DNA of 64,000 nt from Patescibacteria group bacterium (GTDB lineage: Bacteria > Patescibacteriota > Patescibacteriia > GWA2-46-9). Shown piece by piece: positions 1 to 64,000 of this stretch. Every line of letters starts with the position of its first letter. The first letter of the stretch is position 1. The DNA lies in the NCBI GenBank assembly GCA_041660005.1, contig JBAZXG010000002.1:122037-186036 (forward strand), written 5' to 3'. The notes below the pieces were generated by a model that saw only the letters and a list, made by a program, of their open reading frames with translations, was not told the origin of the DNA and searched no databases. A program made the position numbers and the translations under genes.

Positions 1-1
1 T

Positions 2-364
2 AACCAAAGTTCGCATAGTTCTCCGGATCGTAAAGGGGGTTCCGAAGAAGAGCTGTCGAACATGTTTCACACTAATAAAGATGCCGCCGTTCAAGCTGTC
101 GCCACTTTGACGACGAGTGGTGAAATTCAAGCGTTCTATGCGACGTTTGTTGAATCAATGAGACCGTATGCTGATTTAGTTGCTGAAAATTCTGGTGAGC
201 CATGGTCCGCTGAACAGGCAGCTGCTGGCTTTCTTGCGTTCGCTCTTCAAAGGCATGATATGGAAACCCGAGACCGGTGGACGTCTGTTTTGCCTGAGGA
301 TGTCGGTGCCGCGCTTAAACGGATGCCACCAAACATGCAGGGTAACAGAAAGGGTCCAGTATAG
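2..364 (+). CDS. hypothetical protein, 5'-truncated by window edge (reading frame open from nt 2)
   Basis: ORF 62..364 has no in-frame stop upstream to the window start; no recognisable motif. Confidence 0.3.
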   Translation, partial: NQSSHSSPDRKGGSEEELSNMFHTNKDAAVQAVATLTTSGEIQAFYATFVESMRPYADLVAENSGEPWSAEQAAAGFLAFALQRHDMETRDRWTSVLPEDVGAALKRMPPNMQGNRKGPV

Positions 365-428
365 TGGCTGACAAAACCAGTTACTCTGTTACGTAAATGA
401 GTTTAAGTCGGGCTCTGTCATTAAGGTC

Positions 429-890
429 TTGAGTTGCTGGTTCAGTATGAAAAAGGAGCATTTCAAACTCATACCCGCCGTTCACCTTTTCTTAATTAAG
501 GATGGAAAGATATTATTGTTGCGTAGGTTTAATACAGGGTATGAAGACGGAAACTATAGCGTGCCCGCCGGGCATATTGATGGTGAAGAAAAAGCGACGA
601 GCGCGATGACCAGAGAGGCAAAAGAAGAAGTGGGGATAGATATAAACGAAGGTCAGTTGCGTATGGCGCATGTCATGCATAGAAAATCCGACGAAGAACG
701 AATCGATTTTTTCTTTGAGGCAACACAGTGGCAAGGCGAGCCGAAAAATATGGAGACGAACAAATGTGATGACTTGAGCTGGTTTTCAATAGACCAGCTA
801 CCGTCGAATATAATCCCTTACGTTAAAGCTGGCATAGAGAACTACAGAAATAAGCTTTCATTTTCCGAATTTGGCTGGAACGAAAGATGA
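429..890 (+). CDS. NUDIX hydrolase
   Basis: Nudix box GHIDGEEKATSAMTREAKEEVGIDI (GX5EX7REUXEEXGU pattern); start may be the Met at 447. Confidence 0.75.
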   Translation: MSCWFSMKKEHFKLIPAVHLFLIKDGKILLLRRFNTGYEDGNYSVPAGHIDGEEKATSAMTREAKEEVGIDINEGQLRMAHVMHRKSDEERIDFFFEATQWQGEPKNMETNKCDDLSWFSIDQLPSNIIPYVKAGIENYRNKLSFSEFGWNER

Positions 891-988
891 GGTACTAGAT
901 TTTGCAGGAACGGCCTACTAGTCTCGTTCCACTTCAAAAACTTTTCTTTTCTAGCCATTTGCTATACGCTATTTGCGATTTGCCCTAC

Positions 989-1062
989 GGGCCTGTAGTA
1001 AAGTGGTATTACGCTGCATTCGCATTGCAGAGGCGGGGGTTCGATTCCCCCCAGGTCCACCA
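989..1062 (+). tRNA. tRNA-Ala (anticodon CGC)
   Basis: Cloverleaf folded by eye: acceptor GGGCCUG/CAGGUCC with G3:U70 Ala identity pair, D arm GUAA/UUAC, anticodon stem CUGCA/UGCAG with loop UUCGCAU, T arm GGGGG-UUCGAUU-CCCCC, encoded ACCA. Confidence 0.85.
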
Positions 1063-1237
1063 AAAATAAATTGCTGGCGCTGTGCCAGCTTATTTATTTT
1101 TGATATGGTATGAGGGAATCGAACCCGGGAAAGGGCGCTGGGAAAACTCTAGTTTTCCCATGGCGGAATTATTCAAACCGAGGGGTTTGAAAGAAGAGCG
1201 GTAGCGACGAGGGTTCTAGGTCCGATATGTCGGACCG

Positions 1238-1256
1238 GATTCCCCCAGGTCCACCA
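1238..1256 (+). repeat. direct repeat of the 3' end of tRNA-Ala (T-loop half plus acceptor strand plus ACCA), 176 bp downstream of the tRNA
   Basis: ggattcccccaggtccacca matches tRNA 3' end gattccccccaggtccacca with one C indel; an inverted tRNA T-arm-like fragment (gggaatcgaaccc) lies between at 1113-1126. Confidence 0.6.
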
Positions 1257-1430
1257 TTCGACTCGCTTCGCTCGCTCATGGCAAGCCATCCTCTGGCGAG
1301 TCGAATGCACTGAGCGTAACGAAGTGAAGCCGAAGTGCCGTCATTAAAACACCCCCAATCGAAGTGTCCTGTTGGAGCATTGCAGGGGTAAGGAGTTTTT
1401 ATCCATTCGGGTTCTCGTTATGGTGCCTAT

Positions 1431-1769
1431 ATGTCTCCAAAAGTCCTCAAATTTAGAGCACACCTCGTTCCCCTTATTCTGAGTGGGAGTAAAAAAGTTA
1501 CCTGGCGGTTATTCGATGAAAAACATTTACAGGTTGGAGATGAACTCGTGTTTCAAGACTCTGATACAGGGAAAGATTTTGCCACAGCAGAAGTTTTGGG
1601 AGTAAGAGAAAAAACATTAGGAAAAATTAGCTCTTTTGATTATCAAGGGCACGAGAAGTTTCACGATCAGGAAGACATGCTTCGGCACTACAAAGCCGCT
1701 TACGGGGAAAGGGTTGATTTGGATACAAAGGTAAAAATTGTTACCTTTAAGCTGGTTGAGAAACTCTGA
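1431..1769 (+). CDS. ASCH/PUA-like domain protein (tentative)
   Basis: 112-aa ORF with RBS-like context; resemblance to ASCH-fold small proteins is weak and by eye only. Confidence 0.4.
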   Translation: MSPKVLKFRAHLVPLILSGSKKVTWRLFDEKHLQVGDELVFQDSDTGKDFATAEVLGVREKTLGKISSFDYQGHEKFHDQEDMLRHYKAAYGERVDLDTKVKIVTFKLVEKL

Positions 1770-1790
1770 TTTAATTAAGTAGGTACTTGC

Positions 1791-2213
1791 ATGGAGAGTG
1801 AACGCAGCACATTTCCTATCGGCGTAAATGCGGTTGTTATGCGCGACAACAGCATTCTTCTCGGGTTGCGTAAAAATTCTCATGGCAGCGGAACCTGGAG
1901 TCTCCCTGGTGGGCACCTTGAGCTCGGAGAATCAGTGGTTGACGCTGTTGCGCGTGAGCTTTTGGAAGAAACAGGACTTCGACCAAGACGATTTGTGTTT
2001 TCAGCAGTTGTGAATAATGTCGATAATAGCAGGCACTATATACAGTTCGCTTTTTTAGCCGAAGAAGTGACCGGAGAGCCAGAGGTGAAAGAGCCTGACC
2101 TTTGCGAATCTTGGCAATGGTTTCCTGCGCAGCAGTTACCAGAGAACCTTTTCCCTCCCCACAAACAGCTTATTGTTTCTGCTTTGAAGGGGGACCATTA
2201 TACAGAAAGTTAA
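1791..2213 (+). CDS. NUDIX hydrolase (MutT-like)
   Basis: Nudix box LPGGHLELGESVVDAVARELLEETGL. Confidence 0.75.
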   Translation: MESERSTFPIGVNAVVMRDNSILLGLRKNSHGSGTWSLPGGHLELGESVVDAVARELLEETGLRPRRFVFSAVVNNVDNSRHYIQFAFLAEEVTGEPEVKEPDLCESWQWFPAQQLPENLFPPHKQLIVSALKGDHYTES

Positions 2214-2227
2214 AGCATATAAATTTT

Positions 2228-3325
2228 ATGGAAGAAAGAAAAAAAATTAATGTCGGTCTTATTTATGGTGGCAAGAGCGCTGAGCACGAAGTTTCACTGC
2301 GATCTGCGCGCAGTATTTATGAGGCGCTCGACAAAGACAGGTACAATGTTGTGCTCATTGGTATTAGTCACAACGGCCAGTGGTTACTTGCGAGTGAGGC
2401 AGCGCAACTTTTAACAGCCACGGCTGTCTCTGAAAAAGTCGGCACTCATGTTATTCCTGTTGAACAAGGGAACATGTCGCTTCGCGAAGTCGGCTCAGGT
2501 GAGGAACTTGGCACGCTTGATGTCGTCTTCCCTATTATTCACGGCACCGGCGGCGAAGATGGGAGCTTACAAGGACTTCTGGAATTACTGGACGTTCCTT
2601 ATGTCGGCTGTGGTGTTCTAGGTTCTGCAGTAGGTATGGATAAAGATGTTGCAAAACGTCTCATGCGTGACGCTGGCATTGCCGTTGCAAATTATGTAGC
2701 CGTGCGCGCCAATGAATCCTGGGAAGGAGAACTCGATGCCATTGCCGCGACACTGCACTACCCGTTATTTGTGAAGCCGGCAAACCTCGGATCTTCTGTT
2801 GGGGTGCAAAAAGTAAAAGATCGTAGCACTTTGAGTGCAGCGGTTGTTGAAGCGTTCACTTTTGATACCAAAGTGCTCATAGAAGAATGTATTGAGGGGC
2901 GTGAAATTGAAGTCGCTGTTCTTGGGAACGCCGATCCCAAAGCGTCACTTCCTGGTGAAATTTTGCCGCACCACGAGTTCTATTCATACGAAGCCAAATA
3001 CATTGATGAAAACGGCGCATCGCTCTCCTTGCCAGCTGCATTATCCTTCGAAGAGCAGCAAGAAGTGCAACGCGCAGCTTGTCGCGTGTTCACTACGCTC
3101 GAGCTTTATGGCATGGCTCGGGTTGATTTCTTTTTTACCAAAGATGGCCGATGGATTTGTAACGAAGCGAATACCGCGCCCGGGTTTACTTCCATAAGTA
3201 TGTATCCAAAGCTGTGGGAGCTTTCCGGTGTGCCGTTTAATGAATTGGTTGATCAGCTTATTGAGTTGGCTTTTGAGCGTAAGAAGGTGGAACGTAAACT
3301 ACGAAGGCGTTATAACAAGCGATAA
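2228..3325 (+). CDS. ddl: D-alanine--D-alanine ligase
   Basis: N-terminus INVGLIYGGKSAEHEVSLRSA, ATP-grasp core; start chosen at MEERKKINVG (the listed ORF 2102 start overlaps the upstream gene). Confidence 0.9.
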   Translation: MEERKKINVGLIYGGKSAEHEVSLRSARSIYEALDKDRYNVVLIGISHNGQWLLASEAAQLLTATAVSEKVGTHVIPVEQGNMSLREVGSGEELGTLDVVFPIIHGTGGEDGSLQGLLELLDVPYVGCGVLGSAVGMDKDVAKRLMRDAGIAVANYVAVRANESWEGELDAIAATLHYPLFVKPANLGSSVGVQKVKDRSTLSAAVVEAFTFDTKVLIEECIEGREIEVAVLGNADPKASLPGEILPHHEFYSYEAKYIDENGASLSLPAALSFEEQQEVQRAACRVFTTLELYGMARVDFFFTKDGRWICNEANTAPGFTSISMYPKLWELSGVPFNELVDQLIELAFERKKVERKLRRRYNKR

Positions 3326-3457
3326 GCAGACGAGTATTTGTTGGTAGCTCTCTTACAATTGCCAAATACAGCAGCTTTCTATAGGATAGCAATGTGAGCT
3401 GTACCTTTCGCAAACTCGCCCCAGGGGTGAGCTTTTGTTCAACTGGACTCAACGCAT

Positions 3458-4819
3458 ATGCAAAAATCGCTTAACAGAGTGCAAGATGCCTTTCTTCGGC
3501 TAGTACGCAACCGGGCGTATTCTCATGCATACAATGCTTTGAAGCAAATGCATCCTGCCGATTTGGCTCAGTTGCTTCCTTATCTACAAAAACGAGAACA
3601 GCAGTGGTTTGCCGAGAGTCTTCTCAAGACCAGGAAACTTGCTGGAGTAGTTAGTGAAATAGACGAGAATTTAGTTCTCGATTTTTTAAACCTCATTCCC
3701 GGTGAAGAATTTGTAACGGCACTCCAAGAAATTAACGCCGATGACGCCGCTGACCTTATTACGCTTTTACCTGAAGATCGGCGGCAGGTCATATTAGAGC
3801 GACTTTCCGGACCGCAGAAGAAAGCAGTAGGGAAACTTCTCGGCTACGCTCCGAACACTGCCGGAGGTATCATGAGCCCCGACTTTGTTTCGCTGCCGCA
3901 GACCTTGACTGCAGGAGAAGCAATAGAAAAGTTACGAGCGCGTGCTATTACCGGAAGCGAAGAAATTTATAACATTTACATTTGCGACGCCGAAGACCAG
4001 TTGGTCGGCGTCGTTTCTTTTAAAGACCTCGTTCTTTCACCCGTTGGTAAAACATTAGGAGACATCATGGAGCATGACCCGGTTGCGGTCAGGCCGCATG
4101 CCAACCAGGAGTTTGTGGCCGACCTTATTGCGCGCTATAACCTGCTCTCTCTGCCGGTCATTGACGAAAATCATCGGCTCGTTGGTCGCATTACGGTTGA
4201 CGACGCTATCGACGTTTTGAAAGAAGAAGCAACAGAAGATATCTACCACCTGGGAAACCTCGGCCAAGAAGATCACATCTCAACTCCTGTATTAACTTCA
4301 ACAAAGCAACGTGTACTTTGGTTGCTCATTAACCTGGCGACGGCCATCCTCGCAGCCGCTTCTATCGCAATTTTTAGCGATACCATTTCAAAGTTCGTTA
4401 TACTGGCCGCGCTCATGCCGATTGTTTCCGGCATGGGAGGTAACGCAGGAACGCAGTCGCTGACGGTTGTGGTGCGGGGGTTGGCGCTCGGCGAAGTCGA
4501 CTGGAGTTTGGCGCTTAAAGTTGTTTGGAAGGAACTATCGGTTGGGTTACTCAATGGTATCATTCTCGGCATTGTTATTGGTGTTCTTACCTTTATTTGG
4601 TATCACAACTTGGCCTTAGCATTGGTCATGACCTTGGCTATGGTTGGTAACCTTATTATTGCCGCTTTGGCCGGAGCGTTTATTCCGCTCCTTCTCAGAA
4701 AAATGCATCAAGACCCAGCCCTTGCTTCCAGTATCTTTGTGACAACCGCAACTGACGTCGGTGGCTTCGTCCTCTTCCTTGGGTTAGCCACAGTGTTTAT
4801 CCAACTCATTATTAAATAG
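3458..4819 (+). CDS. mgtE: magnesium transporter MgtE
   Basis: MgtE N-domain (DDAADLITLLPEDRRQVILERL), CBS pair, C-terminal 5-TM domain with PIVSGMGGNAGTQS. Confidence 0.9.
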   Translation: MQKSLNRVQDAFLRLVRNRAYSHAYNALKQMHPADLAQLLPYLQKREQQWFAESLLKTRKLAGVVSEIDENLVLDFLNLIPGEEFVTALQEINADDAADLITLLPEDRRQVILERLSGPQKKAVGKLLGYAPNTAGGIMSPDFVSLPQTLTAGEAIEKLRARAITGSEEIYNIYICDAEDQLVGVVSFKDLVLSPVGKTLGDIMEHDPVAVRPHANQEFVADLIARYNLLSLPVIDENHRLVGRITVDDAIDVLKEEATEDIYHLGNLGQEDHISTPVLTSTKQRVLWLLINLATAILAAASIAIFSDTISKFVILAALMPIVSGMGGNAGTQSLTVVVRGLALGEVDWSLALKVVWKELSVGLLNGIILGIVIGVLTFIWYHNLALALVMTLAMVGNLIIAALAGAFIPLLLRKMHQDPALASSIFVTTATDVGGFVLFLGLATVFIQLIIK

Positions 4820-4825
4820 TTCGAC

Positions 4826-5584
4826 ATGGACGCGCTCGTCGTGCGGGATTTGAAAAAAAGTTACAACGGTATCCCGGCCCTCGACGGGATTTCTTTTCAG
4901 ATTAATGAGGGAGAATTTTTTGGGTTTCTCGGCCCCAATGGTGCAGGTAAGACGACGACTATCGGCTGTACGGTTGGCCTAGTAACCCCAGACGGCGGGT
5001 CTGTAGAAGTTTTTGGGCATAACGTGGTTAGCGAATATCGCACTGCGCGTCGCCTCATTGGTCTTTCACCACAAGAATTTAACGTTGATATTTTCCGTCA
5101 CCCTTGGGAAACGTTAATTAATAACGCCGGCTACTTTGGCATACCGCGAAGCATCGCCAAAGAGCGCGCTGAACGGTTACTTCGCCGCCTTGGTCTTTGG
5201 GAGCATCGTTTCAAGCGTTTCCAAAGTTTGTCTGGCGGCATGAAACGCAGGGTCCTGTTGGCAAAGGCGCTTATACATGAGCCGAAACTTTTGATTCTTG
5301 ATGAGCCGACCGCTGGCGTCGACGTTGAGCTTCGGCACTGGCTTTGGAATGAGCTAAAAAGAATACAGAGTAACGGTACAACAATTTTGTTGACCACTCA
5401 CTACTTAGAGGAAGCTGAACAGCTCTGCGAACGATTGGCTATCATTACGCATGGGAAGTTGGCGCTTGTTGAAAAAACAAGTGACCTTTTGAAGCGGTAT
5501 GGTGAGAAAAAACTTGAGGAGATTTACCTGCAAATCACCGACAGCGGAGATAAAGCAGAAGACGGTAACGCACCAGCAATATGA
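4826..5584 (+). CDS. ABC transporter ATP-binding protein (ABC-2 type)
   Basis: Walker A GPNGAGKTT, signature LSGGMKRR, Walker B LLILDEPT. Confidence 0.9.
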   Translation: MDALVVRDLKKSYNGIPALDGISFQINEGEFFGFLGPNGAGKTTTIGCTVGLVTPDGGSVEVFGHNVVSEYRTARRLIGLSPQEFNVDIFRHPWETLINNAGYFGIPRSIAKERAERLLRRLGLWEHRFKRFQSLSGGMKRRVLLAKALIHEPKLLILDEPTAGVDVELRHWLWNELKRIQSNGTTILLTTHYLEEAEQLCERLAIITHGKLALVEKTSDLLKRYGEKKLEEIYLQITDSGDKAEDGNAPAI

Positions 5585-6345
5585 ACTGGGTTGGACTTGC
5601 CACGCTTTACTGGCGCGAAATTCGTCGAACCTTTCAGGTTTCGATGCAGACGATTTTCCCGCCTATCATTACGTCTCTTTTGTACATTCTCATTTTTGGG
5701 AACGTTCTAGGATCTCGTATTCAAGAAATTTTACCCGGAGTGAGTTACATTGATTTTATGATTCCGGGCCTCCTCATGATGAACGTAATCTCTGCCAGCT
5801 TTTCAAGTAGTTCGGCGGTTATTTATATTGGTAAGTTACAAAACACCACTTCAGAACTTTTAGTTGCACCACTTTCCTATTTAGAAATTGTTTTAGGGTT
5901 TGTGCTAGCGGCGACAACACGGGGTTTAATTGTTGGGATGGGCGTTTATGGCGTGGCTCTCTTTTTTACGACCGCAACCTTCGCGCATTTTTGGATGTTT
6001 CTCTATTTTGTTCTGGCGACATCACTCCTCTTTGGTGCCGTTGGGGCGATGGTGGGGCTCTGGGCAGAAACGTTTGATCACGTTAATTTACCGAATACGT
6101 TTGTTTTGCTACCCCTCTCATTTTTTGGTGGGGTGTTCCATTCTATTAGACTGCTGCCGAGCTGGATGCAGACGCTGAGTCAAGCAAATCCCGTTTTTTA
6201 CATGGTAAATGGCATTCGCGCGAGTATGATTGGTACTGCTGACGTGCCGATGTATGTATCAGCAATCGTCGTGCTACTCCTTGCTGCTGTCAGTTTGACC
6301 TTTTGCGTTCGACTTTTTCAAAAAGGATACAACTTGCGGAGTTAG
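5581..6345 (+). CDS. ABC-2 family transporter permease
   Basis: 6-TM hydrophobic profile, translationally coupled to upstream ATPase (ATGA overlap). Confidence 0.8.
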   Translation: MNWVGLATLYWREIRRTFQVSMQTIFPPIITSLLYILIFGNVLGSRIQEILPGVSYIDFMIPGLLMMNVISASFSSSSAVIYIGKLQNTTSELLVAPLSYLEIVLGFVLAATTRGLIVGMGVYGVALFFTTATFAHFWMFLYFVLATSLLFGAVGAMVGLWAETFDHVNLPNTFVLLPLSFFGGVFHSIRLLPSWMQTLSQANPVFYMVNGIRASMIGTADVPMYVSAIVVLLLAAVSLTFCVRLFQKGYNLRS

Positions 6346-6346
6346 T
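6321..6346 (+). repeat. 26-bp direct repeat, left copy (3' end of permease gene); matches 8689..8714
   Basis: aaaaggatacaacttgcggagttagt vs aaaaggatataacttgcggagttagt, one mismatch, 2368 bp apart. Confidence 0.8.
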
Positions 6347-6458
6347 GTAAAATCTTGTGGGGTTTTTGCGGCGGTGCTAAGGTACCGTCGTTTGCTTTTA
6401 GTGTCCGGGAAGATGTACTAGACAGGTCTTTACCAGAGGAATAGGAGGAAGTTGGGTC

Positions 6459-7256
6459 ATGAAAGAGTTTTTGTTGCCAATGTATCTCGTGGGTATGGGT
6501 ACAGGGAGCGGTTCGACTCTTGCGGCCATAGAATTGGCGACCAAGGAAGGCGGTCCTTTGCATGGACTCGTCAGGATGGTCCTCGCAATCGCCACCAACG
6601 CCGAGGCCGGCCTCATCAAGAGGTTGACCGATCTTGGCATGGAGGAAGGCGAGAACCTTCTGGTCATGCCGTACAAGAAGGAGAAGTCCGAACAGTGGGG
6701 TCGGGACATTCTCCGGCGGTGCCGCGCATTCGGCGCAAATCAGTTCGGACTTTTCGGCTGTGTCCCGACGGTACCAGAGTCATGCATTGAAGCACTGATT
6801 ACCGACGGCGTGCGCTGCACAAACCAACATCCTGCGTGACCGAGAGAGTTCGGTGGCGTCGGCATGATTGGGAAACGCGCAGTGGCGGCGCAGCTCCTTT
6901 TTGAGAGGATGTTGCCTCGCGGGAACGACTTCACCGCTGCTGCCGTTTGCCAAGAGTTGGATCCCGCTGTCGACGGCGGGCGCGTTCTTCACTACGAGCG
7001 CTGCCCTATCCTCGACACCGACGACGCTGAATCGCTTCAGAAGCGGCTGCTCACGATCGAGCACAAGGTGCAGATCGAAGCGCTGCGTCGAGCAGCACTC
7101 GGTGAGCTCATTCCTGTCGAGTATCCTTCGCCAGTGAAGGCGGGGGAAGAAACTCGCTGTCGCTGGGCGAAAGAGGCGGCATTTGCTTTGTACCGCGAGG
7201 GCATTCCGTACCGGAAGTCTCTTGCTCAGATCTGGGCGCAGCAAGCCGCTCTATAG
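6459..7256 (+). pseudogene. phosphoribosylglycinamide formyltransferase-like (PurN family) interrupted by an in-frame TGA at 6837-6839; GC-rich
   Basis: ORF 6459..6839 (GTGSGSTLAAIELA ... NQHPA*) and same-frame ORF 6864..7256 (LPRGNDFTAAAV...DTDDAESLQKRLLTIEHKVQIEAL) together cover the PurN/formyltransferase fold; the two halves are in the same frame, separated by one TGA. Confidence 0.6.
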
Positions 7257-7269
7257 GAGACACAAGATC

Positions 7270-8562
7270 ATGAGAATCGGAATCATTGATGGAGGTGGCC
7301 GTGGAGCCGCCATAGCGAACGCGCTTTACAACACGGGTCGCAGGACTCGTGATGTAACGCACGTTTACAACATTGGTCGCAGTGTGGTCGGCGGATACTT
7401 CGCCGGCTCGGCGCCGACGATCAACCCGAACGACGACGAGGCCATCGCGGCCTACGTCAGGAAGATGAAGATCGACATCATCATTCCGGCACGCGACGCG
7501 GAACTCTGCGCTGGTCTCGTCGATCGTCTGACGGCGCGCGGTATCACCACGGTCGGCCCAACGGCTGAGGCGGCTCAGCTTGAAGGAAGCAAGGGTTTCT
7601 TTGCCGACCTCTGTGCTACGGTCGGAATTCCTTCCCCAGCGTCGATCGTCTGTACCAGTACAGCTCGGGCATCCTCGGCTGTGCGTCTTCTACACCGTCG
7701 GTTTGGTCAACTCCCCGTTGAGAAAGCTGATGGGCTGTGGGATGGAAAGGGAGTAGTCGTTCCAGAGACCCTCGACGAGGCCGATGCAGCAATCGCGATG
7801 CTGATGGCTGGCGGCAAAGATGTCGTCATTCAAGAGCGTCTCGACGGAGTCGAGTTCTCTTTCTTTGCTCTTTCAGACGGGAAGGTTGCAGTTCCGGTCG
7901 GGTCGGCCATTGACTACAAACGCCTTCTCGACGGCAGCATTGGTCCGAATACGGGCGGCATGGGAGCGGTGTCGCCAGTTCCGTTCGTGACCAAGATTCT
8001 GGAAGATCGAGTGATGAGAGAGGTCGTGCGTCCGCTCCTGTGGGTGATGGCCCGCCGGGGTACGCCATGCCGCGGTATCATCTATTGCGGGATGATGTTG
8101 ACCAAAGAGGGGCTGAAGGTCCTCGAGGTGAACGTGCGTTTTGGTGATCCCGAGGCGCAAGGTCTCCTTCCGCGGCTCGATCAGGTAAACGGTGCGACCT
8201 TGGCTGAGCTGCTCGTCGCCACCACCAAGGATGGTGAGCTCGAAAAGCTCAGCGTCCGCCTGCGGCCGGAGGCCGCAGTCTGTGTGGTGATGGCGTCCGC
8301 GGGATACCCCGAGGCGCCGAGGGAGGGTGATCCCATCCAGGGGCTTATCACGAACGTGGAGGGCACCGAAGTCTTCCACGCCGGCACCAAGCTCGCTGAC
8401 GACAGGCGAACTTTCCTCACCGACGGTGGGCGCGTTCTCGACGTCGTCGGGTTCGCCCCGACGGTTTTCGAGGCACGTAAGCGCGCCTATGCTCGCGTCG
8501 ATACCATCAGCTGGGATGGTGAGCAGCACCGTCATGACATCGCCGAAGACATAGCCGCCTAG
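7270..8562 (+). CDS. purD: phosphoribosylamine--glycine ligase (PurD), GC-rich
   Basis: MRIGIIDGGGRG N-terminus, near-exact PurD motif AAQLEGSKGF, ATP-grasp; RBS aggaga upstream of 7270. Confidence 0.8.
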   Translation: MRIGIIDGGGRGAAIANALYNTGRRTRDVTHVYNIGRSVVGGYFAGSAPTINPNDDEAIAAYVRKMKIDIIIPARDAELCAGLVDRLTARGITTVGPTAEAAQLEGSKGFFADLCATVGIPSPASIVCTSTARASSAVRLLHRRFGQLPVEKADGLWDGKGVVVPETLDEADAAIAMLMAGGKDVVIQERLDGVEFSFFALSDGKVAVPVGSAIDYKRLLDGSIGPNTGGMGAVSPVPFVTKILEDRVMREVVRPLLWVMARRGTPCRGIIYCGMMLTKEGLKVLEVNVRFGDPEAQGLLPRLDQVNGATLAELLVATTKDGELEKLSVRLRPEAAVCVVMASAGYPEAPREGDPIQGLITNVEGTEVFHAGTKLADDRRTFLTDGGRVLDVVGFAPTVFEARKRAYARVDTISWDGEQHRHDIAEDIAA

Positions 8563-8583
8563 CTTGGCGGCGTAACACACACA

Positions 8584-8665
8584 AAGGAGGGTTCAAACAG
8601 AACACAAGGAGGGAAGGCGGCGTTGTCACAGGGCAACGCCGTTTTTCCATGAGGAATATTTTGTG
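8584..8665 (+). repeat. about 80-bp unit containing an RBS-like aaggaggg and a rho-independent terminator (cggcgttg...caacgccg + TTTTT); copy 1 of 2
   Basis: Near-identical to 9209..9290; hairpin CGGCGTTG/CAACGCCG followed by gttttt. Confidence 0.75.
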
Positions 8666-8688
8666 ACTTTTCTTAGAAAAGTTTTTAG

Positions 8689-8714
8689 AAAAGGATATAA
8701 CTTGCGGAGTTAGT
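8689..8714 (+). repeat. 26-bp direct repeat, right copy (duplicate of permease 3' end), followed by hairpin gtcaac-tttaaacg-gttgac + T7 terminator at 8719-8750
   Basis: See 6321..6346. Confidence 0.8.
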
Positions 8715-8806
8715 ACGGGATTGGTCAACTTTAAACGGTTGACTTTTTTTGCAAAAAAGAGAAGAGTAGTTTGGTTCCACACGTTCAAGACAGGGGAGGT
8801 AAACCC

Positions 8807-9151
8807 ATGGCCGATTGCATTACGGATATGCTGAAAGGACAAGACCTCGCTGGCTGCCGAATCGAGACCTGGATCAGTCTCGAGTGGCCGACAGATGCAG
8901 GGAAGAGCGAGCACGTTGAGTACTTTTCACTGGCGGACCGCAAGGTCGTTCAAGACCTTGCTACCTCTGAAGGGATCCCTCCGCATTTCAAGGAGGTGCA
9001 AGTTCTGACGGACGGATGCGGTTCCGGTCTCATTGTTGGCAGGAGTGCTCACCTGTCAGCGGGCGAGGCCGCAAGGGCAAAGATCCAACTCAACGCCAGA
9101 GCAAGACTTCGTTCCATCGATGTAATAGCACTGGGCCTTTCGACGGAGTGA
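8807..9151 (+). CDS. hypothetical protein (about 114 aa), GC-rich cassette between two copies of the 80-bp terminator unit
   Basis: ORF with RBS ggggagg 8 nt upstream of ATG 8807; no recognisable motif. Confidence 0.4.
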   Translation: MADCITDMLKGQDLAGCRIETWISLEWPTDAGKSEHVEYFSLADRKVVQDLATSEGIPPHFKEVQVLTDGCGSGLIVGRSAHLSAGEAARAKIQLNARARLRSIDVIALGLSTE

Positions 9152-9208
9152 GTACCATCGGAACGGACATCGCCGCCGGCCTTTAAGGCTAACGCAGCAA
9201 TTCGACTC

Positions 9209-9290
9209 AAGGAGGGTCAAACAGAACATGAGGAGGGAAGGCGGCGTTGTCACAGGGCAACGCCGTTTTTCCATGAGAGGAATTTTGTCC
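9209..9290 (+). repeat. 80-bp terminator-containing unit, copy 2 of 2
   Basis: Matches 8584..8665. Confidence 0.75.
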
Positions 9291-9662
9291 ATTTCTTTGT
9301 GCGGGCAAAGAAATGGACGAAAGAAAGCCCGCCCCGCATCGACGCTCCAGGTCGGCAGTCATTCCGAAACAAACACGGCGGCAATGAACTCGCCTTCAGC
9401 TCAAACAGCATTGCCGCTCAGTCGTGTTCGTTTCGTCTGTCTGTTCTCCCCGGTCGATGAGGGGGTGTTGCAGAGTCCAAATCCCATAGGATCGGCGTCA
9501 GAGCTTGCGATGGAAGTGAGTGCTCTAATCTTTTAGGAGACGGTCGTGGTAATGCGAACAGGGTCTGTGGCGTTTGCTAGTTGTTGATAATTTTTGACTT
9601 GCAGTTTTGCCTTTTGATTTTTGAATTACTACTTACCTGTGCAGCCCGAGGACGTTATGTTT
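9289..9662. repeat. R1 composite structured element, copy A (begins with hairpin ccatttctttg-tgcgggca-caaagaaatgg, ends ...cagcccgaggacgttatg)
   Basis: Shares modules with 30523..31007, 48861..49290, 60020..60356: the covarying stem module (c/a)atgaactcg(y)c...caaacagcat; the piece cccataggatcggcgtcagagcttgc (inverted relative to copy D); and gttgataatttttgacttgcagttttg shared with copy B. Confidence 0.8.
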
Positions 9663-9753
9663 GAAAATTTAAAACAATGTTTTTTAAGTGAACAAAAAAT
9701 GAGCACGACGGTTATCGTGCGTAAAGCTTATAGCGTATAACGTATAGCTTATT

Positions 9754-11280
9754 TTATTCCCATTCCGTCGTCGCTGGCGGTTTTGAGGTGATGTCGTAGA
9801 GAACGCGGGTTGCGCCTTTTACTTCGTTTGTTATGCGCCAGGAAAGACGTGCTAGAAAAGCGTGCGGTAATTGCGCCCAGTCTGCGGTCATGATGTCTGA
9901 AGAAGTGATGATGCGGACCACCACGGGATAAGCATAACAGCGTTCGTCCCCAGTAACACCGACTGTTTTTTGACTGAGCACCTGTGCAAAGTAGTGATAA
10001 AATTCATCTTCTTTTTTCACGCGGTGAATTTCTTGGCGCACAATTAAATCTGCTTCACGCACAATGCGCAATTTTTCTGGCGTAACCTCGCCCGCAATGC
10101 GTATGGCGAGACCCGGCCCCGGGAAGGGTTGTCGCCAAACGAGCGCCTTTGGTAGACCCAGTGATTCTCCAAGTTCGCGTACTTCGTCTTTGAAGAGGTC
10201 ACGTAGTGGCTCAATTAACTTCCATTTGATTCCTTTCGGAAGACCGCCCACATTGTGATGTGATTTAATAACGCGTGCTGTTTTACCGCTCGCGGCTCCT
10301 GCAGACTCAATGACATCTGAGTGAATAGTCCCTTGGGCGAGAAACGTTGGACGCGGGTGTATATTTTTGACGGCTCGATCAAACGTGCGAATAAATTCTT
10401 TGCCGATAATTTTTCTTTTCTGTTCCCCGAAGGTAACACCCTTAAGTTTACTTAGAAATTGTCGCTCTGCATTAATGTAACGGACGCGACAACCGAGTGT
10501 AGAGAGGATTGCGTGCACCTCATCTGGCTCGTTTTGCCGCATGAGTCCTTGGTTTACAAAAATCGCAGTCAACTGTTTTCCGATTGCGCGGCTGATGAGC
10601 GCTGCTGTTACTGTGGAGTCAACACCTCCAGAAACCGCAGCAACAACTGGTTCGTTGCCGACGGTACTTTGAATAGTTTTAATTTTTCGCTCCACAACAT
10701 TTTTAATGTCCCAGTCTTTTTTGCATTTGGCGACAATAAAAAGAAAGTTTTTTAGTAGCGTCATGCCGTAATCGGTGTGTTCAACTTCAGGGTGAAACTG
10801 AATGCCATAAAGCTTCTTTTTTTCGTTTGCAATTGCCGCGTCGGGAGAATTGTCGGTCGTCGCTATATGGGTGAATCCTAACGGCAGTTTAGTGACAATG
10901 TCACCGTGCGACATCCAAACACGCGAGCGCTCAGGAATATTTTTAAAAAGTGGTGTTGCTTTTTCTAGGCGGAGCGTCGCCGGACCGTATTCTCCCTTTT
11001 TTCCCCGTCCGACTTCTCCGCCGAGCTTATGCGCCATGAGTTGCATGCCGTAACAAACACCGAGAACAGGAATGCCGAGTTGGAAAAGCTGCTTGCTGTA
11101 GCTCGGCGCGCCGGTAGTGTAGACAGAATTTGGCCCACCTGAGAGCACAATAGCGCAGGCGTTTTTCAGTTTTGAAGTGGGTGTGGTAAAAGGAACGAGT
11201 GTCGCCTCTACTCCCAGCGAACGAATACGCCTACCAATGAGGTGGGAGTACTGTGAACCGAAGTCAATGACGTACACCAT
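9754..11280 (-). CDS. guaA: GMP synthase (glutamine-hydrolysing)
   Basis: N-terminal GATase MVYVIDFGSQYSHLIGRRIRSLG, ATP-PPase SGGVDSTV, C-terminal dimerisation domain. Confidence 0.92.
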   Translation of the reverse strand: MVYVIDFGSQYSHLIGRRIRSLGVEATLVPFTTPTSKLKNACAIVLSGGPNSVYTTGAPSYSKQLFQLGIPVLGVCYGMQLMAHKLGGEVGRGKKGEYGPATLRLEKATPLFKNIPERSRVWMSHGDIVTKLPLGFTHIATTDNSPDAAIANEKKKLYGIQFHPEVEHTDYGMTLLKNFLFIVAKCKKDWDIKNVVERKIKTIQSTVGNEPVVAAVSGGVDSTVTAALISRAIGKQLTAIFVNQGLMRQNEPDEVHAILSTLGCRVRYINAERQFLSKLKGVTFGEQKRKIIGKEFIRTFDRAVKNIHPRPTFLAQGTIHSDVIESAGAASGKTARVIKSHHNVGGLPKGIKWKLIEPLRDLFKDEVRELGESLGLPKALVWRQPFPGPGLAIRIAGEVTPEKLRIVREADLIVRQEIHRVKKEDEFYHYFAQVLSQKTVGVTGDERCYAYPVVVRIITSSDIMTADWAQLPHAFLARLSWRITNEVKGATRVLYDITSKPPATTEWE

Positions 11281-11298
11281 GGGGAGTTGAATGGTAAC

Positions 11299-12300
11299 TT
11301 ATTTGATAAACGTTGCAGCGAATGCGTTATCGATGCACGTTTTAATTTCTTGCTCAGAAAAAACTTTGTTGTTTTTTAGAAATTCTAATTCTTTTTCCAG
11401 GTTCGTTTCATACATTTCTGGGCCGTCAGTATTGATGGTCAATTTGACCCCAGCAGCAAACAGTGTGCGATATGCTTTTTTAAGCTCGGCAAGATTTTTA
11501 AATACCCCCACCTTAAGGTTTGAAGTGGGACAGGCTTCAAGAGCTATATTTTTTTCGGCGAGCAAGTTCATCAGTTTTGGATTGCGGTATGATTTGACCC
11601 CATGACCGATGCGCATAGGTTCAATTTTTTTCACCACAAATTCCATTTCTTTGAGAGATCCTTCCTCGCCCGTATGAATCGTAACCCCGAGCCCTTTCTT
11701 TTTTGCTTCTCTGAACAAGTCGACATACTGGCTCATTCTGAAAGTTTGTTTTTGTGGGCCAGCGATATCGATACCGATAATGCCTCGATGCTGGTATTTG
11801 AGCGTTTTTTGATAAATGATTTCGTTTTGTTCAAAGGTGAATTCACGATCGAGCATGAGAATGATGCCGGCGCGAACGGTCGGGTATTCGAGCAGTGCTC
11901 GTTCGAGCCCGCGGATGGCAGCATGAATAATGTGATCGAGATCGCGCTCGCCGTTACGGTTACGCTTCATGGGGTTGAAGCGAATTTCGTGGAGCACAAT
12001 GTTATGTGACCGATATGCTCCGCCAATCGTTTGATGCACAGCTGGCTCCATGGCTACTGGTGAAGATTGAATGAGCTCAGTCCAGTGGTATTTGGCGCGA
12101 TCAATCTCTTTCAAACTTTTATAATTGCGTTTGACGGTTACCATGTCTTCAAACTCCCAGTAGTTTTTCGTGGGAAGACGAATCCCTTGGTCATGCGCGA
12201 GCGTCCAAAGTACAGCCGCATCTACTGCGCCCCCCATGTGCGTGTGCAGTTCAGCCAAAGGAATTCTTTTTGCGGTTGGTAAATGTTGTTCGTTTGGCAT
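11299..12300 (-). CDS. add: adenosine deaminase family protein
   Basis: LAELHTHMGGAV metal-binding motif and C-terminal INTDGP motif. The start is set at MPNEQHL (12300), immediately after the guaB stop; the 128-aa upstream extension of the listed ORF overlaps guaB out of frame and is rejected. Confidence 0.7.
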   Translation of the reverse strand: MPNEQHLPTAKRIPLAELHTHMGGAVDAAVLWTLAHDQGIRLPTKNYWEFEDMVTVKRNYKSLKEIDRAKYHWTELIQSSPVAMEPAVHQTIGGAYRSHNIVLHEIRFNPMKRNRNGERDLDHIIHAAIRGLERALLEYPTVRAGIILMLDREFTFEQNEIIYQKTLKYQHRGIIGIDIAGPQKQTFRMSQYVDLFREAKKKGLGVTIHTGEEGSLKEMEFVVKKIEPMRIGHGVKSYRNPKLMNLLAEKNIALEACPTSNLKVGVFKNLAELKKAYRTLFAAGVKLTINTDGPEMYETNLEKELEFLKNNKVFSEQEIKTCIDNAFAATFIK

Positions 12301-12301
12301 A

Positions 12302-13360
12302 CTAAGCAGTATAGTTTGGCGCCTGTCGTTCGATAATAATTGAGTGTGGATGACTTTCGGCTCGTCCTGCAGGCGTGATACGTATGAAGCGGGCTTTTTT
12401 CTGGAGCTCAGGAATCGTTTTTGCGCCGCAGTACCCCATGCCAGATTTGAGACCACCGGCGATATGGAAAAGGATGTCGGAAACGCCGCCCTTGAAGGGG
12501 ACAATGCCTTCAACTCCTTCTGGCACATATTTCGCGGCACCCTTTTGCCCATAGCGGTCTGAGCTCTGGCCGTTTTGCATAGCACCCAAAGAGCCCATGC
12601 CGCGGTAGCGTTTGAATTGTTTCTTATTGATAGTAATAACATCTCCAGGTGCTTCACTTGAACCGGCGAGCATGGAGCCAAGCATGACTACCGAGGCGCC
12701 AGCGGCCAGCGCCTTGACGACATCACCAGAATAACGAATGCCGCCATCTGCGATTACTGGAATGTTTTTCTTTTTGGCGACCGCGGTGATCTCCATAATG
12801 GCCGTGAGTTGTGGAACACCCACACCAGCAACAATGCGGGTGGTGCAAATAGCACCTGGTCCGACGCCAACTTTCAGCGCATCGGCGTAGGGGAGAAATG
12901 CTTTGGCTGCTGCGGCCGTTGCAATGTTACCGATGATCAATTCAGCTCGCAGTTTTCGTCTAAAAATTTTCATGCTCTGAATAACATCTGGTTTGTGAAC
13001 ATGTGCTGCGTCAACAGCAATAACGTCAACCCCCGCTTTGTCGAGCGCGAGCGCCCGTTCGAGATCATGCGGCCCGACAGCAGCACCAACGCGTGCCTTC
13101 TTTTTTTTCACTGCCTGCACCATTGTAACCTGTTCGGCAGTTGTGCAGTTTCTGTGCAGGATTCCTAGCCCGCCGATGGCATCCAAAGCTATTGCCATCC
13201 GGCTTTCGGTGATTGTATCCATGGCTGCAGAAATAATAGGCAAAGCAAGACGCAGCTTTTTTGTAAGCCGCGTTTCAATGCTCGCCTCTCGTGGATTAAT
13301 GTTCGAGAGCTGAGGAACCAGGAGGACGTCGTCGAAGGTGATACCTAAAGGAATGTCCAT
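12302..13360 (-). CDS. guaB: IMP dehydrogenase / GMP reductase family protein (short form without CBS pair)
   Basis: TIM-barrel IMPDH motifs [23 protein letters not shown]; 352 aa. Confidence 0.8.
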
Positions 13361-13425
13361 AGTGATAATGTATGGGCGTAGTATATATGAAAACCGGCTG
13401 TTCGCACAGCCGGTTTTCGACTCGT

Positions 13426-14661
13426 TTATCCTATAGGGGACCCAGTAGCGTAGCTATTGAGATGCTCCGTCGAAACCGTAACAATTTCGGACCAGCTATA
13501 ATCAAGTGCGTTAAAGACGTCTGCCGACAGGAATAGTCGTTTCTGGTTGTCTTGCAGTAAATAGATTCCCGGGTCTTTGTCAGTTTTTATCAGATTCGCG
13601 TTCGGATAGGCGTTGATATCAAGTGCGTCAACGACGGCAACATTGCCCCATTGATTCTGTGGGTATGAAACAAACGCAGTTGGCGATGGCATGTTAATTT
13701 TTAACCACTGTCGCTCCTTACGTGTGTAGATGAAGTAAATCGTAGCGTCTTCAGGCGTGCGTACGAGACGTGATTCTGGATAACGGTCGAGCGTTGTTTG
13801 CGATACTGTTTTAATTTGGTTGTAGTGGTAGTCGTATTTCTCGAAAGCTGTTGGACTTGTGATGTAGTGTCGGTATCCGTTGGCATAAATAGCATAGACC
13901 GCAGGACTCTCCGCTGTTTTAAACAATGCTACAGCTGGTGTGTAGCCAGTAGTACTTGCACCAAGAACGGTACCGTGTGTGGTGCTGTCATTATTCGTAC
14001 CAGAGCCTGCGGGCGGCGTTGGTGCGCCAGTTAGTGGCACGTCATCAACGGAGCAGCCTGGTGGGAGAGGTGCGTAATAAAGTGAAGTTGGCGCGTCAAA
14101 CTTAAACACTGAGTACGGTCGTGATCGCTCTGCAAAGTAAATATTGAGTTCATGAACACCCTCTGTCAGAGAGACATCTTTTGTTCCATTTGCGCCCCGG
14201 TAAGAGTTGCCGAGGTTGATGAGTAAATTACCGTCGATGTAGAGCCAGGCGTCGTTGTTCGCAGTAACTTTAAACGTATACGTTCCTGTTGTCGGCACCA
14301 CGATGCCTGATCGCCAGTGGGTGGCGAAGTGAAATGGATCGCCAGCTTTGCCGGTGTTAACCGGCATAAAGTTATCGCCAAAGTTTATATTTTGGTCAAC
14401 GCGTGAAAATACAAAATAGTCCTTGCCGTACCAGTAGTTATTTGGACCTTCTTCAGTTGTGTAGGCATAGATATTTCCTTGTATACCCGGATCGCTTTCT
14501 GCCATGTTGTAGTACTGACCATAGAAACCTTTTTCGTGCTGAACAATATTTTTGTCGCAGACCGGTGTCGTTTCCGCGCGCACGGTCATACCGCTCGCGA
14601 GTGTTGCGAGGAGAGTAATGCCAATGAAAATTCGCCCGCAGGCGTTACTGCGCTTATACAT
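13426..14661 (-). CDS. secreted protein with PA14-like domain
   Basis: N-terminal signal peptide (MYKRSNACGRIFIGITLLATLASGMTVRA); central region with PA14-like beta-barrel signature (GTYTFKVTANNDAWLYIDGNLL). Confidence 0.55.
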   Translation of the reverse strand: MYKRSNACGRIFIGITLLATLASGMTVRAETTPVCDKNIVQHEKGFYGQYYNMAESDPGIQGNIYAYTTEEGPNNYWYGKDYFVFSRVDQNINFGDNFMPVNTGKAGDPFHFATHWRSGIVVPTTGTYTFKVTANNDAWLYIDGNLLINLGNSYRGANGTKDVSLTEGVHELNIYFAERSRPYSVFKFDAPTSLYYAPLPPGCSVDDVPLTGAPTPPAGSGTNNDSTTHGTVLGASTTGYTPAVALFKTAESPAVYAIYANGYRHYITSPTAFEKYDYHYNQIKTVSQTTLDRYPESRLVRTPEDATIYFIYTRKERQWLKINMPSPTAFVSYPQNQWGNVAVVDALDINAYPNANLIKTDKDPGIYLLQDNQKRLFLSADVFNALDYSWSEIVTVSTEHLNSYATGSPIG

Positions 14662-14998
14662 AGCAAAAAATTAGACGGTTCATTACGTAAAAAATTACGT
14701 AATCGAGTAAGATAGCAGGTTTCGGCCGTTCTGTCAACCGTAGCGGCGAGGACATCCCTCGTCAGTTGATACAAGGGTAAGTGTTTTAGATAAGTAATGA
14801 CGGGGTGAACTGAAGATTTCTGGTGAGGAAAATCTGAAGCAAAATTCCCTCATGGGGTAGCGCAGGAGTTTGCGCCTGAGCTATTGCAGGGGCATACCCT
14901 ATGCTCAATATTGAAATGAGCGTAAGGAGAATAAATTTTTCAGAGCGTAAACCTTTCTTCTCTAAAAAGAATGACACCACTAGCTTATTTAAGTCATT

Positions 14999-16519
14999 TT
15001 AGCTCGGTTGCTGATAATCTTTGTATTGTTCAAGCTCAGGATTTTTTGAGTTAAGAATTTTATCCGCTGTCATGCGGGATATGTTAAGCGATTGCCACTT
15101 CGAAAAATAGTGAGAGTCGCCATTGTTAGCACGGAGGTATAACTCACGAGCGAATCCTTTTCTCAAGTCCTCGTTCGGTATGTTTAACACCTTGATCGTA
15201 TCGGGTATAGCATCACTTGAGAGGCGGCTCAAGTAGTAAATATCAAGTTTCCCGGTGGTAACGAACCGCTCAATATTACGACGCGCGATAAATGCATCTG
15301 GATTAAGAAAGTTTATGGCCGCCAGAAACAAAGCAATTGCAGTGAAAACATGAAAAGCAAAAGTGTTTTCTCTTTTATCTTTATAGATTTTATAGAGCAA
15401 TAAACAAAAGATAATCGCTAACAAAATAATAAATGAATGGCTATACAATCGTAGGGTTGTAAAGCCGTAGGCTTCCTCGTAGAACGATAAGCGCATAAAA
15501 GCAGACGCCATGGTTAAAATTACCTGGATTACCAGCGCGGTGCTTAGTATCTTGAACCCCAGTGTGTGCCCAGTGTCTTTTTTCTTGGCAATGTATTTTT
15601 CAGTGGTGAGAAGCAACAACAGAGAGATCATTGCTACTGCTATAAGTTCAAAAAAGCCGCGTCGTGCATACTCGGCATAGGTAAAGCCCTGAGAAGAAAT
15701 GTTGCTTTCTCCACCAAAAAGGTACGTTAGTTGAACGACAATAAAAATGAAAAATAGAACGTTGACCGAACCAAGCAGGATAGAACTTTCTATATGTCCA
15801 ACGCTACGACCTGCACGAGTTAGTTGCGCAGCATTTTGCTCCCCCTTTTCTTCTCGAAAAGTGTAGGAATATGCGCCAATATAAACAAGGGTAGCGATCA
15901 AAACTAACACAGACCTTAAAATCGTTTCCGGCTTAATATTAATAGTGATTAAATCGGAAACGTATTTTTGAAAAATCAAATCCGCAGATGAGAAGAGCAA
16001 TACAAAAACAACCAGAACGGGGGTCGCCATTACAACGCCTCTCACAACCTGTGATAAAACTTTTTGTTCCTTAGATACTCCGGGTAGTGAGAATAAATTG
16101 GACAGTGTTTGGAGTAGTGGTCGAATAAAACTCAATGGTAGGAAAAATATCTTTATATAATCTCTCATCCAAAATGCTTTCATCTTCCCACCGAAAGACA
16201 CCTCGGCAATGAGAAGCAGCAACAACAATGAAGCGACCACGTTAAGGAATATAAGTAAGTAGCTGGAACGGACGAGAACCATTGCGCTGAAAAACATGAG
16301 TGGTATCAAAAGCCAATACACCTCTTTGCTCATCTGTTTCTTCAAGAAGTGTGCGATAGTAAAAAGCCCAACTACAATAAGAAAGATATAGAGCGGGAAG
16401 GCAATCCCCGGGACCTTGGCATAGAAAAAGTAATCAAAAAGCAAACCGAGGACCAAAGATACCCCGACTACTACTCCTGCTTTGGTTAAAGTATTATATT
16501 GTGAATTTTGTATATCCAT
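14999..16519 (-). CDS. polytopic integral membrane protein, unknown function
   Basis: 506 aa, at least 10 hydrophobic spans. Confidence 0.5.
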   Translation of the reverse strand: MDIQNSQYNTLTKAGVVVGVSLVLGLLFDYFFYAKVPGIAFPLYIFLIVVGLFTIAHFLKKQMSKEVYWLLIPLMFFSAMVLVRSSYLLIFLNVVASLLLLLLIAEVSFGGKMKAFWMRDYIKIFFLPLSFIRPLLQTLSNLFSLPGVSKEQKVLSQVVRGVVMATPVLVVFVLLFSSADLIFQKYVSDLITINIKPETILRSVLVLIATLVYIGAYSYTFREEKGEQNAAQLTRAGRSVGHIESSILLGSVNVLFFIFIVVQLTYLFGGESNISSQGFTYAEYARRGFFELIAVAMISLLLLLTTEKYIAKKKDTGHTLGFKILSTALVIQVILTMASAFMRLSFYEEAYGFTTLRLYSHSFIILLAIIFCLLLYKIYKDKRENTFAFHVFTAIALFLAAINFLNPDAFIARRNIERFVTTGKLDIYYLSRLSSDAIPDTIKVLNIPNEDLRKGFARELYLRANNGDSHYFSKWQSLNISRMTADKILNSKNPELEQYKDYQQPS

Positions 16520-16692
16520 AAAATGTAATTAACGAACATCTCACCAAGCTACCCTCAAGGGCTTTTGCTCGCTTTCGCACGGAATAATTTTTGAACGACC
16601 TTGACGGAGGGAAAATCCGCCGCCGTTCCACTATGGCGGACAGCCTTTACTCAAAATGTCTGGCGTTAGCCAGCCGTAACTTTAGTGAAGGC

Positions 16693-16769
16693 TGGTGCCC
16701 TCGGCAGGAATCGAACCTGCAACCTTATGGGTAGAAACCATACGCTCTATCCAATTGAGCTACGAGGGC
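16693..16769 (-). tRNA. tRNA-Arg (anticodon UCU)
   Basis: Minus-strand cloverleaf GCCCUCG...CGAGGGC-A-CCA, D arm GCUC-AAUUGGAUA-GAGC, anticodon stem UAUGG/CCAUA loop UUUCUAC, T arm GCAGG-UUCGAUU-CCUGC. Confidence 0.85.
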
Positions 16770-16917
16770 ATATTTAGCGAACTATTTTAACGGAACGGTC
16801 ACTGCATTGAGCCCCGATGTTGCAATCGGGGCCCCGACACGAAACCGTCGTCGGGGCTACGAGGGCGCACGGCGGGAAGTATATAGGAATAGCAGAGGAA
16901 TACCAGTCTAATGAGCT

Positions 16918-17035
16918 ATTATTTATTTTTGCCAATACCTCGTCGGCTTGCCGCGAAGATGTCATATACTGAGGCAAAAATATCCCTCGTAGCCGAGTTT
17001 GACTCGGCGAAGTGGGATTACCTAGTTTTCCCGTG
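16918..17035. repeat. R2 structured element, copy 1 (atttttgcc...cctcgtcggcttgccgcgagg...ggcaaaaat...gcgaagtgggattacct)
   Basis: Same element at 30231..30390 and 47963..48054; nested inverted repeats (9-bp outer stem, inner hairpin CCTCG(T)CGG-CTTG-CCGCGAGG). Confidence 0.8.
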
Positions 17036-17983
17036 AAACTGTTCGTGAACGTGACGCAGCTGTTGGTCGGTGAGGTGCGTGTAAATTTGCGTTGTGGTTA
17101 CTGAAGCGTGACCAAGAAGACTCTGCACTGACCGAAGATCAGCACCGTTAATAAGAAGGTCAGTGGCGAACGAGTGGCGGAGCGTATGCGGGCTCACTTT
17201 TTTTGTGATGCCGGCAACCTTGGCGTAGCGGCTGACGATGCGTTCAATACTGCGTGGTGTTAGTGGTGCGCCGCCCTCTTTGCGCTCGCGTTCCGTTTGT
17301 TTTGTCTTGGCGCGATCGTGGCGAATAAAAAGATAGGGCGAGGCGTCATGTCGCGCTTCAATATAAGAGCGAAGCAGCGCACGAGCGTCAGAAGAAAGAA
17401 ATACCACGCGCACCTTGCTACCCTTACCACGAACGCTGAATTCGGTGAGTGTATGCGCTTTGGTGTCGCGCAGGTTCACTTGGTCAATTTTTAAGTTTGC
17501 CAACTCAGAGACGCGCAGACCAGTTGAAAATGTTGATGCCAGCATCGCTTGGTCGCGTAGCATGAGAATTTTGGGCTGCTTCACGAGCGTTGGCGCGTTA
17601 AGTAGGCGTTCTAGTTCCGTGCTACTTAGAAATTCAATGGAGCGATCTGGCATTTTCATGAGTTCAATTTTCTCTGGCGCGAGACTCGTGACATCGCGCT
17701 TCGCTAGATATTTCAAAAATGAGCGCAGAGCAATGAGATGGTAATTCTGTGTATTTTTTTTAAGCGACTCACCCCGCGCATCAGTTAAACGATTCAGCCA
17801 TAGGCGATATTGCCGTATCAGCTCCGCGGATAGGTCTTTCGCATTTTTACTGCCACGTTCCTCGGCCCAGGCAACAAACCGATCAAGGTAGAAACTATAA
17901 TTGCGAATAGTCGCCGCGCTGCGGTTTCTTTCTATTTCTAAATATTCTAAAAATTCTTTGCGATAACGTTCGAGGTCGGCCAT
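17018..17983 (-). CDS. tyrosine recombinase XerC/XerD family
   Basis: C-terminal catalytic HTLRHSFATDLL...LLGHASVTTTQIYTH; N-terminal core-binding domain; start at MADLERY. Confidence 0.85.
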   Translation of the reverse strand: MADLERYRKEFLEYLEIERNRSAATIRNYSFYLDRFVAWAEERGSKNAKDLSAELIRQYRLWLNRLTDARGESLKKNTQNYHLIALRSFLKYLAKRDVTSLAPEKIELMKMPDRSIEFLSSTELERLLNAPTLVKQPKILMLRDQAMLASTFSTGLRVSELANLKIDQVNLRDTKAHTLTEFSVRGKGSKVRVVFLSSDARALLRSYIEARHDASPYLFIRHDRAKTKQTERERKEGGAPLTPRSIERIVSRYAKVAGITKKVSPHTLRHSFATDLLINGADLRSVQSLLGHASVTTTQIYTHLTDQQLRHVHEQFHGKTR

Positions 17984-18611
17984 AGCAGTATTGTACGACA
18001 CAACAGAGTGTGTGGCTACTTTACATCGAAGATGACTTTGCGTTGATGCAGTGTTGCGTCGTGAGGAAGGAATAGTGCTGCGCGACGTGGTGTTGCTATT
18101 TTTGGCTGGCACGGTCGAGGGTTACTATTCAACACGTTATTAGGTCTATATCCTTTCACTCCTGAAGTTTACTGAAGGACATCTCCACAAGAAGAGGGCA
18201 AGAAGTTTGACCGCTCGTTTTCCGTCGCACACTACCGTGACCCATAAACCAATGGTGTTCGAGCGACATCACAAGGCTAGTATCTCTCGAAGTGAAGCCA
18301 TGATCGTGTCTGCATAAGCTGGATACAAAAAGCTGTGAATATTGAGAGAAAAAGAAAAAGACCCCCCGGCGCAGAGAAAAAATTTGCGCCGAAGGGTCGA
18401 GGTGATCGAGGATCAAGTCCTCAATTCGATCGAATGAATTGTGCTGTTACTACTGCACAAACGCGGACGCTCCTCCATAGCGTTTGTCTGTGTCGCCTTC
18501 TGCAAAACTAATATCGTAATCGAGTCGGCCGTTACGGATGCGCCAGTGGGCAGCCCCATAGAAGGATAAACCGGAGCCGCCGTAGTTACGGCGGAGGCGG
18601 AAAGACCACAC

Positions 18612-19424
18612 TTACCCGACGAAGAGCAGCCCGCCCGAATAGTCGCAGTACCCAAGCTCCAGGTACGACCTGCCGCTGACACTAATCCTGCTGTCGCGCG
18701 GGCCGAAGAACAACGACCCGCCGGACCGCCACTGGAGTGCGGCCATGTCATAGAGAAGAGTCATTCTGTCCCGCGCGAGCTCAGCCGGGTACATGACCTG
18801 GCCGATCGAGCTGTCGACACCACCAGTCAGAAGGAAACCCTCGTAAAGGTCCTCCATCTGCTCGCGCTGGGCGTTTATCGACCAGCCCTGCAAGGGATTC
18901 GGGAAGTATATCCCGACGACGGGACCTCCCCTCATGCGCTCGACGAGTCGCTCGTGACGGCTGCCCTCGACAATCGAGACCTGCTCGATGAGGTCCCCTT
19001 CGATGTTCTGACAGAACTTCCGGGCGGGGAACCGGGTCTCGTAGCTGCGGCCGACCGCAGGAAGGAAGGTCTCCTTCAATGCGCGACCGTAGTCCGACAC
19101 GTCGAACTGCGGGATCACGATCGGGAGGTGCACGGCCTTGAGGATGTTGGCAATGCTCGGCGTGCTCGCGATCTGCGCAAGCAGTGCCTCACTCTTGCAC
19201 TTGAAGCCGGCTTCGCCGAGAGCGAGCAGGCTCTCACCCTCGAAGGTGGACGACAGTCGTCCCCAGGGAGCGGTGTAGTCACACGCTGCCTGATCGGGGT
19301 TGTAGGTGAAGTCCGGTGCGCAGACAGCGGCCTTGATCCTCGTAGAAACAAGGCGTTGACCATTGTCCTCGTTGAAGAATATGGCCTCTTGCTCCCGATC
19401 TTCGTCGATCATTGATGTATTCAT
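18612..19424 (-). CDS. hypothetical protein (270 aa), GC-rich island
   Basis: Intact ORF in a region of visibly higher G+C; no recognisable motif. Downstream 18113-18611 has only fragmentary ORFs. Confidence 0.4.
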   Translation of the reverse strand: MNTSMIDEDREQEAIFFNEDNGQRLVSTRIKAAVCAPDFTYNPDQAACDYTAPWGRLSSTFEGESLLALGEAGFKCKSEALLAQIASTPSIANILKAVHLPIVIPQFDVSDYGRALKETFLPAVGRSYETRFPARKFCQNIEGDLIEQVSIVEGSRHERLVERMRGGPVVGIYFPNPLQGWSINAQREQMEDLYEGFLLTGGVDSSIGQVMYPAELARDRMTLLYDMAALQWRSGGSLFFGPRDSRISVSGRSYLELGYCDYSGGLLFVG

Positions 19425-19838
19425 CTTCTTCGTTCCTCTTCTCCACTAGCCGCCCAAACAGGACGGGTTACAAACAAACCTCAAAAACGAACAGGTTGTT
19501 ACAGAACAATCAAAAAAGCTCTCCACCCGAGGGTGAAGAGCTTTCGTGCAAGTATCTAATAAAAAGCTACGCGCAAGACAACTCTCCACCCTTTCGAAGG
19601 GTGAGCAAACTAACCGTAAGAAGAGTTAGACTTGGCAATCGGTACATATTAATTAATGAAAAGTTACCACTCAACCTATTCAGCGTCAAGACGCGCGCGG
19701 TTTTCCGTTTTCTTGACATTCTCCCTCTTTTCAACTACACTCTCGCCACTACTTAGTTACTTACTATATTTAATAAGCGCGAACGCTCGGTCGGGGGAAC
19801 ACCCACTCTTGGCGTCTCGTAAGTGAAAAAACACCACT

Positions 19839-20219
19839 ATGTTAGATAAGAAAGCCAAAGACCGTATTATTAAAAAATATCGGACCCACGACTCGGACAC
19901 CGGTTCAAGTCAAGTCCAGATCGCCATTTTGACGACGGAGATTAAGGAGCTCACGGGGCATTTAAAGACGCACCGCAAAGACCACTCGTCCCGTCGCGGG
20001 CTTTTAAAAAAAGTTGGCGAACGACGTCGGTTGCTACGCTATCTCGAGCACGAAGATCCGAAAGGTTTTGAAGAGCTCGTGAAGCAATTGAAACTAAAGA
20101 TTGCCAAGCGCTACGACCAGAAGACCATTGAAGCTGCAGAGGCCGCACACGTTGCGGAGCTTGAAGCTGCAGAAGAAGCGGCAGAGGTCGGCGAAGACGA
20201 TTTGGACGATGAAGCATAG
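19839..20219 (+). CDS. rpsO: 30S ribosomal protein S15 with acidic C-terminal extension
   Basis: LTGHLKTHRKDHSSRRGLLKKVGERRRLLRYL core; extra alanine/glutamate-rich tail. Confidence 0.9.
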   Translation: MLDKKAKDRIIKKYRTHDSDTGSSQVQIAILTTEIKELTGHLKTHRKDHSSRRGLLKKVGERRRLLRYLEHEDPKGFEELVKQLKLKIAKRYDQKTIEAAEAAHVAELEAAEEAAEVGEDDLDDEA

Positions 20220-20234
20220 GGTCCCCTTGAAAGA

Positions 20235-20780
20235 ATGATTAAACATAAGGAACAAAGAGTTGGCGTGTTCATCGACGTGGCGAACATGTACCACTCAGCG
20301 AAGAACCTCCATGGTTCACGAGTAAATTTCAAAGAAGTTTTAGAAGCGGCTGTCGATGGACGACGGCTGATGCGGGCTATTGCCTACGCCATTAAATCGG
20401 ACTCTGAAGAAGAGGTCAGTTTTTTCCAGGCGCTTGATAAATCTGGCTTTGAAGTAAAAACTAAAGATCTGCAAATTTTTCCAGGCGGCGCTAAGAAGGC
20501 TGACTGGGATGTCGGCATTGCCGTGGATGCTATTACCATTGCCCTCAAGCTTGATGTCGTAGTGCTAGTGACTGGGGACGGTGACTTTATTCCTCTGGTT
20601 GAGTTTTTGCAGTTTCAAGGGTTACTGGTTGAACTGGTTTCTTTTGGTGAGACAACTTCTTCAGGGCTCAGAGCCGTAGTTGATGACGTGACCGATCTCT
20701 CGGCTGACAAAAAACGATTCCTCATGCGTTCGCGTACTACACAGGCGACGTACCAGGAAGAAAAAACAAAAAGTACGTAG
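20235..20780 (+). CDS. NYN/LabA-like (PIN-like) domain protein
   Basis: VFIDVANMYH, DWDVGIAVDA, VLVTGDGDF motifs. Confidence 0.7.
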   Translation: MIKHKEQRVGVFIDVANMYHSAKNLHGSRVNFKEVLEAAVDGRRLMRAIAYAIKSDSEEEVSFFQALDKSGFEVKTKDLQIFPGGAKKADWDVGIAVDAITIALKLDVVVLVTGDGDFIPLVEFLQFQGLLVELVSFGETTSSGLRAVVDDVTDLSADKKRFLMRSRTTQATYQEEKTKST

Positions 20781-20857
20781 GCATTATTTACTATAACGCC
20801 GCTATCGATTGTGGGTGTTACTGGTAGCTACGTCATTCTCCCTGACCAAATGTTGGA

Positions 20858-23167
20858 GTGAACGATGTACCTACCATAAGCGCCTTTCGCCAAGCGGCTG
20901 AAGGACATCTTATGGATAAAACAGCTTCAACGAACGTCGTTCGTCGAGAAATAGAGTGGGGAGGTCGCACGCTTTCTATAGAATTTGGAAAGCTTGCCCT
21001 GCAGGCAACCGCCTCAGCGACCGTGCGCTATGGTGATACCGTTGTATTGGCGACGGTCGTCATGAGCCCGAACATCAGGGACGGTATGGATTATTTTCCA
21101 CTTACCGTTGACTATGAAGAGCGGTTTTATGCCGCCGGGAAAATAAAAGGTTCGCGCTTCATTAAGCGCGAAGGTCGTCCGACGGACGAAGCCGTATTGG
21201 CAGCGCGCGTCGTTGACCGTTCAATCCGTCCGTTGTTTGACGACCGTATGCGCAACGATCTACAAATCGTTCTTACTGTGTTGTCTTTTGATGGCGAAAA
21301 CGATGCGGATATTCCGTCGCTCATCGCTTCTTCTCTCATTCTCTCACTTTCTAACATACCGTGGGCAGGACCCATTGCTGGGCTGCGCGTTGGCCGCGTG
21401 AATAATGAGTGGTTGATGAACCCTAGTTATGAAGCGCTCCAGGAGAGCGATCTCGACCTTGTGGTTGCTGGTACGCATGAGAAGGTAACCATGATTGAAG
21501 CGGGCGGCAAAGAAATCTCTGAAGATGCATTTTTTGATGCCATTACCTTTGGCCAGCAGCAGCTGAAGCCCGTTTTGGATCTCATTACCGAACTACAGCA
21601 GAGTTACGGAACACCAAAGCTATCAGTTGACGATATGCTGAAGGACGACCTGGTACTTGAAGCCGATGTCGCAGAGAAAGTTCGATCTTGGTCACAAGTC
21701 GAATTGCGCAAACGGTTCTTTGGCGACGCACAGGCAACAAAGCATGACCGCAAACAGGTGTTGAGTGACATTAAACAAGAACTTGATGCTTGGCTGATTA
21801 CCGACCAGGTTGGCAAAGAGCGTCGTCAGCTTGCTTTCGCACTCTTTGATGGGTTGGTTGAAGATGAAGTTACGCGCGCCATTCTCGATGATGATCGCCG
21901 CGTAGACGGCCGCTCGCTTACTGATATTCGTCCGCTCTCAGCCGAGGTCAACATCTTACCGCGCACGCATGGTTCTGGTTTGTTCAGCCGCGGTGAGACA
22001 CAGGTACTCTCCGTTGTAACGCTCGGCTCATCGAGCGATGAGCAGCTCTTGGACACCATGGAGACGAATAGTAAGAAGCGCTACATGCATTACTACAATT
22101 TCCCGCCGTTCTCCGTTGGTGAAGCGGGAAGAATGATGGGTCCGAAGCGCAGAGAGATCGGTCACGGCGCGCTTGCTGAAAAAGCATTAGTTCCCGTGCT
22201 GCCGCCACGCGAATCTTTCCCATACACCGTTCTCGTTACTTCTGAAGTGCTTGGTTCAAATGGTTCATCATCTATGGCATCGGTTTGCGGATCAACGCTG
22301 TCGCTCATGGACGCCGGTATTCCTATTACCGCTCCGGTTGCCGGTGTTGCCATGGGTTTGGCGTCCGACGATAAAGGACGCTACAAAATTTTGACTGACC
22401 TACAAGATCTTGAAGACGGTATTGGCGGCATGGACTTTAAAGTTGCTGGAACTGCCAAAGGTATTACGGCTGTGCAGATGGACACCAAGACGCATGGGTT
22501 AACGTCAGCCATGGTAAAAGAAACATTGACCGCAGCACGCGATGGACGCATGAGAATTTTAAAGACGATCACGGACGTTCTGGCTGCACCGCGAGCGCAA
22601 ATGTCGCAGTACGCCCCACGCATTGTGACGGTTAAGATTAGTCCTGACCGCATTCGTGATTTAATTGGTCCTGGCGGAAAAGTTATTAATGAAATCATCG
22701 ACAAGACCGGCGTCTCCATTGATGTTGAACAAGACGGGAGCGTTAAGATTTGTTCTGCTAAAGCAGACGAGCTTGACCGAGCGGTTAAGTGGGTGAAGCA
22801 ACTCACGCGAGAAGTGGAAGTTGGCGAAGTGTACGAAGGCAAAGTAACACGTCTCATGGACTTTGGTGCTTTCGTAGAAATCTTGCCGAAGAAAGATGGC
22901 CTCGTGCACATTTCTGAACTCGCACCGTACCGGGTGAACAAAGTTGGAGACGTGGTGAAGATGGGGCAAGAGGTGAAGGTGAAGGTGATAGAAATAGATG
23001 AACTGGGTCGCGTCAATCTTTCTATGAAGCAAGCTATGCCGGCTGACGCTTTTCCTCCGGCACCCGAAGTGAATGATGCTCCTTACGAACGCGGTGGCGA
23101 CGATCATCATCACCCACACGCCGGTGGACCGCGCAATAACCGCCCGCAACATCCTCCGCGCCATTAA
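20858..23167 (+). CDS. pnp: polyribonucleotide nucleotidyltransferase (PNPase)
   Basis: Two RNase PH domains, KH (IRDLIGPGGKVIN) and S1 domains; His/Pro-rich tail; start may be the Met at 20912. Confidence 0.92.
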   Translation: MNDVPTISAFRQAAEGHLMDKTASTNVVRREIEWGGRTLSIEFGKLALQATASATVRYGDTVVLATVVMSPNIRDGMDYFPLTVDYEERFYAAGKIKGSRFIKREGRPTDEAVLAARVVDRSIRPLFDDRMRNDLQIVLTVLSFDGENDADIPSLIASSLILSLSNIPWAGPIAGLRVGRVNNEWLMNPSYEALQESDLDLVVAGTHEKVTMIEAGGKEISEDAFFDAITFGQQQLKPVLDLITELQQSYGTPKLSVDDMLKDDLVLEADVAEKVRSWSQVELRKRFFGDAQATKHDRKQVLSDIKQELDAWLITDQVGKERRQLAFALFDGLVEDEVTRAILDDDRRVDGRSLTDIRPLSAEVNILPRTHGSGLFSRGETQVLSVVTLGSSSDEQLLDTMETNSKKRYMHYYNFPPFSVGEAGRMMGPKRREIGHGALAEKALVPVLPPRESFPYTVLVTSEVLGSNGSSSMASVCGSTLSLMDAGIPITAPVAGVAMGLASDDKGRYKILTDLQDLEDGIGGMDFKVAGTAKGITAVQMDTKTHGLTSAMVKETLTAARDGRMRILKTITDVLAAPRAQMSQYAPRIVTVKISPDRIRDLIGPGGKVINEIIDKTGVSIDVEQDGSVKICSAKADELDRAVKWVKQLTREVEVGEVYEGKVTRLMDFGAFVEILPKKDGLVHISELAPYRVNKVGDVVKMGQEVKVKVIEIDELGRVNLSMKQAMPADAFPPAPEVNDAPYERGGDDHHHPHAGGPRNNRPQHPPRH

Positions 23168-23229
23168 ATCAGGGAGTGAGCTTCCCCTCACTTCCAACTG
23201 TGGATAATTCTGGGTATAACCTGTTCATG

Positions 23230-23262
23230 CACTGTGGCCTTTAGGGGCCACAGTGTTGTTTT
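23230..23262 (+). terminator. rho-independent terminator after pnp
   Basis: cactgtggcc-tttag-ggccacagtg followed by ttgtttt. Confidence 0.6.
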
Positions 23263-23767
23263 CCCTTATTTATCTGTACTTTCTTATCTTGTTTTTTTGG
23301 TTATTCCGTGCTATAATTATGCACAGATCATTAACAACCAAAGTCTTTATACGAAGCAGTGCATCGAATTCATAATAATTCGGTTCATAGCTTCCCATTC
23401 TACTAAACCGTCGGCGTAAATCCCGTTGTTACGCCACAGCCAATAAAAATAAAAAGCCTCCCGTCGTTCGTAGGGAGAAAAGGTGATTGCCGGTAGCGCA
23501 ACGTCGCCCGCACAACACCACCAAGGTCGGTAGAGTGGCCGCACGTTTCATAATTACGGGGAAACGCCTTAGGGTTGCTGTACAAAAATCTTGAGAATTG
23601 CCACCGGCGGTTCTGAAGAAGGAAGGCAGCCCAAAGAGGCGCATCACGCCATTTACAAACAAGGGCGCTGTATGCGCCTCTTACTCGTTTAGGGCTCTTT
23701 TTTACTCTTGCTCCCTTTGTTGCCGACTGGTATACTGCCCTCTGCTTTGTTAATTAGCTAATGATCT

Positions 23768-24130
23768 ATGGATAGCACGCTCGCAGAAAAAATTCGTCCG
23801 ATTTTACTTGAAACAGAAAGCAAACTTTTGAAAGAGTTAGGAGAAGTTGCCGGCAAAGGAGCCGATGGCTACGAAACAAATTTTCCGGATTACGGCAGCG
23901 ACGAAGATGAGAACAGCGCCGAGGTAGCGACCTTCACCACCAACCTTTCAGTTGAGAGTGAATTAGAAAAAGCTTTGCGTGATGTGCGGGCAGCACTGAA
24001 GCGCCTTGATGATGGTACGTACGGTAAATGTAAATATTGCGGAGAGCAAATTGATGAGCGCCGTTTATTTGCGCGTCCTTCATCGAGTGCCTGCATTAGC
24101 TGCAAGCAAGAGATGAAGAATCGGTTGTAG
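23768..24130 (+). CDS. DksA/TraR family C4-type zinc-finger protein
   Basis: CKYCGEQI...CISCKQ zinc finger after coiled-coil region. Confidence 0.7.
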   Translation: MDSTLAEKIRPILLETESKLLKELGEVAGKGADGYETNFPDYGSDEDENSAEVATFTTNLSVESELEKALRDVRAALKRLDDGTYGKCKYCGEQIDERRLFARPSSSACISCKQEMKNRL

Positions 24131-24139
24131 ACCGTTAGT

Positions 24140-24604
24140 GTGCTGGGGGTTATTGTTGTCGGTGCGTTTGTCGTTCTCGATCGTTTGACGAAAGTCCTGG
24201 CTGTTCAAAACAGCACCCTGAAGGCGTCAATTATTCCACACGTTCTTTCTGTAACTTCTGCCGTCAACACCGCCGGTCCTCTGGGCCTTCCGATTTCGGG
24301 CGGTGTTTTTTTTGTGTTGTCATTTGTTGTTGCGAGTCTTCTTTTTGTTTTTGTTTTTTTTGAGGAGCGCCGTAGTAACCAAGCGTTGTTTCTCGCCATC
24401 ATTGTCGGCATTCTGTCGAACACTATCGATCGCATGCAGTACGGTTATGCCATCGATGTATTGCGCTTAGAGCCCGGTCTTGTTTTTAATATTGCCGACC
24501 TATTAATCGTAGGCGGGGTCGTCCTTCTTTTTTCACGTCTTGTGCACCAGCTTTTTACCGAGCGTCATTCATTAGACCATAGCGAACATCATTCACTCGA
24601 CTAA
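24140..24604 (+). CDS. lspA: lipoprotein signal peptidase II
   Basis: SNTIDRMQYGYAIDVL and FNIADLLIVGG motifs, 4 TM. Confidence 0.7.
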   Translation: MLGVIVVGAFVVLDRLTKVLAVQNSTLKASIIPHVLSVTSAVNTAGPLGLPISGGVFFVLSFVVASLLFVFVFFEERRSNQALFLAIIVGILSNTIDRMQYGYAIDVLRLEPGLVFNIADLLIVGGVVLLFSRLVHQLFTERHSLDHSEHHSLD

Positions 24605-24613
24605 ATTCTCCGC

Positions 24614-26137
24614 ATGCCTTCTAAAGTTTACTCAGCAGCTACCATAGGGCTCGATGCAGTAACCGTGGAGGTAGAGGCAGACATTGGACGTTCTCTGCCG
24701 AGCGTGCTCGTGGTAGGCCTTCCGGATGCGGCCGTGCAAGAATCGCGAGAACGCGTTCGTTCCGCAATCAAAAATAGTGGCCTTACCTTTCCAACGACCA
24801 AGGTAACGATTAATTTAGCACCTGGAGATCTCAAAAAAGAGGGTCCGCTTTACGATCTTCCGGTTGCACTTGCTGTACTGTTGGCGGCTCATGAGTTGCC
24901 CATGGGCGAATTTTTGACGAGCACTCTGTTTTTAGGTGAACTGGCACTCGACGGAACACTCCGCCCGGTGAGCGGCGTTCTTTCGGCGACACTCCACGCC
25001 AAGGCAGCAGGTTTCAGGACAATTGTTGTCCCAAGCGAGAACGCTTCCGAGGCTGCGCTGGTTGATGGCATACTTGTCCTTGGCGCCTCTTCACTACTTT
25101 CGGTGGTGCGTCATATTATTGGAGAAACTCAACTTATTGAAGCAGCCACAGGGGAAAGTATATTTCAGTCATTTATCGGAACGGCGTTAGATGATTTTGC
25201 CTACATTCAAGGGCAGGCCCATGCGAAGCGGGCACTAGAGGTGGCGGCGGCGGGCGGCCATAATATTCGGCTGATTGGCCCGCCAGGATCCGGCAAAACA
25301 CTTTTGGCGAGAGCACTTGTCAGTATTTTGCCGCCGATGAACAAACAGGAGATGCTTGAGGTGACCAGGATTTATAGCGTTTGTGGCATGCTTGCAGGAA
25401 AACCACTTATGGCATCGCGACCGTTTCGTAGTCCTCATCACACAACGTCGCACGTGGCGCTCGTTGGCGGAGGAAGCCAGCCGCGACCAGGAGAAATATC
25501 ACTGGCTCATCGTGGCGTTCTCTTCCTGGATGAATTTCCTGAATTTCCCCGGCACGTTCTGGAGGCACTGCGCCAACCTCTTGAGGACGGTTCTATCGTT
25601 GTTGCTCGCGCTGCTGGAACAATAACGTTTCCAGCACAGCTTATGCTCGTTGCAGCAGAAAATCCTTGTCCATGCGGTTACGCAACCGATCCAATGCATC
25701 CCTGCACTTGTTCGTCGGCAGCCCTAGTGCGCTACCAACAGAGAATCTCTGGTCCGCTCTTAGACCGGATTGATATGCACGTTCCGGTGCCGCGGCTCGG
25801 CATTGAAGAGCTGCGGGGTAGTGCGGCCGCAGAGTCTTCGGCGTCTGTGCGGGAGCGTGTTTCTGCCGCACGATTGACTCAGCTTGAGCGATTTAAAGAT
25901 ACTGAGGTGCTAACAAATGCTGAGCTCGCGAGTGAGCAAGTGCGTCAGTGGTGCATTTTGTCTCCAGCAGCTGACGAGCTCTTAATGCAGGCGACTGAGC
26001 GTCTTAAGTTGTCGGCACGAGCTTATTATCGTGTTCGCAAATTAGGGCGTACTATTGCTGACCTCGCCGGCTCAGTTGATATTGAAGTGCCACATATTGC
26101 AGAAGCCTTGCAGTACCGAGGGGATGAAGGGCACTAA
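24614..26137 (+). CDS. YifB/ComM family Mg-chelatase-like AAA+ ATPase
   Basis: N-terminal Lon-protease-like fold (ATIGLDAVTVEVEADI...), AAA+ Walker A GPPGSGKT, C-terminal domain. Confidence 0.85.
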   Translation: MPSKVYSAATIGLDAVTVEVEADIGRSLPSVLVVGLPDAAVQESRERVRSAIKNSGLTFPTTKVTINLAPGDLKKEGPLYDLPVALAVLLAAHELPMGEFLTSTLFLGELALDGTLRPVSGVLSATLHAKAAGFRTIVVPSENASEAALVDGILVLGASSLLSVVRHIIGETQLIEAATGESIFQSFIGTALDDFAYIQGQAHAKRALEVAAAGGHNIRLIGPPGSGKTLLARALVSILPPMNKQEMLEVTRIYSVCGMLAGKPLMASRPFRSPHHTTSHVALVGGGSQPRPGEISLAHRGVLFLDEFPEFPRHVLEALRQPLEDGSIVVARAAGTITFPAQLMLVAAENPCPCGYATDPMHPCTCSSAALVRYQQRISGPLLDRIDMHVPVPRLGIEELRGSAAAESSASVRERVSAARLTQLERFKDTEVLTNAELASEQVRQWCILSPAADELLMQATERLKLSARAYYRVRKLGRTIADLAGSVDIEVPHIAEALQYRGDEGH

Positions 26138-26173
26138 AGGCATGGTATACTAGCTTTGTAAACGATACACTTT

Positions 26174-28384
26174 ATGGCACGTCGCCGACCTTACACACGC
26201 TCTCGCAGTTTTTTTGGAACGTCCGCAAGCTCGCTTCTGTCTGAAGAAACCGCTGACGGATTGGTGGTGCTCTTGCTTTTGGCATTCGCCGGAGTGAGCA
26301 TTTTTTCTATTCTCCATCTGGCCGGTCCTTTTGGATCTTTTTGGCTTGGTGTTCTCAAAAATCTTTTCGGTTGGGGAATTTGGTTGTTTCCGACTTTTCT
26401 CATTTTTCTCGCTACCATCCGTATGCGTCCACCGGTCAGCCGTCCGGCCGGCGTCGTTATCTTTGGCCTGTTGTTGGCTATCCTTTCCCTCTCCTCGTTA
26501 TTTGATACTCTGATTCCGCTTGACTTTGACTTGCGCCGGCAGCTCGTCGGAGAAGGGGGAGGATACGTGGGCTTATTTTTACGTTTTCCACTGGAAACTA
26601 TTTTTGGTTTTTGGGTTAGTGTGCTGGTACTTTTTTTGCTTTTCTTAGCTTCTATTCTCCTCATTTTCGATTTACCACTAGCACGTCTTGGTCACTTGCT
26701 CATTGCACCCGTTGTGGTCGCTCGTGATTTTTTCCGTGGCCTCTTTCAAGCGTCTGGTCAAAAAAATTACAGAGAAGAAGCTACACACAACGATGCTGCG
26801 TCGTATCAGCTCAATCGATTCACAATGGGTGCGGACGAAGAGGAAGAAACAGAAGAAGAGAGTGAAGAAAAAAACAGTCAGCCAGCGGCTCCGGCAACAC
26901 TTCCAGGTCTCAGTGCTAATAGGAGCCCACGTTTTCGCCCAGTGAGTATTGATCTACCATTAACGCTCCTCGAGGAGAGTAGCGACAAGCCGACCAGTGG
27001 GGATATCAACGCCAATCGAGACCTGATTAAACTCACCCTTGAGAATTTTGGAATTTCCGTTGAAATGGCGGACATCAGCGTAGGGCCGACCGTAACCCAG
27101 TACACACTAAAGCCAGATAGTGGCGTAAAACTGTCCGCTATTACTTCGCTTTCTAATGACCTTGCCTTAGCACTTGCCGCGCATCCTATTCGTATTGAGG
27201 CGCCGATTCCAGGCCGCTCCTTGGTTGGCATTGAGGTACCAAACAAAGCGGTTGCTCGGGTTCACTTGAGAGAGATTCTGGAGTCAGAGGGTTTTCAGAA
27301 GCGAACATCAAACTTAGCACTAGCACTAGGTAAGGATGTAACGGGGCTTCCCTGGGTCGTCGACCTGGAGCGGATGCCGCACCTGCTCGTTGCCGGCTCG
27401 ACGGGTTCAGGGAAGTCAGTCGCTTTGAATGGCGTCATTCTTTCTTTGTTGTATCAAAATAATCCAGCTGACCTCAAGTTTATTCTGGTTGACCCAAAAC
27501 GTGTGGAGTTTAGCATCTACCAGCACATGCCGCATTTGCTGACGCCGATTATTACCGAAGTACCTGCCACAGTGAATGCACTGAAGTGGCTGCTCGGAGA
27601 AATGGACCGTCGGTTTACCGTGCTCGCCGCAGCCGGGTTCCGAAACATTCAAGCATATAATCAGAAGTCAGTAGAAAAAATGCCTTACATTATTTTGGTT
27701 ATCGACGAGCTGGCCGACTTAATGGTGGCCGCTGGTTCAGAAGTAGAGGCGGCCATTATTCGTTTGGCGCAAATGTCTCGGGCTGTTGGTATTCACCTAA
27801 TCTTAGCGACGCAGCGCCCTTCCGTTGATGTTATTACGGGTCTCATTAAAGCCAACATCACCGCGCGCATAGCTTTTTCGGTTGCGTCACTCACCGACTC
27901 GCGAACCATCCTTGACTCGTCTGGTGCAGAAAAACTTTTGGGACGCGGCGACCTTTTGTACGTTTCAGCCGAAGTGACAAAACCGAAGCGTTTGCAAGGA
28001 GCATTCATTGGGGATGATGAAATTAGAGAGGTGGTTAACTTTCTCAAAAACAAAGCAACGCCCGAATACGTGAATGAGATTATTGAAAAACCCGGCAGAG
28101 GACTCGGTGGTTTTGACGATGCGTCTGACGACCCACTTTACCCTGACGTAGAACATTTGGTGCTCACGAGTCGAAAGGCATCCGCTTCATTTTTACAGCG
28201 ACGGCTCAAGGTTGGCTATGCTCGGGCAGCGCGGCTGCTTGATATTCTTGAAGCAAGGGGTGTCATAGGCCCAGGAGACGGTGCTAAACCGCGAGAAGTG
28301 TTGCTCGCCTTGGACGAGCGTGATATCCTGGATAGTACAATACCATCAGAAAGTGACGATGCCGACGAAACCGAAGAATTCTAA
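26174..28384 (+). CDS. ftsK: DNA translocase FtsK
   Basis: N-terminal TM segments, linker, motor domain LLVAGSTGSGKSV, gamma domain. Confidence 0.9.
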   Translation: MARRRPYTRSRSFFGTSASSLLSEETADGLVVLLLLAFAGVSIFSILHLAGPFGSFWLGVLKNLFGWGIWLFPTFLIFLATIRMRPPVSRPAGVVIFGLLLAILSLSSLFDTLIPLDFDLRRQLVGEGGGYVGLFLRFPLETIFGFWVSVLVLFLLFLASILLIFDLPLARLGHLLIAPVVVARDFFRGLFQASGQKNYREEATHNDAASYQLNRFTMGADEEEETEEESEEKNSQPAAPATLPGLSANRSPRFRPVSIDLPLTLLEESSDKPTSGDINANRDLIKLTLENFGISVEMADISVGPTVTQYTLKPDSGVKLSAITSLSNDLALALAAHPIRIEAPIPGRSLVGIEVPNKAVARVHLREILESEGFQKRTSNLALALGKDVTGLPWVVDLERMPHLLVAGSTGSGKSVALNGVILSLLYQNNPADLKFILVDPKRVEFSIYQHMPHLLTPIITEVPATVNALKWLLGEMDRRFTVLAAAGFRNIQAYNQKSVEKMPYIILVIDELADLMVAAGSEVEAAIIRLAQMSRAVGIHLILATQRPSVDVITGLIKANITARIAFSVASLTDSRTILDSSGAEKLLGRGDLLYVSAEVTKPKRLQGAFIGDDEIREVVNFLKNKATPEYVNEIIEKPGRGLGGFDDASDDPLYPDVEHLVLTSRKASASFLQRRLKVGYARAARLLDILEARGVIGPGDGAKPREVLLALDERDILDSTIPSESDDADETEEF

Positions 28385-29120
28385 ATCCGACACAGAAAGC
28401 CGGCCGGTGCAAAGCAGCCGGGTAGTGTTTCGTCGCGTGTCTGTGGAAGACGTGAATTCAGTAGGGTCAACATTGCGTAGCGCACGCGACAGTGCCGGAC
28501 AGAGCATCAATGATTGTGCTAAAAAAATTGGTGTTCCAGAACGATATCTGCGTGCCCTTGAAGGGGAAGATATGAGTTCGCTGCCGGGGTTGGTTTATGA
28601 GAGGCATTTCATTGTACGTTACGCTCGATTGCTCGGGCTCAGTCCTGCCCCGCTGGTTACTTCCTGGTCAGATTTACGCAGGGAGAGTGTTATAGGAAAT
28701 CAATTCGTGCAAAGAGTCAGTTGGAGAGACTTAAAAAGCGGTCCCATGTTTTGGCGACGTTTTGCCGCCTCTATTTTTGTGGTTGCTCTGGCCGTTTATT
28801 TAGGTAGTGAGCTTTTCGTTATGGCAGCGCCACCGCGTCTTGAGGTACAACAGCCGATGCCAGGCACCGTGGTAACGTCGGCGGACATGATTATATCTGG
28901 TGTTGCCGCAGCTGATGCTTCAGTTTCAGTAAATGGGCAGTTGGTAGTAGCTTCAAGCAATGGATCGTTCTCCATTCCCGTAACGCTGGGTCCTGGACCA
29001 AACAGTATTCGTATTGTTGCTGAGAAACGGTATGGCCGTCCGAACGTGGTTGAGCGCCAAGTTTTTTTGGCAGTGCCGCGTGACGTAACCGGTCTTGCGC
29101 CTACTCGTCCGACACTATAA
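28356..29120 (+). CDS. RodZ-like helix-turn-helix membrane protein
   Basis: HTH_XRE-like segment (SINDCAKKIGVPERYLRALE), one TM, C-terminal domain; start at MPTKPK overlapping ftsK end. Confidence 0.5.
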   Translation, partial: TMPTKPKNSKSDTESRPVQSSRVVFRRVSVEDVNSVGSTLRSARDSAGQSINDCAKKIGVPERYLRALEGEDMSSLPGLVYERHFIVRYARLLGLSPAPLVTSWSDLRRESVIGNQFVQRVSWRDLKSGPMFWRRFAASIFVVALAVYLGSELFVMAAPPRLEVQQPMPGTVVTSADMIISGVAAADASVSVNGQLVVASSNGSFSIPVTLGPGPNSIRIVAEKRYGRPNVVERQVFLAVPRDVTGLAPTRPTL

Positions 29121-29137
29121 TTTTTTAGAATTTTCTC

Positions 29138-30196
29138 ATGGCAAAAAGCAAAGTAACAAATACTACCCCTTCTGAAGCGCGACAAAAGGCCGCGCAGAAT
29201 GCGATTGCCCAGATTCAAGAACGTTTCGGTGCCGGTTCTATTATGCGATTTGGCGAAGCTCAAGCCACAGACGTTGAAGCCGTGTCGACCGGATGCTTGT
29301 CTCTTGATTTAGCGCTTGGTGTGGGCGGGGTGCCGCGCGGGCGTATCATCGAAATTTACGGACCGGAAGCATCAGGTAAAACAACGCTGGCGCAGCATAT
29401 TGTGGCAGAGGTGCAAAAGGCGGGCGGTACGGCAGCATTTATTGACGCCGAACATGCACTTTCGCCTGAGTACGCAAAAAAAATTGGCGTTGATGTCGAC
29501 AAGTTGCTCATCTCACAGCCAGATACTGGTGAGCAGGCCTTAGAAATTTTAGAAACACTGGTTCGTTCGAATGGGGTCGATGTTATTGTTATCGACTCTG
29601 TAGCCGCGCTCGTTCCGCGAGCGGAAATTGAGGGCGAAATGGGAGATTCGCACATGGGTTTGCAAGCCCGGCTTATGAGCCAGGCGCTTCGAAAGCTTGC
29701 GGGTATTGTTTCAAAAACTAATACGGTGGTGATTTTTATCAATCAAATCCGCATGAAGATTGGTGTATTTTTTGGCAACCCTGAAACAACGACCGGTGGT
29801 ACGGCATTGAAGTTTTACTCGTCCGTACGCATTGAAGTACGCCGCGCCGCGCAGATTAAATCTGGCGAGAAGAACGTGGGTAATCGGGTTAAAGTGAAAG
29901 TGGTGAAGAATAAAGTGGCGCCGCCATTTCAGACAACCGAGTTTGATATTATGTACAACGAGGGCATTTCAGTTGCTGGGGATCTCATTGATACCGGTCT
30001 TCTTTATGGCGTTGTTGAAAAGAGCGGTAACAGTTATGCAGTTGGCGAAGAAAAGCTCGGCGTTGGACGCGAGACCGCCCGTCAATATTTGCGAGAACAT
30101 AAGGCAACCATGAAGCGCATTCGTGAGTTAGTTATGAAAAAAGTTGCCGCAGATCGAGTTGCACAAAAGCCACTACCACCCCCAGACGAGGAATAA
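29138..30196 (+). CDS. recA: recombinase RecA
   Basis: [18 protein letters not shown] Walker A and full RecA core. Confidence 0.95.
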
Positions 30197-30210
30197 TGAT
30201 GTGTGAAATT

Positions 30211-30240
30211 TCTCCGGCCTCTGGCCGGAGTTTATTTTTG
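30211..30240 (+). terminator. recA terminator (ctccggcc-tc-tggccggag + TTTATTTTT) overlapping the start of R2 copy 2
   Basis: Perfect 8-bp stem followed by T-run. Confidence 0.65.
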
Positions 30241-30390
30241 CCTAACCACCTCGTCGGCTTGCCGCGAGGTTACCGTTGCAGAAGACAAAAATATCCCGCG
30301 TAGCTCCCTGACCGTCCGTAGCCTTGCTGTGTCCCGCCGTAGTTTTATACGAGCGGGAGCGAAGGAGGTTAGCGAAGTGGGATTACCTAT
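30231..30390. repeat. R2 structured element, copy 2 (expanded by an internal insertion of about 70 bp)
   Basis: tttatttttgcctaaccacctcgtcggcttgccgcgagg ... gcgaagtgggattacct. Confidence 0.8.
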
Positions 30391-30522
30391 TCATTTGGTG
30401 CTTTCACAAACGAAGAAATAACAACCCTGAGTAGAATCGAAGGGTTACAATCTTTATTTTTCATCCTTACATACTTGAGAATGTTGGTATGACAGTTTGC
30501 TTGTTTATTATATCACTCAGTA

Positions 30523-31007
30523 AACCTCGCCCCGTCTGACGGGGCTGTGGGTTGCCTACTTTCTTACTCGCCTAAGAAAGTAGGCGGAAAGAACGGCGCC
30601 CCTGTGTCGACACTATCGTCGGCGAACGTTCCTCAGTGCGGGTGGCGACAATGAACTCGTCTTCGTCTCAAACAGCATCGTCGCTTATTCACCCGCACTT
30701 CGTCCGTTCGCTCTCCTCGGTCGGCAATGGGGTTTGGCAGAGTGAAGTGAACAATTCCTTTAGGAAACGGCCGTGGTAACGGGAGCGGCGTCTACGGTGT
30801 TTATTTGCAGTTGATAATTTTTGACTTGCAGTTTTGACTTTTGCCTTTTGATTTATAATTTCTGCTAGCCCATACAGCTCGAGGACGTTATGTTTATGTA
30901 ATGAAACTCCTACAGGATCGGCGTCGGTAATGACCGAAGAGGAACATTCAGGGCGGGATTTCTTTCACCTCTTTCCTTGTCTAAACAAAGAAAGGAGTAC
31001 GGTTTCT
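30523..31007. repeat. R1 composite structured element, copy B
   Basis: hairpin ctactttctta-ctcgcc-taagaaagtag, module gacaatgaactcgtc...caaacagcatcgtcgc, gttgataatttttgacttgcagttttg, cagctcgaggacgttatg, ctcctacaggatcggcgtc, terminal hairpin. Confidence 0.8.
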
Positions 31008-31228
31008 TGCCGTATATAAAGAAATACTATAAGGTGTCCTGGCTTGATCGTCGGTGTGGGTTGCCAAACCGCCATAGAGGTACGCTTCACCGCTCTCTGT
31101 GGGCATCTTATCACCACGATCTCGCCTGCCGGGTACCGTTCTTTCACAAAGAGGACGGTGCCCGGCGCAACATTTTTAAAACACAAAACCCCTCGAGTAC
31201 TCGAGGGGTTTTGTTTACTGTAAAAAAT

Positions 31229-31798
31229 TTAAGCGCGTTCTACGTACTCGCCTCGTTCGGTATTCACGCGAATGATGTCGCCTTCTTTTACAAAGAGAGG
31301 AACATTCAGGGTAGCACCCGTTTCAAGCTTGGCAGGTTTCAAAACGGCACCTTGAGCCGTGTCGCCCCGCGCGCCCGGTTCAGTTTCAATTACCTTGAGT
31401 TCAACTTTTTTAGGAAGCTCAAGGTTCATCGGTTTATCATTGTAGTAGAGTACATCAACCGTTTCCCCATCTTTAAGATAGTCCGACTTTCCACCAATAA
31501 GAGATTTAGGCAGAGAGAATTGTTCAAAAGTTTCTCCGTCCATAAAATGGAACTGGTCAGTTTCACGATAGAGGTAGCTCACTTTCTTGCGAGCGAGGTC
31601 GGCTGTTTCAACGCGATCCCCGGGTTTAAAACTAATTTCTAAGACCTTACCCGTGATGAGGTGTCGCATTTTTGTCTGCATCACTGGTTTACGCTGCTGC
31701 ATGCGGACAAAGTGCGCTTCCAGTACAATATACGGCTCACCTTCGTAATTGATGACGAGTCCGACTTTGATGTCGTTTAAGGTAGAAGTAGTTCCCAC
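31229..31798 (-). CDS. efp: elongation factor P
   Basis: KVGLVINYEGEPYIVLE, KPGKG-equivalent loop, three OB domains. Confidence 0.9.
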   Translation of the reverse strand: MGTTSTLNDIKVGLVINYEGEPYIVLEAHFVRMQQRKPVMQTKMRHLITGKVLEISFKPGDRVETADLARKKVSYLYRETDQFHFMDGETFEQFSLPKSLIGGKSDYLKDGETVDVLYYNDKPMNLELPKKVELKVIETEPGARGDTAQGAVLKPAKLETGATLNVPLFVKEGDIIRVNTERGEYVERA

Positions 31799-31804
31799 AG
31801 CCGT

Positions 31805-32053
31805 TTATTGATTAACGTACGGAAGAAGCGCCATAACCCGTGCGCGCTTAATCGCCATCGATAGTTTGCGCTGATGTTTGGCACAGACGCCGCTCTTTCT
31901 GCGGGGAACAATTTTTGCGTACGAAGAAGTAAACCGTTGTAGTGTGCTCGTTTCTTTGTAGTCGATGTCGGTAATGCCGTTCATGCAGAACTGGCAATGC
32001 CGATCTTGCGCCATTGATGTGCTGTTTTGAGTACGTGTGTTTCTTTGTTGCAT
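31805..32053 (-). CDS. rpsR: 30S ribosomal protein S18
   Basis: [12 protein letters not shown]...[17 protein letters not shown]. Confidence 0.9.
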
Positions 32054-32062
32054 AGTCGTTAA

Positions 32063-32512
32063 CTAAAAAGGAATATTTTCAAGTTGAATTTCGTCTTCTT
32101 CGTTTGGTGCTGATTGTACGCCCTCGTCACTGCTCGGTTGTGGTGTGCTCGGTCGGAAGGGGCCGCCGGCTGCGTCGCCAGATCGGTCTAGCATGATGAA
32201 ATTTTCAGCGACGATTTCTGTGCGACTTCGTTTGGCACCATCCTGGCCTTCCCATTCGCGGGTTTGCAATCTCCCTTCAATGTATACTTTTCTTCCTTTA
32301 CCAAGGAAACGTTCGGCAATCTCGGCTAATTTCCCCCAGGCGACGATATTGTGAAATTCAGTTCGTTCCTGCTTCTCGCCCGTAGGCGTTTTCCACGAAC
32401 GGTTTGTAGCGACACCGAACGTAGTGACATTCTGCCCAGAGGGGGTTGCTCGTGTTTCAGGATCGCGTGTCAAGTTCCCAATGATCAGAACTTTATTGAG
32501 ACTCATTGCCAT
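32063..32512 (-). CDS. ssb: single-stranded DNA-binding protein
   Basis: OB-fold LNKVLIIGNLTRDPE..., acidic C-terminal tail DEIQLENIPF. Confidence 0.9.
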   Translation of the reverse strand: MAMSLNKVLIIGNLTRDPETRATPSGQNVTTFGVATNRSWKTPTGEKQERTEFHNIVAWGKLAEIAERFLGKGRKVYIEGRLQTREWEGQDGAKRSRTEIVAENFIMLDRSGDAAGGPFRPSTPQPSSDEGVQSAPNEEDEIQLENIPF

Positions 32513-32548
32513 ACTTTTTTGTTACTAGGTAAACAAAAATGCTTATGA

Positions 32549-33004
32549 TTAAAGTTCGGCACTCTCTTCCAGAATTTTGGAGAGTTTCTGGTCAAGCTCT
32601 TCAGCGCTGATGGCTGGGCTCACCTTCTTGCTCGGCGTTGGCGTGTCAATGTGCTGCTGACGACGTGCCGCTAGGCGGTCGCGTAAGGCCTGCTCTCGGT
32701 CTAGTGTTGCCTGACTCTTAATCGGTTTTTCAATGATGAGGTGGCGCAGAATTTCTTGGGACAGTCGGAACGTATCGTTCAGTTTTGCCATTACCGCAGG
32801 GTCTGCACTAAATTCAATCAGTCGGTAGTAGCCGTAGCGCTGGTTTTGAATGGGGTAGGCCAGGCGTTTCTTTTCCATGTTGACTTCGTGCGTAATTTGG
32901 CAGTTCTGCTGTTGCAGCTGCTCAGTTACTTTTGCCACAATAGGGGCGGTTTCTTCCTCGGTCATGGTTGCCGGTAGAATGTAGACGAGTTCGTAGCGTT
33001 TCAT
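32549..33004 (-). CDS. rpsF: 30S ribosomal protein S6 (with C-terminal extension)
   Basis: MKRYELVYIL start at 33004 (the listed 209-aa ORF has a spurious upstream extension); rpsF-ssb-rpsR operon order. Confidence 0.85.
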   Translation of the reverse strand: MKRYELVYILPATMTEEETAPIVAKVTEQLQQQNCQITHEVNMEKKRLAYPIQNQRYGYYRLIEFSADPAVMAKLNDTFRLSQEILRHLIIEKPIKSQATLDREQALRDRLAARRQQHIDTPTPSKKVSPAISAEELDQKLSKILEESAEL

Positions 33005-33200
33005 GGGCTCTATAAGAAAAAAATAAAACGGCCTCGTGTCGACGCCGCTCAACCTTACTAGAGTAAGGGTGCTTCGTCGGACCCCGATGTATATCGGGGT
33101 GTCCCGATCAGTTGCCGGGACACAAAGACGTGTAAAATAATGTAGCCACACCCTACCATGGCCACTGGCGTTTTGCAAGCCCTATGTCATACTGGCCTTT

Positions 33201-34421
33201 ATGAAAACCTATCTCTTTATTTTTGGTCGGCATCCGGCACTTTCTTTGGCAGAACTCTACGCTTTTGCTGAAACAGAACAATTAACCCTAACCGTTACCG
33301 GGTTGTCGTCAGAAGTGGCAGTAGTTACCGGTATTCCTGAAGCACAAGCCGAAACACTGCTCATGCGTTTGGCGGGAACGATTAAAATTGCGGTTGTACT
33401 CGGTTCTCTCGTGCCGCCGGAGAAAAACGATGTTGTAGCCTGGACGAACCTATTGCAGCCGTTTGTAAAAAATCATCCGTTGCGTTCCTTTGGTATGAGC
33501 TATTATGGTGCAGCACAGTTGTTGCCCGGGGTAACACCACAAGAACATATCGCCTTAACTCTTAAAAAAGAATTTCGTGAGGCGTCCGGAAAAGTACGCT
33601 GGGTGAGCGGGCGAGGCAAACCATTGAGTTCGGTGCAGGTCGACAAAAATCACATGGTTGGCGAAACGGGGAGTGAATTTATTATTGCTGTAAGCAGTGC
33701 CGAAGAGGCGTATATTGCAAAAACACTTTCCGTACAGCCTTTTGAAGACTGGAGCAACCGTGATTTTGGTCGACCATCGCGTGATGCGCGCTCGGGCATG
33801 CTGCCGCCGAAGCTCGCGCGGCTCATGGTGAATTTATTAGGGCTTCCGCATGAGGGGACGCTTCTTGATCCTTTTTGCGGATCAGGCACCGTACTCATGG
33901 AGGCGCTGCTTTCTGGCTGGACTTCTGTCATCGGCTCTGACAAAAGTGCAAAAGCAGTTATGGATTCTCAAAAAAATATGGAGTGGTTAAACAATAGTCA
34001 ACGTATTGCGACTAGCGGGTGTTCTTTTTTTACTCGTTCAGTAGAGGAACTGACTGCCCTCATTCCAGAGCGTTCAGTTGCAGCTATAGTTACTGAACCA
34101 GATCTCGGACCAGCGCTTCGTGAACCGCCAACGACAGAGGAGGCGATGCGTATAGCGAAAACATTAGTGCCCCTCTACAAGCAAGCGCTTGAAACTTTTG
34201 CGCACATTCTTTCTCCGGGCGGTCGGGTTGTTATAGTGTTCCCTTGCTGGATCACTCAAGACCATGAAGAGGTGGTCTTGCCTTTAAGAGAAACCGATCT
34301 TCCCACAGGTCTTCGTGAACGGTTGCTCCTTGATTGGTCAACTACAAAGAATACTTTTATCTATCGCCGACCAGACCAATTTGTGGCGCGAAAAATTGTT
34401 TCCTTTGAAGCTGTTTTGTAG
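33201..34421 (+). CDS. THUMP-domain class I SAM-dependent RNA methyltransferase
   Basis: SAM motif LLDPFCGSGTVLMEA; N-terminal ferredoxin-like/THUMP region. Confidence 0.65.
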   Translation: MKTYLFIFGRHPALSLAELYAFAETEQLTLTVTGLSSEVAVVTGIPEAQAETLLMRLAGTIKIAVVLGSLVPPEKNDVVAWTNLLQPFVKNHPLRSFGMSYYGAAQLLPGVTPQEHIALTLKKEFREASGKVRWVSGRGKPLSSVQVDKNHMVGETGSEFIIAVSSAEEAYIAKTLSVQPFEDWSNRDFGRPSRDARSGMLPPKLARLMVNLLGLPHEGTLLDPFCGSGTVLMEALLSGWTSVIGSDKSAKAVMDSQKNMEWLNNSQRIATSGCSFFTRSVEELTALIPERSVAAIVTEPDLGPALREPPTTEEAMRIAKTLVPLYKQALETFAHILSPGGRVVIVFPCWITQDHEEVVLPLRETDLPTGLRERLLLDWSTTKNTFIYRRPDQFVARKIVSFEAVL

Positions 34422-34508
34422 GGTAATTGCTTACCCCAAAATGGTGTGCGGTGGTATAATAAACAGCACAGATTTCAACGATATATCTTACAGAAAGGGG
34501 GTGACGGT

Positions 34509-34754
34509 ATGAAAAATCTTCATTTTGTGACTTTTCTTCTCCTCGTTATTGGTGGGTTGAATTGGCTACTTTTCGGACTGTTTGGTTGGGAAATAGGAGC
34601 ACTATTGGGTGGTATGGGGGCAGTACTGTCTCGTATCATTTACGTACTTGTCGGTTTGTCGGCAATCTACGAAGTTGCGACACACAAAGCGTCTTGTAAG
34701 CAGTGCGAAACGAAAGCATCTTCATCGCAGGCGCCCATGAGTCACAGCATGTAG
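34509..34754 (+). CDS. DUF378-like small membrane protein
   Basis: Two TM helices with GGLNWLLFGLFG motif; start at MKNLHF. Confidence 0.5.
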   Translation: MKNLHFVTFLLLVIGGLNWLLFGLFGWEIGALLGGMGAVLSRIIYVLVGLSAIYEVATHKASCKQCETKASSSQAPMSHSM

Positions 34755-34900
34755 TTATTGTTGTGTGGGTATTGAACTGCCTCGACGTTATGTCGGGGCA
34801 GTTTTATTTTTGCCGAGGATAGTGAGTGGAGTACAAACAGTAATTTGTATTTCCGAACGACGCAGGCATCAAAGGGTTTAGTATCCATGTATTATGTTTT

Positions 34901-34936
34901 TTACACCATTTTGTGCGTACGCACAAAATGGTGTAA
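34901..34936. repeat. 36-bp perfect palindrome P, copy 1 (TTACACCATTTTGTGC-GTAC-GCACAAAATGGTGTAA)
   Basis: Identical sequence at 47900..47935; flanking tattatgttttt is also shared in inverted orientation. Confidence 0.9.
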
Positions 34937-35025
34937 TTTGACACTTACGTAGCTCTGCCGCGTCGCCTTTCTCAATACGCCGGTGGGCGTATTGAGGGAG
35001 CCAGGGCTTTGCCTTGAGGTAGTTG

Positions 35026-35058
35026 ATATGCAATTGGGGCGTCGTTCGTGTTCTACGA
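35026..35058. terminator. GC-rich perfect hairpin ggggcgtcgttcgt-gttctac-gaacgacgcccc just downstream of the dapA-like gene (minus strand)
   Basis: 14-bp perfect stem. Confidence 0.5.
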
Positions 35059-35098
35059 ACGACGCCCCACATCGGTTCTTCTCGGCTTTGGCTGGCCC

Positions 35099-35975
35099 CT
35101 AATCCAGCATGCCGAGTTTTCGGAGTTCACGCCCGAGCAGTTCCATCGCCCCTGTGCTCATGGGCGTGAGTGGCAGGCGAACGTAGTCGTTGCAGAGTCC
35201 CATCATGGCGAGCGCGGCCTTGATGGGGATCGGGTTGGTTTCAAGAAAGAGGGCCCTCATCAGCGGGAGCAGATGGTAGTGAGTGGCTCTCGCTCTCGGT
35301 AAGTTCCCCCGCTGCAGGTGTTCCACCATGCCGACGAACGCCTCCGGGAGGAGATTCGAGAGAACTGAGATCACTCCATGCCCCCCGACCGACATGATGG
35401 GTAAGGTCAACCAGGAAGTCCGGGCCGCAAGCCTTGATGACATCCATGGTCTTGTTGAGAGACCCAGTGGCCTCCTTGAGTCCCACCACCTCCGGGATCC
35501 GTGTGAGTTCCACCATCGTTGCTGTTTCAATCCCGACACCAGTCCGGCCGGGAATGTCGTAGGCGATGAGTGGAAAGCCGGGTACGGCTGCGGCTATTGC
35601 GCGAAAGTGCTCGATGATGCCTTGTTGTGTGGGCTTGTTGTAATAGGGGCTGATGATCAGCGCCCCGTCAGCGCCTGCGTCCTTCGCCGCCCGAGTGAGC
35701 GCAGTCGCCTCAGCGGTCGAGTTCGACCCTGTGCCGGCGATGACTCGTGCGCGCCCATTCGCTGCCTCGACGACGATTCGAATGATGCGCTCTTGCTCTT
35801 CGCGTGTGAGCGTTGCTGCTTCACCAGTCGAGCCGCACGGCACGAGTCCTGGTACACCAGCGGCGATCTGCAGCTCCACAAGTCGTCGGAGTGCTTCCTC
35901 GTCGACTGACCCGTCTTTCTTGAATGGAGTTACGAGCGCGGTCGCAACTCTAGTGATTAGATCTGTTCTTGCCAT
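35099..35975 (-). pseudogene. dapA: 4-hydroxy-tetrahydrodipicolinate synthase (DapA) with a frameshift, GC-rich
   Basis: ORF 35241..35975 encodes the N-terminal two thirds (GSTGEAATLTREEQ...VIAGTGSNSTAEA, YYNKPTQQG). ORF 35099..35539 in another frame encodes the C-terminus (LTLPIMSVGGHGVISV...ETNPIPIKAAL). Frameshift lies near 35440-35470. Confidence 0.7.
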
Positions 35976-36123
35976 GGCGTATGTCCTCCAACCTCAGTGA
36001 ACTTTTTTAAGGAGCGCTGCCGCTTCCTGTGACACAATCGTAGGGAAATCTTAAAAAACAAGGAATTTTTCATATACCTAATACATTTTTGATACAATTT
36101 GTAATATTTGATACAATATAGAT

Positions 36124-36792
36124 ATGTTAAAAGTATCTACGTCTGTTGAAAAATTAGTTCTCTCCTCAGAGGTAACGCTTTCTGCTCTCACGAGCGGTCA
36201 ACTTAATTTAACGGCTTATGCGCGTTCTATTTTGCCAGCAATTAAAGAGGAAACAAAAAAAGCAGTAAAACTAGGGAGCATTGTTACCGCTCTCTCACGG
36301 CTCTCACGAACCGTTACTCACGTCGCTCCCTTAGTGCCGCGAGTTGTACTCCTTGATGTCGCTGTTCGCCTTGGACTCTGTGAACTTGTTTATAACCGAA
36401 CCGAGGAAAACTTAATTCGACTGCGCAATATATATCATAATCAAAAACTCAGAACTGATGACGTACTCGCTATGTCAGTCGGAACCGATGAAGTAACCGT
36501 TTTTGCAACCAACGCTGCTATCTTGCATATACGTCGTTACTTTGGCAGCGAAAAACCGAAAGTGCATCTCGACGGACTCGGTAGTTTGACTGTTCGTTTT
36601 AGCAATGACTACATCAAAACGCCTAATGTCATTTTTGCTTTGGTGCGCAGTTTGGCGGTTCGGCGCATTAACATCGTCGAAATAATTTCCGCCTATACCG
36701 AACTGACGTTCATTCTTCAGGAAGCTGACCTAACGCGTGCGCTTGAAGTAGTAACGAATGATTTTCGCGATACTTCGAGCGCTCGATCTTAG
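36124..36792 (+). CDS. hypothetical protein (possible tandem ACT-like regulatory domains)
   Basis: 222-aa ORF; weak beta-alpha-beta-beta-alpha-beta periodicity; no firm motif. Confidence 0.35.
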   Translation: MLKVSTSVEKLVLSSEVTLSALTSGQLNLTAYARSILPAIKEETKKAVKLGSIVTALSRLSRTVTHVAPLVPRVVLLDVAVRLGLCELVYNRTEENLIRLRNIYHNQKLRTDDVLAMSVGTDEVTVFATNAAILHIRRYFGSEKPKVHLDGLGSLTVRFSNDYIKTPNVIFALVRSLAVRRINIVEIISAYTELTFILQEADLTRALEVVTNDFRDTSSARS

Positions 36793-37850
36793 TGTGTTGG
36801 TGCAAAGCGGAAGTGGGCAACGTCGCCATCCTGCATAGTGTACGTTTTGCCTTCAAGACGAATGAGTCCTTTTTCTTTAGCTTTTGCTTCTCCGTTAGCT
36901 TCCACAAGGTCAGACCAAGAAATAATTTCGGCGGCGATAAACCCTTTTTCAAAGTCCGTGTGAATAACACCAGCGGCCTCAGGCGCGCTGGCTCCGCGGT
37001 GAACGGTCCAAGCGCGGCTCTCCATTGGCCCAGCAGTGAAAAAGGTAATGAGATCCAGTAGTTCATAGCTTGCCTGGATGAGGCGATCTAACCCAGATCG
37101 CTCCCAACCAAGCTCTTGGAGATAGTGCTTGGCATCTTCCGGTTCTAGCTCGACAAGTTCAGATTCAATTTTTGCAGAGATAGCAATTGCGTTGCTGTCA
37201 GACACTTTTTTCACATCTTCCTCGGCAACATTTTCAACAACCAGAAGCGGCTTGGCGGTCAGGAGATTTAGTTGTTTCAGTATTTTTTTCTCTTCCTCAT
37301 TTACCTCAACTTCCCGCGTTGGTTTCTGTGCGTCAAGCGCACTGGCTAATCGACGGAGAAGATCCAATTCTTTGGCAGCTGTTTTGTCGCCGCTTGTGGC
37401 TTTGCCCTCGGTAGCTTTTATGCGCCTACTCACGGTGTCCATATCGGCAAACGCCAGCTCAATACCGATAACAGCGCGGTCGCGTGCGGGGTCAGGGGAG
37501 CCCATAACGTGCATAATATCGTCGTCTTTGAAGTTACGCACCACTTCAATAATCGCATCAACTTCCCGAATGTGAGACAAAAATTTATTCCCGAGACCCT
37601 CGCCTTGGTGCGCCCCAGCAACGAGCCCGGCGATATCAACAAACTCAATCACTGTGTGGACAATTTTTTTAGACTCGGCAACACGAGCAAGTTCTGCCAG
37701 CCGATGGTCGGGCACGGTAACCACGCCCACGTTTGGTTCAATCGTAGCGAATGGATAATTTTCAATCGTTACCTGTATTTTAGTAAGCGCCTTGAAAAGC
37801 GTTGATTTGCCAACATTGGGGAGTCCGACGATGCCAACCTTGAGCGACAT
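36789..37850 (-). CDS. ychF: ribosome-binding ATPase YchF
   Basis: MSLKVGIVGLPNVGKSTLFKALTK, TGS C-terminal domain. Confidence 0.9.
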   Translation of the reverse strand: MSLKVGIVGLPNVGKSTLFKALTKIQVTIENYPFATIEPNVGVVTVPDHRLAELARVAESKKIVHTVIEFVDIAGLVAGAHQGEGLGNKFLSHIREVDAIIEVVRNFKDDDIMHVMGSPDPARDRAVIGIELAFADMDTVSRRIKATEGKATSGDKTAAKELDLLRRLASALDAQKPTREVEVNEEEKKILKQLNLLTAKPLLVVENVAEEDVKKVSDSNAIAISAKIESELVELEPEDAKHYLQELGWERSGLDRLIQASYELLDLITFFTAGPMESRAWTVHRGASAPEAAGVIHTDFEKGFIAAEIISWSDLVEANGEAKAKEKGLIRLEGKTYTMQDGDVAHFRFAPTH

Positions 37851-37946
37851 ACGTAAAATTCATGCGAATGAATAATGTGCCCAATAGCATACAAGGTGTT
37901 GGCAGCTTTTGCTAGGGCGGCATCTTGTTATTCATGAGTGCTACTG

Positions 37947-38104
37947 GATCGCCGCACTTGCGGCAGCGTCTTATTCTTAATGAGCGCTGTTGATCGCCGC
38001 ACTTACGACAGCGTTTCGTTCTCGGTAAGTGTTGTTGACCCTGCACTTGTTCGGCAGCGTCTCGTTATCAATCGGTACTATAGGATCGCTGCACTTACGG
38101 CAGT
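37947..38104. repeat. degenerate tandem repeat, about 4 units of about 45 bp (GATCGCCGCACTTRCGRCAGCGTYT...)
   Basis: Units begin at about 37947, 37992, 38037, 38084; intergenic between ychF and the exonuclease gene. Confidence 0.7.
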
Positions 38105-38145
38105 AAAAGGGGTGTGAAGAGTGGCAGAGCTCGCGATTTTGCGCT

Positions 38146-38676
38146 ATGGTCAGATACATGACCCAAAACGATTCTCGACCACACATTGTTCTCGATATTG
38201 AAACAACCGGTTTTTATTATGCCGGCGGGGACGAGATTATTGAGCTTGCTGCCGAGCGCGTTGTCAACAGAGTAGTGGTTGATCGATTTCACGCGTTTAT
38301 TCGGCCCTCAATAGCGGTGCCACCAGCTGCGACCGCGGTGCATGGTTTGACTGATACGTTTCTTGCTGAACATGGCAGCGATGCTGCTTCAGTGTTTCAG
38401 GATTTTGCAAAGTTTGTCGAGCAAGGCATTTTGGTTGGGCATAACATTCGCAATTTTGATTTTCCATTTCTGGAGCACCACTTTTCTCGACATGGTTTGG
38501 TCATGGAAGCATTGGACTTGGTTGACACGCTGGAGCTTGCTCGTCGGCAACTCCGTTTATTAAATTACAAACTTGGAACCGTTGCGACACACTTTGGCAT
38601 TGATAATCGTGGTGCGCATCGAGCTGACCGGGATGTTGAAATTACCCGAGAAGTTTTTTTGCGATTGACAGCGTAA
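38146..38676 (+). CDS. DEDDh 3'-5' exonuclease (DNA polymerase III epsilon-like)
   Basis: Exo I VLDIETTG, Exo II HNIRNFDFPFL, Exo III HRADRD. Confidence 0.8.
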   Translation: MVRYMTQNDSRPHIVLDIETTGFYYAGGDEIIELAAERVVNRVVVDRFHAFIRPSIAVPPAATAVHGLTDTFLAEHGSDAASVFQDFAKFVEQGILVGHNIRNFDFPFLEHHFSRHGLVMEALDLVDTLELARRQLRLLNYKLGTVATHFGIDNRGAHRADRDVEITREVFLRLTA

Positions 38677-38748
38677 GGTTTCAACAATAAGATACTGACG
38701 TTTCCAAGTAGGTCTATGTGAAGAATCCCACTAGGAGGAGGACGCGCC

Positions 38749-39330
38749 ATGGGTTCACTATTGTTTGAGTTTCAGTTGGAGCCCGATTTTCTGACGCCCG
38801 AGCAGTACTTCGGCAAGCTTCGGAGCAAGAGCGGTCTAGAATCAGAGCACCGCTTATATCTAGCGGTTCTACAGGATGCACTGGAGTGTTTCCAGAAATA
38901 CCTAAACGAAAGCAAGGGAAAGCATCGCCGGCTTTTCCTGGACGCCGAAGCATGGTTTGCGAGCGAGGACGCGGAGGGACTCTTCGCTTTCGAGGTCGTT
39001 TGCGAAGCCTTGCGGATCGATGCCGAGTACATTCGTCGGGGGCTCGCTGCGTGGCGGAAATCTGCGCAGCCGCGAAACGTGCCTACTCCAAAAGAGCCGC
39101 CACCGGCTCTCGGTCCCGAGATCAGGTGCCAGCGTTGCCACTGGCGCGAACGTATGAAGCAGCGTCAGAAGCACAGCCCAGGGTACGCTACGCCGCCGAT
39201 CATCTGTACGGCCTGCAATACGTACTTTGTGCAGCTGCTCGACAGGGGCAAGGTCGTGAGCGAGGAGGGGTTTGTTCAAGAGTTCCCTTACCAGGGCCAA
39301 AGGGACACGAAGCCACGCCGCGCAACATAA
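38749..39330 (+). CDS. hypothetical protein with C-terminal Cys4 zinc ribbon (CQRC...CTAC), moderately GC-rich
   Basis: Strong RBS ggaggagg; palindromic hairpin gccgcgcaac-ataaa-gttgcgcggc immediately downstream. Confidence 0.4.
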   Translation: MGSLLFEFQLEPDFLTPEQYFGKLRSKSGLESEHRLYLAVLQDALECFQKYLNESKGKHRRLFLDAEAWFASEDAEGLFAFEVVCEALRIDAEYIRRGLAAWRKSAQPRNVPTPKEPPPALGPEIRCQRCHWRERMKQRQKHSPGYATPPIICTACNTYFVQLLDRGKVVSEEGFVQEFPYQGQRDTKPRRAT

Positions 39331-39390
39331 AGTTGCGCGGCGGCTCCCTTTTCAAGAGAATATCGGACCTGTGCTACACTGTACCCCACC

Positions 39391-41082
39391 ATGGCAGAGA
39401 AAAATCCTCAAACAATATTAAACGACGTGTTCGGCTACCAAGCATATCGTCGTGGGCAAGAAGATGTTATCGCGGCTCTACTAGACGGACGTGATGCTCT
39501 GGTCGTTATGCCAACGGGCGCCGGGAAATCACTTTGTTATCAATTGCCGTCATTGCTATTACCCAGCCTTACTATCGTTGTTTCGCCCTTGATTGCACTC
39601 ATGAAAGACCAAGTAGACGATCTTAATCGCCGCGGCATTCGGGCAACATTTATTAACAGTTCACTTTCGGTTAGTGAACTCAAAAAGCGCACCGAAGAAG
39701 TTCTTGCCGGTCAATATAATTTGCTCTATGTCGCCCCAGAGCGGTTTTATGACCAAGCGTTTGTGCAGCAACTACAAGCTCTGAAAGTTTCATTACTGGC
39801 AATTGACGAAGCGCACTGCATTTCTGAGTGGGGCCATGATTTTCGGCCGAGCTATCTGCGGTTGCATATTGTTGCTGAAGCGCTTGGTCGTCCACCGATT
39901 GTCGCGCTGACCGCCACCGCCACCCCTGACGTTCGGGACGATATTATAAAAGCACTGCAGCTTCGGAACCCTTTGGTTATGGTAACGGGTTTTGATCGGC
40001 CAAATTTGACCTACGGCGTCGTTCGCGCCACACCTTCAGAGAAAATAGGAAAAGTATTGGAATTAATTGAGCGTGTACCTGGACCAGCAATTATTTATGC
40101 AGGTACGCGTGATTCTGTTGATACGTTGCGTGAGGTTTTAGAAGTTAATGACATCAACGTGGCCGCATACCATGCGGGCATGGATAAATTAGACCGGGAA
40201 ACCTCGCAGCGGCGATTCATGACTGATGAGGCGCGTGTTATGGTGGCGACCAATGCCTTTGGCCTCGGTATCGACAAGCCGAACATTCGCTTGCTGGTGC
40301 ATTTTGATTTGCCAGGAACACTTGAGGCCTATTACCAAGAAGCTGGACGCGCCGGACGTGACGGTAAGCCAAGTTACGCCGTGCTCTTATATCATCCGTC
40401 CGACCGGTACCTTCGTGAATTTTTTATCGATGGAGAAAATCCGTCGCCGGAACTCATTCGTGAAGTGTACCGTTATTTAACACAACAGGTCGGAGAGGTT
40501 ATTCAGACAACGTACAGCGAAATTCTTGGTGCTATTGCCATGAAAGCGCCGGACCTGGCGGTGAGTACCGCCATGAAGATGCTGGAGCATGCTGGGTATA
40601 TACGACGTCCACGGGAAGGGGAGATTGAAGCGCGATTGCAGCTGTTGCAGCCAGTTGGTGACGTGGACAAAGCGGTTCTACCGCGCGCTAAAGTGCAGCG
40701 TCAAGTTTGGGAGTTACTGCGCGACCGTCACAGGGACGTACTCGAGGCAGGGTTTCGGTTTTCTGCTGAAGATCTTATTCGCAATACCGATGTTTCTCGC
40801 GAAGCTATTGGCCGTTCACTACGCGCACTAAACGACAAAGGACTTTTGGTTTATCAGCCGCCGTTCCGTGGTCAAGAAATACGGTTGCTGAACCGCGTTA
40901 GTCCTGAAGAATTGGCGCTCGACTGGGTGGCGCTCAGAGCAAAACGTCGTCGCAGCGAACAGAAGTTAGCGCTTATGGAAACCTACGCCCACACTTCAAA
41001 TTGTCGCCGATCGTATGTTTTGCGCTACCTGGGTGACAGTGCCGCGCCCGAAACTTGTGCCGCTTGTGACAACTGTCTTTAA
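39391..41082 (+). CDS. recQ: ATP-dependent DNA helicase RecQ
   Basis: Q-motif, PTGAGKSLCYQLP, DEAH (AIDEAHCISEWGHDFR), RQC zinc domain (CRRSYVLRYLGD...CDNC). Confidence 0.9.
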   Translation: MAEKNPQTILNDVFGYQAYRRGQEDVIAALLDGRDALVVMPTGAGKSLCYQLPSLLLPSLTIVVSPLIALMKDQVDDLNRRGIRATFINSSLSVSELKKRTEEVLAGQYNLLYVAPERFYDQAFVQQLQALKVSLLAIDEAHCISEWGHDFRPSYLRLHIVAEALGRPPIVALTATATPDVRDDIIKALQLRNPLVMVTGFDRPNLTYGVVRATPSEKIGKVLELIERVPGPAIIYAGTRDSVDTLREVLEVNDINVAAYHAGMDKLDRETSQRRFMTDEARVMVATNAFGLGIDKPNIRLLVHFDLPGTLEAYYQEAGRAGRDGKPSYAVLLYHPSDRYLREFFIDGENPSPELIREVYRYLTQQVGEVIQTTYSEILGAIAMKAPDLAVSTAMKMLEHAGYIRRPREGEIEARLQLLQPVGDVDKAVLPRAKVQRQVWELLRDRHRDVLEAGFRFSAEDLIRNTDVSREAIGRSLRALNDKGLLVYQPPFRGQEIRLLNRVSPEELALDWVALRAKRRRSEQKLALMETYAHTSNCRRSYVLRYLGDSAAPETCAACDNCL

Positions 41083-41087
41083 ACGTT

Positions 41088-41981
41088 ATGCATATTATTA
41101 ACGGAAGAAAAGTAGCAAAAGAAATAACTGGTCTTATTCGTCAGCGGCTCTCTCAAATGCCCGAACCTTTGTCATTTCATTGTTTGTTGGTTGGGGACGA
41201 TCCTGCGTCGCATCTTTATGTTCGGCGTAAAGAAAAAATGGCGCGTAGTTTAGGCATAACTTTTACCTTGCACCATCTTCCGGCCGATGCGTCAGTGGAG
41301 TCTATAATTAAAAAAACGAATGAGCTGAATCAACTGCAGCATGGTTACATTATTCAGCTGCCCTTGCCGCCGGCATTACGCCCTGAAACCAATGATCTCT
41401 TGCAACATATCGATCCTGCCAAGGATGCTGACGGTCTTACAGAGATTAACCGAAATCGATTTTTAGAGGATCTACCCGGTGCGTTTTTACCAACACCAGT
41501 CGCCGCAGTCATGGCTCTGGTTTGCTCCCTCGAAGATAGTGATTATTCGTACCTGCCATTTATGAAGGACGCTGCTCTTGCCGTCGTTCCTGAAATGCTG
41601 CAGCAAAAGAAAGCAGTTATTATATCGGACGGAGACGTGTTTGGCCCGACGCTCGCCGTGGCGCTCGAGCGTGCGGGTATGAGCCCGAGCGTTGTTAGAA
41701 GCGATAGTCCTACTTGTGCCGAAGCAACTGTTATAGCGGATCTCGTGGTGAGCGCTGTTGGGAAACCCGGCTTAATTAACGGAGCGATGGTGCAGATGGG
41801 TGCGGTTATTATTGATGTCGGTACAACACTCGTTCAAGGACACACCGTTGGTGATGTTGATTGGCAAAGTATTTCCAACAAAGCGTATGCGGCAACTCCA
41901 GTGCCTGGCGGCGTTGGACCGGTAACAGTAGCGATGTTGTATGCGAACCTTCTCTATCTTGCTACTAGAAAGAGTGCTTAG
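41088..41981 (+). CDS. folD: bifunctional methylenetetrahydrofolate dehydrogenase / methenyl-THF cyclohydrolase
   Basis: IINGRKVAKEI..., YVRRKEK, TPVPGGVGPVTVAML. Confidence 0.9.
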   Translation: MHIINGRKVAKEITGLIRQRLSQMPEPLSFHCLLVGDDPASHLYVRRKEKMARSLGITFTLHHLPADASVESIIKKTNELNQLQHGYIIQLPLPPALRPETNDLLQHIDPAKDADGLTEINRNRFLEDLPGAFLPTPVAAVMALVCSLEDSDYSYLPFMKDAALAVVPEMLQQKKAVIISDGDVFGPTLAVALERAGMSPSVVRSDSPTCAEATVIADLVVSAVGKPGLINGAMVQMGAVIIDVGTTLVQGHTVGDVDWQSISNKAYAATPVPGGVGPVTVAMLYANLLYLATRKSA

Positions 41982-43309
41982 CTGATTGCAAGTTCTGGGT
42001 AGAGGGGGTGTGCAGCGGTAAGTTCTTTCACTACTTTTCGTGCATCATTTTTTACCGTGTCGGATTCGGGGTTCTGCAATACCGTGGCAATTATTTTTCC
42101 AATGCGCCGCATATCGTCTTCGGTAAAGCCGCGAGTGGTTAGAGCTGGCGTACCTAGACGAATACCTGATGGATCCATTGGTTTTCTTTGATCGAAAGGA
42201 ATCATGTTTTTATTCACCGTTATGCCAACCTCATCGAGAAGTGTTTCGGCGACTTTTCCTGAAGTCGAAGTGTTAGCAAGATTAACGAGGATGAGGTGGT
42301 TATCCGTGCCGCCGGTGACGAGCGTCAGTCCGGCTTCGGTGAGTGACTCAGCGAGCGCCTTAGCATTTTTGACGATACAGTGGCCGTAGTCGATAAATGT
42401 TTTTTCTTGCGCCTCTTTTAGGGCGACCGCAATTGCTGCCGTTTGGTGATTATGTGGTCCTCCTTGGAGGCCGGGAATGATCGCTGCATCAATAAGGCCG
42501 GCCAAATCTCGCTTGGTGTTGCTGTGGTACAGGTCGTGGAAGCGGTCGGCAACTTTCGGTACAAGAATCATTGCCCCGCGCGGACCACGTAGCGTTTTGT
42601 GCGTCGTCGTCATTACGATGTCAGCATAAGGCACCGGGCTTTGATGGTCACCCGAAATAATAAGGCCGGTAATGTGTGAAATATCAGCCAAGAGGTAAGC
42701 GTTCACTTCGTCAGCAATACTACGAAAGGCAGCAAAGTCAAAAGCTCTTGGGTAAGCCGTTGCGCCACAGATGATGAGTTTGGGGTTTTCTTTTTTTGCA
42801 ATGGCGCGGATAGCATCGTAGTCTAAACGCTCTGTAGTTTTATCGACGCCGTAGCCGACTGATTTATAAAATTTTCCAGAAAAGTTAAGCGAGTAGCCGT
42901 GTGTGAGGTGCCCACCCTGAGCGAGTTCCATCCCGAGTACGGTGTCTCCGGGGTTTAGAAGCGCAAAGTAGACTGCTTGATTTGCCGGAGATCCTGAGTA
43001 GGGTTGCACGTTGGCGTGTTCAACGCCGAAGAGTTCTTTGGCGCGCGCTCGACAAAGCTCTTCAATTTGATCGATGTACTGATTGCCGCCATAGTAACGT
43101 CTGCCGGGGTAGCCCTCCGAGTACTTGTTGGTGAGTACTGAACCCAATGCTTCCATGACGGCAAGAGAGGTAAAGTTTTCGGAAGGTATCATTTCAAGGC
43201 CAGTGCGCTGGCGATTGAGTTCGTCAAAAATTAGGCTCGAAAGCGTAGGGTCCGTTGTCATCAGGTTTTTCATATAGTTCATCCTAGACGCCGTTTGCAG
43301 TACTGTCAA
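41978..43309 (-). CDS. glyA: serine hydroxymethyltransferase
   Basis: MIPSENFTS, TTHKTLRGPRG PLP lysine motif. Confidence 0.92.
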   Translation of the reverse strand: MTVLQTASRMNYMKNLMTTDPTLSSLIFDELNRQRTGLEMIPSENFTSLAVMEALGSVLTNKYSEGYPGRRYYGGNQYIDQIEELCRARAKELFGVEHANVQPYSGSPANQAVYFALLNPGDTVLGMELAQGGHLTHGYSLNFSGKFYKSVGYGVDKTTERLDYDAIRAIAKKENPKLIICGATAYPRAFDFAAFRSIADEVNAYLLADISHITGLIISGDHQSPVPYADIVMTTTHKTLRGPRGAMILVPKVADRFHDLYHSNTKRDLAGLIDAAIIPGLQGGPHNHQTAAIAVALKEAQEKTFIDYGHCIVKNAKALAESLTEAGLTLVTGGTDNHLILVNLANTSTSGKVAETLLDEVGITVNKNMIPFDQRKPMDPSGIRLGTPALTTRGFTEDDMRRIGKIIATVLQNPESDTVKNDARKVVKELTAAHPLYPELAIS

Positions 43310-43452
43310 AACAGTTCTTGGTTAGTTGCTTTCACTAACAAAGAGACTACGCCGCACGTTTCTAGCCAAGGGTTGCTTCATCGCTTTCTAACAGGTACAC
43401 TTGCTTTATTATTGCCAGTCGTTGACTGGCCCATTTTTTCAAGGGGTAACCA

Positions 43453-44841
43453 ATGAACCCAAGCATATTTCGGGAATACGATATTCGCGGGCTGGTTGAT
43501 AAAGACCTGACCCCTGAGGTGGTGCGCGACATTAGTCGAGCCTACGCAACCTATATGCAACGACGTGGTTTTGACACGGCCATTGTTGCGCGTGATAGTC
43601 GCGATTACAACGCGACCATTCAGAAGCAAACAGTTGTTGCGCTCAGAGAAGCTGGCATGAATGTGGTTGATATTGGCGTTGTGACCGTTCCAGTTTTTTA
43701 CTTTGCTCAACTGTTTTTGAAGATCACCGCTGGGGTAATGGTAACCGCCTCACACAACCCAGTTGGTTGGAGCGGTTTCAAGCAGCTTGTGGGTACGTTG
43801 CAGACTGCAACATCGGCAGAGTTAGCCGACGTGAAGTCACTTATCGAAAAGAAAGATTTCTTGAGTGGTGCGGGCACTTATGAAGAGCGTGGCGGTGTGG
43901 TCGCTGCTTATAGTAAAGACGCACTTTCTCGCGTTACCATCAAGCGACCCTTACGAGTGGTGGTTGACTGTGGTAATGAAACCGGTAGCTTAATTAATCC
44001 CGATATTTTACGGTCGGCGGGGCTTACGGTTATAGAGCAAGACACGGAGGTCGGGAAACCAGCGCCGCATGAACCAAATCCTTCAACTCTTGAAGCACTT
44101 GAGCATATACGTGAAGGCGTGCTTGCCAATCATGCGGATATTGGGATTGGCTACGATGCTGACGGTGACCGTTTTGGCGTTGTCGATGATCAGGGGGAAA
44201 TTATTTGGCCCGATCGCGTGGCCATGGTACTGGTGCGTAAAATTTTAAAGGACAACCCCGGGAGTTCGGTTGTCTTCGATGTAAAATGTACTCAGGCGCT
44301 TATCGATGAGATCGTAAAAGACGGAGGGACTCCGGTGATGTGGAAAACAGGCCATTCTTGGATTCGTCGAAAAGGCCAAGAAGTTGATGCCGCTTTTGCG
44401 GCGGAACGCAGTGGGCATTTTTATTTCCGTCGTGGGCATTGGGGGTATGATGATGGACTGTTTGTGACACTGAAGTTATTAGAAATTATTGCCGCTCAAG
44501 AGAAACCACTGCATGAGTTTATGGCTGATTTTCCACAGTACGAAACATCGCCAGTGTGGCATGCGCCATGCGCGGATGAAGTAAAGTATGCTGTTGTTGA
44601 ACGGTTGACGAAAGCGTGTAAAGAAGAATATGGCGAAGACAAAGTCATTGACGTAAATGGTGCGCGCGTGCAATTTGATGACGGATGGGGGCTGGTGCGG
44701 GCTTCGTCAAACATTCCTGCACTGGTGCTGGTGTTTGAAGGAAAAACACCCGAGGCACTTGAGAGAATTAGTAAACTTTTTGAAGCCATGCTTGGACGCT
44801 ACCCTGAAATCGCTACGCGCGACCGATGGGAAAGTGGCTAA
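43453..44841 (+). CDS. phosphoglucomutase/phosphomannomutase family protein
   Basis: Active-site TASHNP, metal-binding DADGDR, sugar-binding GESGH-like (ERSGHF). Confidence 0.85.
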   Translation: MNPSIFREYDIRGLVDKDLTPEVVRDISRAYATYMQRRGFDTAIVARDSRDYNATIQKQTVVALREAGMNVVDIGVVTVPVFYFAQLFLKITAGVMVTASHNPVGWSGFKQLVGTLQTATSAELADVKSLIEKKDFLSGAGTYEERGGVVAAYSKDALSRVTIKRPLRVVVDCGNETGSLINPDILRSAGLTVIEQDTEVGKPAPHEPNPSTLEALEHIREGVLANHADIGIGYDADGDRFGVVDDQGEIIWPDRVAMVLVRKILKDNPGSSVVFDVKCTQALIDEIVKDGGTPVMWKTGHSWIRRKGQEVDAAFAAERSGHFYFRRGHWGYDDGLFVTLKLLEIIAAQEKPLHEFMADFPQYETSPVWHAPCADEVKYAVVERLTKACKEEYGEDKVIDVNGARVQFDDGWGLVRASSNIPALVLVFEGKTPEALERISKLFEAMLGRYPEIATRDRWESG

Positions 44842-44859
44842 ATAGGGTAATGTAATATT

Positions 44860-45621
44860 ATGGCAACAACAGAACCAACATTAGAACAAATTTATTTCAT
44901 CGTACTGCCGCTCATTCGCCGAGCCGGGCAGATGCTGGTGGCGCGTCAGCGTGAGCTGTGGGGGAAGAGCGATAAGGAGCGGCACACACGTGGTCAAGAG
45001 ATCGAACAGGAGATTCGCGACTTTCTCGTCTCCACTTTGCAGCTGCTTTTCCCGAACTACGGCGTTCACGGTAAACAAGGGTCAGTGCCGCAGACTTGGC
45101 AGTGGGTAGTAACCCCACTAGACGGTAGCCGCTATTATTTCCGCGGGTTACCACTCTATACCACAGCTATTGCACTTCGGGATAAAGGTGAAATAGTTCT
45201 TGGCATCATTTATCAGCCAGTTACGGGCAATGTTTTTCATGCCTTAAAGGGCGGCGGTGCTTTTATGAATACGCATGCAATAACTGTTTCGAATCAAAAA
45301 GAGTGGGTTGGTACTTCAGCCTATGTTCCTGCCAGTAAACACTTGTTGATTGCCAATAAAGCCGGAGCGGATTGCCACAACCTTGGCGTAACGTCACTGG
45401 GGCTCTGTTATCTGGCGGCCGGTGTTTACGACGTTCTTTTGGTGCCCATTGATATGGCCGGCCTCTTTAGCCAAGCTGCGGGGCTCATTATTGCTCGTGA
45501 AGCAGGAGCAAAGCTAAGCGATGTTTCGGGCGGGGCGCTCGGGGGCGGCGGTAAACTCGATACGCTTCTTGCCGCCACACCAGGGTTGCAAAAAAAGGCA
45601 GTGCAAATTTTTAATAAGTAA
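44860..45621 (+). CDS. inositol monophosphatase family protein
   Basis: WVVTPLDGSRYY (DPLDGT-type) and IMPase fold. Confidence 0.75.
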   Translation: MATTEPTLEQIYFIVLPLIRRAGQMLVARQRELWGKSDKERHTRGQEIEQEIRDFLVSTLQLLFPNYGVHGKQGSVPQTWQWVVTPLDGSRYYFRGLPLYTTAIALRDKGEIVLGIIYQPVTGNVFHALKGGGAFMNTHAITVSNQKEWVGTSAYVPASKHLLIANKAGADCHNLGVTSLGLCYLAAGVYDVLLVPIDMAGLFSQAAGLIIAREAGAKLSDVSGGALGGGGKLDTLLAATPGLQKKAVQIFNK

Positions 45622-45628
45622 TGATTGT

Positions 45629-46423
45629 ATGATTGGCGTCTTCGACTCCGGAGTCGGAGGGCTTACGGTTCTTAAAGAAATTCATAAAGAGCTGCCGGGG
45701 TACGACACGATTTATTTTGGCGACTCGGCCCGTTACCCCTATGGTAACTTGAGTGATGCTGTACTGAAGCAGTATGCAACTGAGGATGCTCAATTTTTGG
45801 TTTCTAAAGGAGCCAAAGTTATTGTCGTTGCCTGTAACAGCGCATCGGTTGCGGCGGGAGATTTGCTTCGTACAAATTTGTCAGTGCCCGTGTTTGATGT
45901 TTCGCGTGCGCCAATAGAAAAAGCACTTCAAGTAACGAAGAATAAAAAAATTGCCGTTATCGGTACGCGCGCCACAATTGCCAGCCATAGACATGAACAA
46001 TTGTTAACCGAAGAGGATAGCTCGGTGAAGGTTTTTGCCGTGGCGACGCCACTGCTTGTTCCGCTTGTTGAGGAGCGTGCCTGGCGCTACCCGGAAGCCA
46101 TGCGCATTCTGCGTCGCTATTTGCGGCCGTTGAAAGACGCTCAAGTTGATACGCTCATCTTGGGGTGTACACACTATCCGCTTATTGAAAAACAGATTCA
46201 GCGCATTATGGGAAAGCGTGTGCATATTGTGAGTTCTGGTCGTGCCACCGCTGAAGCATTGAGGACTTATTTAGAAAACAATCAAGAGAGAGCAGTGGCG
46301 GTAAGTCAAAAAGGGCAGGAATATTATTTTGTAAGCGGGGACGTTCAGCAGTTTAAGCAGACTGCAGCCGAGTGGCTCGGTAAAAAAATTACTGCGACCT
46401 CAGCCGCGGCGCTGAATGTCTAA
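45629..46423 (+). CDS. murI: glutamate racemase
   Basis: IGVFDSGVGGLTV, ACNSAS, GCTHYP motifs; start at MIGVFDSG. Confidence 0.85.
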   Translation: MIGVFDSGVGGLTVLKEIHKELPGYDTIYFGDSARYPYGNLSDAVLKQYATEDAQFLVSKGAKVIVVACNSASVAAGDLLRTNLSVPVFDVSRAPIEKALQVTKNKKIAVIGTRATIASHRHEQLLTEEDSSVKVFAVATPLLVPLVEERAWRYPEAMRILRRYLRPLKDAQVDTLILGCTHYPLIEKQIQRIMGKRVHIVSSGRATAEALRTYLENNQERAVAVSQKGQEYYFVSGDVQQFKQTAAEWLGKKITATSAAALNV

Positions 46424-47807
46424 AGAAAACGTTATGTCGTGGCAAGGAAAACAGGTCGCCATCATTGGCTTTGGCATAGAAGGAGAAGCGGCTCTTGATT
46501 ATCTTATTAAAAATGGTGCCAAGGTTACTGTTTGCGACAAGATCGACGAGGCGGCTTTAGGAGATCGTTATACGCGCTCACGCGAAAAAGTTGAAGCGTG
46601 GCAGTTAGGCGCCGATTACCTCCATAAACTAAAAGAAGTTGATGCAGTTTTTCGAAGTCCTGGTACTCCTTTTTACAGCGTAGAAATTCAGGAAGCGCTC
46701 AAGAGTGGCGTTCAAATTACGAGCGGCACCAAAGAGTTTTTTCAAAATTGTCCGGCGCGCATTGTCGGTGTAACCGGCACCAAAGGCAAAGGGACAACCG
46801 CAACGCTCATTTATGAGATGCTCAAAGCCGCCGGTCAGCGAGCGTATCTCGTTGGTAATATTGGCAAACCAGCGCTATCTGTGTTGCCTGAACTTACCAA
46901 AGAGGACATTGTGGTGTTTGAGCTTTCTAGTTTTCAGCTGCAGGACCTTGATTCCTCGCCCTCAATCGCCGTTGTTCTTGGGGTAACGGTTGACCACCAA
47001 GATCATCATGCTTCGGTTGAAGAGTACGAAGAGTCCAAGAGTGCAATTGTCCGTTTTCAAAAGGAAGAAGATGTTACAATTACCAACATCGATTATCCGG
47101 CAAGTGAACGCATTGCCGCCGAGACAAAAGGGAGACTCGTGCCCGTGAGTACTGCTCGCCAGCTTGAGTATGGAGTGTATGTTGCTGATGGAAACATCAT
47201 GCAAAATATTGGAGGCAGCCCCATCAGTATTGTCGCTTTAAACGAAATAGGGCTGCGTGGTGCATTCAACGCTGAGAATGTGGTTGCGGCTGTGGCAGCC
47301 GGGAGCGTTTTAGGAATTGAAGAAGAAACAATTGCGGCGGTGCTTAGGATCTTCACCGGGTTGCCGCATCGCTTAGAATTTGTGCGAGACGTACGAGGTG
47401 TCATGTATTGGGATAATTCTTATGCCACAACCCCCGAGACAACGGTTGCAGCCATTCAATCCTTTAAGGAGCCGATCGTGCTTTTACTTGGTGGCTACGA
47501 AAAAGGATTTAATTATCGTGCACTTGCTGACGGCGTTGTGGCCAGTTCAGTGAAAGCTATTGTTGGCATTGGCAAGAACGCACCGCAAATGTATGAAGCA
47601 GTACAAGTTGCAGCTAGTAAGGCTGGTAAATCTGCGCCGCAGTATATTGAAGGAGGAGAAACGATGTCGAGTATGATTAGTGCTGCAAATAGCGTAGCGG
47701 TTTCGGAAGACGTCGTGTTGCTGTCTCCGGCTGCCGCCAGTTTTGATAAGTTTAAAAATGTAACTGACCGAGGAGAGCAATTCAAAAAAGTAGTAGAGAG
47801 TCTATAA
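46416..47807 (+). CDS. murD: UDP-N-acetylmuramoylalanine--D-glutamate ligase
   Basis: GVTGTKGKGTTATLI P-loop, Mur ligase middle and C domains. Confidence 0.9.
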   Translation: MSKENVMSWQGKQVAIIGFGIEGEAALDYLIKNGAKVTVCDKIDEAALGDRYTRSREKVEAWQLGADYLHKLKEVDAVFRSPGTPFYSVEIQEALKSGVQITSGTKEFFQNCPARIVGVTGTKGKGTTATLIYEMLKAAGQRAYLVGNIGKPALSVLPELTKEDIVVFELSSFQLQDLDSSPSIAVVLGVTVDHQDHHASVEEYEESKSAIVRFQKEEDVTITNIDYPASERIAAETKGRLVPVSTARQLEYGVYVADGNIMQNIGGSPISIVALNEIGLRGAFNAENVVAAVAAGSVLGIEEETIAAVLRIFTGLPHRLEFVRDVRGVMYWDNSYATTPETTVAAIQSFKEPIVLLLGGYEKGFNYRALADGVVASSVKAIVGIGKNAPQMYEAVQVAASKAGKSAPQYIEGGETMSSMISAANSVAVSEDVVLLSPAAASFDKFKNVTDRGEQFKKVVESL

Positions 47808-47899
47808 ATGGTATTAACCCCATAGAAAGTCCCGGAGCATTTTATCTGCCACCGAGCGAACTGAAAAAGGGAGTGCGACAGAGCTACGTAAGTATCAAA

Positions 47900-47935
47900 T
47901 TACACCATTTTGTGCGTACGCACAAAATGGTGTAA
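47900..47935. repeat. 36-bp perfect palindrome P, copy 2
   Basis: Identical to 34901..34936. Confidence 0.9.
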
Positions 47936-47962
47936 AAAACATAATAAGTGATATTTAACCCT

Positions 47963-48054
47963 TTATTTTTGCCAATACCTCGTCGGCTTGCCGCGAGGTT
48001 ACCATATACTGAGGCAAAAATATCCCTCGTAGCTTTAGCGAAGTGGGATTACCT
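47963..48054. repeat. R2 structured element, copy 3
   Basis: ctttatttttgccaatacctcgtcggcttgccgcgaggttaccatatactgaggcaaaaatatccctcgtagctttagcgaagtgggattacct. Confidence 0.85.
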
Positions 48055-48133
48055 ATGTATACCCCGTCCCCTTTAGGGCGGGGTAATTGACTTGCCTGCG
48101 TCGGCTCGAAGACCCGGCAGTAAAGTTTTGATC

Positions 48134-48165
48134 CCCCGGACGCGCATTGTGTGGCGCGTCCGGGG
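48134..48165. other. GC-rich hairpin ccccggacgcgc-attgtgtg-gcgcgtccgggg (member of a CCCCGRRCGCGC...GCGCGYYCGGGG hairpin family downstream of small minus-strand genes)
   Basis: 12-bp perfect stem; no clear U-tract. Confidence 0.5.
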
Positions 48166-48198
48166 TATCGGGTTCGTAGCGTTGTCGCAGGAGAAGAG

Positions 48199-48333
48199 TT
48201 ATGTGTCCTCTTCAAACAAATCGGGTTTGAACATGCCGAACAGCTCTTCTTGCAGCCAATCAGGCAACCAAACGACGATTAGCACGACACCTGCGATGAT
48301 TACGAAAGCTACAACTGCCTTGAGTCTGCCCAT
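48199..48333 (-). CDS. small membrane peptide (44 aa) MGRLKAVVAFVIIAGVVLIVVWLPDWLQEELFGMFKPDLFEEDT
   Basis: Hand-translated; RBS ggagga 7 nt upstream; one TM helix; below the 60-aa ORF-track cutoff. Confidence 0.5.
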   Translation of the reverse strand: MGRLKAVVAFVIIAGVVLIVVWLPDWLQEELFGMFKPDLFEEDT

Positions 48334-48430
48334 GGTGATCCTCCGGCAAGACGTTTTTTGTTGTTACGGATGGCGCTAGTTTACACTCATGAATAACGCG
48401 GTCAAGTAAGTTTGTTTATAAAATTTTGAA

Positions 48431-48465
48431 CCCCGAGCGCGCTTGTGCATAACGCGCGCTCGGGG
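48431..48465 (-). terminator. rho-independent terminator for the small-peptide operon (ccccgagcgcgc-loop-gcgcgctcgggg, then U-run on minus strand)
   Basis: 12-bp GC stem followed on the minus strand by ttcaaaattt. Confidence 0.65.
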
Positions 48466-48477
48466 TTCGGGTTGTAC

Positions 48478-48600
48478 CTACACTCGCCAGTAGAAGTAAG
48501 TGTAGGTAACTAGAACGGCGAGGGCTCCGAAAATCCAGCGAAGCTGGACCAATTCGCTGTGGTTTTTCGGATCCCTCCAATAGGCAATGAATTCCCTCAT
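48478..48600 (-). CDS. small membrane peptide (40 aa) MREFIAYWRDPKNHSELVQLRWIFGALAVLVTYTYFYWRV
   Basis: Hand-translated; RBS gggagg upstream; immediately followed by terminator hairpin. Confidence 0.5.
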   Translation of the reverse strand: MREFIAYWRDPKNHSELVQLRWIFGALAVLVTYTYFYWRV

Positions 48601-48636
48601 AGCATGCTTCCTCCCTCTCAAGAGTATCTACGCGTG

Positions 48637-48780
48637 CTAGTCCGCGCGGATTCTTGATACCCATTCATTCAGGAGCCATATCCCGTCGTATACAGCAAAC
48701 AGCAGAAGTACGCCGAGTATTACGAGTTCAGGAGTAATACTCGGTTGGTCGTTATGCGTGGAATCGTCGGTCGGTCTCAT
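48637..48780 (-). CDS. small membrane peptide (47 aa) MRPTDDSTHNDQPSITPELVILGVLLLFAVYDGIWLLNEWVSRIRAD
   Basis: Hand-translated; RBS ggaggg upstream; one TM helix; apparently co-transcribed with the 48478..48600 peptide. Confidence 0.5.
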   Translation of the reverse strand: MRPTDDSTHNDQPSITPELVILGVLLLFAVYDGIWLLNEWVSRIRAD

Positions 48781-48860
48781 GCAGTCCCTCCTGGTTTTTT
48801 GCACTGCTGCAGATTAAAATTAGTTTAACGTTATTAAAGACAAAATCAAGTTCAAATTGT

Positions 48861-49290
48861 CCACTTTCTTACTTGTCTAAGAAAGTGGACGGAAAGAATG
48901 ACACCCTGAGGACTCGGCTGTGGGCTTGCTTCATACAGCAGACTGCTGACCATGAACTCGTCATCCGCCCCATAGCGGATTCCTCAAACAGCATGGTCAC
49001 TAAGTGCAGTCTGCTTCCCTCGCAAGCTTTGACGCCGATCCTAAGGGATTTTGCACTCTGCTCTGCCAAACCCCTGGTGTCCGGTCGTGGCAATGAGGAC
49101 GAAGACAGGACGAAAGAAAACAAGAGCATGTGTGAGATGAACCACAAGGTGAGGCGAGTTTGCTCTTGTTCGTCCTGCTGAGGAAGGAATGCCCGACCGG
49201 AGCACCCGGGGCGGGCTTCTTTGGGTACTTTCTTGCCCGCACAAGAAAGTACCAACTAGTCGCGAGGGCACAGCCCGAGGACGTTATGAG
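48861..49290. repeat. R1 composite structured element, copy C
   Basis: hairpin ccactttctta-cttgtc-taagaaagtgg; cctgaggactcggctgtgggcttgcttc; gaccatgaactcgtc...caaacagcatggtca; gacgccgatcctaaggg; hairpin gtactttcttg-cccgca-caagaaagtac; cagcccgaggacgttatg. Confidence 0.8.
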
Positions 49291-49341
49291 TTAAAGAAAA
49301 AGAAATGAAAAATCAAATTAAAAACAGCTGTAAATTTATAT

Positions 49342-49375
49342 CCCCGGGCGCGCACTCTATAGCACGCGTCCGGGG
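49342..49375 (-). terminator. terminator-like GC hairpin downstream of the Flp pilin gene (ccccgggcgcgc...cgcgtccgggg) with AT-rich tail on the minus strand
   Basis: Same hairpin family as 48134..48165 and 48431..48465. Confidence 0.5.
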
Positions 49376-49427
49376 CGGGTCGGGTGGCGAAGTCCGCCAG
49401 CTGGCGGATTCTCCGCCGGCTGCGAGC

Positions 49428-49580
49428 TCAGTTGGTCGTCGGAACGACCGGTGCCAGTTGCTGCGAACCGACGACGCTCATGGCCACGATGGCCGCGATC
49501 GAAATCAGTGCGGCGAGCAGAGCGTACTCAGCGACCGTCGCCGCGGTCTCGTCTTTCAAGAAAGCAACAAAACGTTCCAT
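49428..49580 (-). CDS. Flp/Fap-family type IVb (Tad) pilin (50 aa) MERFVAFLKDETAATVAEYALLAALISIAAIVAMSVVGSQQLAPVVPTTN
   Basis: Hand-translated. Characteristic Flp motif FLKDE..A.EYALLAALI followed by a hydrophobic helix; RBS gaggga upstream; GC-rich. Confidence 0.65.
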   Translation of the reverse strand: MERFVAFLKDETAATVAEYALLAALISIAAIVAMSVVGSQQLAPVVPTTN

Positions 49581-49728
49581 GTTTTTCCCTCGAGGTCGAT
49601 TTCCGTACTACTGTCGTACGGATGGCTCGTAGGTTACACATACAAATATTTCATGTCAACTTTTTCGTAAATAAAAAAGAGTCGCCACACACGGGGCGAC
49701 TCTTTTTTATAAAGATTAAATTTACTTT

Positions 49729-50991
49729 TTATCCTCGGGCTTTCATCGCAGCTTCTAGCCGTTCCAGTGCCAGAATAAACGCCGCTACGCGCATGGTTGT
49801 TTTATACTTTTCTTTTCTTTCCCACACCGCGTTAAAGGCATCTTTCATAATTGGCTCCAGCTTGCTTCGCACTTCTTTTTTGGGCCAATAGTACCCTTGC
49901 CTGTTCTGCACCCATTCAAAGTACGAAACCGTAACGCCTCCAGAGTTTGCCAAAATGTCCGGAACGACAACGACTTTTTTCTTTGCCAATTTTTTGTCAG
50001 CATTTGGCGTTGTTGGCCCGTTGGCAAGCTCTAACACAACCTTAGCTTTGATGCGTGAAACATTCTTTTCTGTTATTTGGTTTTCAAGCGCTGCTGGGAT
50101 CAAAATATCGCAACTTGTTTCGAGCAGCTGTTTGTTACTGACGTGCTTATAATTTTTATTATCACAGACAGCGTCAACGCAGTAGACGCCATCAATATGA
50201 CCCAGCTCTTGCTTTCTCTTTAGGACATTTTTTGGGTCCATACCATTCTTTTTGAGATCAACAATTCCGCCGCTAGAATCAGACAAGCCGACAATCTTGA
50301 ATCCGGCTTTGTGCACCAGCTCAGCCATGTTGTAGCCGGCGTTTCCCAACCCCTGGATAATGACAGTTGTTTTTTGCGGTACTAGTTTCAATTTTTTTGC
50401 TAACTCTTCAAGCACCATAAAGCCACCGTCGGCAGTTGCTGTGTCTCGACCCTTTGATCCGCCGAGTGCTAAGGGTTTACCAGTTACAACAGCCGGCTCC
50501 AGGTGGCCAACCATTTGACTGTATTCGTCCATGATCCAACCCATAATCTCGGCAGTGGTGTTGACGTCAGGGGCAGGGACATCGCGGTCAGGTCCAAAGA
50601 CATCTTTCATGCTGCGCGTGAATGCTCTGGTCAATCGTTCTAATTCAGCGTGTGATAATGTTCTCGGGTCGACCGTAATGCCGCCCTTGCCACCACCCAT
50701 AGGAATACCAACAACCGCACATTTCATGGTCATCCACAGTGCCAGTGCTTTGACCTCATTAATATCGACTTGCTCATGATAGCGCAGGCCCCCTTTGTAT
50801 GGGCCGCGTGCGTTTGAGTGCTCAACCCGATATCCGGTAAAGAGTTTGCGTACTCCGGAGTCAAGCGTCAGCGGTATGGTTACCTCTACGATTCTCTCCG
50901 GTCGTTCGAGCTCTGAGAGTACAGTACGACTTGTCCCAGCGATAGTCCCTGCTTCACGAAGTTGCTCTAAAGCATTTTTGAATGCATTCAT
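49729..50991 (-). CDS. gdhA: NAD(P)-specific glutamate dehydrogenase
   Basis: KGGLRYH, GIPMGGGKGG, Rossmann GLGNAGY. Confidence 0.9.
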   Translation of the reverse strand: MNAFKNALEQLREAGTIAGTSRTVLSELERPERIVEVTIPLTLDSGVRKLFTGYRVEHSNARGPYKGGLRYHEQVDINEVKALALWMTMKCAVVGIPMGGGKGGITVDPRTLSHAELERLTRAFTRSMKDVFGPDRDVPAPDVNTTAEIMGWIMDEYSQMVGHLEPAVVTGKPLALGGSKGRDTATADGGFMVLEELAKKLKLVPQKTTVIIQGLGNAGYNMAELVHKAGFKIVGLSDSSGGIVDLKKNGMDPKNVLKRKQELGHIDGVYCVDAVCDNKNYKHVSNKQLLETSCDILIPAALENQITEKNVSRIKAKVVLELANGPTTPNADKKLAKKKVVVVPDILANSGGVTVSYFEWVQNRQGYYWPKKEVRSKLEPIMKDAFNAVWERKEKYKTTMRVAAFILALERLEAAMKARG

Positions 50992-51009
50992 GGTAATTGG
51001 TTAGGTATA

Positions 51010-52005
51010 TTACTTACTACTAAGGAGGCCGACGCGTTGTTTCACGGTTTTGAGAGTGCCATTGGCAACACGCTCTGCTCGTTTAGCGCCGTCATTGAGA
51101 GTGGTGAGTAGCGTCTTGCGGTTTTTGACTACACTTGCAAACTTTTTTTGGTAAGGAGCGAGCTCCCGAGCAATTGAATCTGCCAAACTGTCTTTGAGAT
51201 CGCTGTAGCGAATAGTCCCATCTGCATAAGCCGCTTTAAACGTAGTAACAGTTTTTGGATCGCTAAATTCTTCCAAGAGTAAAAAGAGGTTGCTGACGCC
51301 CGCGCTCATAGCATCTTTTTGATTGGTACCCGTATCGGTGACTGCGCGCATAATTTTTTTCTTGATAACTACCGGGTTGTCTTCGAGGAACAAACAACCA
51401 GTGGGTTCTGACTTACTCATTTTTCTTGTGGGGTCAGCAAGACTCATGAGTCGCGGAAAGCGGGTGTGCAGTGCTTGCGGCAGAACGAATGTTTCACCAT
51501 AGCGCTGGTTAAACTTGCGAGCAACGATGCGCGTCAATTCCAGATGTTGCGCTTGGTCGTCACCAACCGGAACAACTGGCGGCTGGTAGAGGAGAATATC
51601 AGCAGCCATAAGCGCAGGGTAGGTGAGAAGACCTGCGTTGATATTTTGCGCTTGACGCTTTGCTTTGTCTTTATATTGTGTCATGCGTTCGAGCTCAGCG
51701 ACGGGAACCAGAGTGTCAAAAATCCAAGCAAGCTCGGCATGTGCTGGTACAAACGACTGCACAAAGAGAACGCTTTTTTTGGGGTTCACTCCCGCAGCCA
51801 AAAAAGCTGCCGCCACTTGTAAAGTTTGATTTTCCTTCTCTTTAGGATCGAAGTTTTCAGTCAGCGAGTGTAAATCGGCAACCATGTAGAAACCTTGATG
51901 ATCAACTTGCAGCCGAACAAAATTTTTCAAAGCACCAAGGTAATTTCCAAGGTGGAGTGGTCCGGTCGGCTGTATGCCAGAGAGTGTTCGTGGTAGTGAT
52001 GCCAT
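51010..52005 (-). CDS. trpS: tryptophan--tRNA ligase
   Basis: SGIQPTGPLHLGNYLGAL (HIGH region), KMSKS. Confidence 0.9.
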   Translation of the reverse strand: MASLPRTLSGIQPTGPLHLGNYLGALKNFVRLQVDHQGFYMVADLHSLTENFDPKEKENQTLQVAAAFLAAGVNPKKSVLFVQSFVPAHAELAWIFDTLVPVAELERMTQYKDKAKRQAQNINAGLLTYPALMAADILLYQPPVVPVGDDQAQHLELTRIVARKFNQRYGETFVLPQALHTRFPRLMSLADPTRKMSKSEPTGCLFLEDNPVVIKKKIMRAVTDTGTNQKDAMSAGVSNLFLLLEEFSDPKTVTTFKAAYADGTIRYSDLKDSLADSIARELAPYQKKFASVVKNRKTLLTTLNDGAKRAERVANGTLKTVKQRVGLLSSK

Positions 52006-52007
52006 AG

Positions 52008-53495
52008 TTATGTTTTCTTAAAGATACCAAAAAGTTTACGCGAACGATTAATTTCGAGCTTGATGCGTTCTCTGGCAGTTCGGGTTTTAACAAATTGCAG
52101 CCAGTCAGGGGATGGGCGCACGCGCTTCTTGTCAGTAATGATATCAACAACGTCACCAGATTTCAGGGGTGTAGACACTGGCATCAGCTTATCATTGATG
52201 CGGCTCGCCACACAGTGATTACCCACATCAGAGTGAATATGGTAGGCAAAATCAATTGGCGTTGCTCGATCAGGGAGAGCAATGACGTCACCATTTGGTG
52301 TAAAAACAAAAATATTGTCAGGAAAAACGTCAATTTTTAAGGATTCAAGGTACTCGGTGCTGTCCTGAATTTCTTTTTGCAGTTTGACGAGCTTATTCAC
52401 CCAAGCAAATTTTGGGCTGTTGACCTTGACGCCTTCCTTGGGCTTTCCTTGTTCGGTGTAGTACCAGTGCGCAGCAACGCCGTAGTAAGATTCCTCTTCC
52501 ATTTTTTGTGTGCGAATTTGGAATTCCACAATTTCACCTTGTCCGACGAAGACAGTGGTGTGGAGTGATCGGTAGCCGTTCGGTTTTGGTTGCGCGATGT
52601 AATCTTTGATGCGTCCGCGCAGCGGTTTCCAGAGTTGGTGAATAATGCCGAGCACGGCGTAACACTCACTTTCCTCTTGCACCACCACGCGTGCAGCAAT
52701 GAGGTCGTAGATTTTAGAAATATCACGTTCGTGGCGAAGTAGTTTTTTATACAAACTGTAGAGATGCTTAGCGCGTCCTTGGATACTGATAACATGCAAG
52801 TTTGGCTGTTCCTTTAGTTTTTCTCGGAGCATCTCTATAACCTTAGCTAAGCTCTTCTCTTTACTGGGCGAGGTTGTTTCCATGAGTTGTGTTACCCAGC
52901 CACAGGCATCGGGATCAATGTATTTGAATGACAGATCTTCCAGTCTTCCTTTTGTTTCCCACATGCCAAGGCGAAGCGCAATCGGCGCAAAAATTTCCAT
53001 ACTTTCAAGCGCCACGCGTTTCTGTTTGTCGGGAGGAATGGCGTCGAGCGTTTCCAGGTTGTGAATGCGGTCAGCAAATTTGATGAGAAGCACCCGTACA
53101 TCCTTAGAGATGGCGAGAAACATTTTTCTCAAATTTTCGACATAGCGCTCTATGCCGCGATACTTTAGGGTACCGAGCTTCGTTACACCTTCAACAAGGC
53201 CAGCAATGTCATCGCCAAAGTTTTTTCGAATGTCCACAATGGTATAGGAAGTGTCCTCGGGGACGTCATGCAAGAGTCCAGCGATGATGGTGTTCAAATC
53301 TGTCCGCATGGTCGTCAGGTTCATGGCAGCGGCGAGTGCGTGCGTGATATAGGGGTCGCCATTGGTGCGGCGCTGCCCTTGGTGCGCGCGGTCGGCAAAT
53401 TCGTAGGCGAGCTTTACCATATCAAGATCAGCTCCTGGGAACAGGCGCTTGAGTATCTGCAGTAAGTTTTGGAGAGACTGGTTTGCTGGGGCCAC
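52008..53495 (-). CDS. bifunctional (p)ppGpp synthetase/hydrolase, RelA/SpoT homologue (short form)
   Basis: HD domain (HDVPEDT), synthetase domain (RIKDYIAQPKPNGYRSLHTTV), TGS-like C-terminus. Confidence 0.85.
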   Translation of the reverse strand: MAPANQSLQNLLQILKRLFPGADLDMVKLAYEFADRAHQGQRRTNGDPYITHALAAAMNLTTMRTDLNTIIAGLLHDVPEDTSYTIVDIRKNFGDDIAGLVEGVTKLGTLKYRGIERYVENLRKMFLAISKDVRVLLIKFADRIHNLETLDAIPPDKQKRVALESMEIFAPIALRLGMWETKGRLEDLSFKYIDPDACGWVTQLMETTSPSKEKSLAKVIEMLREKLKEQPNLHVISIQGRAKHLYSLYKKLLRHERDISKIYDLIAARVVVQEESECYAVLGIIHQLWKPLRGRIKDYIAQPKPNGYRSLHTTVFVGQGEIVEFQIRTQKMEEESYYGVAAHWYYTEQGKPKEGVKVNSPKFAWVNKLVKLQKEIQDSTEYLESLKIDVFPDNIFVFTPNGDVIALPDRATPIDFAYHIHSDVGNHCVASRINDKLMPVSTPLKSGDVVDIITDKKRVRPSPDWLQFVKTRTARERIKLEINRSRKLFGIFKKT

Positions 53496-53509
53496 ACTCG
53501 TAGCGTTAG

Positions 53510-55735
53510 CTAGTCTTCAGCCGCCTCTGTTTTATATGGACACTCTTTAGAGCTACAACGGACAGTACCTTTGGCACCCATAACGAGGAGCGACTTGCAG
53601 GTTGGGCAAAATTCACCTGTCGGGCGGCTCCAGAGGGCAAACGTGCAGTCCGGATAACGATTGCAAGAGTAGAATGTTTTTCCACGGCGGCTTCGCTTCT
53701 CTATTATATCCCCTTTACCGCATTCAGGGCACTTGATATTGAGCGACTTGGCAATTGACTTGATACCTTTGCATTCCGGGTAGCCGGTACAGCCCAAAAA
53801 CGGGCCAAATCGCCCGCGTTTCAGTTGCATGGGCTTTCCACACTTGTCGCATACTTCGTTGGTTGCCTCTTTCTCCGCAGCTTCTTCTGGGCTGCCTTTG
53901 ATGGGCTTGGTGTTTTTGCATTCTGGAAAACCAGTGCAGGCCAAGAATTTGCCGAACCGTCCGAGCTTGCTGATCATGGGTTTGCCGCATTTCTCGCACA
54001 CTTCATCCGTGGCTTCTTCTGAAATGTTTGACTTCAAAAGGAGCGCATCTTTTTCTTCGAGGTGCTTTTTAAACGGTACGTAAAAATCTCTAAGGATGGG
54101 AATGTACTCTTTATTACCCTCAGCAATGTCATCGAGATCTCTTTCTATGCGCGCCGTAAACTCATAGTCCACAATTTCTGGAAAATGTTCGACCAGAAGA
54201 TCATTAACAAGGTATGCAAGGTCAGTGGGGTGGAGACGTCGCTCTTGGCGTTCGACATAGCCGCGGTCGGTGATGGTAGAAATGGTCGGTGCGTAGGTGG
54301 ATGGTCGGCCAATGCCATGCTCTTCGAGCGCCTTAATGAGTGAGGCATCGGTAAAACGCGGGAGCGCTTCAGTGAAGTGCTGTTTGCCGTCAACGGCTTT
54401 TAGGGTCAGTGCGTCTCCTTTGGTAACCGAGGGTAGTTCGATGTCGCTTGTGTCCGTTGGATACACTTTCCGCCATCCATCGAAAGTAACAACAGAACCA
54501 CTGGCACGCAGTTCGTAGGGACGTTCTGTTTTTGCAGTGCTAATGTTGATGGTGGTAGTTGCAACTTCTGCCTCTGGCATTTGTGAAGCAATAGTTCGCT
54601 GCCAGATGAGTTGATAGAGCTTGCGCTGGCGTGGATCCAGGTAGGGGGCGACCACTTCCGGTGTTCGACGCGGATCGGTTGGGCGAATGGCCTCGTGCGC
54701 TTCCTGGGCATTTTTGCTTTTTGATTTGAAGCGTCGCGGCGTGGGTAGAGCGTACTGCTTACCATAGGCATCTTCTAAGAATGCGGCGGTGTCTAGTAAA
54801 AATTTTTCACCGAGGTTCATAGAGTCCGTACGCATGTAGGTGATGAGACCAACCGATCCTTCCTCGCCAATCGTGACTCCTTCGTAGAGCTGCTGGGCGA
54901 GAACCATGGTTTGTTTTGGGCTCATGCTGAGCCGTCGGCTGGCATCTTGCTGGAGAAGTGAAGTAGTGAAAGGAGTCGGTGGTTTTTTCTTGGTTTCTTT
55001 GCCAATGACGTCTGTGACCGCGTAGGTCGCCTTATTTAGTTCTGCAACGTGTTTGTCCGCGTCTTCCTTTGATTGAATGTCGAACTTCTCAAGTCGTTTG
55101 CCGTCAATGGCTGTTACGGTCGCGGTGAGTGGAGCATTATTTTTCGTGTTCAGGTCAGCTTCAATGGTCCAGTACTCCTCAGCTTTGAAAGCGTTGATTT
55201 CGCGCTCGCGTTCCACCACCATGCGCACCGCTACCGACTGCACGCGTCCGGCACTTAGTCCGCGATAAATTTTCCGCCAGAGAAACGGTGAAAGTTCGTA
55301 GCCGACCAGCCGGTCGAGCAACCGGCGTGCCTGCTGGGCGTTGACCAAGTTTTCATCGATAGCTCGCGGTTTTTTTAAGGCCTCTTCAATGGCCTCTTTG
55401 GTAATTTCATGGAAAGCGATGCGTTCAGTCGGCGTGTCTTTCAAATCCAGTGCGGCAACGAGGTGCCAGGCAATAGCTTCGCCTTCGCGATCTTCGTCGG
55501 TTGCCAGAATGACGCGTTTTGCCTTGGCTGCTTTTTTCTTTAAGGCGGTTACGTTCTTGCGCGCGCGGGTCGGGATAATGTAGTGCGCCGCAAAGTCATT
55601 TTCAGTGTCGATACCCATTTTTGATTTTGGCAGATCACGCACATGACCATAAGACGACAGCACCTCGTAGGGTTTGCCCAGAAATTTCTGAATTGTTTTG
55701 GCCTTGGTTGGCGACTCAACAATGACAAGTTCCAT
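53510..55735 (-). CDS. topA: DNA topoisomerase I with C-terminal zinc ribbons
   Basis: Toprim ELVIVESPTKAKTI, catalytic Tyr region, 4 CxxC zinc fingers; start at MELVIVESP. Confidence 0.92.
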   Translation of the reverse strand: MELVIVESPTKAKTIQKFLGKPYEVLSSYGHVRDLPKSKMGIDTENDFAAHYIIPTRARKNVTALKKKAAKAKRVILATDEDREGEAIAWHLVAALDLKDTPTERIAFHEITKEAIEEALKKPRAIDENLVNAQQARRLLDRLVGYELSPFLWRKIYRGLSAGRVQSVAVRMVVEREREINAFKAEEYWTIEADLNTKNNAPLTATVTAIDGKRLEKFDIQSKEDADKHVAELNKATYAVTDVIGKETKKKPPTPFTTSLLQQDASRRLSMSPKQTMVLAQQLYEGVTIGEEGSVGLITYMRTDSMNLGEKFLLDTAAFLEDAYGKQYALPTPRRFKSKSKNAQEAHEAIRPTDPRRTPEVVAPYLDPRQRKLYQLIWQRTIASQMPEAEVATTTINISTAKTERPYELRASGSVVTFDGWRKVYPTDTSDIELPSVTKGDALTLKAVDGKQHFTEALPRFTDASLIKALEEHGIGRPSTYAPTISTITDRGYVERQERRLHPTDLAYLVNDLLVEHFPEIVDYEFTARIERDLDDIAEGNKEYIPILRDFYVPFKKHLEEKDALLLKSNISEEATDEVCEKCGKPMISKLGRFGKFLACTGFPECKNTKPIKGSPEEAAEKEATNEVCDKCGKPMQLKRGRFGPFLGCTGYPECKGIKSIAKSLNIKCPECGKGDIIEKRSRRGKTFYSCNRYPDCTFALWSRPTGEFCPTCKSLLVMGAKGTVRCSSKECPYKTEAAED

Positions 55736-55789
55736 AGTAATATGAGAGACAATACGCGAAAGATTACCAAATGGCAAATGTGGGCACCG

Positions 55790-56887
55790 TTAGTGCGCCA
55801 GACGAATGAAATTTTTGCCGCCAATATCGCGTACAAAATCTTTCATTTCGAGCATGCTCATGGTTGAGAGAAGTTCGGTTAAAGTGAGCGCAGTGCGGTT
55901 ACAAAGTTCGTCAATATGGAGCGGCTGCTTGGTGAGCGCGGCCAGTACGGTTTGTTCTGATGTACTCAAGGTATTTATTGTCCTGGTAGGTTGTGGCTGA
56001 GTGCGTTCCAGTTGCAGCGCTTCAAGAATGTCATCAACCGAAGTAACAACGCGGGCACCAAGTTTAATGAGATCGTTGCCGCCAACACTGTTCGGTTCAA
56101 AAATGGGGCCAGGAACCGCCATCACTTCGCGGTTGTATTCAAGCGCCTGGCGAGCGGTGATGAGTGCGCCGCTTCGCTCTGGTGCTTCAATGACCAGTGT
56201 GCCCTTGGTGAGTCCGGCAATGATGCGGTTACGCGCCGGGAAGTGGTGCTTCGCCGGTCCAACGCCGGGTGGGTATTCAGAAAGAATGAGTCCGCCCGTG
56301 CGGACAATGCGACTAGCCAGGTTGCGGTGTTCGCCAGGGTAGATGTCTGCTTCGCGAATGGACGATCCAAGGACGGCAGTTGTTCGTCCGCCGACTTCGA
56401 GCGTGGCTTCGTGTACCAAGCCGTCGATGCCGCGCGCGAGTCCGCTTACAATTACGATGTTGCTCCGCGCGAGCGCCCGGGTCAGCTGCAATGTTACGGT
56501 CTTGGCGTATTGGCTGAATCGGCGAGTACCGACAATGGCGAGCGCGAGTTCGTTGGTGGTTGGCAGTGCGCCGGAGTAGAAGAGCACGACTGGCGCATCA
56601 TAAATTTCTTTGAGACGGCTTGGGTAGTTGGGGTCAGTAATAGTAATTGCTTGGATGCCAGCCGCTTCAAGTTTTGTTGCATATACTTCTGGCGGTTGCT
56701 TTTCTTGATTTATTTTGAGCTGTTCAGCTGTAACTTTGGTTAGTCCGAGCGTTTGGAGTTCGTGCGCAGGTGCTTGCCAAGCGGACGCACCGTCTGGAAA
56801 ATGATGGTAGAGTTTTCTGAGCTGTCCTGGGTCGGTTAGGTTCGCTAGGGCTATCCAATAGGTGGCGTCTTGATGCATGTTGTTCAC
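55790..56887 (-). CDS. dprA: DNA processing protein DprA (Smf)
   Basis: Rossmann-like IVSGLARGIDGLVHEA, C-terminal winged helix. Confidence 0.85.
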   Translation of the reverse strand: MNNMHQDATYWIALANLTDPGQLRKLYHHFPDGASAWQAPAHELQTLGLTKVTAEQLKINQEKQPPEVYATKLEAAGIQAITITDPNYPSRLKEIYDAPVVLFYSGALPTTNELALAIVGTRRFSQYAKTVTLQLTRALARSNIVIVSGLARGIDGLVHEATLEVGGRTTAVLGSSIREADIYPGEHRNLASRIVRTGGLILSEYPPGVGPAKHHFPARNRIIAGLTKGTLVIEAPERSGALITARQALEYNREVMAVPGPIFEPNSVGGNDLIKLGARVVTSVDDILEALQLERTQPQPTRTINTLSTSEQTVLAALTKQPLHIDELCNRTALTLTELLSTMSMLEMKDFVRDIGGKNFIRLAH

Positions 56888-56907
56888 TTCGCTACTATAG
56901 AGCTATT

Positions 56908-57120
56908 ATGATGTGTTCAAATTGCAGGATATCATTGGTCAACGGCGTTTGCCCTGGTTGTGGCTATACAGAAGAACCAATTGAGATAAAGAAAGAGCTT
57001 CGTCAAACAAGCGAAAAGCCGAGTGAACCCTCGAAGCGTACTGGCGAGGGTGCGCCGTCAATTCCTCCCATTGATCCACAAGAACCTCTCCCGTTTTTTC
57101 GAGATCACCATCGGCATTAA
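56908..57120 (+). CDS. small zinc-ribbon protein (CSNC...CPGC)
   Basis: 70-aa ORF followed by hairpin terminator aaaacaacc...ggttgtttt. Confidence 0.35.
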   Translation: MMCSNCRISLVNGVCPGCGYTEEPIEIKKELRQTSEKPSEPSKRTGEGAPSIPPIDPQEPLPFFRDHHRH

Positions 57121-58314
57121 AGAAACTGTAGCACGAGTATTGTCTTGACAGGAAGCGATTCCTGTGCTAAGTTGTGCCGTTAAGTGCGGTCTTGACCGTG
57201 CTTAATAAAAACCTAGAATTTTTTGTTCGGGTGTTCCTATCTGGGAGCGACGAACGCGCCGCCACCCCTCCTAAGCGACGCAAGTAGTCACCAAGTAGTG
57301 GTGTTGAGGCTTCTGCCAAAGACACCACTCGCTCCCAGTTAAGAGCTTCGGAACGAACGCGACAAAGCCTTAAGCTATACGCAGTACGCTATACGGTGGA
57401 CGGTAGACGACCGTAAGCGCCGTACGCTATACGTTGATGAATCGTAAAGGACAAAACAACCTCGACATGACGTCGGGGTTGTTTTGAAATAACTCTAAAG
57501 TGAACGTAGGGCGTACAGCGTAACGCGTCAATCCTGTTTTTGTACCTTTACGTATAGCTTACAGCGTATAGCGTAAATCTTTCGTGTATTTATCCCAAAG
57601 TACGTCACTGCTTCCATGTATTTATCCCGAAGTAAATTGAGGGACTAGTACGTGGTTAGTAGTAAAAGTCAAGGTGGTGAGAAGTAGGGTGGAATAAAAA
57701 GGTGACTGAAAGTGGCACGCCGGGGGACAACGTTCACGATCTTGAAACCCTGCGGCTTCGCGAAAGTAATTGTTTGTCCCCCGGCGCTGTTCGGATTGGC
57801 CTCGCCCTCGGCTAGTGACGCTTGCCCTTCGTGTGCGTCTTCTTCTCGTCGCCGAGCTTCTTCTTCGGGTGCCGCGCGCCGGTGCCCGCTTGAGCTGCCG
57901 CGATTGCCGTTGCCGTTGATTGGTGATGGACCGGATGGCCCGTCGTTTGAGCGGTCATGGCTTCTTCTTCCTTGAGGGGTTTGTGGTCCCCCTCGTGCTG
58001 TTTGGGGCCCGGGCGCCCCGTTCTTGTTGTCGTCGATGCTCGGCAGAGCTTCGACATTCGTTCGCTACCAGCCGGTTGCGAAGCTCCTATTGCGGGGCCG
58101 GGCGCCCCTCGGAGCAATTAAATGGTAATCCTAGTTTAAAAGAAGCGTCAAGAGAGTTTTCAAATATTTAAGTAACGAACAACGCCACGAGATGACGACA
58201 GTTACGTGGAGCCGATGCTCTCTTCGTAATGTCGCCACTCGCGGCGCTATTGGCAGGGTTACCCCTGCCTTCGTTCATTGGTGGCACCCGCGTTGCGGGG
58301 CCACCTTCCCTTCG

Positions 58315-58773
58315 TCAGGTGCCGGCGTGGTGGTCGCCGGCCGTCGTACCCGTATCGCCGTGGTGCATGGTGCCCGTCTGGCCCGTCGTCGGCGCGGCAG
58401 CGTCGTGGTCGGTGCTCAGGTGTTCGGCAATCTTCGGCGTCGTCGCACCGTGGTGGTCCATCTGGCCCGTGGCCGCAGCGTCGTGATGGACTGCCGTTCC
58501 TTGTTCAGCAGCGCCGACTTCTTTCTCGACCTTCGCGAGCGCGGTGCCGTGTTCGGCCTTCTGCATGGTGCCGTCGGTCTTGACGGTCGGGGTTGCCGGC
58601 GTCGGCGCGGTCACGGTCTTCGAGATTGCCGTGGTTCCGTGCGTGTCGGCGTAGCTCACCTGGCTGCTGGTGACGTAGAACGCGAAGGCTCCCAGTCCCG
58701 TCAGTACACCAACAACGAGATAGGTTCCCCAGCGCGGGGTCTTGGGTGGATGTTCGGAATGAACGTTCTTCAT
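58315..58773 (-). CDS. membrane-anchored His-rich secreted protein (possible metal-binding), GC-rich island
   Basis: N-terminal TM anchor (WGTYLVVGVLTGLGAFAFYV), Thr/Ala-rich linker, repeated HH motifs (AVHHDAA, MDHHGATT, TMHHGDTG, GDHHAGT); RBS ggaggg. Confidence 0.5.
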   Translation of the reverse strand: MKNVHSEHPPKTPRWGTYLVVGVLTGLGAFAFYVTSSQVSYADTHGTTAISKTVTAPTPATPTVKTDGTMQKAEHGTALAKVEKEVGAAEQGTAVHHDAAATGQMDHHGATTPKIAEHLSTDHDAAAPTTGQTGTMHHGDTGTTAGDHHAGT

Positions 58774-58888
58774 GATGCCCTCCTATGGGCTTGTTCCGGC
58801 TTTGTTAGCCGGCGGTCGTGTCAAACCAGCGGACTTGCTGGTAGACCGGCTGACGATACAATAATACCTTTCGTTTGTCAAACAAAAT

Positions 58889-59812
58889 TCAAACAATTGT
58901 CAACCATTTTGTATATTTAGAGTCTCCCGCATGAACAATCTTTCGGTAGCTCTCCTGAAATTTTAAAGTGAGTGCGCCAGCTTTTCCGTTACCGATTTTC
59001 TGGTTATCGACTTGTGAGACAGGCGTGATCTCAACAGCCGTGCCGCAGAAGAACACCTCATCTGCTTTTTTTAATTCAGCAAGCGTAATATTTTTTTCTA
59101 TAACCTTGATGCCGCTCTTCCGCGCCAGGGAAAATATTGTGTCGCGGGTGATGCCTGGAAGCACACTGGCAGCGTGAGGTGTGTAGAGTCGTCCCTTTTT
59201 CACCATGAAAATATTTTCAACCGGCCCTTCGGTAACATATCCTTTGGCGTCAAGTAAAATCGCTTCGTCATAGCCAAATTTTTTCGCTTCTAAAGTAGCG
59301 AGAATGGAAGTTGCATAATAACCAGATACTTTGGTATTGAAAACAATAGAAGCTGGATCTCGCCAGCGAATTGATGAGCAGTGAACGCGAATCGCTTTGG
59401 TTTCAAAATGTTGCGGCCATGACCAGGTGGCAAGTGCCACATGCACCGGACAGCCGACTGGCGCCATGCCCATGCGGCTTCCGTAATAAGCGAGTGGTCG
59501 CAAATATCCTTCGCTCAGTTTATTTTTTTTGACGAGTGTTCGTGCAACGTCGGTCAATTGCGCTGTGGTGTAAGGAAGATGCATTCCCATGGCGCGCGCG
59601 GAGCGGAAGAATCGCGCCAGGTGGTCAGAGAGGCGAAAAACAGCAGTACCGTTTTTCGTTTTGTAAAAACGAATGCCCTCATACACTGCGCTGCCATAGT
59701 GGAGACTGTGCGTGAGAATGGGTACATTCGCTTTTGCCATTGGTACGTAGCGTCCATCCACCCAGACAATGCTGGCTTTTGGTGCAACGCTGCGGGAAAG
59801 TTTTTTTTGCAT
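58889..59812 (-). CDS. ilvE: branched-chain amino acid aminotransferase
   Basis: Fold-type IV PLP enzyme; EGYLRP, catalytic Lys region. Confidence 0.85.
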   Translation of the reverse strand: MQKKLSRSVAPKASIVWVDGRYVPMAKANVPILTHSLHYGSAVYEGIRFYKTKNGTAVFRLSDHLARFFRSARAMGMHLPYTTAQLTDVARTLVKKNKLSEGYLRPLAYYGSRMGMAPVGCPVHVALATWSWPQHFETKAIRVHCSSIRWRDPASIVFNTKVSGYYATSILATLEAKKFGYDEAILLDAKGYVTEGPVENIFMVKKGRLYTPHAASVLPGITRDTIFSLARKSGIKVIEKNITLAELKKADEVFFCGTAVEITPVSQVDNQKIGNGKAGALTLKFQESYRKIVHAGDSKYTKWLTIV

Positions 59813-60019
59813 GGGGAGAATAATATATTTTTCTTCTTCTATATTATAGCACCTTAAATTTGTCCTGCGATGCAGGACTGTAATTTGTTCGTTTTCGTCT
59901 TCTTAAGCTGCTAACGTCCTCGGTCCGCCGAGGTGGACCTCGCGACTGTTTGTTACTCTTTTGCGCACCCAAAATTTATTAACAAGAGCAAGTCCGCCAG
60001 AGGCGGATCCGCCTTTGGC

Positions 60020-60356
60020 GGAAAAAGGGTGCCCTGAGGACTCGGCTGTGGGCTTGCTTCGTGCAGCAGGCTGCTGACCATGAACTTGTCGCTTCGCTCC
60101 GCAAACAGCATGGTCATTAAATGCAGCCTGTTTCCCTTGCAAGCTCTGACGCCGATCCTATGGGATGAGCACTTTGCTAAACCCCATTGCCGACCGCGGA
60201 AAGCGAACGGACGAAGTGTGGGTGGTTAAGCGACGGTGTTGTTTGAAGCGGAGCAAGTTCATCGTCGCCATCCACACTGAGGAACGTTCGCCGACGAGAG
60301 TGTCGGCACAGGGCGGGCTTTCTTTCGTCTATTTCTTTGCCCGCACAAAGAAATAG
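60020..60356. repeat. R1 composite structured element, copy D (left half like copy C; right half is the reverse complement of the copy-B module)
   Basis: cctgaggactcggctgtgggcttgcttc; gaccatgaacttgtc...caaacagcatggtca; gacgccgatcctatggg; inverted B-like segment; terminal hairpin ctatttctttg-cccgca-caaagaaatag. Confidence 0.8.
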
Positions 60357-60418
60357 ACAACTTAATTTGTATTTGCGATTTCGCAAAAAATGTGCTAAAA
60401 TAAAAAAACTATCATTCT

Positions 60419-61921
60419 ATGCAACCAAAGAGAAACGAGGACTCATCACAAGCGGTGCGCCTTTTTCAGACCAAGAAGAGTGAATACTGGGTCCGCTCGG
60501 GCCAAGCAAATGCTATCTCACTTTTTAAAAAAGCGGCTCGGCTCGTTCCTGCCTATCGTCATTTTTTAAAAAAACATCGGGTGAACCCTTCCAAGATTCG
60601 CACCTGGAACGATTTTCAACACCTGCCGACCATTGATAGGAAGAACTACCTTACGCAGTATCCGCTGGAAAATTTAGTTTGGCCGACAGCGTTTGATTCA
60701 GGAACCGTGTTATCGGCTACTTCAGGTTCTTCGGGTGCGCCATTCTATTTTCCACGCAGCGCAGCTGTTGACGCACATTCTTCTGCCTATCATCGATGGT
60801 TTCTGTCACACCGATCAGCGGGCAAACGTGATCGCACACTCGTCATCGACTGCTTTGGTATGGGTGTATGGATCGGCGGCATAATTACCTATCAAGCATT
60901 TCGGAATATCGCCGACGAGGGTTATCCGCTTACCATTATTACCCCTGGCGTCAACAAGAAGCAGATTTTTGAATCGCTGGTGAATGTCGCTCCAAAGTTT
61001 TCAACGGTTGTTCTTTGCGGTTATCCGCCGTTTCTGAAAGATGTCATTGACCAGGCGGCAGACAATGGCGTGCGTTGGTCGACACTCAATCTCAAGTTTC
61101 TTTTTGCGGCTGAACCGTTCTCGGAAAAGTTTCGACAGTACGTCGTGGAGAAAACGAATGTGCACAATCACTACACCGACACCACCAACGTTTACGGCAG
61201 CGCCGACCTTGGCACCATGGCGCTCGAAACGCCGCTTACTATTTTGATGCGTGAAATTGCACTCGGGGACAAGAATATCTATCAGCGCTTTTTTCAAAAA
61301 GTTGACCGCTTGCCGACGTTGGCTCAGTTCAACCCACAGGCGGTTCAGTTTGAAGCGCCGGAGGGGAACGTCCTCTGCACGGGCAATAGCAGCTTGCCGC
61401 TCATTCGTTATGCCATTGGTGACAACGGTGCGGTGGCCAGTTTTGACGAAGCAGCTGATGTGTTTACGCATGACAAAATTAATTTGCGCCAAGCGGCGCG
61501 TCGTGCCGATATTAGCAAAACGCTTGCTGAGCTACCTTTTGTGTACATTTACGAACGCTCAGACCTTTCGACGAAGCTCTACGGCGCAACCATTTACCCC
61601 GAACATTTGAAAGATGCGTTACGTGAATCGCCACTGGATCGCTCACTCACCGGCAATTTTACTTTGCGGACAAAATATGACCGACACGAAAACGAATACC
61701 TCGAGGTTAACATCGAGCTCCGCCCGAAGATTAAAGCCAGCCGTACATTGAAAGGGCTCCTTGTAGAAAAAATTACGGCTGCGTTTATGGAGAAAAATGC
61801 GGAGTACAGGAATAACATGCATGTCATGCCCGAACGCATGCGACCGCATTTGGTGTTTTGGCAGCATGAGCACCCGCTCCATTTCAGCCGCGGGGCAAAA
61901 CATAAGTGGGCAAAGCACTAA
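60419..61921 (+). CDS. adenylate-forming enzyme, phenylacetate-CoA ligase / coenzyme F390 synthetase (PaaK/CapK) family
   Basis: ATSGSSGAPFYFP (P-loop equivalent), YGSADLG, LPLIRYAIGD hinge motif. Confidence 0.7.
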   Translation: MQPKRNEDSSQAVRLFQTKKSEYWVRSGQANAISLFKKAARLVPAYRHFLKKHRVNPSKIRTWNDFQHLPTIDRKNYLTQYPLENLVWPTAFDSGTVLSATSGSSGAPFYFPRSAAVDAHSSAYHRWFLSHRSAGKRDRTLVIDCFGMGVWIGGIITYQAFRNIADEGYPLTIITPGVNKKQIFESLVNVAPKFSTVVLCGYPPFLKDVIDQAADNGVRWSTLNLKFLFAAEPFSEKFRQYVVEKTNVHNHYTDTTNVYGSADLGTMALETPLTILMREIALGDKNIYQRFFQKVDRLPTLAQFNPQAVQFEAPEGNVLCTGNSSLPLIRYAIGDNGAVASFDEAADVFTHDKINLRQAARRADISKTLAELPFVYIYERSDLSTKLYGATIYPEHLKDALRESPLDRSLTGNFTLRTKYDRHENEYLEVNIELRPKIKASRTLKGLLVEKITAAFMEKNAEYRNNMHVMPERMRPHLVFWQHEHPLHFSRGAKHKWAKH

Positions 61922-63135
61922 TTTATTCCATTGTAACCATGACGCAAGAACTAAGTTCGGTATTGAGCACGTTAGCGGGTGAGCGGTCACCATCAAAGCC
62001 CCAACTTTTTAATTTGGCTGAAGAAAATGACCGAGCCCAGGTTTCAGCGCTTCTTCAAGGCAACAAAATTCAGCAGGTGGTTGATGATTATCGTGAACAG
62101 CTTGTCGAACTCTACCAAATAGAGCATCCGGCAAACGTCTACGCGCCGACATTCGTCGCCGAGCTTGAAGCACACCTCGCAGCGCTGGAAAAAGAAGCGC
62201 CATTATGGTCTCGCGGTCGTTGGGCGTTTTTTCCATGGATTGGGACTATCGTGCACGTGCTTGAGGAAGCGCCGTTTCAAACTGTTCGTACTGCTCGCAA
62301 TCGAAATTTAATTACCGAAGCGGAACAGAAAAAGTTTTATAACACCGTTGTGGGTATCGCCGGGCTAAGCGTGGGGAATAGTGTGGCGCTTGCTATTGTG
62401 CTCCAGGGTGGAGCCAGGCATATTCGCCTAGCTGATCATGACGCCTTGGCGCTTTCCAACACGAACCGCGTGCGAGCTGGAGTAGCGGATCTTGGTTTGC
62501 CGAAAGTGGAAATGACCGCGCGGCAAATTTATCTCTTGAATCCTTACGCAACCGTCGAGCTGTTTCCCGACGGGATTACCAAAGACAACATTGCAGCATT
62601 TTTTGAAGGACCGCCGAAGCTCGATGTCGTCATCGACGAGGTTGATAATTTGGCGGTTAAATATCTTATTCGCGAGCAGGCAAAAAAACACCGATTGCCA
62701 ATTGTCATGGCGGCTGACAACGGCGACAACGCCGTGGTGGATATTGAGCGCTATGACCAAAATCCTGATCTGGCGTTTTTTCAGGGACGGCTCGGGGATG
62801 TTACCTATGAGGAGTTGCTGTCGCTTGATAAATTTGGTATCGGCAAAATGATTACCAAACATGTCGGGCCAGAAAATGTTACCGAGCGCATGCAGCAGTC
62901 TTTGCTGGAGATGGGTAAGACCATTGTCTCTTGGCCGCAGTTGGGCGGCGCGGCGCTTTTGAATGGTGCAGCCGTTGCCTATGCCGTGCGCAAAATTATC
63001 ATTGACGAGCCACTTGAGGACAACCGGGCGCTCATATCTTTGGACGAGAAATTAATACCGACGTACAATAGTGAAGCCGAGCAGGCGAAGCGTGCATCTG
63101 TTGCGGCAACGTTCCGAAAAATTTTTGGCCTTTAG
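61906..63135 (+). CDS. ThiF/MoeB (E1-like) family protein with N-terminal extension
   Basis: VGIAGLSVGNSVALAIVLQGGARHIRLADHDALALSNTNR nucleotide-binding motif; start may be at 61939. Confidence 0.7.
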   Translation: MGKALIYSIVTMTQELSSVLSTLAGERSPSKPQLFNLAEENDRAQVSALLQGNKIQQVVDDYREQLVELYQIEHPANVYAPTFVAELEAHLAALEKEAPLWSRGRWAFFPWIGTIVHVLEEAPFQTVRTARNRNLITEAEQKKFYNTVVGIAGLSVGNSVALAIVLQGGARHIRLADHDALALSNTNRVRAGVADLGLPKVEMTARQIYLLNPYATVELFPDGITKDNIAAFFEGPPKLDVVIDEVDNLAVKYLIREQAKKHRLPIVMAADNGDNAVVDIERYDQNPDLAFFQGRLGDVTYEELLSLDKFGIGKMITKHVGPENVTERMQQSLLEMGKTIVSWPQLGGAALLNGAAVAYAVRKIIIDEPLEDNRALISLDEKLIPTYNSEAEQAKRASVAATFRKIFGL

Positions 63136-63163
63136 TTAAACTACCCACTTACCGTTTGTCGCT

Positions 63164-64000
63164 ATGGTTCTTGAAGGGAAGATGCGCCAACTCATTACTG
63201 CCGCCACCTTGGCGCCGTCGGGCGAGAATTGTCAGCCCTGGCGTTTTGTGATTAACGGCAATGAATTGCAGCTTTTTAACGTGCCCGAACGAGATGATTC
63301 GCTCTATAACTTTCGTCAGCGCGGGTCATTGGTTGCCCATGGGGCATTACTTGAAAATTTTACAATTGCAGCGAAAGCGCTTGGTTTTAACGCAGACATT
63401 CGGCTTTTCCCTGATGCGCAAAATGAGAATTTAGTTGCCGCCATTCATCTCGAGAACGCTGAACCTGTGGCTGATCCACTCTATGCGGCGATAACCGCGC
63501 GGAGCACGAATCGCAAACCATACGCGAACGAGTCGCTTACTACTAGTGAACGAGAGTCTATTAATGCCGCTGGGGTTTCTACGAGCTGTCGGTTCGTCTT
63601 AATTGAACAGAAAGAATCCATTAGCACGTGGGCCACGGCAGCGAGCGCTAACGAGCGCGTTATGTTTGAGCATCACGGCCTCCATGATTTTTTCTTTTCG
63701 CATCTTAATTGGACAGACGCAGAGGAACAGGAACGACGGCACGGGTTTTACATAAAAACGCTTGAACTCCAACCACCGCAAGTCATCGGCATGAAAATTG
63801 CTAAGCACTGGGCTGTGGCTTCAGTTTTGAACCGCTTGGGTCTTTCTAAACAGGTTGCTGCGGACAATATAAAGTCCAACTCCGCTGCTGCGGCAATTGG
63901 TGGCGTGGTGATTCACGGTGAGCGACCGCAAGATTTTGTTGAGGCCGGTCGCATTGTTGAGCGTGTCTGGCTGACCGTTACGAATTTAGGATTGAGTCTG
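63164..64000 (+). CDS. nitroreductase-family (FMN-dependent) two-domain protein, 3'-truncated by window edge
   Basis: Hand-translated MVLEGKMRQLITAATLAPSGENCQPWRF (nitroreductase SxxNxQPW motif); frame open to end of window. Confidence 0.65.
   Translation, partial: MVLEGKMRQLITAATLAPSGENCQPWRFVINGNELQLFNVPERDDSLYNFRQRGSLVAHGALLENFTIAAKALGFNADIRLFPDAQNENLVAAIHLENAEPVADPLYAAITARSTNRKPYANESLTTSERESINAAGVSTSCRFVLIEQKESISTWATAASANERVMFEHHGLHDFFFSHLNWTDAEEQERRHGFYIKTLELQPPQVIGMKIAKHWAVASVLNRLGLSKQVAADNIKSNSAAAAIGGVVIHGERPQDFVEAGRIVERVWLTVTNLGLSL

Follow-up and report, generated by a model that had tools for sequence, protein, structure and literature searches.

In a Uhrbacteria-related Patescibacteria genome, three adjacent genes, designated g1, g2 and g3, encode the enzymes of an operon of five genes that ends with a histidine kinase and a response regulator; the cassette is found throughout the phylum. 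The three genes lie at the end of the window, i.e., the whole 64,000-nucleotide stretch of DNA that was analysed. As judged by sequence homology, the ThiF-like protein g2 and the nitroreductase-fold protein g3 together constitute a split relative of the oxazolone synthetases (TrzS/Rv1355c, TyzB + TyzC, OxzB). That the two operate in an oxazolone-type pathway fed by the ligase g1, with the kinase as a sensor of the product, is a proposal with about an even chance of being correct. The cassette is not described in the literature searched.

Organization and conservation of the cassette

The features of the locus are as follows; coordinates beyond 64000 are window-equivalent positions outside the window.

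58889-59812, minus strand: branched-chain amino-acid aminotransferase, class IV, divergent from g1
About 59814-60372: R1 copy D, a repeat just upstream of g1
60373-60401, plus strand: promoter-like site from a consensus scan (TTGCGA, 17-nt spacer, TAAAAT, extended -10 TG)
60419-61921, plus strand: g1, 500 aa, includes LPLIRYAIGD
61939-63135, plus strand: g2, 398 aa from the ATG at 61939 (alternative GTG start at 61906)
63164-64000 (window end), plus strand: g3, first 279 of 358 aa, includes SGENCQPWRF
64243-65937: HisKA_7TM histidine kinase, downstream of g3 on contig L001
65954-66733: REC-REC response regulator, on contig L001
About 66777-66804: terminator-like hairpin after the response regulator

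The initial annotation described three co-directional genes for a ligase, a ThiF-like protein and a nitroreductase. The ORFs, all three on the plus strand, and the domain calls hold, as does the spacing of 28 nt between g2 and g3. A 15-nt overlap between g1 and g2 had also been claimed. Translation from the GTG at 61906 gives a g2 of 409 aa and an overlap of 16 nt; since homologues of g2 are 393-398 aa long and an independent gene call starts at the ATG at 61939, leaving a gap of 17 nt, the overlap is probably not real. The expectation that g3 runs past the window is borne out by contig L001, which is 100% identical over 3669 nt and was used to extend the window. There, g3 is complete at 358 aa, with its stop at window-equivalent 64240.

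Upstream of g1, the presence of R1 copy D was correctly noted. This repeat is an insertion absent from the closest syntenic relative, and in the window it separates the aminotransferase gene from g1. Similarity to the syntenic Uhrbacteria locus L002 restarts after the insertion, at 60373. The promoter-like site that begins at this position ends 17 nt before the start of g1, with a single-site count just slightly over the shuffle mean, which makes it weak evidence by itself. The aminotransferase matches Pfam Aminotran_4 at 180 bits and NCBIfam TIGR01122 (ilvE_I) at 340 bits against a cut-off of 245, and members of its family (cluster c31) adjoin g1 in loci L002, L048, L050 and L017.

Conservation was counted in those Patescibacteria species loci, 47 in number, whose downstream sequence extends for 6 kb or more. 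A g2 gene is found in 46 of these loci, g3 in 41, the kinase in 43, and all three in 40. The genes are co-directional in the order g1-g2-g3-kinase throughout, with median gaps of 5-10 nt. Dozens of species show this same gene order, which is very unlikely to have arisen by chance. The idea of a biosynthetic set of three functionally linked genes is supported. Inside the cassette, no further family is conserved, and neither a 2-oxoacid oxidoreductase nor paa catabolic genes are; nor is there a conserved fatty-acyl or acyl-CoA enzyme nearby.

Gene fusions provide a second line of evidence. Four independent types occur in Patescibacteria (ELFV-DH~g1, g1~ThiF, ThiF~g1 and ELFV-DH~g1~ThiF), and these tie the g1, ThiF and dehydrogenase steps together. 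The fusions were checked on their contigs, and each such locus also has a nitroreductase-fold gene and a HisKA_7TM kinase. In addition, 34 of 70 loci have a gene for an amino-acid dehydrogenase or aminotransferase as the immediate upstream neighbour of g1. Apart from the class IV enzyme, this may be an ELFV amino-acid dehydrogenase, as in 23 loci, or an aminotransferase of class I/II, as in 8. Three non-homologous enzyme types, all of which interconvert amino acids and 2-oxo acids, thus share this position.

Relationship of g2 and g3 to oxazolone synthetases

By homology, g2 is a ThiF/E1-like adenylating cyclase related to the N-terminal half of Rv1355c/TrzS, and g3 is an Acg-like tandem nitroreductase-fold flavoprotein related to the C-terminal, flavin-dependent oxidase (FDO) half. 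The two are collinear with the halves of Rv1355c-family proteins in NCBIfam model NF005901: g2 scores 341 bits over positions 9-352 of 722 and g3 183 bits over positions 374-646, each below the model's cut-off of 476. The next model for g2 reaches just 69 bits. Identity between g2 and a Mycolicibacterium Rv1355c-family protein is 38% over aa 62-336 of the latter, a stretch that also takes in sequence ahead of the ThiF core. That core spans aa 131-270 in the 409-aa form, so the N-terminal extension that had been reported is present, at about 130 rather than roughly 140 aa. The adenylation motifs (G142/G146, D166/D168, N174-x-N176-R177, K189 and E234-x-D236) are common to g2, the Mycolicibacterium protein and a Streptomyces ThiF-like protein.

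For g3, the best NCBIfam score is 200 bits with NF011424, and the Acg family (NF047509) follows NF005901 at 146 bits. This Acg-family tandem nitroreductase model covers g3 over positions 2-265 of 319, and the nearest solved structure is Acg (2YMV). With 183-200 bits for the ThiF-fused oxidases, g3 is only modestly nearer to them than to Acg proteins that stand alone. Across the whole FDO half of the Mycolicibacterium fusion (aa 365-702), it shares 26% identity and retains the FMN-site motifs APSxxNxQPW, R113-x-x-N116-R117 and R332.

On these grounds, the right comparator is a small-molecule oxazolone synthetase, and the characterised relatives of the g2/g3 pair all convert N-acyl amino acids to 5(4H)-oxazolones. 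[quoted passage not shown] The TrzA/TrzS (Rv1356c/Rv1355c) pathway is found in Mycobacterium tuberculosis, M. smegmatis and Rhodococcus (Kleetz et al., JBC 2025, PMC12856293). Whereas TrzS is one protein, the Patescibacteria cassette uses two genes and has a PaaK-fold ligase as an obligate partner. The TrzA/TrzS pathway employs a TrzA-type acyl-CoA N-acyltransferase; two acyltransferase queries, one of them a putative TrzA-like protein, returned nothing relevant for the cassette. Finally, the mycobacterial locus is flanked by c-di-GMP genes rather than a co-transcribed 7TM histidine kinase.

A characterised split form exists in the tyrazolone pathway of M. tuberculosis (JBC 2023, PMC10404671), where the cyclase TyzB and the nitroreductase-superfamily oxidase TyzC (roughly 340 aa) are separate and adjacent, like g2 and g3. 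However, TyzB is shorter (318 aa) than g2 (398 aa), and TyzA supplies N-acyl-tyrosine from lauroyl-CoA, with no ANL ligase or kinase. OxzB of Pseudoalteromonas rubra likewise combines ThiF and nitroreductase functions, converting an N-acyl aromatic amino acid to a 4-arylidene oxazolone (de Rond et al. 2021; 10.1101/2020.06.11.147165), but the two functions are fused in one protein, which works with the N-acyltransferase OxzA. According to a 2025 review, no ThiF-like enzyme other than OxzB is known to have a small-molecule substrate.

The PaaK-fold ligase

The g1 protein is an ANL-superfamily adenylate-forming ligase with a PaaK-type fold, and belongs to a family that occurs mainly in Patescibacteria and lies outside Pfam. 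A Pfam search gave no match, AMP-binding included. Models of PaaK and F390 synthetase match weakly and in the N-terminal half only; the PaaK equivalog scores 54 bits against a cut-off of 646. An AlphaFold2 model (pLDDT 88.6) resembles PaaK-type ligases. The top Foldseek matches are BT_0428 (4r1m), PaaK1/2 (2y27, 2y4o) and 2-hydroxyisobutyryl-CoA ligase, and next after these CoA ligases come the ligase ClxA and McbA, an amide-bond synthetase that works independently of CoA. With PaaK, McbA and ClxA, g1 shares its adenylation motifs and a PaaK-type architecture of two domains (TM about 0.6, E about 1e-19), although identity is only 14-16% and no paa catabolic context surrounds g1.

The family comprises 481 clusters (50% identity) at E<=1e-30. 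Invariant in 76 homologues are S102-G103-S104-x-G106, Y259-G260-x-A262-D263, G334-D335 and K494, and the P-loop, A5, A8 and A10-Lys motifs are intact. The assignment of g1 as an adenylate-forming enzyme is supported.

A proposed pathway

What the data show directly is the homology, the order and conservation of the genes, their fusions and the presence of the catalytic motifs; the substrates, the formation of an amide by g1 and the ring product may be inferred as follows. The g1 ligase would adenylate a carboxylic acid, perhaps a 2-oxo acid or other amino-acid-derived acid, and then acylate an amino acid, hydrophobic or aromatic, at its amino group. This ATP-driven and probably CoA-independent N-acylation would allow g1 to stand in for an acyl-CoA-dependent N-acyltransferase, with an N-acyl amino acid as its most likely product. 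In turn, g2 would activate the carboxylate of the N-acyl amino acid by adenylation, allowing attack by the amide oxygen and closure to a 5(4H)-oxazolone, and g3 would desaturate the C-alpha-C-beta bond. The class IV aminotransferase is probably an accessory enzyme that supplies or consumes an amino acid or 2-oxo acid, interconverting the two to feed the g1 step; elsewhere, a dehydrogenase of the Leu/Phe/Trp type, either fused to g1 or next to it, would take its place.

Some observations count against parts of this scheme. TrzS needs O2, and many Patescibacteria live in anoxic settings. The aminotransferase gene of the window is divergent and sits behind a repeat insertion. Also, g1 might simply be a conventional CoA ligase, with a transferase encoded elsewhere consuming the acyl-CoA that it makes.

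Alternative explanations

A different ring is the first matter to consider. If g1 joined two amino-acid-derived units into a 2-oxoacyl-amino acid or dipeptide-like amide, g2 might form a diketopiperazine-, pyrazinone- or morpholinedione-type ring for dehydrogenation by g3, much as AlbA, a nitroreductase-fold cyclic dipeptide oxidase, acts in albonoursin biosynthesis. The dehydrogenase~g1 fusions and the three kinds of amino-acid/2-oxo-acid enzyme suggest that both building blocks are amino-acid-derived, and no fatty-acyl or acyl-CoA enzyme is conserved nearby. Nevertheless, this is unlikely given that no other ThiF-type model comes near the score of the Rv1355c family for g2, and that the sole characterised relatives of the pair make oxazolones. 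Quite unlikely is a stress or redox module, in which the kinase would sense oxygen, redox or membrane stress and induce an Acg-like flavoprotein and its helpers for detoxification or dormancy, the enzymes not being the source of its ligand. The analogy is to the DosR-controlled Acg proteins of mycobacteria, and the Acg match of g3, the co-transcribed kinase and response regulator, and papers connecting mycobacterial oxazolone loci with stress are all in keeping with it. Yet it leaves the near-obligate g1-g2 pairing, the g1~ThiF fusions and the amino-acid enzymes unexplained, and g3 favours the ThiF-fused oxidase families over Acg. Amino-acid catabolism, with g1 as a true acyl-CoA or aryl-acetate ligase acting on 2-oxo acids from the dehydrogenase or aminotransferase for degradation or energy conservation, and with g2 and g3 unrelated, is very unlikely. 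CoA ligases are indeed the top structural matches of g1, and the amino-acid enzymes are adjacent or fused to it, but the cassette has no conserved 2-oxoacid oxidoreductase or paa genes, the PaaK score is far below cut-off, and fusions of g1 with the ThiF-like enzyme exist in either order.

Modification of a macromolecule is highly improbable. Here, the E1-like g2 would have as its target a protein C-terminus, a carrier of ubiquitin-like or sulfur type, or a tRNA (TcdA-like t6A cyclisation); TcdA is its nearest solved structure by sequence (E = 2e-10), followed by MoeB and ThiF, and PADLOC gives weak matches to CBASS-type E1-E2 defence models. Those matches are <30 bits and confined to the E1 core, however, and the TcdA, MoeB and ThiF models score 35-62 bits, compared with 341 bits for the Rv1355c family. 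The g2 alignment has no conserved Cys or Zn motif, and the g2 of the window no Cys at all, which argues against sulfur-carrier or ubiquitin-like chemistry; gaps of 5-10 nt are too small for a carrier gene. The initial annotation favoured an azole-forming RiPP synthetase (TOMM / microcin B17-type), with a YcaO, precursor peptide or exporter perhaps just downstream. In TOMM systems, an E1-like C protein and a SagB-type B dehydrogenase are the partners of the YcaO D protein. The pairing of an E1-superfamily protein with a nitroreductase-fold FMN dehydrogenase does fit the known logic of heterocyclisation followed by dehydrogenation, but the TOMM reading itself is already contradicted and retains almost no probability. 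The 3.2 kb downstream encodes the HisKA_7TM kinase, the double-REC response regulator and a chorismate mutase. Neither a precursor peptide nor an exporter is encoded there. No YcaO is present in that stretch or among the 20 largest other ORFs of the window, nor is a YcaO-sized family conserved in the 80 related loci; the median gaps leave no room for a precursor gene within the cassette; and neither g2 nor g3 matches an Ocin_ThiF_like, SagB-type or TOMM model (NCBIfam, E<=0.01). Moreover, g2 keeps its adenylation site and is itself the predicted cyclase. No sulfur-carrier context, named beforehand as counting against azole formation, was found at the locus.

A possible signalling role

Under the oxazolone-type proposal, the co-transcribed kinase probably detects the product itself or some lipophilic cue related to it, such that the operon would be a synthase-receptor signalling unit. 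The kinase can be aligned over its full length across loci, 7TM sensor included; the inter-helix loops are short, and the sensor is almost wholly membrane-embedded. Pairs of a synthase and a membrane-sensor kinase are known from quorum sensing (CqsA/CqsS, LuxM/LuxN and agrBDCA). By analogy, the cassette places biosynthetic genes for what would be a small amphipathic molecule beside a kinase with a membrane-helix sensor and no large external domain, although there is no sequence relationship and its response regulators (REC-REC or single REC) carry no output domain. Adjacency of the kinase speaks for co-regulation, not ligand identity, and an unrelated cue may control the operon. If the proposal is true, ultra-small Patescibacteria would make an amino-acid-derived small molecule that may serve as a signal.

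Organization of the locus

The three open reading frames proposed in the initial annotation are all present in the window. They encode a ligase with the PaaK fold (g1), a ThiF/E1-like protein (g2), and a tandem nitroreductase-fold flavoprotein (g3), with an amino acid enzyme encoded upstream.

Genes at the downstream edge of the window
58889–59812, divergent from g1: branched-chain aminotransferase
60419–61921, + strand: g1, 500 aa
61939–63135, + strand: g2, 398 aa from its likeliest start (ATG 61939)
63164 to past the window end, + strand: g3, 358 aa in full on contig L001

The ATG start of g2 agrees with an independent gene call and with the lengths of its homologues (393–398 aa). It is thus preferred to GTG 61906, a less likely start that would make g1 and g2 overlap by 16 nt. 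The 28-nt spacing between g2 and g3 stands.

A public contig (L001, 6.9 kb) that is 100% identical to window positions 60332–64000 across 3669 nt prolongs the locus. On this contig, the gene for a HisKA_7TM histidine kinase begins 2 nt past g3, and that of a REC-REC response regulator follows 16 nt beyond the kinase. The hydropathy profile of the kinase consists of a run of membrane helices joined by short loops, without a large external domain. The response regulator (L001 5623–6402, outside the window) has two receiver domains and no output domain, and linked regulators in other loci are single receiver domains. Since none of these carries an output domain, direct DNA binding is probably not the downstream step of signaling. 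Upstream of g1, no known RNA or riboswitch reached the Rfam gathering threshold, the sole match being a chance miRNA-like one (E = 0.1). The window comes from a Patescibacteria MAG, and the closest relative of this organism is a Candidatus Uhrbacteria genome, with 80% identity in g1.

Beyond the response regulator lie a terminator-like hairpin and then a separate chorismate mutase gene (CM_2; L001 6494–6808, equivalent to window positions 66825–67139). A lone chorismate mutase is odd in a type of genome with little amino acid biosynthesis and, as known oxazolone pathways use aromatic substrates, it is suggestive. It was considered as a pathway member and rejected, since it is not kept in other loci and the hairpin separates it from the operon.

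Repeats near the locus

Two families of repeats occur in the window. R1 is a dispersed intergenic repeat of roughly 300–400 nt, located at ~9300–9690, 30540–30930, 48860–49230, and 59930–60360; it has a conserved core, ATGAACTCGTC...CTCAAACAGCATGGTC, and no match in Rfam. The last copy (copy D) lies between the aminotransferase gene and g1 and ends in a hairpin and T-run at 60327–60358. The syntenic Uhrbacteria locus (L002) has no counterpart of the whole region ~59814–60372, which is therefore an insertion. Copy D was therefore rejected as a part of the operon, as similarity to L002 returns only at 60373, past the repeat. The second family is a 72-nt repeat (69–94% identity) at 16922–16993, 30233–30304, and 47962–48033. 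Its first copy sits between a tRNA gene (16696–16769) and a tyrosine recombinase/integrase gene (17018–18112), a position that hints at an integration site or mobile element.

A conserved cassette in Patescibacteria

Given the tiny genomes and scant biosynthetic capacity of Patescibacteria (the candidate phyla radiation), a specialized-metabolite cassette kept in constant order over many of their lineages comes as a surprise. In a survey of one genome per species, 184 loci with a g1 relative were found, and the best 80 of these were analyzed together with L001 (81 loci), with neighbors counted by ORF clustering and tblastn. All of the best 80 are from Patescibacteria, and the lineages named in their records include Uhrbacteria, Magasanikbacteria, Doudnabacteria, Gracilibacteria, Paceibacteria, Kaiserbacteria, Liptonbacteria, and others. 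Co-directional and 3′ of g1, the 81 loci carry g2 in 77 cases, g3 in 62, and a kinase of the same family in 56. When only the 47 loci with 6 kb or more of sequence downstream are counted, these numbers are 46, 41, and 43, respectively, and 40 of the 47 have all three. Median gaps between successive cassette genes are 5–10 nt, and the kinases align end to end across loci, membrane sensor included. The cassette is flanked by housekeeping genes, such as those for DnaK/GrpE/DnaJ, TrpS, and AspS.

No further family is conserved within the cassette across the 81 loci, except for an optional slot 5′ of the kinase that holds either a protein of ~308 aa (10 loci) or an alpha/beta hydrolase. The ~308-aa protein, located between g3 and the kinase in L005, L007, L016, L022, L024, L036, L080, and other loci, is absent from the window. 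It has no match in Pfam or NCBIfam, and carries a DLGAGG motif that recalls SAM-dependent methyltransferases.

A split cyclase and oxidase

Oxazolone synthesis of the kind relevant here is known from several bacteria, with OxzB of Pseudoalteromonas rubra as the founding member. [quoted passage not shown] Its N-acyl amino acid is made by TrzA, an acyl-CoA-dependent N-acyltransferase (PMC12856293). In TyzB and TyzC, both activities of TrzS reside on separate proteins (PMC10404671). As a physiological role of oxazolones, the primary papers raise signaling only as speculation.

g2 and g3 match the two halves of such a fusion. g2 carries a ThiF domain, and its best NCBIfam family is NF005901, the Rv1355c family (341 bits, model positions 9–352 of 722), followed by a model at 69 bits. 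g3 matches the other half of NF005901 (183 bits, positions 374–646). Alone, each score is below the cut-off of 476 bits, which belongs to a model made for fusions; their sum is 524. A Mycolicibacterium plasmid encodes an Rv1355c-family protein of 708 aa, with which g2 aligns over residues 62–336 (38% identity), including the segment N-terminal of the ThiF core, and g3 over residues 365–702, the whole oxidase half (26% identity). This alignment to successive halves identifies g2 and g3 as a split form of the fusion. g3 also matches NF011424, a second ThiF-nitroreductase fusion family, at 200 bits. It has the tandem nitroreductase architecture of the Acg family of FMN-binding oxidoreductases (DosR regulon), but its score of 146 bits against that family (NF047509) falls short of the 199-bit cut-off.

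The catalytic motifs are intact. g2 shares with the mycobacterial-type protein the Gly-rich loop, DxD, NxNR, Lys, and ExD adenylation motifs, and g3 keeps the flavin-site motifs APSxxNxQPW and RxxNR. Among solved structures, g2 is closest to TcdA and g3 to Acg (2YMV), which is also the reference structure for TrzS. The locus thus has two features of the OxzAB, TyzACB, and TrzAS systems: a ThiF-like, Rv1355c-related cyclase whose adenylation site is intact (g2), and an adjoining flavin-dependent oxidase of the nitroreductase superfamily (g3). Judged from sequence, g2 and g3 probably carry out TrzS-like chemistry, whose O2 requirement may be unsuited to anoxic hosts.

Those systems differ in having an adjoining N-acyltransferase, as none was detected beside g2 and g3. 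Among conserved neighbors in the 81 loci, no family of the OxzA/TyzA/TrzA type of acyl-CoA-dependent N-acyltransferase occurs, and tblastn of the window and 87 Patescibacteria loci with a putative TrzA-like protein and a ThiF-linked Streptomyces GNAT returned nothing relevant. On a plasmid of Streptomyces sp. NBC_01471 (L082 5917–7715), a stand-alone ThiF-like gene overlaps a GNAT acetyltransferase gene. The ThiF-like protein has 38% identity to g2 over 88%, and no nitroreductase-fold gene is annotated nearby. It may represent a version of the oxazolone systems that has the cyclase alone.

The ligase

The obligate third partner is g1, which has an adenylate-forming fold. It has no match in Pfam, and its NCBIfam matches, to PaaK and F390 synthetase, are weak and confined to the N-terminal half (e.g., 54 bits against TIGR02155, the PaaK model, with a cut-off of 646.3). 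A confident AlphaFold2 model built from 76 homologues (pLDDT 88.6) is structurally closest to BT_0428, PaaK1/2, and 2-hydroxyisobutyryl-CoA ligase, followed by the ligase ClxA and by McbA, an amide-bond synthetase. Family members share invariant adenylation motifs, among them the C-terminal lysine K494. With the phenylacetate-CoA ligase PaaK, g1 has only the fold in common, as its score is below the equivalog cut-off and no paa catabolic genes are found among its neighbors.

Among 1.8 billion representative proteins searched, the family forms 481 clusters at E ≤ 1e-30. Outside Patescibacteria, relatives in a plasmid collection come from Nonomuraea (33% identity) and Gemmatirosa (25%), and neither adjoins a ThiF or oxidase gene. 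The nearer of the two, from Nonomuraea gerenzanensis (L084 6705–10374; 33% identity over 94%), lacks a ThiF or nitroreductase neighbor and lies directly 3′ of a HisKA_3 kinase and a LuxR-type response regulator. This neighborhood may be a coincidence, or may reflect a wider tie of the ligase family to two-component systems.

Amino acid enzymes and natural fusions

Upstream sequence suffices in 70 loci, and in 34 of these g1 is immediately preceded by a gene for an enzyme that interconverts amino acids and 2-oxo acids. Three unrelated types fill this slot: ELFV-family dehydrogenases of the Leu/Phe/Trp type (23 loci), class I/II aminotransferases (8 loci), and class IV branched-chain aminotransferases (3 loci). 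The best NCBIfam match of the dehydrogenase is the tryptophan dehydrogenase ScyB (266 bits, under the model cut-off).

Four kinds of natural fusion are found among the best matches of the representative-protein search, each with an intact translation from its own contig.

Natural fusions involving g1
L086, 6001–9729: ELFV dehydrogenase, g1, and ThiF, 1242 aa
L090, 6001–8544: ELFV dehydrogenase and g1, 847 aa
L089, 1114–3705: g1 and ThiF, 863 aa
L088, 4095–6737: ThiF and g1, 880 aa

The two fusion contigs with source names are from Patescibacteria or Parcubacteria. All four loci share a second cassette layout, in which a nitroreductase-fold gene precedes the fusion, and genes for an alpha/beta hydrolase and then a HisKA_7TM kinase follow it. 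The fusions indicate that g1, the cyclase, and the amino acid enzyme are steps of one pathway.

Alternative interpretations

A ThiF-like protein beside a nitroreductase-like one had suggested an azole-forming peptide (TOMM) synthetase with a YcaO, precursor peptide, or exporter just downstream. The L001 extension instead shows the kinase, response regulator, and chorismate mutase, and none of these partners. Nor is a YcaO encoded by any of the 20 largest remaining ORFs in the window, all of which are housekeeping (Ddl, MgtE, PurD, GuaA, PNPase, FtsK, RecA, RecQ, SHMT, MurD, GDH, RelA/SpoT, and others), and no YcaO-sized neighbor is conserved across 80 related loci. No precursor peptide gene was found, the cassette gaps being as short as they are, and SagB-type, Ocin_ThiF-like, and other TOMM-specific NCBIfam models gave no match at E ≤ 0.01.

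Activation of a sulfur carrier or ubiquitin-like protein was rejected as well. The MoeB/ThiF models do match g2, at 35–62 bits only, and g2 lacks a conserved Cys/Zn motif. The window copy has no cysteine at all, and 64 homologues have 0–3 per protein with none conserved, which counts against sulfur-carrier or thioester chemistry. A conserved small gene for a MoaD, ThiS, or ubiquitin-like partner is likewise missing from the cassette, which has no room for one. Anti-phage defense was also rejected, as PADLOC gave g2 only generic E1-core matches below 30 bits and gave g1 and g3 none. The remaining rivals to oxazolone synthesis are that the same enzymes make a different heterocycle, that the cassette is a stress or redox module, that it serves amino acid catabolism, or that it modifies a macromolecule.

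A proposed pathway and its significance

For oxazolone synthesis, g1 would stand in for the acyl-CoA N-acyltransferase by adenylating a carboxylic acid and using it to acylate a hydrophobic or aromatic amino acid at the amino group. g2 would then adenylate the N-acyl amino acid and close the oxazolone ring, which g3 would desaturate. The adjoining dehydrogenase or aminotransferase may supply one building block, and the acyl donor could itself come from an amino acid, as a 2-oxo acid. Finally, the kinase might sense the product or control its synthesis.

These steps differ in strength. The operon structure with the kinase, the intact catalytic motifs, the fusions, and the homology of g2 and g3 to a characterized cyclase-oxidase are observed. 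Amide formation by g1 is a tentative assignment that falls slightly short of an even chance, and sensing of the product by the kinase is doubtful, as adjacency alone names no ligand. The combined statement on g1, g2, g3, and the kinase is evenly balanced between right and wrong. The cyclase-oxidase pair is already known, and the novelty lies in the phylum, in the enzyme proposed for acylation, and in the kinase wired into the operon. No link of Patescibacteria with oxazolones, a g1-type ligase, or a HisKA_7TM sensor was found in the searchable literature, and neither the three papers on oxazolones nor a 2025 review on ThiF mentions a form coupled to a ligase or a kinase.

If this reading holds, ThiF-plus-flavoprotein oxazolone chemistry, so far known from Actinomycetota and Proteobacteria, would reach a very different branch of bacteria. 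It would also provide a new route to N-acyl amino acids through an ATP-dependent ligase outside Pfam, a link supported by the fusions to the cyclase and dehydrogenase. The fused forms and small operon would be handy constructs for heterologous expression, and the near-invariant, co-transcribed sensor kinase would make the signaling idea directly testable. The boldest version, an unlikely one, is a self-contained signaling circuit of Patescibacteria, in which an amino-acid-derived oxazolone or closely related heterocycle is made by a new ligase family and a split oxazolone synthetase, with no use of acyl-CoA, and is detected by a co-transcribed 7TM histidine kinase. Were it true, the kinase would be the first dedicated receptor for oxazolones, and these ultra-small episymbionts would use the product to communicate with one another or to read their host.
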